Shown one piece after another: positions 1 to 5,937 of a DNA stretch of 5,937 nt. The notes beneath the pieces are model-generated. The model made no database searches and was not told the DNA's origin. It saw only the letters and a program-made list of their open reading frames with translations. A program made the translations under genes and the position numbers. Origin of the DNA: a virus; the IMG/VR virus record IMGVR_UViG_3300045988_001624, positions 1 through 5,937 of that record. The stretch is one strand, 5' to 3'. Position 1 is the stretch's first letter. Every line of letters starts with the position of its first letter.

Positions 1-55
1 GGTATTCGACTGTAAGAAAAAAGGAGAAAAACAATGGAACACAACTATTATGGCA
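1..55. repeat. Terminal redundancy: 1-55 is identical to 5883-5937, the signature of a circular genome assembled with overlap. True unit length is 5882 nt.
   Basis: Direct comparison of the first 55 nt (ggtattcgactgtaagaaaaaaggagaaaaacaatggaacacaactattatggca) with the last 55 nt of the window; exact match. Confidence 0.95.
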
Positions 56-273
56 TCTGGGACAGCGTAGCAAAATGTTACGCATGGATTGGCGAGAGCA
101 AAAATGACCAGACGTTTGCACGCATGTGCAACGTAATGCAGAAGGACGAAAAGACCTTTATCGGGCAGTCGCCGCAGGACTACGCCGGGCACAAACTGGC
201 AGTGTTCAACGACGAAAGCGGAGAATTCACCAACTACAAAGAAAAAGTGTGGGAGGGTAAGCCGAATGAATAA
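34..273 (+). CDS. Hypothetical small protein, 79 aa. By position (between the small basic protein and the VP3-like gene) it could be a VP5-like accessory protein; function unknown.
   Basis: ATG at 34 preceded by AAGGAG (21-26) with 7-nt spacing. Stop TAA 271-273 overlaps the ATG of the next gene (ATGAATAA), suggesting translational coupling. Same strand and A-rich codon style as the other genes. Confidence 0.55.
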   Translation: MEHNYYGIWDSVAKCYAWIGESKNDQTFARMCNVMQKDEKTFIGQSPQDYAGHKLAVFNDESGEFTNYKEKVWEGKPNE

Positions 274-700
274 AAGATACGAAGAAGGGCGAAAGCCCTT
301 CTTTTCTGAATCAGGCAAAACACAACGAAAACAATACGTTTGGGCAAAAAACAAAGAAGGCAAAGAATATCTGCAGGAAACAGAAAGCATTGACATTCAA
401 GCAGAAATTGAAAGCTATGCAGACGAATGCGATATTAAAAACATTGTACGAAAAGCAAGTTTTGACCCGCAGTTTATGCAGAGCCTTTCACAGGGAGCAT
501 TGGACGGGACAGAGACAGATATCACGGAATGGCCACAGAACATCCACGAGTATCATCGAATGATTGCAACAGCACGAGCAAACGCAATTGCACTGCAGAA
601 GATGCAGAAAGAAGCGCCAAAAGAAACGCCAAAAGAAACGCCAAAAGAAACGCCAAAAGAAACACCAAAGGAAGGAGAGAAGAAGAGTGAATCGGAATAA
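266..700 (+). CDS. VP3: Putative internal scaffolding protein (VP3-like), 144 aa, with a C-terminal (KETP)x5 low-complexity tail.
   Basis: Sits immediately upstream of VP1, as VP3 does in gokushoviruses. The acidic middle region followed by a W-P-x-N...A-rich helix resembles gokushovirus VP3 architecture as I recall it. Start is translationally coupled to the upstream ORF. A 12-nt tandem repeat encodes the PKET repeats. Confidence 0.55.
   Translation: MNKRYEEGRKPFFSESGKTQRKQYVWAKNKEGKEYLQETESIDIQAEIESYADECDIKNIVRKASFDPQFMQSLSQGALDGTETDITEWPQNIHEYHRMIATARANAIALQKMQKEAPKETPKETPKETPKETPKEGEKKSESE
282..308 (+). terminator. Hairpin with a GNRA loop: stem aagaagggc / gcccttctt (9 bp), loop gaaa, followed by a T-rich run. 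It lies 9 nt after the stop of the 79-aa ORF and inside the 5' end of the VP3-like gene. Candidate leaky terminator or mRNA-stabilising structure.
   Basis: Inverted repeat 282-290 / 295-303 read directly from the sequence, followed by ttct. Confidence 0.4.
616..675 (+). repeat. Tandem 12-nt repeat gccaaaagaaac: 4 perfect copies plus 1 degenerate copy, in frame within the VP3-like gene, encoding (P-K-E-T)n.
   Basis: Perfect copies at 616-627, 628-639, 640-651 and 652-663; degenerate copy at 664-675. Confidence 0.9.
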
Positions 701-728
701 CGAACGGCATTTTAACCAGATTCCGGAA

Positions 729-2360
729 ATGAAAGCAAGCCGAACGCGATTCAATCGAGATCAGACGATTTTAACGACATTCGACGCGGGTAAACTCATC
801 CCATTTTACGTGGATGAAGTATTGCCGGGTGACACTTTCAGCGTGGATACAGCGGCGATTATCCGTATGACAACGCCAAAATACCCGGTAATGGACGATA
901 GTTTTATCGACTTTTACTATTTCTTCTGTCCGAACCGCATTTTGTGGGACAACTTCAAATACTTTATGGGCGAAGTGGAGGAAACTCCGTGGATGCCTAC
1001 AAAAACGTATGCTGTACCACAAATCAAAATCAACGGAAATAGTGCAGTAGCTAAACCAAATGAAAGGTCAATTCTTGACTACATGGGCGTGCCCACAAAG
1101 ATAAATAAACCATTCAGTGTAAACGCGCTTCCTGTCAGAGCATACGTTAAAATCTGGAATGAATTTTTCAGAGACCAAAACGTAGATAACGCAGCAAGCA
1201 TAAAAACGGATGACGAAGACGTAATCTATAATTCAACAGAAGACCAAAAGGGAACTTTGGAAGAAGACCTGAAGTTTGCAATCAGCGGCAACAACCTGTT
1301 ACCGGTTAATAAATTCCACGACTATTTCACAAGCTGCCTACCGTATCCGCAGAGAGGGCCAAACGTAACACTACCGCTAACTGGAAATGCAAGAGTAGAA
1401 TGGAGTTTTTCAACAGAAGAACTGCAGAATTACGGAATCATGACCAGCAACGGTGAAACACATCTGATACCGACAAACGGAAATACGTTAGGAGCACCCA
1501 CAAGAAACGAAGATAACGGAAAGGCAAGAGTAATATTTGGAAAAGACACAAACGGAGTATCTACATGGGTGCCAATGGAAGCAAGGCTAGACAATGCAAC
1601 ATCAGCAACAATCAACCAGCTTCGACAGGCCATCAGCGTGCAACAGTACTACGAAGCACTAGCAAGAGGTGGCTCACGGTACAGAGAGCAAGTACAGGCA
1701 ATTTGGGATGTCATCATTTCGGATAAAACGGTACAAGTGCCTGAATATCTGGGCGGCGGACGCTATCACGTCAATATCAACCAAATTGTGCAGACCAGTG
1801 GCCAGCAGACAAACAATGATACACCCATTGGTGAAACCGGTGCAATGTCCGTCACACCTATCAATGAAAGTTCTTTCACAAAGAGTTTCGAAGAGCATGG
1901 CTTTGTGATTGGCGTGTGTTGCGTAAGACATAGCAGAAGCTACCAACAGGGGCTTGAACGTTTCTGGAGCAGAAAAGACCGCCTTGACTATTATGTGCCG
2001 CAGTTCGCAAATCTGGGAGAACAGCCAGTAAAAAAGAAGGAAATCATGCTCACCGGCAATACAACCGATGATGAAACCTTTGGCTATCAAGAAGCATGGG
2101 CAGACTACCGGATGAAGCCAAACCGTGTAAGCGGTTTAATGCGAAGCAACGCAACGAGAACGCTCGATTTCTGGCACTATGCAGACAACTATGCAGAAGT
2201 TCCTACACTGTCGCAAGAGTGGATGGCAGAAGGAAAAGCGGAAATCGCAAGAACGCTAATTGTAGAGGACGAGCCCCAATTCTTTGGAGCAATCCGCGTA
2301 GCAAACAAGACAACTCGCAGGATGCCGCTTTACAGCGTGCCGGGGCTGTACAAACTGTAA
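729..2360 (+). CDS. VP1: Major capsid protein VP1 (Microviridae F-like / gokushovirus VP1), 543 aa from ATG 729. An alternative GTG start at 687 has a strong SD.
   Basis: The N-terminal region TTFDAGKLIPFYVDEVLPGDTF...FYYFFCPNRILWDNF is the hallmark conserved block of gokushovirus VP1. Length fits VP1. Stop TAA 2358-2360. Confidence 0.93.
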   Translation: MKASRTRFNRDQTILTTFDAGKLIPFYVDEVLPGDTFSVDTAAIIRMTTPKYPVMDDSFIDFYYFFCPNRILWDNFKYFMGEVEETPWMPTKTYAVPQIKINGNSAVAKPNERSILDYMGVPTKINKPFSVNALPVRAYVKIWNEFFRDQNVDNAASIKTDDEDVIYNSTEDQKGTLEEDLKFAISGNNLLPVNKFHDYFTSCLPYPQRGPNVTLPLTGNARVEWSFSTEELQNYGIMTSNGETHLIPTNGNTLGAPTRNEDNGKARVIFGKDTNGVSTWVPMEARLDNATSATINQLRQAISVQQYYEALARGGSRYREQVQAIWDVIISDKTVQVPEYLGGGRYHVNINQIVQTSGQQTNNDTPIGETGAMSVTPINESSFTKSFEEHGFVIGVCCVRHSRSYQQGLERFWSRKDRLDYYVPQFANLGEQPVKKKEIMLTGNTTDDETFGYQEAWADYRMKPNRVSGLMRSNATRTLDFWHYADNYAEVPTLSQEWMAEGKAEIARTLIVEDEPQFFGAIRVANKTTRRMPLYSVPGLYKL

Positions 2361-2362
2361 GA

Positions 2363-2395
2363 AAGGAGGAAGCCGGGAGAAATCCCGGCTATTTT
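2363..2395 (+). promoter_or_regulatory. SD AAGGAGG (2363-2369) followed by a perfect 8-bp hairpin (agccggga gaaa tcccggct, 2371-2390) and atttt, 10 nt before the VP2 ATG. Candidate leaky terminator and/or a structured RBS that folds to bring the SD near the start codon.
   Basis: Perfect inverted repeat AGCCGGGA / TCCCGGCT with a GAAA tetraloop, seen directly in the sequence. There is no SD within 15 nt of ATG 2401 unless the hairpin is folded out. Confidence 0.5.
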
Positions 2396-2400
2396 AAAAA

Positions 2401-3309
2401 ATGGCGTTTGGAATAGACGACTTCTTGATGTTAGCCGGAGGCATTGGAACGGTAGCAAACACAATAGGAAACGTGGCAAATGCCGCAGGAAACGTAGGAA
2501 GATTATTCGGCGGATGGGGTCAAACAGGCCAGAGCCAGAGCGCGGGCGGAAGCACACAGCAAGGTGGCGGAAGCAGTCAAAGCATGAGCAAATCCGGAAC
2601 GAATGATGAACAGGTGATGCAGTATCTGAAAAATGCATACCAATATCAGACAGCAGAAGGACAAAGACAAAGTCAATTTAATCAACGATCTATGTTGGAA
2701 CAGATGGGTTACAACACACTAGGAGCAATCGCACAAGGCATATACAATCACATCGAAAACGCAGCGGCAATGAACTTCAACTCGACAGAAGCAATGAAAA
2801 ACCGGGAATGGCAAGAATACATGTCAAATACAGCCTATCAGAGGGCAGTTGAAGACATGAAAAAAGCTGGACTTAATCCTATATTAGCATTCCAGAACGG
2901 CGGCGCAAGCACGCCCGGAGGAAGCGCAGGAACGATATCAGGTGCAAGCATGGGAGCGCCATCATCAAGTGCGCTAGGAGTAAGCAGAGCAAGTGGATTC
3001 GTGCCTAACTCTTACTCAAGTGAAAGTTGGTCAAAAAGTGATTGGTACAACGCTGCACAAAGCTGGAATCAAATGTTGAGTTCAACGGGAATGTCACCAT
3101 ATGGCCTAATGAAAGCATTTGAAGGAATCAACAACGGTGTCGATAACGTAATGGACGAAAACGTGCCAAACAACAGAAAATCCGGAAATAACAAGCATGG
3201 AGGTATAACAGCACAAAACTTTGGTGGTACAAAAAAGAACACAGTAACCATGCAAGACAAAACAGGAAGTTACGGACAAAAGAGAAAGCCAGGTGATTAT
3301 TTAAAGTGA
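2401..3309 (+). CDS. VP2: Minor capsid / DNA pilot protein VP2, 302 aa.
   Basis: Gly/Ala/Asn-rich N-terminus (GGIGTVANTIGNVANAAGNVG). Contains the conserved gokushovirus VP2 block NREWQEYMSNTAYQRAVEDMKKAGLNPILAF. Located directly after VP1, as in gokushoviruses. Confidence 0.9.
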   Translation: MAFGIDDFLMLAGGIGTVANTIGNVANAAGNVGRLFGGWGQTGQSQSAGGSTQQGGGSSQSMSKSGTNDEQVMQYLKNAYQYQTAEGQRQSQFNQRSMLEQMGYNTLGAIAQGIYNHIENAAAMNFNSTEAMKNREWQEYMSNTAYQRAVEDMKKAGLNPILAFQNGGASTPGGSAGTISGASMGAPSSSALGVSRASGFVPNSYSSESWSKSDWYNAAQSWNQMLSSTGMSPYGLMKAFEGINNGVDNVMDENVPNNRKSGNNKHGGITAQNFGGTKKNTVTMQDKTGSYGQKRKPGDYLK

Positions 3310-4325
3310 GCTGCTATAAGCCGTTAATACGGATATACAGCCCAGAAAACAGAGAAATTAGCGGGCAAGTGTATTCACTTGCCCGCTATTCTGAAAGAGT
3401 GGGCAAAAAATTAAAATATGAAGATTTAATATATGAACCAAAAGTTATGTTAATACCTTGTGGGCAGTGCATCGGATGCAGAATACAGCAAAGAGAAGAC
3501 TGGACAACAAGAATTGAACTAGAAGCGAGACAATGGCCGAAAGAGCAAGTATGGTTTATCACATTAACATATGATGATGAACACATACCGGGAATGATTC
3601 TTAGTACAGGCGAAATCATGAGAAAAGTGCAGTATGTTTGGAAACCAGGGAAAAAAACACCGGAAAGCGTGCAAACACTACTATACACAGACGTGCAGAA
3701 ATTCTTAAAAAAGCTCAGAAGAGCTTACAAATCAAGATTAAGATTCTTCTGTGCAGGAGAATATGGAGAGCAAACGGCAAGGCCGCATTATCACATGATA
3801 CTATACGGATGGGAACCAACAGACCTGAAACAGCTATACAAAATCCAACACAACGGATACTTTACTTCAGAAACACTTTGTAAAATTTGGGGCAATGGAA
3901 ATGTGCAAATTGCACAAGCAACACCGGAAACATACAGGTATGTTGCCGGATACGTAACGAAAAAAATGTACGAAATTGATGGCAAAAAAGCAAATACTTA
4001 CTATGAGCTAGGGCAACAAAAGCCATTCGCGTGCATGTCACTTAAACCGGGACTAGGAGATGCCTACTATAAAGAGCACAAAGAAGAAATCTGGAGACAA
4101 GGCTACATTCAATGCACCAACGGAAAACAAGCACAGATACCGCGATACTATGAAAAGATGATGGAAAAAGAAAACCCAGAAAGGCTGTGGAGAATCAAGC
4201 AAAATAGGCAAAGAAAAGCAATCGAGCAAAAAAGGCTACAGCTGGAAGGCAAAGACTACAAAACACAATTAGAAACAAAGGAGCGTGTTATCAAAAAACA
4301 AACGAGAAAGCGTGGAATCCTTTAA
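3306..4325 (+). CDS. VP4: Rolling-circle replication initiator VP4 (phiX174 gene A-like HUH endonuclease), 339 aa, with a GTG start overlapping the VP2 stop (GTGA).
   Basis: N-terminal CxxC block (CGQCIGCR). Motif I FITLTYDD, motif II HUH as PHYHMILY (codons at 3786-3794) and motif III YVAGYVTKK (Tyr codons at 3939 and 3951). Motif III is near-identical to phiX174 A protein YVAKYVNKK. SD AGGTGA at 3291-3296, 9 nt upstream of GTG 3306. An in-frame stop at 3294-3296 excludes any upstream start. Confidence 0.92.
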   Translation: MSCYKPLIRIYSPENREISGQVYSLARYSERVGKKLKYEDLIYEPKVMLIPCGQCIGCRIQQREDWTTRIELEARQWPKEQVWFITLTYDDEHIPGMILSTGEIMRKVQYVWKPGKKTPESVQTLLYTDVQKFLKKLRRAYKSRLRFFCAGEYGEQTARPHYHMILYGWEPTDLKQLYKIQHNGYFTSETLCKIWGNGNVQIAQATPETYRYVAGYVTKKMYEIDGKKANTYYELGQQKPFACMSLKPGLGDAYYKEHKEEIWRQGYIQCTNGKQAQIPRYYEKMMEKENPERLWRIKQNRQRKAIEQKRLQLEGKDYKTQLETKERVIKKQTRKRGIL

Positions 4326-4337
4326 TCGGTGTCACTT

Positions 4338-4374
4338 AGCCCAGTACCTATCAAGTAGGGTACTGGGCTTTATT
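4338..4374 (+). terminator. Rho-independent terminator-like hairpin immediately after the VP4 stop: stem AGCCCAGTACC / GGTACTGGGCT (11 bp, extendable to 13), loop tatcaagtag, then tttatt.
   Basis: Inverted repeat 4338-4348 / 4359-4369 followed by a T-tract at 4369-4374. The loop is the reverse complement of ACTTGATA (see findings). Confidence 0.6.
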
Positions 4375-4420
4375 CGCGCGCACACGCGCACGCGTAGACG
4401 CGCGCACACGCGCACGCGTA
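4375..4420. repeat. Two tandem copies of the 22-nt unit cgcgcgcacacgcgcacgcgta (4375-4396 and 4399-4420), separated by ga. Each unit alternates pyrimidine and purine perfectly and is GC-rich, so it is Z-DNA-prone. Each unit contains an MluI-type palindrome acgcgt.
   Basis: Exact 22/22 identity between the two copies, read directly. Strict Y-R alternation across each 22-mer. Confidence 0.9.
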
Positions 4421-4458
4421 TTATTATATAACTTGTTGTAGCCGTAGTAGTAGAGTAA

Positions 4459-4622
4459 GTTGAAAAGTTAAAAACAGATAATTTTGAACGTTAAAACATT
4501 AAAAAAAGATAAAAACAAGCGTTGAAAGATTTGTTGAAAAAATGTTAAAATGTTAAAATACTCTATTGTGCTAAAGTTTAACAATGTGGAAATGTTGAAA
4601 ACTCTGTGGAAAATGTTGAAAA
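4459..4622. repeat. AT-rich iteron-like array with at least 9 copies of a TGTT(G/A)AAA(A) core. It includes a perfect tandem tgttaaaa x2 (4543-4558) and a ~18-nt direct repeat tgtggaaa(a)tgttgaaaa (4585-4601 and 4605-4622). Candidate DNA-unwinding / protein-binding region.
   Basis: Motif occurrences: gttgaaaa 4459-4466, gttaaaaa 4467-4474, gttaaaac 4490-4497, gttgaaag 4521-4528, tgttgaaaa 4532-4540, tgttaaaa 4543-4550 and 4551-4558, tgttgaaaa 4593-4601 and 4614-4622. Confidence 0.7.
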
Positions 4623-4765
4623 GAACGGCAAATAGAGCAGGACAAGTGGCGGCCGCAAAGTCTGACGGACCGCGCCAATATTTGAAGATGTGCGCCTTCG
4701 GGCGGGAGTTCAACGGCGGTCCTATCCTAGGAAAGGTTACAAATTATTACAAAGAAGCAAAATCA

Positions 4766-4794
4766 TTGAAAAAGGTATTGACAAGTAATATAAT
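4766..4794 (+). promoter_or_regulatory. Sigma70-like promoter: -35 TTGAAA (4766-4771), 17-nt spacer, -10 TATAAT (4789-4794). Predicted TSS is near 4801, driving the downstream small-gene block.
   Basis: Consensus hexamers with canonical spacing. First credible ORF starts 23 nt downstream, with a GGTGA SD. Confidence 0.45.
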
Positions 4795-4823
4795 GGAACC
4801 AGAAAGAAAGAACGGTGAAAACC

Positions 4824-5036
4824 ATGAAAACAAAATGGCTTACAAAAAAACAACTGGAATATTTAAAAGTGAACGGCAGAGTATGGGGAAACAAATACTA
4901 TTATGTAAAAGTAGTACATGGAATCGTAAAATACCATGAAATCTATTACAAAACAGAAACAGGAAAAAAGCTCATGACTGATGATTATGCAACATTCAAT
5001 AGTTTATGGAAATACGCAAAGATAAAAGAGGATTGA
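4824..5036 (+). CDS. Hypothetical Tyr/Lys-rich small protein, 70 aa from ATG 4824 (the ORF track shows a GTG at 4815). No transmembrane segment.
   Basis: ATG 4824 is preceded by GGTGA (4814-4818). A-ending codon bias matches the rest of the genome. Stop TGA 5034-5036 sits just before the peptidase RBS/start. Confidence 0.45.
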   Translation: MKTKWLTKKQLEYLKVNGRVWGNKYYYVKVVHGIVKYHEIYYKTETGKKLMTDDYATFNSLWKYAKIKED

Positions 5037-5041
5037 CGAAA

Positions 5042-5431
5042 ATGATTAAATGCTATATCATGGATACAGACGCAAATGAAAATGTTGGCAAGCACTTCAA
5101 AGTAAAAGAATTCGCGTGCAAAGATGGTTCACAGGTAGTTTTCATAGACAGCTATCTAGTATCAATTCTGGACATTCTCAGAAACCAAGTTGGAAAGCCA
5201 GTGCACATAAACAGTGGATACAGGACACCAACAAGGAATAAATCGGTAGGCGGTGCAAAGTACTCATACCATATGCGGGGAATGGCCGCGGACATTCGGG
5301 TTAATGGCATGACCTCAAAAGAAATCGCCAACAAACTGAAAAAAATCATCCCGACTGGCTGTGGAATCATCGTATACAGTACATGGGTACACATCGACAC
5401 GCGCACCAAAGCATACAGAAAGGGGGTGTAA
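5042..5431 (+). CDS. Peptidase M15_3 family (zinc D-Ala-D-Ala carboxypeptidase / endolysin-like peptidoglycan hydrolase), 129 aa from ATG 5042. The ORF track's upstream ATG at 5006 has no RBS.
   Basis: Near-textbook Peptidase_M15_3 signature: F..EF.C.DG....L...L..LR...GKP..INSGYRTP..N..VGGA..S.H..G.AADI.V.G........GCG..VY...VHID.R, including the H...D...H zinc-ligand pattern. RBS AAGAGGA at 5026-5032, 9 nt before ATG 5042. Confidence 0.9.
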   Translation: MIKCYIMDTDANENVGKHFKVKEFACKDGSQVVFIDSYLVSILDILRNQVGKPVHINSGYRTPTRNKSVGGAKYSYHMRGMAADIRVNGMTSKEIANKLKKIIPTGCGIIVYSTWVHIDTRTKAYRKGV

Positions 5432-5433
5432 AA

Positions 5434-5553
5434 ATGGCTTTTATCAGTCTCAAAGACGCAAAGGAAGCAATCAAAGTGATGATGGAAATCCTAGCAGTGC
5501 TTGACAAAATTTATCATGCGCTGGTGGACAACGTCACCGATAAGACGGAGTAA
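5434..5553 (+). CDS. Unannotated 39-aa ORF (MAFISLKDAKEAIKVMMEILAVLDKIYHALVDNVTDKTE), amphipathic-helix-like. Below the size cut-off of the supplied ORF track.
   Basis: ATG 5434 is 6 nt after the AGGGGG run (5422-5427). Starts 3 nt after the peptidase stop. Its stop TAA (5551-5553) overlaps the AAGGAG RBS of the next gene, so it is tightly packed like the real genes. Confidence 0.3.
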   Translation: MAFISLKDAKEAIKVMMEILAVLDKIYHALVDNVTDKTE

Positions 5554-5563
5554 GGAGAAAAAA

Positions 5564-5791
5564 ATGGTTACAAAATCATGGAACGTAAGAGACCAGACCG
5601 AAAAAGAACTAACCGAACTGCTTGAAAAGAAATACAAAGAAATCGAGAACGATTACAAGCTCCTACGAAAAATAAGCGAGATTGAGACCGCAAAAAAGAT
5701 GATAGATGAAATATGGCAATGCAAAAGATTTGCCAACGTCATTGAGCTGGAGCTTATCAGAAGGGGATTCTATAATGGGACGACATCGTAA
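5564..5791 (+). CDS. Hypothetical helical / coiled-coil-like protein, 76 aa from ATG 5564. The ORF track extends it to 5501, but that portion has no RBS.
   Basis: AAGGAG at 5552-5557, 6 nt upstream of ATG 5564. Charged heptad-like sequence (EKELTELLEKKYKEIENDYKLLRKISEIE). Confidence 0.55.
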   Translation: MVTKSWNVRDQTEKELTELLEKKYKEIENDYKLLRKISEIETAKKMIDEIWQCKRFANVIELELIRRGFYNGTTS

Positions 5792-5897
5792 AGTAATGCG
5801 CAACGCAAAGGACAAGCGTATGTTCAACGTGACCGCGCGAAAAACGAAAAGTATCAACCTGAGTCAGAAACCAATGCGCGGCGGTATTCGACTGTAA
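5775..5897 (+). CDS. Small highly basic DNA-binding / packaging protein (phiX174 J-like; gokushovirus ORF8-like), 40 aa: MGRHRKVMRNAKDKRMFNVTARKTKSINLSQKPMRGGIRL.
   Basis: 12 of 40 residues are K/R. The C-terminal PMRGGIRL matches the characteristic ending of gokushovirus ORF8-type proteins as I recall them. SD AAGGGG at 5761-5766, 8 nt upstream. Runs across the circular junction (end equals position 15). Confidence 0.7.
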   Translation: MGRHRKVMRNAKDKRMFNVTARKTKSINLSQKPMRGGIRL

Positions 5898-5937
5898 GAA
5901 AAAAGGAGAAAAACAATGGAACACAACTATTATGGCA
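5883..5937. repeat. Second copy of the terminal redundancy (equivalent to 1-55).
   Basis: Exact identity with 1-55. Confidence 0.95.

Follow-up and report, generated by a model that had tools for sequence, protein, structure and literature searches.

We propose that the hairpin lying just downstream of the VP4 (Rep) gene of this phage, together with the GTGACACC box beside it, is the rolling-circle (viral-strand) origin of the phage and the clade's own copy of an element carried by most of the gokushoviruses sampled; we give this reading a probability of about 0.6. A hairpin next to rep had been put forward as a candidate origin in an earlier note on the same DNA, and the suggestion now has comparative support, since hairpin and box are found together across gokushoviruses. 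Judged by this comparative evidence, the hypothesis that replication would start at the hairpin is strongly supported.

Anatomy of the hairpin and its box

The DNA analysed, called the window throughout, is the whole stretch of 5937 bases under IMGVR_UViG_3300045988_001624. It is a complete circular gokushovirus-type microvirus genome of 5880 nt, positions 1-57 being the same as 5881-5937, and every one of its recognisable genes lies on the plus strand (Table 1). In GenBank the window is nearest to microviruses of the human, pig and monkey gut, at 76-88% nucleotide identity.

Table 1. Genes and sequence features of the window.
Feature	Positions	Strand	Remarks
VP5-like gene	34-273	+	
VP3 scaffold	266-700	+	
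VP1	687-2360	+	
VP2	2401-3309	+	
VP4/Rep	3306-4325	+	HUH rolling-circle Rep (PHYHMIL; YVAGYVTKK); Pfam PF23343 REP_ORF2-G2P, E = 5.9e-18
Box GTGACACC (plus strand GGTGTCAC)	4328-4335	-	on the minus strand, 2 nt past the 3' arm
Origin-like hairpin	4338-4369	-	arms 4338-4348/4359-4369, loop 4349-4358
Nick-core motif ACTTGATA	4349-4356	-	exact 8-mer match to the phiX174 core; single copy in the window
Conserved block B, TATTATTATATAACTTGTTGTAGCCGTAGTAGTAGAG	4419-4455	either orientation	37 nt; contains AACTTG, plus strand 4430-4435
Peptidase M15	5006-5431	+	

The non-coding region 3' of VP4 is 490 nt long. Read along the plus strand from the VP4 stop codon, it begins with TCGGTGTCACTT and continues through the first arm AGCCCAGTACC, the loop TATCAAGTAG and the second arm GGTACTGGGCT to TTTATTC, the hairpin setting in 12 nt past the stop just as the earlier note had described. 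On the minus strand the same structure reads AGCCCAGTACC-CTACTTGATA-GGTACTGGGCT, followed by AA and then by GTGACACC, which is a putative duplex binding site for VP4. A repeat search of the window returned the two arms as 11 nt each, 100% complementary and separated by 10 nt. Two details first reported for it need a small correction: the stem, given as 11-13 bp, has 11 Watson-Crick pairs, or 12 when a T-G pair is counted, and the loop, given as 9 nt, has 10. For single-stranded DNA, the folding energy of the hairpin is -12.0 kcal/mol (z-score -3.5) for the plus strand and -12.1 kcal/mol (z-score -3.9) for the minus strand, and none of 200 shuffles was as stable. The structure itself is real.

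The loop had also been said to be the reverse complement of the core of the phiX174 nick site, and ACTTGATA is indeed present without mismatch on the minus strand. Such an 8-mer is expected by chance 0.13 times per window, close to the value of roughly 0.2 estimated previously, and at least one match turned up in 24 of 200 shuffles; taken alone, the match is weak evidence. By analogy with the phiX174 core, cleavage is predicted at ACTTG^ATA on the minus strand, at the bond joining the bases that face 4352 and 4351, and the minus-strand sequence CCCTACTTGATAGG is the candidate substrate predicted for cleavage by VP4. A further hairpin, a 13-bp one inside the VP4 gene (3359-3388), was considered as a phiX174-like intragenic origin and rejected, only about 17 of 92 clade members having it.

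Conservation, covariation and distribution of the element

Close relatives were sampled as 13 GenBank genomes and 80 IMG/VR loci whose VP4 is 78-94% identical. The hairpin is present at the equivalent position, and on a constant strand relative to the genes, in about 90 of the window-clade loci collected, and in these its loop, which reads TATCAAGTA(A/G) on the gene strand, shows no variation. A conserved GGTGTCAC(C) stands directly upstream of the hairpin on the same strand. The arms occur in several variants (AGCCCAG, AGGCCAG, AGTCCAG, AGCCAAG and AGCCTAG), each accompanied by a matching 3' arm. When 41 distinct versions of the stem were aligned, two-sided changes were found in 5 of the 13 pairs (28 cells), and the covariation score was 0.123 versus 0.036 in shuffles, a value that none of 500 shuffles reached; sliding the partner strand out of register abolished the pairing. 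Conservation of the loop and stem among related genomes had been proposed as a check on the origin candidate, and with the loop invariant and the stem covarying the candidate stands unrefuted.

More distant clades keep the loop core and the box on different stems. In the MG945135-like sister clade, whose VP4 is 46% identical, arms GTGGGCCTAATCC enclose the loop TATCAAGAAG, and the KX513864-like sister clade (L013; VP4 42% identical) has arms CTGGCCCAAG, TGGCGCAAG or CCGGCACAAG around loops ATAGACAAGTAAG or ATAGACAAGGAAG. Both retain the CAAG core of the loop and a GTGTCA box on arms wholly unlike those of the window. In the KX513864-like clade the hairpin ends just 5-25 nt upstream of the VP4 start. 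The loop of a clade designated L012 reads TCTTGATA on the minus strand, and some relatives carry two tandem boxes.

A comparable structure is found in cultivated gokushoviruses. In Chp2 (AJ270057, 2904-2941) it is the strongest hairpin of the genome, CTAGCGTATAACAG-TCTACTTGAT-CTGTTATACGCTAG, with a 14-bp stem in a non-coding region, and its loop has 9 consecutive bases in common with the minus-strand loop of the window. In SpV4 (M17988, 512-544), whose Rep was located using genetic code 4, the hairpin TGGGGCATAT-ATTACTTGTTATA-ATATGCCCCA sets in 7 nt past the Rep stop, and in phiMH2K (AF306496, about 3300-3335) a 9-bp stem encloses GGACCCTACTTGTTGTAA. All three have the motif on the coding strand. 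The boxes 3' of these hairpins (GTGATAGC, TTGACGAC and CTCACAG) are partial matches only, and the loop variants ACTTGTTGT and ACTTGTTATA occur in phiMH2K, SpV4 and one further locus (L230). The records AJ270057, M17988 and AF306496 have no annotated origin at these hairpins.

Beyond these named phages, 80 diverse genomes from soil, marine, freshwater and gut samples were picked by the similarity of their VP4 to that of Chp2 alone (37-50% identity). A perfect hairpin of at least 8 bp, with ACTTG, TCTTG or ACTAG in its loop, lies on the coding strand in 62 of them. Hairpin loops contain ACTTG in 52 of the diverse genomes versus its complement CAAGT in 2, and the commonest loop 5-mers in the 80 genomes are all parts of TACTTGAT. 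The typical form is AGCACAGTTAC-yTACTTGAT-GTAACTGTGCT, and in most cases (G)TGACACC comes 0-5 nt further on. As a rule the element precedes VP4, in most cases by no more than about 300 nt, with GTGACACCAAA after the hairpin. An IMG/VR scan for the pattern ACTTGAT, 9-18 nt, TGACACC, which made no demand for a hairpin, gave 51 VP4-encoding contigs; 48 carry the motif on the coding strand, 48 have a stem of at least 7 bp around the loop, and 45 combine the two. When 60 diverse elements were aligned, the sole invariant columns were CTTG in the loop and TGACA in the box; the CC after TGACA is nearly invariant, and the arms vary freely.

The window has the traits of this family: an inverted repeat of 11 bp (at least 7 bp in the family), a yTACTTGAT loop, and a box 2 nt past the arm (0-5 nt). 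Its minus-strand arm equals the commonest arm at 8 of 11 positions. It departs from the family in the strand of the motif, since coding-strand orientation is usual, though not defining, and we therefore regard it as a variant. Given the same loop, box and spacing on its minus strand, the window hairpin is, by sequence comparison, a homologue of the general gokushovirus hairpin-plus-box element, and read against these alignments its phiX174-like 8-mer is the conserved core of that element and no coincidence. Conservation of the element across phages of unrelated hosts also makes a phage protein a more likely partner for it than a host protein.

Orientation of the element and the packaged strand

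In microviruses, the nick made by Rep fixes which strand is displaced, and the displaced strand is packaged. To our knowledge, every member of the Microviridae characterised so far is said to package coding-sense DNA. The earlier note had taken the plus (coding) strand of this phage as the viral strand, an assignment at odds with the position of ACTTGATA on the other strand, where a Rep nick would displace non-coding DNA. The window is one of many such cases. The element is on the non-coding strand in all 175 scorable loci of the superclade (the window and 174 others, in three clades with VP4 at least 42% identical), and the box is inverted along with the loop, so that the whole 45-nt element is flipped. 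Outside the superclade set it was found on the coding strand in 114 gokushovirus loci and on the other strand in 5. The coding-strand position in these 114 loci, as in Chp2, SpV4 and phiMH2K, accords with the positive polarity generally accepted. The five others comprise L248 and L276, two relatives of the superclade (L324 and L351), and L342, a chimeric contig with two VP4 genes that was for this reason not counted as an independent inversion.

A Rep is unlikely to evolve so as to recognise its ancestral site in exact reverse complement, and for this reason we infer that in the window clade the non-coding strand would be nicked, displaced and packaged. We put the odds of antisense packaging in this clade at roughly even or slightly better. 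The wider proposal is that a large and abundant clade of human and pig gut gokushoviruses, made up of the window and three or more sister clades whose VP4 identity falls as low as 42%, has its origin opposite all of its genes and packages antisense DNA, which would make its members the first "negative-sense" microviruses; that a portable hairpin-plus-box is the origin of the Gokushovirinae; and that its orientation, flipped independently at least two more times (L248 and L276), sets the strand that is packaged. This proposal, taken as a whole, could as well be wrong as right.

Base composition was considered as a read-out of the packaged strand. The (T-A)/(T+A) skew at four-fold sites of the coding strand is about -0.6 in the superclade, and its median is +0.27 in genomes with the element on the coding strand; 27% of the latter are nevertheless negative, L254 (not inverted) has -0.64, and L276 (inverted) has +0.65. 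The four-fold sites of phiX174, Chp2 and SpV4 are T-rich, and those of the window and of phiMH2K A-rich. Since phiMH2K, L276, L254 and the 27% of coding-strand genomes break the rule, base composition by itself was rejected as a read-out.

Substitutions at four-fold sites were also followed, by parsimony on the closest pairs of genomes with outgroups and with the coding strand as reference (Table 2). This procedure replaced a whole-clade spectrum of rare alleles, for which the four-fold sites are saturated and too few are usable. Cytosine deamination and guanine oxidation are the damage expected in exposed single strands. In all five well-sampled clades it is the ACTTGAT-bearing strand on which the C>T versus G>A asymmetry falls; for G>T versus C>A the same is true of four, L219 having none. 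The asymmetries in the window clade fit antisense packaging, with the serious proviso that at compositional equilibrium substitution rates restate the skew, the inverted clades being A-rich on the coding strand and L227 T-rich. In the sole A-rich clade with the element on the coding strand (L376) events were few, the odds ratios of 1.2-2.1 are non-significant, and the transversions lean the opposite way.

Table 2. Substitution asymmetries at four-fold sites, coding strand as reference (OR, odds ratio).
Clade	Strand of candidate origin	C>T vs G>A	G>T vs C>A
Window clade	non-coding	24/764 vs 48/616, OR 0.38, p = 1e-4	OR 0.10
L012 clade	non-coding	OR 0.22, p = 2e-11	OR 0.34
L013 clade	non-coding	OR 0.16, p = 1e-17	OR 0.09
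L227 (same gut data set)	coding	OR 3.9, p = 5e-8	OR 7.4
L219 (compositionally balanced)	coding	OR 2.3-2.9, p = 0.003-0.013	OR 1.2, p = 0.6-0.8

Rival readings, mechanism and known systems

A second partial match to the nick site had been reported on the plus strand at 4429-4438. The AACTTG is there, as part of block B, and this block is nearly invariant in all three clades of the superclade; a role as a strand-specific nick site is unlikely, the conserved block occurring in either orientation. Among 172 scorable loci, 119 have it on the gene strand (78 of the window clade and 41 of the L012 clade) and the other 53 on the opposite strand (4 of the window clade and 49 of the L013 clade, that is, all scorable L013 loci). 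In the four window-clade genomes, block B and the adjoining GTTGAAAA repeats are inverted as one unit, beside GC-rich repeats. Neither a hairpin nor a GACACC box was found at block B of the window. A plus-strand nick in block B was rejected as the main explanation, because the block takes either orientation within and between clades and has neither hairpin nor box; it is unlikely to be part of a nick site and would probably act as duplex DNA.

Block B nevertheless gives shape to one rival of our reading, in which VP4 recognises the hairpin without starting productive synthesis there, the coding strand is packaged from a nick elsewhere (AACTTG^TTG in block B, or another site), and the hairpin is a regulatory or auxiliary site or a relic. 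This would retain the textbook polarity of the Microviridae, the coding strand carries AACTTG both in the window and in the majority of loci counted above, block B resembles the loop variants of phiMH2K, L230 and SpV4, and a strand test based on composition is not decisive against it. We still consider it unlikely. Where block B is non-coding, in the four window-clade genomes and in every scorable L013 locus, no coding-strand ACTTG is left in the region; both ACTTG motifs are then on the non-coding strand, so that even a nick in block B implies flipped polarity in part of the superclade. The sign of the substitution asymmetry is the same in the window clade, where block B is mostly on the plus strand, and in L013, where it is on the minus strand, and the lack of a hairpin and a GACACC box at block B also speaks against a nick there. 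A relic, for its part, would not retain a loop and a box that are both invariant, along with compensatory changes in the stem, across clades down to 42% VP4 identity. The hairpin could instead be a complementary-strand origin, at which host primase or RNA polymerase begins the second strand on packaged single-stranded DNA, as happens at the G4 origin hairpins and at ssoA hairpins in rolling-circle plasmids. The hairpin is stable, its loop is conserved and the DNA around it is non-coding, all of which would suit such a role, and ssoA-type origins likewise combine a hairpin with a conserved loop motif. That motif is the CS-6 loop sequence TAGCG(T/A), accompanied by an RS-B site, and TAGCG is absent from both strands of 4326-4375. 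Loop and box are constant in phages whose hosts are Chlamydia, Spiroplasma or Bdellovibrio and in samples of gut, marine and freshwater origin, which would not be expected of a host-specific signal, whereas VP4 is common to all of these phages. The loop moreover matches the nick core of phiX174-type Reps, the element adjoins rep in most genomes, and the functional single strand would need to be non-coding in the window clade; taken together, these points make a complementary-strand origin improbable.

That the hairpin serves only as an intrinsic terminator, or as a 3' stabiliser of the VP1-VP2-VP4 mRNA, appears highly improbable to us. It does follow directly on the last gene of that block, with a G+C-rich stem and TTTATT after it in the window. 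The T tract is not conserved, however, the 3' arm being followed in many relatives by AGAGCCGTTT, ACCCCTC or ATTATT. Nor would a terminator require a loop free of variation or a box at its flank, and RNA from other clades would have the complement of the loop. The typical gokushovirus hairpin is mostly upstream of VP4, and its placement 5-25 nt before the VP4 start excludes a terminator role in the KX513864-like clade. A terminator scan of the window did not call the hairpin, and an Rfam search of the whole window at E values up to 1 gave no match. The terminator reading was rejected on the grounds of the scan, the unconserved T tract and the L013 placement; a secondary role in transcription termination, with TTTATT downstream, may still belong to the hairpin of the window.

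If the hairpin and box are the rolling-circle origin, as we favour, VP4 would bind the duplex replicative form at the GTGACACC box, and supercoiling would extrude the inverted repeat, so exposing the 10-nt loop as single-stranded DNA. A tyrosine of VP4 would then cut ACTTG^ATA and remain joined to the 5' end while the 3' end is elongated by the host polymerase; once a round is complete, the other tyrosine would cut the regenerated site and close the displaced strand into a circle. In the window and its relatives the displaced, and presumably packaged, strand would be the non-coding one, and the fork would travel head-on to transcription.

Few single-stranded DNA phages of guts and oceans are as abundant as the gokushoviruses. 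A literature search, outside which lay older subscription papers on Chp2, SpV4 and phiMH2K, found no mapping or description of a gokushovirus replication origin. The 45-nt element of hairpin, ACTTG^AT loop and GTGACACC box provides a precise origin candidate for the subfamily, present in most of the genomes sampled, which could be used in orienting metagenomic genomes, in designing synthetic or rebooted phages and vectors, and in assays of VP4. If the antisense strand is truly packaged, the uniform description of the Microviridae as positive-sense needs revising. Virion polarity would then be set by a small invertible cis element, with a bearing on conflicts between replication and transcription, on mutational strand bias, and on strand-aware virome methods.

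Among known systems, a close parallel is the 30-nt ori of the Bullavirinae (phiX174, G4 and alpha3). The nick core ACTTG^ATA agrees at 8 of 8 positions, the upstream bases being CT in the window and CA in phiX174. In the annotation of phiX174 (J02482) the origin of viral-strand synthesis is placed at 4306, and a recent saturation-mutagenesis study states that protein A cuts at G4305^A4306 inside the 30-nt ori (bioRxiv 10.64898/2026.07.25.740675); in the same study, synonymous changes in codons Q107-D115 (CAACTTGATATTAATAACACTATAGAC) were detrimental. In phiX174, GACCACC starts 17 nt past the nick, and GACACC starts 18 nt past the predicted nick in the window (17-18 nt in the gokushovirus element), which suggests the same function for the window's box. 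VP4 and protein A have in common an HUH motif (HFHAV in protein A) and a motif with two tyrosines four residues apart; the latter, YVAGYVTKK in VP4 and YVAKYVNKK in protein A, had been quoted correctly for both proteins. The phiX174 ori differs in lying within gene A and on the strand that is both coding and packaged; its spacer is A+T-rich and it has no hairpin, whereas the element of the window is intergenic, 12 nt past the rep stop and on the non-coding strand, its spacer being the 3' arm of the hairpin.

Chp2, SpV4 and phiMH2K resemble the window in having hairpin loops with (C)TACTTG(A/T)T, that of SpV4 also directly after the Rep stop, and differ in the coding-strand position of the motif and in their partial boxes. 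The double-strand origins of pC194/pUB110-type plasmids have the nick consensus CTTGATA. The window has the same CTTG^ATA core, and VP4 falls in the same broad Rep class as phiX174 protein A; the plasmids have another Rep family and another origin organisation, and are likened here by the core only. The earlier note had also spoken of a CRESS-like architecture, which is apt only loosely, for a stem-loop with a conserved loop beside rep; the loop motif, the box and the type of Rep are instead phiX174/pC194-like. With the CRESS-DNA viruses (circoviruses, geminiviruses) the window has in common the logic of an HUH Rep, a covarying inverted repeat, a conserved single-stranded loop for the presumed nick, a putative binding site at the side of the stem and adjacency to rep. 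The loop of CRESS origins carries the nonanucleotide NANTATTAC, to which the loop of the window (TATCAAGTAG/CTACTTGATA) is unrelated, and there is one box in the window in place of the iterons of CRESS viruses. A Pfam search found no SF3 helicase domain in VP4, PF23343 being its sole match. As a candidate origin, the element is a variant within a known kind of system, the HUH-Rep nick-site origin related to that of phiX174.

Genome closure and features within genes

A terminal redundancy of 57 nt (positions 1-57 are repeated as 5881-5937) shows that the contig closes into a circle of 5880 nt. Two features fall inside its genes (see the table). The perfect hairpin within VP4, the gene for the rolling-circle Rep, was considered as an origin and rejected: most of the 92 clade members lack a stem of at least 10 bp at this site, about 17 having one, with some variants being compensatory, so the hairpin is a subclade feature and not the origin. 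The (KETP)n repeat is located at the C-terminal end of the scaffold protein VP3, its coding units lying directly upstream of the VP1 start.

Features of the window and of related loci
Feature	Position	Sequence or size	Location or note
Tandem units, four	613-668	12 nt each, AAAGAAACGCCA-like	encode (KETP)n
Perfect hairpin	3359-3388	13 bp, TAGCGGGCAAGTG-TATT-CACTTGCCCGCTA	within VP4 5' end
Direct copies, two	4375-4420	CGCGCGCACACGCGCACGCGTA, 22 nt	between origin-like hairpin and block B
Block B	4419-4455	37 nt, TATTATTATATAACTTGTTGTAGCCGTAGTAGTAGAG	
Repeats, eight	4459-4622	GTTGAAAA / GTTAAAA / GTGGAAAA	plus strand
G+C-rich stretch	4625-4740	several short hairpins	between iteron-like repeats and sigma-70-like promoter
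Sigma-70-like promoter match	4766-4794	TTGAAA, 17 nt, TATAAT	11/12
Duplicated box/loop motif	L068 3385-3560		related locus
Duplicated box/loop motif	L085 4010-4151		related locus
Duplicated box/loop motif	L088 4015-4240		related locus

Variants and inversions of the origin-like element

Among relatives, the origin-like element (a hairpin with an ACTTGAT-type loop and an adjacent box, the putative VP4 binding site) varies in copy number, loop sequence and orientation. The three loci with a duplicated motif have two tandem boxes (CAGTGTCATGGTGTCACC) ahead of the hairpin and, about 60 nt downstream, carry the loop motif a second time in unpaired form (CTATCAAGTA or CTATCAAATA). Four other genomes (L208, L220, L247 and L280) have the loop CTACTAGAT rather than CTACTTGAT, CTAG replacing CTTG, with the usual box and arms, which suggests that a change before the presumed nick may be tolerated or may have co-evolved. 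The element is inverted in L276 (4187-4216) and in L248; these inversions are independent and belong to two other gokushovirus lineages. The two VP4 proteins are about 48% identical, and the coding strand is T-rich in L276 (four-fold skew +0.65) and A-rich in L248 (-0.71).

The non-coding region after VP4

The CGCGCGCACACGCGCACGCGTA copies are alternating purine-pyrimidine and palindromic in part; among relatives they vary in length and sequence and are missing from some. Further downstream, the G+C-rich stretch includes such hairpins as GGCGGCCGC, GCGCCTTCGGGCGGG and CCTATCCTAGG and had no match in Rfam; the equivalent region of relatives carries different strong hairpins (AAGGGGTTGAC...GTCAACCCCTT; GCGACAGCGCCCC...GGGGCTGTCGC). 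The sigma-70-like promoter match, the best in the genome, lies directly upstream of a small ORF at 4815 and the peptidase M15 gene.

Block B is near-invariant in sequence in three clades and occurs in both orientations among the window and its relatives, which include L059, L069, L074, L078 and L013. The block and the neighbouring repeats behave like a single module that can invert, adjoining the GC-rich repeats. These neighbouring repeats, all eight within an A+T-rich stretch of 164 bases, are kept in relatives, where their orientation flips jointly with block B. Some copies (TGTGGAAAA) are similar to a DnaA box, and each contains a -35-like TTGAAA; the arrangement of the eight repeats is like that of iterons.

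Follow-up and report, generated by a model that had tools for sequence, protein, structure and literature searches.

Gokushoviruses are the dominant ssDNA phages of the gut and the ocean, and no origin mapping was found for them in the searched literature. In phage phiX174, the gene A protein nicks the site CAACTTG↓ATATTAATAAC, which lies within gene A, on the coding strand and outside any hairpin loop; rep_origin is annotated at 4306. To our knowledge, all characterised Microviridae package the coding strand. The complementary-strand origins of ssDNA phages (phiX174 n'-PAS, G4 oric, and the M13 minus origin) and the sso of rolling-circle plasmids are non-coding, strand-specific, and very stable hairpins. 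Such a stable, SSB-resistant duplex is where the host starts to prime the complementary strand, as in phiX174 PAS, G4 oric, M13, and ssoA. In plasmids of the pMV158/pT181 type, the sso elements sit upstream of the dso. CRESS-DNA nonanucleotide loops and the nic hairpins of pT181 and pMV158 combine a conserved nick motif in the loop with a covarying stem. Hairpins that prime the complementary strand are to be expected in any microvirus (PMC9865509, section 3.8).

The window, that is, the whole stretch of 5,937 nt that was analysed, contains a complete circular genome of the gokushovirus type (Microviridae) of about 5,882 nt (~5.9 kb), whose bases 1-55 recur at 5883-5937. All genes are carried by the given strand, here called plus. 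The closest GenBank relatives are uncultured Microviridae from faeces and blood. Rep (VP4) is the gokushovirus homologue of protein A. The coordinates of the features are collected in Table 1. A 12-nt tandem repeat, AAAGAAACGCCA, is present in 5.5 copies at 608-673 and encodes KETP repeats at the C-terminus of a 144-aa ORF (266-700); this stretch overlaps the start region of VP1.

Table 1. Positions of the genes, the hairpins, the motif, and the repeats in the window and of related elements in other genomes
Feature	Position	Strand	Remarks
VP1	ends 2360	given strand	
VP2	2401-3309	given strand	
Rep/VP4	3306-4325	given strand	
Peptidase M15	ends 5431	given strand	
Nick-like hairpin	4338-4369	minus	11-bp stem 4338-4348 / 4359-4369; loop 4349-4358; candidate Rep nick site
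Linker from nick-like hairpin to wobble hairpin, 5 nt	4370-4374		AATAA(A) on the minus strand with the 4369/4375 context
Wobble hairpin, 3' arm (read on minus) = block 1	4375-4394	minus	plus position i pairs with 8793-i
Wobble hairpin, loop	4395-4398	minus	TCTA on minus, TAGA on plus; sole non-alternating, indel-prone part; 3-10 nt in relatives
Wobble hairpin, 5' arm (read on minus) = block 2	4399-4418	minus	minus-strand RNA fold (MFE) and consensus hairpin
AT-rich linker, hairpin to invariant motif	4421-4428		variable sequence, from the alignment
Motif TAACTTGTTGTAG-NN-GTAGTAGTAG	4429-4453	plus	invariant in 56/56 aligned relatives; second ACTTG element
Repeats GTTGAAAA / GTTAAAA / GTGGAAAA	4459-4622	plus	22-23% GC; form, with the invariant motif, a unit that can be inverted
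Hairpins with TACTTG(A/T)T loop outside the window	L314 2906-2943; L315 3302-3341; L316 514-546		
Module in relatives	L094 2715-2925; L113 2267-2480; L232 284-490		
Beta-proteobacterial 23-nt tract	L003 1386-1526; L234-L313 ~375-490		

The tract under study consists of CGCGCGCACACGCGCACGCGTA at 4375-4396 and again at 4399-4420 with the spacer GA, and each copy is a perfect pyrimidine-purine (Y-R) alternation of 22 nt. Tandem Repeats Finder reported 4375-4420 with a period of 24, 1.9 copies, and a 100% match. A repeat search agreed with this, which confirms the two alternating repeats described in the first-pass annotation. With the flanking bases the alternating runs are 22 and 24 nt long (the second at 4398-4421). 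The tract had also been called unlike the rest of the genome, and the numbers bear this out: the longest alternating run elsewhere is 14 nt, and about 0.003 runs of at least 22 nt are expected by chance in 5.9 kb. As claimed, the tract lies between rep with its adjacent hairpin on the 5' side and the AT-rich repeats on the 3' side. This is the border of an origin-like non-coding module, in agreement with the proposal that the tract marks the structural edge of an origin.

A total of 80 loci were collected from relatives whose Rep proteins are 79-94% identical. Two perfect alternating blocks of 16-28 nt were present in 67 of the 68 distinct relatives, and the same layout was found in more distant GenBank genomes outside this set; L056 has a single block. 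The element occurred in 47 distinct sequence variants among 64 loci, and all differences between them were transitions. In the alignment of 56 sequences, 8 of the 38 block columns were invariant, 30 varied by transitions only, and none had a transversion, whereas transversions appeared in nearly every polymorphic column of the flanks. The presence and copy number in the relatives, together with transition-only variation beside transversion-rich flanks, rule out a recent slippage artefact, which the first-pass annotation had left as a possible outcome of such a comparison. The spacers between the blocks vary (G, A, AA, AAAA, ATA, and others), and the phase between the blocks is not conserved. 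In MG945135 (L231 1023-1120), the hairpin next to rep (with the minus-strand loop CTTCTTGATAG) and the AACTTGTTGTAG module are present without the alternating tract, which, judged from this genome, is dispensable in at least one lineage. A coding role was rejected: a plus-strand ORF at 4285-4431 spans the tract, but spacer indels of 1-6 nt in the relatives break its frame.

The two "repeats" are the arms of one conserved hairpin, about 20 bp long, which is confined to the strand opposite the genes. On the minus strand, an uninterrupted helix of 18-23 pairs was present in all 41 distinct variants, with energies of -17 to -31 kcal/mol (DNA parameters). The RNAalifold consensus reached -39.4 kcal/mol on the minus strand, where 12 of 19 pairs were changed on both sides, compared with -0.83 on the plus strand. 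Shuffles that preserve the Y/R pattern gave a median z of -1.9 (DNA parameters) or -2.5 (RNA parameters) for the minus-strand folding energy, and about -0.2 (DNA) or -0.6 (RNA) for the plus strand. The share of paired cells on the minus strand was 98.8%, compared with 94.9% in shuffles and about 90% when the register was slid. For the plus strand it was 75.2%, so the Watson-Crick arms on both strands that define a perfect palindrome or cruciform were not found. The plus-strand hairpin (-20.7 kcal/mol in the window's own fold) was rejected as a candidate; it is unconserved and without compensation, and RNAalifold gave no consensus for it. The covariance models of Rfam 15 gave no match at E <= 1 on either strand of the window. 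The first-pass annotation thus read the tract correctly as a direct repeat but missed that it is also a disguised inverted repeat, its blocks being self-complementary on the opposite strand with G.T wobble. The strong self-pairing in single-stranded DNA that it proposed is real, but it belongs to the strand complementary to the genes and not to the given strand.

The pair types explain how the tract varies. Over 56 sequences and 20 pairs, the minus strand had 762 G-C, 271 G.T, and 78 A-T pairs and a single A.C, and shuffling the partners within columns gave an expectation of 38.8 +/- 3.7 A.C (minimum 27 in 2000 shuffles). Read on the plus strand, the same pairs are 271 C.A oppositions (25% of pairs mismatched) against one T.G. 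Pair 4385-4408 was found as G-C in 23, G.T in 18, and A-T in 15 sequences, and pair 4375-4418 as C-G in 42 and T-A in 10, with no intermediates. Because the minus strand tolerates G.T and not A.C, only transitions occur and the purine/pyrimidine pattern is frozen. The same substitution appears in both "copies" because a G-to-A change in each arm converts two G.T into two A-T pairs. The neighbouring hairpin of 11-12 bp (Table 1), however, has compensated transversions among the same genomes (C-G to G-C and C-G to A-T), and the tract has none. For this reason, the alternation itself may be under an extra constraint that the wobble-hairpin model leaves unexplained.

The wobble hairpin lies 6 nt 5' of the nick-like hairpin, both on the minus strand. 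The loop of the latter, CTACTTGATA, reads CTACTTG↓ATA on the minus strand, with the putative nick between G4352 and A4351, and matches the phiX174 counterpart CAACTTG↓ATA at 9 of 10 positions across the nick. Unlike the phiX174 site, the candidate is in a hairpin loop, and in the gut clade it belongs to the non-coding strand. The loop TACTTG(A/T)T is also found in intergenic hairpins of Chp2, phiMH2K, and SpV4, whose stems are unrelated to that of the window. Among the relatives, the stems covary freely while the loop stays conserved, and we took the loop as a candidate Rep nick site (double-strand origin) on these grounds. CRESS-DNA nonanucleotide loops and pT181/pMV158 nic hairpins are built in the same way, but the motif here is TACTTG↓AT and the Rep lineage is different; we know of no counterpart of the adjacent 20-bp wobble hairpin among origins of these types. 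Chp2, phiMH2K, SpV4, and L145/L325 carry the loop on the coding strand; the window, KX513877, KT264791, MG945334, and KX513864 carry it on the non-coding strand. The loop is a candidate for a universal gokushovirus nick site whose polarity would be flipped in the gut clade. Read on the plus strand, where it is followed by TTTATT, the nick-like hairpin may serve as the rep terminator as well. In the searched literature, neither motif and no description of a gokushovirus nick site was found. The loop motif, conserved from Chlamydia phage to gut phages, and the adjacent strand-specific hairpin are two candidates that can be tested.

The invariant motif 3' of the tract forms, with the GTTGAAAA-type repeats, a module of about 230 nt that occurs in both orientations to the genes among related genomes; it is inverted in L094, L104, L109, L113, KX513864, and KX513876. 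The motif resembles the hairpin loop of phiMH2K and matches at 100% in KX513864 on the other strand. It is a candidate Rep recognition site or alternative nick site, with TATAACTTGTTGTAG on the plus strand as the rival of CTACTTGATA on the minus strand. If this plus-strand motif were the real nick site, the wobble hairpin would be on the strand that is not packaged. Since each of the two motifs occurs in both orientations to the genes, the packaged polarity would differ among close relatives if either of them nicks. Base skew was considered as a marker of the packaged strand. At four-fold sites on the coding strand of VP1, VP2, and VP4, the composition is extremely A-rich and T-poor (A 45-60%, T 11-15%); phiMH2K is likewise A-rich (A 47%), and Chp2 and SpV4 lean the other way (T 52-65%). 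The skew is not decisive, as A is 45-60% with the standard and the inverted module alike. DnaA boxes in the AT-rich repeats were rejected (1 match, 0.9 expected).

Several other features were seen in this non-coding region. A 14-nt inverted repeat, ATTATATAACTTGT / ACAAGTAATATAAT (13/14 complementary), at 4423-4436 and 4781-4794 flanks the whole AT-rich module, and the -10 box of the best promoter-like site, TTGAAA-N17-TATAAT (4766-4794), shares bases with its second arm. A GC-rich island at 4640-4730, 3' of a promoter-like site at 4522-4551, contains the nested complementary GGACCGC (4667-4673) and GCGGTCC (4714-4720) and a hairpin of the C(TTCG)G type at about 4693-4704. The island may be a structured plus-sense leader or a small RNA.

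The strand of the tract could be compared with that of its neighbours in three independent genome arrangements, and in all three the hairpin-forming (YG)n strand is the strand of the nick loop. In the window clade and in KX513864, this is the non-coding strand; the tract is 5' of the loop hairpin in the former and 3' of it in the latter. In L145/L325, from two metagenomes, both are on the coding strand, with the tract 3' of the nick hairpin in L145. The putative origin cassette flips its polarity among related lineages, being on the coding strand in L145/L325, and the AACTTGTTGTAG module is inverted in others. The tract is independent of this AACTTGTTGTAG/iteron module, as the module is inverted in L094-type genomes and the tract is unmoved. 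The polarity of the tract follows the nick-like hairpin and not transcription or the AT-rich module, which points to a single-stranded function on the strand displaced by Rep.

We believe that the tract is probably an ssDNA origin element and not a Z-DNA element. In its full form, this explanation holds that the hairpin is a folded ssDNA element on the strand that Rep nicks, displaces, and packages, and likely the complementary-strand origin beside the nick-like hairpin; we put its chances at about even. Rep would nick at CTACTTG↓ATA, and the nicked strand would be displaced and circularised. The 20-bp GC-rich hairpin would then fold on the displaced strand next to the origin hairpin, in the window as the last element to be displaced, as is the sso in rolling-circle plasmids. 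Its stable duplex would exclude SSB and most likely mark the point where the host starts complementary-strand synthesis. Alternatively, the hairpin could aid recognition or binding by Rep, or termination, at the origin. The (YG)n composition would make pairing independent of the register, so a tandem duplication would create the hairpin, and slippage would shorten it without destroying it. The single block of L056 could still form a hairpin of 8 bp.

Like the known complementary-strand origins, the window has a strand-specific, stable, non-coding structure, with no conserved fold on the plus strand, and as with an sso it is immediately upstream of the putative nick site. It differs from them in lacking any sequence similarity to ssoA, in its alternating (YG)n sequence, in about 23% G.T pairs, in being on the strand opposite the genes, and in a position relative to the nick hairpin that varies by lineage; a priming role is putative. 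The ssoA motif CS-6 (TAGCGW; TAGCGT/A) was absent from the non-coding region, and its two matches in VP1 are below the chance expectation. The wobble hairpin is therefore not a member of ssoA and could at most be a functional analogue.

Other observations count against a single-strand origin. The plus-strand motif 3' of the tract is a rival nick site. A share of 23% G.T pairs is commoner in RNA helices than in DNA hairpins. Lineages differ in how the tract and the nick hairpin are ordered (tract on the 5' side in the window, on the 3' side in KX513864 and L145), the tract is missing from MG945135, where the nick-like hairpin and the motif are both present, and just three independent arrangements stand behind the polarity link. 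The lack of CS-6 and the compensated transversions of the neighbouring hairpin belong on the same side. The single-strand explanation also implies that the window clade nicks and packages the non-coding strand, contrary to the characterised Microviridae. A large gut gokushovirus clade of "negative-sense" microviruses, with the nick site and the (YG)n origin opposite the genes and the non-coding strand packaged, is a tentative idea that we hold to be clearly less likely than its opposite. On the present analysis, Microviridae may include members that package a strand other than the coding one.

The hairpin could instead act as RNA, a transcript of the non-coding strand folding into the 20-bp helix with its G.U pairs. 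It might then be an insulator or terminator against antisense entry into rep, an RNase III or stability element, or the primer RNA of the complementary strand, which would have the polarity of the hairpin. Tolerance of G.U but not A.C with 23% wobble is classic RNA covariation, and, folded as RNA, 115 nt of the minus strand reach -58.5 kcal/mol (z = -6.6). Throughout the window clade the hairpin is antisense to the genes, but L145/L325 carry the cassette on the coding strand, so its polarity is not tied to transcription. Directly after the helix the minus strand reads AATAAAG with no U-tract, and an intrinsic-terminator scan of 4200-4900 on both strands gave no terminator-like site. No convincing minus-strand promoter lies upstream, the lone match being 9/12 at 4772-4743. 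Transcription from a -10-like box beside the hairpin would begin within the helix, whose outermost pairs nevertheless covary. A minus-strand gene that stops short of the hairpin was rejected, as its ORF (4468-4713) is not conserved in frame or extent. We therefore consider an RNA role unlikely.

The first-pass annotation had called the tract a strong Z-DNA motif. Flipping to Z in the supercoiled replicative form could buffer torsion or form B-Z junctions beside the origin. Unconstrained superhelicity in bacteria is usually quoted as less negative than about -0.038. The proposed propensity calculation was run on the 5,882-bp circle as a two-state model of the Z-Hunt type with published energies, in which B-Z costs rise from CG (0.7) through CA/TG (1.3) to TA (2.5 kcal/mol) (PMC3024258, Table 1). 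In this model, each block needs a sigma of about -0.037 to -0.039 to flip and is the best Z site of the genome; the next best needs -0.048. Purified DNA or DNA under transient stress could reach this level, but it is not clear that the steady state in vivo would. Like the d(CG)/d(CA) tracts of the Z-Hunt/SIBZ class, the element is an uninterrupted, CG- and CA/TG-rich alternation, over 22 and 24 nt in the window. Strict alternation is retained in all tract-bearing relatives, and the tract lacks the compensated transversions of the neighbouring hairpin. An unrelated beta-proteobacterial phage family also keeps an alternating 23-mer at an origin-like palindrome. The Y-R steps (CG 415, CA 190, TA 66, TG 45) agree only partly with the order of the energies.

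These points are outweighed by the asymmetry of the strands. Z-DNA, a cruciform, or a symmetric (dimeric) protein site cannot yield 271 C.A against one T.G, because properties of the duplex treat C.A and T.G as mirror images; the strand-symmetric substitution expected of a duplex constraint was not found. Transition-only change is already predicted by a wobble-tolerant helix, the threshold is only moderate and flipping would depend on transient stress, the blocks keep no fixed phase to each other, and MG945135 has no tract. The tract is the top Z site of its genome, and the claim holds to that extent, but Z-DNA as the main explanation is doubtful, somewhat more so than an RNA role; it may be a secondary property. 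Transition-only alternating tracts can mimic selection for Z-DNA while being wobble-tolerant ssDNA helices, and the asymmetry of C.A and T.G discriminates between the two.

Two further readings are very improbable. Direct-repeat iterons, two identical sites for Rep or a host protein, would agree with the identical copies and shared substitutions in the window and its closest relatives, but the blocks differ from one another in most relatives, 30 of the 38 positions are free to vary, and a self-complementary hairpin would be expected to produce the "concerted" changes. A neutral compound dinucleotide microsatellite or recent slippage duplication without function would fit the one block of L056, the missing tract of MG945135, and the abundance of alternating CR tracts in viral contigs, but the two-block layout is kept across the whole range of Rep identities and beyond, and transversions are absent and A.C oppositions nearly so while the flanks vary freely.

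The exact 22-mer was found in 31 IMG/VR contigs and 17 GTDB genomes, including beta-proteobacterial prophages and Streptomyces. About 20 of the contigs are GC-rich and not from microviruses, and in these it is flanked by a D5-type primase-helicase and a RuvC-like gene. In a degenerate control scan with CGCRCRCRCRCRCRCRCRCGTA, at least 55 of the 256 sibling variants were present in viral contigs, each in 1-5 contexts. Homology or horizontal transfer of the 22-mer was rejected, since sibling variants are equally present and the microvirus and beta-phage families both explore many variants of the tract freely. The identity in unrelated phages is a coincidence that follows from the small sequence space.

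The beta-proteobacterial phage and prophage family (63-66% GC) has a 23-nt alternating tract with 45 variants among 80 loci, again differing by transitions only. Its tract lies at the centre of a long covarying inverted repeat (CTGACGCAGCTGAC...), between the D5-type primase-helicase and the RuvC-like gene. The consensus fold of this element is -29.6 kcal/mol on the sense strand compared with -17.1 on the other. Near-identical intergenic copies (L033-L048, GTDB) occur in Dechloromonas, Propionivibrio, Polynucleobacter, Acidovorax, Thiomonas, and Aquabacterium, and one copy (L048) in a MAG labelled Bifidobacterium. Such a spread over many genera suggests that the host range is very broad, or else that contamination came in through binning or reagents.

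Follow-up and report, generated by a model that had tools for sequence, protein, structure and literature searches.

A putative DnaA-box array in the long intergenic region of a gokushovirus has the layout of a bacterial basal unwinding system

Organization of the intergenic module

The window analyzed here is the whole stretch of 5,937 nucleotides, representing a 5,882-nt circular phage genome. The sequence under study is flanked by VP4 and by a small ORF that precedes the peptidase M15 gene, and is part of a long intergenic region of 489 nt (4326-4814), for which the earlier note had given about 490 nt. Non-coding DNA is nearly absent from Microviridae, which are textbook examples of rolling-circle replication.

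An array of TGTT(G/A)AAA cores had been described in this region, and it is present at 4459-4622 and enriched over shuffled sequence. TGTTRAAA matches the window six times against 1.02 expected from the shuffles, six being reached in 0 of 200 of them, with five plus-strand copies in 4532-4621. For the relaxed core GTKRAWA, the 24 matches in the window compare with 9.07 expected (24 reached in 0 of 200 shuffles), and 11 copies fall in 4459-4621, every one on the plus strand, starting at 4459, 4467, 4490, 4521, 4533, 4544, 4552, 4586, 4594, 4606, and 4615. The perfect tandem TGTTAAAA-TGTTAAAA at 4543-4558 was also recovered by Tandem Repeats Finder (4539-4559, period 8, 100% matches). The direct repeat reported as 18 nt long exists, although its copies measure 17 nt (4585-4601) and 18 nt (4605-4622), being one single-base indel apart (GGAAAT versus GGAAAAT). 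However, the array is the 3' portion of a discrete module of about 205 bases (4419-4623), and limits of 4459-4622, correct for the repeats, omit the 5' part of the unit.

This conserved module, similar to the basal unwinding system (BUS) of bacterial origins, is read on the plus strand, where its TAG trios and TGTKGAAA boxes appear. Its order is a pure A/T stretch, CTTGTTG, TAG-NNG-TAG-TAG-TAG, a 4-nt spacer, tandem boxes 8 nt apart, and two four-box clusters whose distances are fixed. The A/T stretch TATTATTATATAA (4419-4431) is a candidate duplex-unwinding element; among relatives it is A/T only, varies from 12 to 15 nt, and has GC-rich sequence before it. The weakest 100-bp duplex windows of the genome start at 4416-4476, making this region its least stable duplex, and the 20-mers starting at 4418-4419 are the least stable after one A/T-rich stretch at 3409-3417. 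The GC-rich flank consists of two 22-nt copies of alternating purine-pyrimidine CGCGCGCACACGCGCACGCGTA, 24 nt apart (4375-4420, no strand), situated between the A/T stretch and a hairpin at 4338-4369 that is discussed below as a candidate Rep site.

CTTGTTG (4432-4438, plus strand), spanned by the plus-strand sequence TAACTTGTTGTAG (4429-4441), is found in 165 of 165 elements from related genomes, the motif itself being part of the search pattern used to recover them. Next comes a DnaA-trio-like run, TAG CCG TAG TAG TAG (4439-4453, plus strand), in which the second triplet is not constant between relatives (TCG 51, TAG 37, CCG 30, GAG 23, ACG 17). The spacer that follows is exactly 4 nt in every element and mostly G-rich (GGAG, GGGC, or GCAA), being AGTA in the window (4454-4457) and in 28 other elements. 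The trio-proximal tandem pair AGTTGAAA/AGTTAAAAA (4458-4474, plus strand, 8-nt period) corresponds to TGTGGAAA/AGTTGAAAA in the family consensus.

Downstream of the pair, A/T-rich spacer 1 (4475-4519), variable in sequence and fixed in length, holds the weak boxes TTTTGAAC/GTTAAAAC, arranged head-to-head at 4482-4497, and a partly conserved AACGTT. Box cluster 2 (4520-4559, plus strand) comprises CGTTGAAAG, TGTTGAAAA, TGTTAAAAT, and TGTTAAAAT with periods of 12, 11, and 8, and spacer 2 (4560-4584), also of variable sequence, separates it from box cluster 3 (4585-4622, plus strand), composed of TGTGGAAAT, TGTTGAAAA, TGTGGAAAA, and TGTTGAAAA and dispensable in some relatives (L034 and L039). No strand is assigned to the A/T stretch or to any of the three spacers. 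Although the sequence of the spacers varies, the box offsets from CTTG are fixed at +27, +35, +89, +101, +112, and +120, the distance between the +27 and +89 boxes being constant in about 80% of the elements.

Distribution and orientation of the module

Related gokushovirus genomes yielded 165 non-identical copies of the module, and its conservation at the DNA level extends to over 50 phage records of GenBank, in none of which it is annotated. It runs opposite to the genes in 19 of these 165 copies, which represent at least three lineages, and the in-place inversion in MG945388 shows that its boundaries are sharp. In one clade it has been relocated to the VP2-VP4 gap. Throughout these inversions the orientation of the candidate nick-site hairpin is unchanged, the module being flipped with respect to it in 17-19 genomes, and CG-rich tracts comparable to that of the window flank the module and remain on the VP4 side when it is inverted. 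This indifference to gene orientation points to an action on double-stranded DNA.

Moreover, the module is present outside this group. Distant microviruses (L251 and L262, VP4 27% identical) carry (TAG)6-GCAT-TGTGGAAA-TGTGGAAAA together with four or five perfect TGTGGATAA boxes, a cluster with periods of 12 and 11, as in cluster 2. The dsDNA phage contigs L230 and L254 contain TAGTAGTAG-GTCG-TGTTGAAA-AGTTGAAAAC, and related versions are found in four others (L195, L215, L198, and L242). CTTGTTG is missing from the modules of L251, L262, and the dsDNA phages. Since the module is shared by dsDNA phages and by distant microviruses whose boxes are perfect TGTGGATAA copies, it is independent of the phage Rep protein.

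A search for prophages or hosts in 185,579 species genomes gave no match, and the 29-nt module core had 0 matches in genome contigs. A relaxed 22-nt core gave 26 matches in genome contigs, one of them a binned 5.7-kb microvirus contig; the other 25 were judged unrelated, none with adjoining repeats. Two of these are coding sequence for a Thr-rich linker in Ruminococcus, and matches in Glycomyces recur. A 17-mer iteron search returned a small Mob/primase/integrase plasmid, set aside as a different element with its own TTGTTGAA/TCTCAACA repeats, and many matches in large contigs attributed to chance. Also, a dif/Xer-like integration site, considered by eye because of ATGTTAAAAT, was rejected, with no XerC arm, central region, or prophage junctions found. 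A published CRISPR-based study assigns the gut phiMH2K-like microvirus clade to Firmicutes hosts.

Coding, promoter, and folding signals

ORFs run through the repeats on both strands (4550-4939 and, on the minus strand, 4468-4713), and promoter-like sites occur at 4522-4551 and 4534-4562, as would be expected if the array were the low-complexity start of a protein or a promoter or UP-element cluster for the downstream genes. We consider both extremely improbable. For the first, conservation of ORF 4550-4939 at the protein level had been proposed as the decisive observation; instead, the closest relatives (VP1 95% identical) align at 44-48%, and most others align over the repeat stretch only or with stops. 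Protein-level matches are short, poor, or stop-containing, the frame is open across relatives in 0 of 165 for each plus frame and in at most 19 of 165 for a minus frame, and neither ORF has a match in Pfam. For the second, the TTGAAA-N18-TAAAAT arrangement noted at 4522-4551 does exist, but its -10 hexamer is found in only 5 of the 165 related elements, the module flips and shifts position relative to the genes, and a strong promoter of the conserved type lies outside it, at 4766-4794.

A structural role on single-stranded DNA was also considered. Every microvirus needs a single-strand origin that primes the complementary strand on the packaged ssDNA, and in phiX174 and G4 this origin sits in long intergenic regions. 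The array might act in this way, like the phiX174 PAS, the G4 origin, or a plasmid sso, and in the L002-type clade TTTTCCACA recurs in inverted form immediately 3' of the array, where it could give rise to a hairpin whose stem is a DnaA box. Nonetheless, neither strand folds better than its shuffles (z of -0.06 and +0.28), and all boxes are direct repeats, so that duplex boxes cannot form. The flipping of the module relative to the candidate nick-site hairpin is not expected for a strand-specific signal either. With neither a conserved stable fold nor a fixed orientation to the candidate nick site, this function is very unlikely. An Rfam scan of the whole window with E up to 1 gave no match, and the GC-rich segment at 4624-4745 does not stand out as structured RNA or DNA (z of +0.31).

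The candidate Rep site and the packaged strand

The hairpin at 4338-4369 has an 11-bp stem and exposes the loop CTACTTGATA on the minus strand (4349-4358), with a free energy of -12.1 kcal/mol and a z of -5.4. In relatives the loop is conserved and the stems show covariation, with 25 different 8-nt ends, which makes the hairpin a candidate nick or recognition site for VP4; it may double as the VP4 terminator on the plus strand. VP4 belongs to Pfam family PF23343, of the Rep superfamily acting at the phiX174 and pC194 origins. Rolling-circle origins of this type are cleaved at CAACTTG^ATATTAATAAC in phiX174 and at CTTG^ATA in pC194 and pUB110. The CTTG core is common to these origins, to the loop CTACTTGATA, and to CTTGTTG at 4432-4438. 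In Chp2 and in L251 and L262, the motif TACTTGAT occurs in hairpin loops on the coding strand.

A rival possibility is that the repeats, as in CRESS-DNA viruses and rolling-circle plasmids, are iterons for VP4, which would nick at the adjacent CTTGTTG. In its favor, CTTGTTGTAG is present in 165 of the 165 recovered elements, CTTGTTG is similar to motifs in the Rep hairpin loops of phiMH2K (TACTTGTTGTAA) and SpV4 (TACTTGTTATA), and HUH Rep origins typically have tandem 8-nt direct repeats adjoining their nick site. However, the trio-spacer-box architecture is also found in dsDNA phages that lack VP4 and in bacterial chromosomes, microviruses with a 27%-identical VP4 use canonical TGTGGATAA boxes without CTTGTTG, and the same boxes are kept unchanged across VP4s of 40-94% identity. 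The repeats are thus neither specific to the phage's own initiator nor covarying with it, and a better, separate Rep-site candidate exists at 4338-4369. The proposal that the array serves as iterons for a phage protein is therefore disfavored and, in the case of VP4, unlikely.

The hairpin also bears on which strand is packaged. Among 193 non-identical genomes, it correlates with base skew: of the 175 whose coding strand is A-rich, 157 have the CTTG[AT] motif of the hairpin exclusively on the non-coding strand and one (phiMH2K) exclusively on the coding strand, and of the 17 whose coding strand is T-rich, 12 have it exclusively on the coding strand and 0 exclusively on the non-coding strand. 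Both the candidate nick-site hairpin and the skew suggest that this lineage packages the strand antisense to the genes, a result that, if true, would overturn the assumption of coding-strand packaging in all microviruses. Module orientation was considered as a determinant of the packaged strand and rejected, the skews at 4-fold sites being equal in direct and inverted genomes.

Comparison with bacterial origins

The BUS described for bacteria, here of the Firmicutes/Clostridia type, comprises DnaA-trios, a GC spacer, and tandem DnaA boxes, with an A/T-rich region on the far side of the trios. According to the published criteria, there should be at least three consecutive trios (NAN, preferably 3'-GAT-5', the consensus TAG) and at least one DnaA box, with up to two mismatches to TTATCCACA or to a species-specific box, at 0-16 bp from the trios. 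The published BUS predictions are partly computational. The spacer in published origins is GC-rich and 4 bp long, for instance GGCC, GGGC, or GGCT, examples being TAGTAG-GGCC-TGTGGATT-TGTGGATAA in Bacillus subtilis, (TAG)6-GGGC-TGTGGATA-TGTTGATAA in Clostridium kluyveri, and (TAG)6-GGCT-TGTTGATA-TGTTGATAA in Clostridium botulinum F.

The BUS pattern has a single match in the window, at 4448-4474, against 0.00 expected, and the phage module agrees with the published BUS in the order and strand of its parts, in spacer length (4 nt), and in the period of the tandem boxes (8 nt), the last as in B. subtilis and Clostridium. Three consecutive trios (4445-4453) and a fourth (4439-4441) are present, the trios being found in 165 of 165 elements recovered with search patterns that include them; the intervening triplet is itself TAG in 37 of 165, giving (TAG)5. 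Also, the plus-strand polarity, from the A/T stretch through the trios and spacer to boxes starting at 4458, is identical to that of the B. subtilis oligonucleotide oHM558. On the other hand, the module is on a phage genome and not beside dnaA or dnaN, so it should be regarded as a BUS-like module and not as a chromosomal oriC.

At the boxes the agreement is closer for the family than for the window. The consensus proximal box TGTGGAAA(A), with one mismatch, occurs in 81 of the 165 elements and TGTTGAAA in 39. In the window, AGTTGAAA and AGTTAAAAA have at least three mismatches to TGTGGATAA and, with the AGTA spacer, are poorer than the consensus; the proximal copy AGTTGAAAA differs at three positions from TGTGGATAA and at one from the listed variant TGTTGAAAA. 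Similarly, the family consensus TAGTAGTAGGGGCTGTGGAAAAGTTGAAAA agrees with the C. kluyveri origin at 27 of 30 positions, whereas the window's own copy agrees at 21 of 30. Both TGTTGAAAA and TGTTGATAA are DnaA boxes in published origin tables and, in some species, the standard motif. For Ruminococcus albus the listed origin region contains TGTTGAAAA-ACC-TGTTGAAAA, which the relatives' cluster 3 sequence TGTTGAAAACCTGTTGAAA resembles.

The positions at which the repeats depart from TGTGGATAA (T at 4 and A at 7) are those that vary among relatives, and at site +101, the second of cluster 2, the perfect DnaA box is attained in 16 of 80 elements. This variation also bears on another host regulator, for example Spo0A, as in phage phi29, whose binding would link phage development to sporulation. 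The 0A box is TGTCGAA and its extended form TTTGTCGAAAA, from which the flanked repeat TTTGTTGAAAA is one base off; the likely hosts are Firmicutes, and one relative has TGTCGAAAA at +101. However, position 4 is T or G, the C of the 0A core being found in 1 of 80 at +101 and in 0 at the other five fixed sites, and the variants converge on the DnaA box instead. Moreover, Spo0A accounts neither for the TAG trios nor for the tandem boxes and the 4-nt spacer. Spo0A boxes were consequently rejected, and binding of a host regulator other than DnaA is highly improbable.

Discussion

The TGTT(G/A)AAA array is probably the DnaA-box part of a putative oriC-type BUS in the gokushovirus long intergenic region. 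The host initiator DnaA is the most likely ligand of the repeated TGTTGAAA motifs, and the module as a whole is most likely a copy of a Clostridium-type chromosome origin, of about 205 bases, carried by a large lineage of gut ssDNA phages. Of the functions suggested in the earlier note, an unwinding element and iterons for a host protein are backed by the comparison, and can be narrowed to a DnaA-box array with trios and an A/T stretch just 5' of 4459; a phage-protein target is disfavored, a promoter cluster is not conserved, and nothing was found in support of a packaging site.

The sequence is best read as a captured DnaA-dependent origin that would serve the replicative form; that DnaA binds, that the duplex unwinds, that helicase is loaded, and at which stage of the phage cycle this would occur are what we infer from it. 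Host DnaA would bind the approximately ten same-orientation boxes at 4458-4622, and at the trio-proximal pair (4458-4474) it would nucleate an ATP-DnaA oligomer. Growing past the 4-nt spacer, the oligomer would reach the trios (4439-4453) and melt the neighboring pure A/T stretch (4419-4431). The opened DNA could then admit the host helicase-loading machinery, leading to replication of the replicative form as plasmid-like, theta-type amplification or maintenance, and opening may also help to expose the candidate nick-site hairpin at 4338-4369. Tentatively, and with slightly more doubt than trust, these elements can be combined in a two-origin replicon of reversed polarity, in which VP4 nicks 4338-4369 on the gene-complementary strand and the oriC module lets DnaA replicate the dsDNA as a plasmid does. 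If so, the virion would carry antisense (negative-sense) DNA, unlike all described Microviridae, and long-term carriage would be possible without integration.

A DnaA origin is unexpected in phages believed to replicate by the rolling circle alone, and since microviruses are thought to need only Rep-driven replication, its benefit to them is a conjecture. In the literature library searched, no paper was found tying DnaA boxes or trios to Microviridae. The module would be a conserved and portable DnaA unwinding system of host type, shared by at least 165 genomes of gut gokushoviruses, by another, distant lineage of microviruses, and by several dsDNA phages. This implies that these phages plug into the master initiator of the host, in which case their replication would be coupled to host DnaA-ATP status, and it could account for the plasmid-like persistence of abundant gut microviruses that lack an integrase. 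The sequence also provides a clue to the host, the TGTTGAAA/TGTTGATAA boxes and the (TAG)n-GGGC layout resembling those of Clostridia and Ruminococcaceae. Moreover, these natural minimal BUS variants, differing in boxes, spacers, trio interruptions, and orientation, would be useful to research on origin unwinding.

The phiX174 and pC194 origins have no counterpart of the repeat array. The Spo0A-box arrays of phi29 and B. subtilis oriC are likewise short boxes for a host regulator clustered at an origin, but with TGTCGAA instead of TGTTGAA and without trios and spacer. Iteron origins, as those of plasmid RepA and CRESS-DNA virus Rep, share with the array multiple short direct repeats, fixed spacing, and an A/T-rich origin; however, plasmid iterons are 17-22 bp long and are the targets of a RepA encoded by the plasmid, a protein that the gokushovirus genome lacks, whereas the repeat sequence of the array is common to bacterial origins and unrelated phages and does not covary with the phage Rep.

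Recruitment of the host initiator through DnaA boxes by a mobile replicon, as proposed here, is the strategy of plasmid and phage origins such as P1 oriR, pSC101, F, and RK2. In the classic plasmid origins, DnaA boxes are accompanied by iterons for the plasmid's own Rep and trios are missing, while the gokushovirus replicon has no theta-type Rep gene and encodes a rolling-circle Rep. Compared with the bacterial BUS, the phage boxes are mostly TGTTGAAA(A), some of them spaced by 8-9 nt, tighter than the 11-bp period of the low-affinity sites of Escherichia coli; CTTGTTG, between the A/T stretch and the trios, has no bacterial counterpart; the second trio is often not NAN; and orientation and genome position vary. 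In the modules of the dsDNA phages L230 and L254, trio, spacer, and TGTTGAAA-AGTTGAAAAC pair are almost identical to those of the gokushovirus module.

Genome organization and the repeat array

An exact terminal redundancy of 55 nt (1-55 identical to 5883-5937) identifies the window as a single circular microvirus genome, 5,882 nt long and sequenced past its own start. The + strand holds all the genes, which are a VP3-like ORF (266-700), VP1 (about 687-2360), VP2 (2401-3309), the rolling-circle Rep VP4 (3306-4325, Pfam PF23343) and, after an intergenic region of 489 nt (4326-4814), a peptidase M15 (5042-5431) accompanied by small ORFs, with a small basic protein as the last of the list. Within the VP3-like ORF, 5.5 copies of the 12-nt tandem repeat AAAGAAACGCCA (608-673) encode a (KETP)n tract. 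The GenBank relatives recovered by megaBLAST are gokushoviruses from faeces of human, pig, monkey and dog. A published CRISPR study assigns Firmicutes hosts to the broader clade, and a genome-collection search for the host gave a single match, a binned microvirus contig.

The iteron-like array proposed in the earlier note is real: the window has six matches to TGTTRAAA where 1.02 would be expected, with five at 4532-4621, and 24 to the relaxed core GTKRAWA where the expectation is 9.07, a count of 24 being reached by 0 of 200 shuffles. Eleven of the relaxed copies lie in 4459-4621, without exception on the + strand. The 8-nt tandem at 4543-4558 is also perfect, whereas the direct repeat claimed to be of 18 nt is present with arms of 17 and 18 nt that differ by a one-base indel. 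Duplex stability is the lowest genome-wide in 100-bp windows starting at 4416-4476.

A conserved module in microvirus genomes

By blastn, the intergenic region matches 51 phage records, in nearly all of which annotation is absent there, and in the distant genome MG945135 the stretch described here is the sole part still aligned by megaBLAST. Alignment gives this unit sharp boundaries, equal to 4419-4623 in the window. IMG/VR was scanned with the core, the iteron pair or the trio-box pattern, which yielded 165 non-identical copies from microvirus genomes with VP1 38-96% identical to that of the window. These patterns were drawn from the element, and CTTGTTGTAG...TAGTAGTAG owes part of its invariance to the way the copies were collected. 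An iteron-only search found the same core again, altered nowhere but in the variable triplet and at the first one or two positions.

In relatives, a pure A/T stretch of 12-15 nt comes first and leads into CTTGTTG, which no copy lacks, and the trio run TAG-NNG-TAG-TAG-TAG. After a spacer of 4 nt stand two boxes at an 8-nt distance and then, past a variable A/T-rich spacer of about 45 nt, a group of four whose periods are 12, 11 and 8. A second variable spacer, of about 35 nt, separates these from the last four boxes. Counted from the C of CTTG, box starts fall at the fixed positions +27, +35, +89, +101, +112 and +120 in about 80% of elements, and the second triplet of the trio run is non-NAN (TCG, CCG or ACG) in 98/165. 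Spacer 1 of the window holds weak boxes, head-to-head, at 4482-4497. Natural variants, which help to delimit the minimal element, include L034 and L039, where box cluster 3 is missing and, in the case of L039, cluster 2 is followed directly by the start of a gene, and L040, where clusters 1-2 are duplicated internally. In other contigs (L002, L007-L011, L018, L021, L030 (module 3' end), L004 and L024) the last boxes are followed by an inverted TTTTCCACA (TGTGGAAAATGTTGAAAAGCATGAGTTTTCCACA), and these clades could form a single-stranded DNA hairpin with a DnaA-box stem, recalling the DnaA-dependent "ABC primosome" sites.

A coding origin of the repeats, which the earlier note had considered, would call for a protein conserved in relatives; no open reading frame of the module is shared across them, and protein-level conservation was found neither for ORF 4550-4939 nor for the minus-strand ORF. 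The module has no Rfam match, and neither of its strands folds beyond shuffled sequence. The promoter-like site suggested within the array is not conserved, its -10 hexamer being found in 5/165 elements. Outside the module, just ahead of the ORF that begins at 4815/4824, a near-consensus promoter at 4766-4794 (TTGAAA, 17 nt, TATAAT; 11/12 matches) is probably the main promoter of the genes downstream of the intergenic region. Its portion ACAAGTAATATAAT is complementary to 4423-4436.

Module orientation and genome polarity

In 19 of the 165 copies, which come from at least three lineages, the module lies inverted with respect to the genes. MG945388 shows the inversion in situ, both flanks having kept their orientation, and in the clade with VP1 38-45% identical it sits between VP2 and VP4. 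Inversion and relocation are a poor fit to a strand-specific signal on packaged DNA or to a directional promoter, which should not tolerate them, whereas a complex of protein and DNA acting to open the duplex can tolerate inversion.

Downstream, the GC-rich segment 4624-4745, which contains GCGCC-TTCG-GGCG, is kept in close relatives only, and other clades carry different GC-rich sequences in its place. Its orientation is unchanged in MG945388, and its fold is no better than that of shuffles (z +0.31).

Directly after VP4, a hairpin at 4338-4369 (-12.1 kcal/mol, z -5.4) has a terminator-like look, but its loop is conserved across relatives, whereas the stems covary and show 25 different 8-nt ends. 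Read in reverse complement (- strand, 4349-4358), the loop is TACTTGAT(A), identical to the loop motif that Chlamydia phage 2 (Chp2; TCTACTTGAT) and the distant microviruses L251/L262 (TAGTACTTGATATATAT, upstream of VP4; about 3338-3368 in L262) carry in hairpins on the coding strand, and close to those of SpV4 (ATTACTTGTTATA) and phiMH2K (...TACTTGTTGTAA). We take this motif to recall the nick sites of phiX174 and pC194.

At 4-fold degenerate sites, the coding strand of the window has A 0.50 and T 0.14, and coding-strand T is 0.51 in Chp2, 0.66 in SpV4 and 0.58 in L262. Among 193 non-identical genomes, which lack phylogenetic independence and represent perhaps ten lineages, the coding strand is A-rich in 175, with the hairpin motif only on the non-coding strand in 157/175 and only on the coding strand in 1/175 (phiMH2K). 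Of the 17/193 whose coding strand is T-rich, 12 carry the motif exclusively on that strand and none exclusively on the other. The strand of the motif thus tracks the skew almost perfectly, phiMH2K being the one exception, which suggests that in the lineage of the window the strand nicked, displaced and packaged would be antisense to the genes. In inverted-module genomes with a detectable hairpin, the motif is on the non-coding strand in 17/17, and skews are equal between direct and inverted-module genomes; therefore the hairpin, and not the DnaA module, tracks polarity.

Between the hairpin and the A/T stretch, a perfect direct repeat at 4375-4420 (24-nt period) carries the alternating purine-pyrimidine CGCGCGCACACGCGCACGCGTA twice; it is Z-DNA-prone and could serve as a GC clamp. 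The module of relatives also has comparable CG tracts at its flanks.

The module in other phages

The pattern TAGTAG-N4-TGTKGAWW-WGTKGAWAA returns microviruses and also contigs of dsDNA phages. L230/L254, a 140-kb phage with genes for topoisomerase II subunits and RNA ligase, carries TAGTAGTAG-GTCG-TGTTGAAA-AGTTGAAAAC (about 2280-2560 in L230) plus additional TGTTGAAAA boxes. Canonical box clusters are found in L195, L215, L198, L242 and L247; these contigs, L230/L254, L209 and L211 all have an A/T-rich stretch, TAG trios, a 4-nt spacer, tandem boxes and more box clusters, as in the basal unwinding system (BUS) of bacterial oriC. The pair TGTTGAAA-AGTTGAAAAC is common to L230/L254 and microviruses, which may have a host range in common. 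L251 (4,651 nt) and L262 (4,791 nt), small microviruses with VP1 33-35% and VP4 27% identical, have (TAG)6-GCAT-TGTGGAAA-TGTGGAAAA without CTTGTTG, and the perfect TGTGGATAA boxes that come next number four or five, at periods of 12 and 11; this independent BUS overlaps the VP4 3' end (about 2225-2460 in L262).

If the boxes were iterons for the phage Rep, they would be expected to follow VP4. However, the dsDNA phages and L251/L262 indicate that the module travels independently of VP4 and that its boxes track host-type DnaA boxes, which argues for DnaA sites rather than Rep iterons.

Small plasmid-like elements (L125, L086, L129, L130 and L153; loci of 5.2-7.1 kb, about 2654-2929 in L125) have an intergenic region with TTGTTGAATTGTTGAAT and three inverted TCTCAACA repeats, which may be another origin with a similar box. 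The proteins of L125, the one scanned, include a Mob_Pre relaxase, a Toprim/zinc-ribbon primase, a DUF5906/VapE-like helicase and an integrase.

Proposed mechanism and comparison with bacterial origins

We infer every step of the mechanism, DnaA occupancy included, from the match to a characterised system. Host DnaA would occupy the boxes on the double-stranded replicative form, and the trio-proximal box pair would nucleate an ATP-DnaA oligomer that would engage the TAG trios and melt the A/T stretch 4419-4431, after which host helicase loaders would initiate replicative-form replication. Alternatively or in addition, this opening would aid the candidate Rep site 50-80 bp off.

In full-text searches, no paper connected Microviridae with DnaA boxes or trios or described a conserved origin region in gokushoviruses. 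What seemed to set the repeats apart from DnaA boxes was T at position 4, and clostridial origin boxes have T at this position, as in the phage repeats. The phage-family boxes vary only at positions 4 (T/G) and 7 (A/T), and site +101 is a perfect TGTGGATAA in 16/80 elements. For several species, TGTTGAAAA and TGTTGATAA stand in the published tables as DnaA boxes, either standard or predicted, and TGTTGAAAA-ACC-TGTTGAAAA is part of the origin given there for Ruminococcus albus.

Part of the published BUS table consists of computational predictions. The published BUS sequences read 5'-TAGTAGAAGTAATAGTAG-GGCC-TGTGGATT-TGTGGATAA in B. subtilis, (TAG)6-GGGC-TGTGGATA-TGTTGATAA in C. kluyveri, (TAG)6-GGCT-TGTTGATA-TGTTGATAA in C. 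botulinum F and ...TAGTAGTAG-GGAG-TGTGGATT-TGTTGATAA in C. acetobutylicum. They agree with the phage module in order, strand, 4-nt spacer and 8-nt period of the two boxes. Against C. kluyveri, the phage family consensus, TAGTAGTAG-GGGC-TGTGGAAA-AGTTGAAAA, is identical at 27/30 positions, and the copy in the window, with AGTA as spacer and AGTTGAAA and AGTTAAAAA as boxes, at 21/30. DnaA-dependent BUS origins are a known kind of element; what would be new is that single-stranded DNA phages carry one as a module both portable and invertible.

Follow-up and report, generated by a model that had tools for sequence, protein, structure and literature searches.

Genome organization and the peptidase locus

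The window, i.e. the whole stretch of 5,937 nucleotides that was analysed, is a complete circular gokushovirus genome of 5882 nt followed by a 55-nt assembly overlap. Its organization is that of the Gokushovirinae, with the F-type capsid protein VP1, the pilot protein VP2, the Chlamydia-phage-type scaffold protein VP3, the Rep protein VP4, and VP5 being encoded in the same direction on a circular molecule of ~4.5-6 kb, and the corresponding Pfam matches are Phage_F (E 1.3e-137), Chlamy_scaf (2.3e-8), REP_ORF2-G2P (5.9e-18) and Phage_ORF5 (2.2e-9). The nearest database records are gokushoviruses as well. The G+C content is 38-48% over most of the genome, A is enriched and T depleted on the + strand (0.38 and 0.19, respectively), and an Rfam scan of the whole window gave no match. 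The following features are of relevance here:

2401..3309, + strand: VP2 pilot protein (phrog_8742, E 3.4e-108)
4766..4794, + strand: sigma70-like promoter TTGAAA-17-TATAAT, 5' of the accessory gene block (11/12 consensus positions)
4824..5036, + strand: ORF70, basic 70-aa protein, net charge +8, no transmembrane (TM) segment (read from the sequence)
5042..5431, + strand: Peptidase_M15_3 (MEROPS M15A) gene, 129 aa (Pfam, PHROG, predicted structure)
5270..5293, + strand: H77-x6-D84 codons, first two zinc ligands, HxxxxxxD motif of M15A (sequence, 1LBU alignment)
5384..5392, + strand: W115-V116-H117 codons, WxH motif with the third zinc ligand (read from the sequence)
5434..5553, + strand: ORF39, conserved 39-aa protein, putative amphipathic helix (conservation across loci)
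5564..5791, + strand: ORF75, conserved, charged, coiled-coil-like 75-aa protein, no TM segment (weak coiled-coil-type family matches)
5775..5897, + strand: basic 40-aa protein, net charge +12 (phrog_10695, E 8.8e-9)
5883..5937, no strand: terminal redundancy of 55 nt, exact match to positions 1-55

Judged from composition and position, the product of 5775..5897 is probably the J/VP8-type DNA-binding protein of gokushoviruses, and a homologous ORF is found at the same position in relatives. The preliminary description of this DNA had placed the peptidase gene in a block of small genes downstream of a sigma70-like promoter. The promoter was recovered and is to be read as a consensus match only, with nine such sites observed in the region versus 3.5 expected from shuffles; the lengths given for the ORFs of 70 and 39 aa are correct, while the last ORF encodes 75 and not 76 aa. 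A further + strand ORF in the apparently noncoding gap (4550-4939, 129 aa) is open at full length in no relative and was dismissed as a gene.

The peptidase has a complete M15A domain

The product of 5042-5431 contains a complete zinc M15_3 peptidase domain, as had been suggested from the sequence. The preliminary description had named a search with PF08291 as the appropriate check and a loss of the H/D/H zinc triad as an outcome that would speak against the assignment. PF08291 (Peptidase_M15_3) matches with E 7.5e-24 and 84.4 bits (cut-off 23.2) over the full model (1-108 of 108), PHROG 894 ('endolysin') matches with E 5.5e-44, and the motifs with H77, D84 and H117 are intact. The HxxxxxxD motif, as defined in the available text of PMC5025407, reads H77-MRGMAA-D84, and the (W/F)xH motif, as defined in the available text of PMC5025407 and PMC13461873, is represented by W115-V116-H117. 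W115, V116, H117 and R61 do not vary across an alignment of 57 microvirus and Faecalibacterium-phage-type (Toutatis family) sequences, of which at least 90% retain H77 and D84. The protein is a bare catalytic domain without a cell-wall-binding domain. A ribosome-binding sequence (AAGAGGA) precedes the ORF by 9 nt, and the length of 129-130 aa in most of the best 120 relatives listed supports the start at 5042.

The only solved structure that was detected by sequence is 1LBU (profile E 1.4e-8), the zinc D-Ala-D-Ala carboxypeptidase of Streptomyces albus G and type enzyme of M15A, whose H154, D161 and R138 align with H77, D84 and R61. 1LBU differs in being a secreted protein of 213 aa with an extra N-terminal peptidoglycan-binding domain, the identity is 27% over 91 aligned columns, and no substrate specificity can be deduced from it for the microvirus peptidase. 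An AlphaFold2 model based on the 57-sequence alignment is of moderate confidence (pLDDT 74.9), with averages of 75-95 per 10-residue block for residues 31-120 and values below 50 at both termini; it replaced an earlier prediction from 27 near-identical sequences (pLDDT 63). In a Foldseek search of the PDB with this model, 1LBU ranked best (E 4.5e-4, probability 1.00), followed by VanY, VanXY and Hedgehog N-domains, and the predicted fold is thus the LAS/Hedgehog-DD-peptidase fold. By profile score, the enzyme is related to the peptidoglycan L,D-endopeptidase MepK without being an equivalog (NCBIfam NF053624, 56.5 bits, cut-off 185).

Among M15A enzymes of phages, the ST79 peptidase, LysPM1 and Spp64 (the latter as cited in PMC13461873) are, according to the available text of PMC5025407 and PMC13461873, endolysins that degrade peptidoglycan or lyse permeabilised cells. 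Like the microvirus enzyme they are small, single-domain Peptidase_M15_3 proteins with both motifs (shown in these texts for ST79 and LysPM1) and with 1LBU as closest structure. They differ in coming from tailed phages of Gram-negative hosts (Burkholderia, Proteus and Shewanella, respectively), and the available text on ST79 reports that this phage also encodes a holin and LysB/LysC spanin-type proteins (PMC5025407).

Distribution and origin of the peptidase gene

Microvirus M15_3 peptidases have been known since 2012, and the gene in the window is not new. Roux et al. 2012 (PLoS One 7:e40418, PMC3394797) described them in human-gut Gokushovirinae as horizontally acquired probable endolysins. 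In the Gokushovirinae and Alpavirinae of that study, and in the GenBank genomes named below, the same gene lies at the same position between VP4 and VP5, and its affinity to Faecalibacterium/Firmicutes is the same as for the enzyme of the window. These peptidases appear again in Kirchberger et al. 2022 and are mentioned in PMC7062461 and PMC9239249, and in close relatives GenBank labels the gene 'peptidase' or 'peptidase M15'. No substantive difference to these members was found, and the window is another member of the clade. The novelty that the preliminary description had implied is therefore not given, and its view that such genes are sporadic in metagenomic Microviridae does not apply to this clade. 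The gene is found at the same position in 92 independent genomes, which come from samples of humans, pigs and monkeys. It had also called the gene uncharacterised, which is correct for the microvirus enzyme, for which the searchable literature contains bioinformatic mentions only and no experiments with a microvirus peptidase or endolysin were found, but not for the M15A family at large, in which some tailed-phage relatives have been tested biochemically. What is new here is the clade-wide count of TM ORFs and the independence of ORF39 from the peptidase, both described below.

Related GenBank genomes with a gene labelled 'peptidase' are ~82-84% identical to the window at the DNA level and 88-95% in the peptidase. 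For MZ821031, the whole-genome DNA identity is 88% over 91% of the window, and the identity of the peptidase is 82-96% in MZ821031, MG945383, KT264793 and KX513876 and 63% in KX513877. The peptidase has matches in more than 1,600 protein clusters; the best 120 of these all lie on short contigs, mostly <7 kb. Over the 92 loci, a pN/pS of 0.24 indicates purifying selection. Gokushoviruses without the peptidase share ORF39, the VP8-like gene and the same VP1/VP2 types, and the peptidase thus appears to be an add-on to an existing genome plan.

Among tailed phages, the closest homologue comes from Faecalibacterium phage FP_Toutatis and is annotated as endolysin (AUV56799, 44.5% identity); it is likewise a single-domain M15_3 protein (137 versus 129 aa) with the same motifs and without signal peptide. 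Faecalibacterium phage Lelie and Clostridia prophages encode relatives of the Toutatis endolysin. Unlike the microvirus enzymes, those of tailed phages have seven additional residues (PVKxGRP) ahead of the WxH motif, and the tailed-phage genes are part of lysis cassettes, not of structural modules. In Toutatis, the endolysin gene is directly followed by genes for two TM proteins (KD 2.59 and 1.91) that are holin-like by position, whereas the microvirus has none, which suggests that the microvirus lineage took the enzyme without the holin. The closest cellular homologues (38-49% identity) come from Faecalibacterium, Clostridiales, Eubacterium and Bacillota MAGs, in agreement with Roux et al. 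2012. A search of bacterial and archaeal genomes, with each species represented by one genome, gave no prophage copy with >49% identity over >60 residues that could name a host, and therefore no host is assigned.

Neither an export signal nor a holin gene is recognizable

The peptidase has no signal peptide and no SAR segment, which agrees with the preliminary description. Its N-terminus (MIKCYIMDTDANENVGKHFK...) is hydrophilic; within the first 30 residues, the best 18-residue window has a mean Eisenberg hydrophobicity of -0.17, and four acidic and four basic residues result in a net charge of 0. An alternative in-frame start at 5006 would add only MEIRKDKRGLTK, which is hydrophilic, too.

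Membrane proteins were searched for by the Kyte-Doolittle 19-residue mean (KD19) in all + strand ORFs of at least 20 aa, in three frames and from stop to stop. No hidden holin or other TM-grade segment of at least 1.4 was found in the + frames of the window, and this includes any overprinted membrane protein of the phiX174 E type. The highest value among the neighbours of the peptidase is 1.35 (ORF39). The earlier statement that no neighbour has a TM helix and that no holin is nearby thus holds and can be extended to the + strand of the entire genome, whose highest hydrophobicity is found in the Gly/Ala-rich N-terminus of VP2 (KD 1.38, below TM grade). This N-terminus is the top hydrophobic segment of the + strand also in most relatives (KD 1.3-1.7). 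A TM-grade + strand ORF is absent in 91 of 92 genomes (the window and 91 relatives), KT264793 being the sole relative with a clear TM ORF (39 aa, gained). Because of the base composition of the + strand, an unusual membrane protein might escape a plain hydrophobicity cut-off.

The T-rich antisense frames of the window yield many hydrophobic minus-strand ORFs. The two best placed of these, 4468-4713 and 5152-5409, were considered as holins and rejected because of stop codons in most relatives.

The canonical cassette, in which a holin gene adjoins the endolysin gene, is therefore not present in the window. With neither a signal peptide nor a SAR domain in the peptidase, and with no TM neighbour, no route to the murein can be read from the genome, which had been the point of the preliminary description.

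A probable capture of an accessory endolysin without its holin

Taken together, we consider it likely, with a probability of roughly 70%, that the M15A peptidase was captured from a tailed-phage lysis cassette without the holin and serves as a late accessory endolysin with a non-canonical access to the cell wall. A gut gokushovirus lineage would have acquired the gene horizontally, with tailed phages or prophages of Clostridia-type bacteria (Faecalibacterium group) and their lysis cassette as donor, whereby the enzyme alone was captured and the holin was left behind. The peptidase would then act as accessory endolysin, most likely late in infection. Zinc would be held by H77, D84 and H117, the stem peptide may be positioned in part by R61 and W115, and the hydrolysis of a stem-peptide or cross-bridge amide bond would weaken the wall and accelerate the release of virions. 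As a canonical holin, a signal peptide and a SAR domain are all lacking, the enzyme would have to reach the wall in another way, and we infer that it relies on a membrane lesion, or on a loss of membrane integrity, that is caused by another late event. The source of this lesion would be the lysis route that the relatives without peptidase must have, too.

Several points speak against this reading. Lysis by an endolysin requires a holin in the classical model, and the proposed mechanism is therefore incomplete at its key step. Moreover, the G+C content of Faecalibacterium is ~56%, and that of the phage is well below this value. The moderate confidence of the structure model and the limits of the hydrophobicity scan on an A-rich strand count on the same side.

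Alternative explanations

What alternatives exist for an enzyme that exploits a lesion made by another late event? In principle, the phage could encode a partner that is membrane-active without being a TM protein, in the first place ORF39 and in the second place the VP2 N-terminus, which would permeabilise the membrane late in infection as a holin would do. ORF39 directly follows the peptidase gene in most loci (the two stop codons are most often 124 nt apart, namely in 37 of the 90 loci), it is conserved in 90 of the 92 peptidase loci with a pN/pS of 0.22, and its helical hydrophobic moment is 0.53-0.70; the VP2 N-terminus has the hydrophobicity described above in its favour. However, ORF39 occurs also in five gokushoviruses that have no peptidase (L093-L097), and KX513864 has it 5' of the peptidase gene. 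It was therefore rejected as a dedicated partner of the peptidase and is, by its distribution, a core gene of the clade and not peptidase-specific. ORF39 has a net charge of -2, in contrast to phiKT gp28 and other membrane-active lysis peptides, which are cationic, and its spacing of hydrophobic residues by 3-4 positions would suit a coiled coil equally well. Neither Pfam, PHROG and NCBIfam nor the 543 protein clusters that match ORF39, all 'hypothetical' and almost all on contigs of ~6 kb or less, provide a family annotation. As for the other small ORFs, ORF70 has a homologue in only one relative among the 92 loci and no match in Pfam, PHROG or NCBIfam, and by this distribution it is variable cargo, and ORF75 (79 of 92 loci, pN/pS 0.31) is charged and coiled-coil-like. 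The proposal of the preliminary description that one of the small neighbours might be a dedicated non-TM membrane disruptor is thereby weakened, and we regard a membrane-active partner of this kind as unlikely. Its two other proposals, holin-independent export and a virion entry enzyme, gain no support from the sequence and are not refuted by it.

The peptidase could also act where it is made and cut cytoplasmic precursors of the wall, i.e. UDP-MurNAc-pentapeptide or lipid I/II, or remove their terminal D-Ala. Such a VanX/VanY-type action would starve wall synthesis, and growing cells would lyse without a holin, in parallel to phiX174 E, Qbeta A2 and LysM of phage M. Lysis by blocked wall synthesis is known in small phages (Roux et al. 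2012, discussion, PMC3394797), and neither an export signal nor a holin would be needed, which agrees with this genome. It would also be in line with 1LBU, a muramoyl-pentapeptide DD-carboxypeptidase, being the only solved sequence relative, and with the next structural neighbours VanY and VanXY, whose site of action is the terminus of the precursors. The comparison with phiX174 E and other amurins is instructive in that the problem is the same, namely lysis in tiny genomes without a holin-endolysin-spanin cassette. The two differ in that E is a small, MraY-inhibiting membrane protein, whereas the window has no + strand TM ORF and the candidate is a soluble hydrolase. Arguments against an action on precursors are that the homologues with 44-46% identity are tailed-phage endolysins with TM proteins nearby, and that ST79 and LysPM1, which act on the peptidoglycan of permeabilised cells, were over-produced in the cytoplasm of E. 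coli and purified, with no host lysis upon induction being mentioned in the available text of the two reports (PMC5025407, PMC13461873). The microvirus sequence has no feature that sets it apart from these enzymes. We regard an attack on cytoplasmic precursors as very unlikely.

Even less probable is a virion-associated entry enzyme that is packaged in or bound to the capsid and digests the wall locally during DNA delivery. Virion-associated peptidoglycan hydrolases are common in tailed phages, the VP2 pilot protein must cross the wall, and a holin would not be required, but the bare catalytic domain of 129 aa has nothing that resembles a capsid-binding or pilot domain, and the T=1 capsid of microviruses leaves hardly any free space inside. 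The relatives without peptidase have the same VP1/VP2 types, the gene resides in a non-structural accessory block, and its tailed-phage homologues reside in lysis cassettes. Finally, a recent functionless passenger gene or a mis-assembled chimera, which the variable accessory region and the existence of related genomes without the peptidase could have suggested, is effectively refuted by the conserved position in the 92 genomes, the purifying selection, the retention of all catalytic residues, and the circular closure of the genome by the 55-nt overlap.

Implications for gokushovirus lysis

Gokushoviruses are among the most abundant phages of the mammalian gut, and the acquired peptidase is their only recognizable lysis-related gene. 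As this gene has long been known, another copy adds little, but the count of TM proteins in 92 genomes sharpens the export problem: a tailed Faecalibacterium phage keeps TM neighbours of the homologous enzyme, whereas the gokushovirus clade does without them, with the exception of one genome. It is improbable that the clade carries out an endolysin-assisted lysis without any TM protein, either through an M15A enzyme that acts in the cytoplasm or through ORF39 or VP2 as permeabiliser. If the captured peptidase needs a lesion that is host-derived or as yet unseen, it would be an ordinary case. If it were shown to lyse cells without a membrane protein, this would amount to a novel way of lysis, and the compact lytic module might be of practical use. 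If ORF39 or the VP2 N-terminus were responsible for the permeabilisation, this would also supply the lysis function that has long been missing in gokushoviruses generally.

Genome organization

Positions 1-55 of the window are an exact copy of positions 5883-5937, and because of this 55-nt terminal redundancy the window represents a circular, closed genome that measures 5882 nt without the assembly overlap; the VP5 start (34) and the VP5 ribosome-binding site occur twice, with the second copy at the 3' end. The closest GenBank record is Microviridae sp. MZ821031 (88% identity across 91% of the window), the next-nearest being gokushoviruses from pig, monkey and human gut, and, judged by sequence, the virus is a mammalian-gut gokushovirus. 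Every recognisable gene lies on the plus strand.

Features of the window (family matches with their scores in brackets)
34-273, plus strand, VP5 (Phage_ORF5, 2.2e-9)
266-700, plus strand, VP3 scaffold (Chlamy_scaf, 2.3e-8)
end at 2360, plus strand, VP1 capsid (Phage_F, 1.3e-137)
2401-3309, plus strand, VP2 pilot (phrog_8742, 3.4e-108)
3306-4325, plus strand, VP4 Rep (REP_ORF2-G2P, 5.9e-18)
4766-4794, plus strand, sigma70-like promoter, consensus match only (TTGAAA-17-TATAAT, 11/12 positions)
4824-5036, plus strand, ORF70, 70 aa
5042-5431, plus strand, peptidase, 129 aa (AAGAGGA ribosome-binding sequence 9 nt upstream)
5434-5553, plus strand, ORF39, 39 aa (AAGGGGG upstream)
5564-5791, plus strand, ORF75, 75 aa (AAGGAG upstream)
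5775-5897, plus strand, basic protein, 40 aa, net charge +12 (phrog_10695, 8.8e-9), taken to be a predicted J/VP8-type DNA-binding protein

Between VP4 and the accessory block that contains the peptidase, about 490 nt are devoid of a conserved ORF. Directly past the VP4 stop codon (4338-4369), a perfect hairpin with an 11-12-bp stem is followed by TTTATT, and an exact 22-nt direct repeat, CGCGCGCACACGCGCACGCGTA, occurs 3' of it at 4375 and 4399. The DNA fold of 4326-4440 has a z-score of -5.5 against shuffles, and this element may act as a terminator, as an origin or complementary-strand priming site, or as both. The AT-rich, non-coding stretch 4440-4830 carries about ten copies of GTTGAAAA / GTTAAAA / GTGGAAA(A) repeats and no conserved ORF on either strand, and its nucleotide sequence is partly conserved in relatives; located upstream of the accessory-block promoter, the repeats look like putative iterons or repeated protein-binding sites. 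The promoter itself, which the preliminary description had placed upstream of the small genes, is present as a consensus match. At the C-terminal end of VP3, a 12-nt tandem repeat (608-673, 5.5 copies) encodes (PKET)n, whose copy number varies between relatives, as seen from gaps in antisense alignments.

The peptidase domain

The peptidase matches Pfam Peptidase_M15_3 over the entire model (1-108 of 108; E 7.5e-24, 84.4 bits at a gathering score of 23.2) and PHROG endolysin family 894 with 5.5e-44. The weaker match to Peptidase_M15_2/DUF882 indicates relatedness and not membership, and the same holds for NCBIfam MepK (56.5 bits, cut-off 185). In two experimental papers, the M15A subfamily is defined by HxxxxxxD and (W/F)xH motifs (PMC5025407, PMC13461873), and both are present, as H77-x6-D84 (nt 5270-5293) and W115-V-H117 (nt 5384-5392). 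Across 57 aligned sequences of the microvirus and Faecalibacterium-phage types, R61, W115, H117 and D119 do not vary, and H77 and D84 are retained in at least 90% of the rows. H77, D84 and R61 align to H154, D161 and R138 of 1LBU, the sole solved relative detectable by sequence. An AlphaFold2 model calculated with this alignment has a mean pLDDT of 74.9, with residues 31-120 at 75-95 per 10-residue block, and its best PDB match is again 1LBU, followed by VanY, VanXY, Hedgehog N-domains and LdcB, which jointly identify the modelled fold as the LAS / DD-peptidase fold. With a significant HMM match and the H/D/H triad retained, neither of the outcomes that the preliminary description named as its refutation occurred: the M15_3 domain is genuine, and the metal site has been preserved.

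Absence of a holin in the window and its relatives

All six frames were scored for stop-to-stop ORFs of at least 20 aa with a 19-residue Kyte-Doolittle window (KD19). No such ORF in the three plus-strand frames of the window reached 1.4, the three highest segments being the VP2 N-terminus (1.38), ORF39 (1.35) and an internal helix of the peptidase (1.22). The plus strand is rich in A (0.38) and poor in T (0.19), with an AT skew of 0.13-0.45 throughout the window, and therefore hydrophobic codons are scarce on it, whereas the T-rich antisense strand has many hydrophobic ORFs. Of these, the two in the best positions (4468-4713 and 5152-5409) are interrupted by stop codons in most relatives and thus are not genes. 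The peptidase has no signal or SAR sequence, as its N-terminus is hydrophilic from either possible start. On both points, the lack of a transmembrane (TM) neighbour and of an export signal, the earlier reading was correct.

The comparison was extended to 91 relatives (11 GenBank and 80 IMG/VR loci) whose peptidases are 70-96% identical to that of the window. In these 92 genomes, window included, plus-strand ORFs with a KD19 of at least 1.7 occur in four, and only in KT264793 is a convincing membrane protein encoded. This 39-aa single-TM ORF (5057-5176, MITFLAIMFSMIACYAIIVGSVYLTIMMVDDIKKWRNEK, KD 2.47), located between VP8 and VP5, is preceded by a GAGGAGG ribosome-binding site; its GTG start overlaps the VP8 stop codon, and the ORF is absent from the window and the other 90 relatives. 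It may represent a recent gain of a holin-like gene; a small TM gene has been acquired by at least one member of the lineage. With one convincing membrane ORF among 92 genomes, the absence of a holin is a trait of the whole lineage.

Origin of the peptidase

Among tailed phages, the nearest homologue is encoded by Faecalibacterium phage FP_Toutatis, where it is annotated as an endolysin (44.5% identity). Like the microvirus peptidase, it has no signals, but unlike the latter it is directly followed by two TM proteins, one of 131 aa whose TM segment is N-terminal (KD 2.59) and one of 105 aa whose TM segment is C-terminal (KD 1.91). The closest cellular homologues (38-49% identity) belong to Faecalibacterium, Clostridiales, Eubacterium and other Bacillota MAGs. 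An affinity to Faecalibacterium prausnitzii homologues located in holin-containing cassettes was already described by Roux et al. 2012 (PMC3394797). Most simply, the microviruses would have taken the gene out of a lysis cassette of this kind and left the holin behind.

A GC-rich 5-kb scaffold from human faeces (MT838592), either a microvirus or a tailed-phage fragment, encodes at 3989-4620 a 41% identical peptidase and, directly behind it, a protein of 78 aa whose TM segment is N-terminal (KD 2.44); this peptidase is another homologue with a holin-like neighbour.

Small neighbours as possible partners

ORF70 belongs to the variable cargo, with a homologue in a single relative. Of the 92 loci, 90 carry ORF39, which usually starts 2-5 nt past the peptidase stop codon, has a nearly invariant core (consensus MALISIKDVKQAIRIMMQILEKLDEIYHALHD) and is under purifying selection (pN/pS 0.22). 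By tblastn it was found in 31 gokushovirus records, and in the five examined (KT264799, MG945157, MG945135, MG945423, KT264798) the peptidase is absent and ORF39 is kept immediately before the VP8-like gene; KX513864 has an ORF39-like gene on the upstream side of its peptidase. Since it occurs without the peptidase, ORF39 is a core gene of the gokushovirus clade, beside which the peptidase was inserted. It forms a single amphipathic helix (hydrophobic moment 0.53-0.70, net charge -2), and such an acidic helix is at least as compatible with a coiled-coil subunit as with a membrane-active peptide. The family of about 40 aa comprises 543 database clusters, all labelled hypothetical and without a Pfam domain; it is apparently restricted to gut gokushoviruses, with or without peptidase, and usually lies just upstream of the VP8-like basic protein. 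ORF75 (79 of 92 loci, pN/pS 0.31) is highly charged, and family searches gave weak coiled-coil-type matches only.

The observation of an M15_3 domain without a holin thus stands, and its interpretation is borne out in part: the possible role of a small neighbour as non-TM membrane disruptor finds no support, with ORF70 being nearly unique, ORF39 acidic and peptidase-independent, and ORF75 charged. That the phage nevertheless encodes a non-TM partner, be it ORF39 or the VP2 N-terminus, appears unlikely.

Proposed mechanism

The peptidase consists of an M15A catalytic domain that is intact and under purifying selection. It is encoded in a non-structural accessory block, derives from endolysins of Clostridia-type tailed phages and has no canonical means of crossing the membrane. 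We consider it, at a probability of about 0.72, an accessory endolysin and not a self-sufficient lysis system. Late in infection, it would hydrolyze an amide bond in the stem peptide or the cross-bridge of peptidoglycan and help progeny release, probably by exploiting membrane damage from a separate envelope-breaching route of the clade. As relatives without the peptidase exist, the clade presumably must have such another route.

In principle, the enzyme could also act on cytoplasmic precursors, as an enzymatic analogue of amurins, and its kinship to DD-carboxypeptidases and VanX/VanY would agree with this. However, M15A endolysins could be over-produced in the cytoplasm of E. coli and then purified (PMC5025407, PMC13461873), which weakens this quite improbable explanation. 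A virion entry enzyme is even less probable, and the data on selection and conservation effectively refute a functionless passenger gene.

Relation to earlier work

The accessory endolysin proposed here is a further member of a described group. In human-associated Microviridae, 11 M15_3 peptidase genes, of which five belong to Gokushovirinae, were described by Roux et al. 2012, who concluded that horizontal acquisition had occurred at least twice, proposed an endolysin role and noted unknown ORFs adjacent to the peptidase genes (PMC3394797). Peptidases are one of only two accessory-gene classes in microviruses, position-fixed in some families and swapped between distant ones (Kirchberger et al. 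2022, PMC9239249), and M15 peptidases also occur in marine and rhizobial microviruses (PMC11499846). GenBank genomes of about 82-84% DNA identity, with 88-95% identical peptidases, already carry the label "similar to peptidase", and KX513876 (82% protein identity) and KX513877 (63%) are labelled "peptidase M15". More than 1,600 protein clusters match, the best 120 being 82-95% identical and on short contigs, most below 7 kb. Reported in the literature and annotated in relatives, the gene is therefore not new. Our literature search turned up no experiment with a microvirus peptidase; tested M15A endolysins of tailed phages are ST79, Spp64 and LysPM1 (PMC5025407, PMC13461873). The export step is a fair question, but not a new one.

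What is added here is that 91 of the 92 genomes, the window included, encode no TM protein, KT264793 being the single exception, together with the contrast to the Toutatis cassette and the decoupling of ORF39 from the peptidase. The strand skew moreover calls for caution in TM-based holin searches in such genomes, as their antisense strands are full of spurious hydrophobic ORFs.
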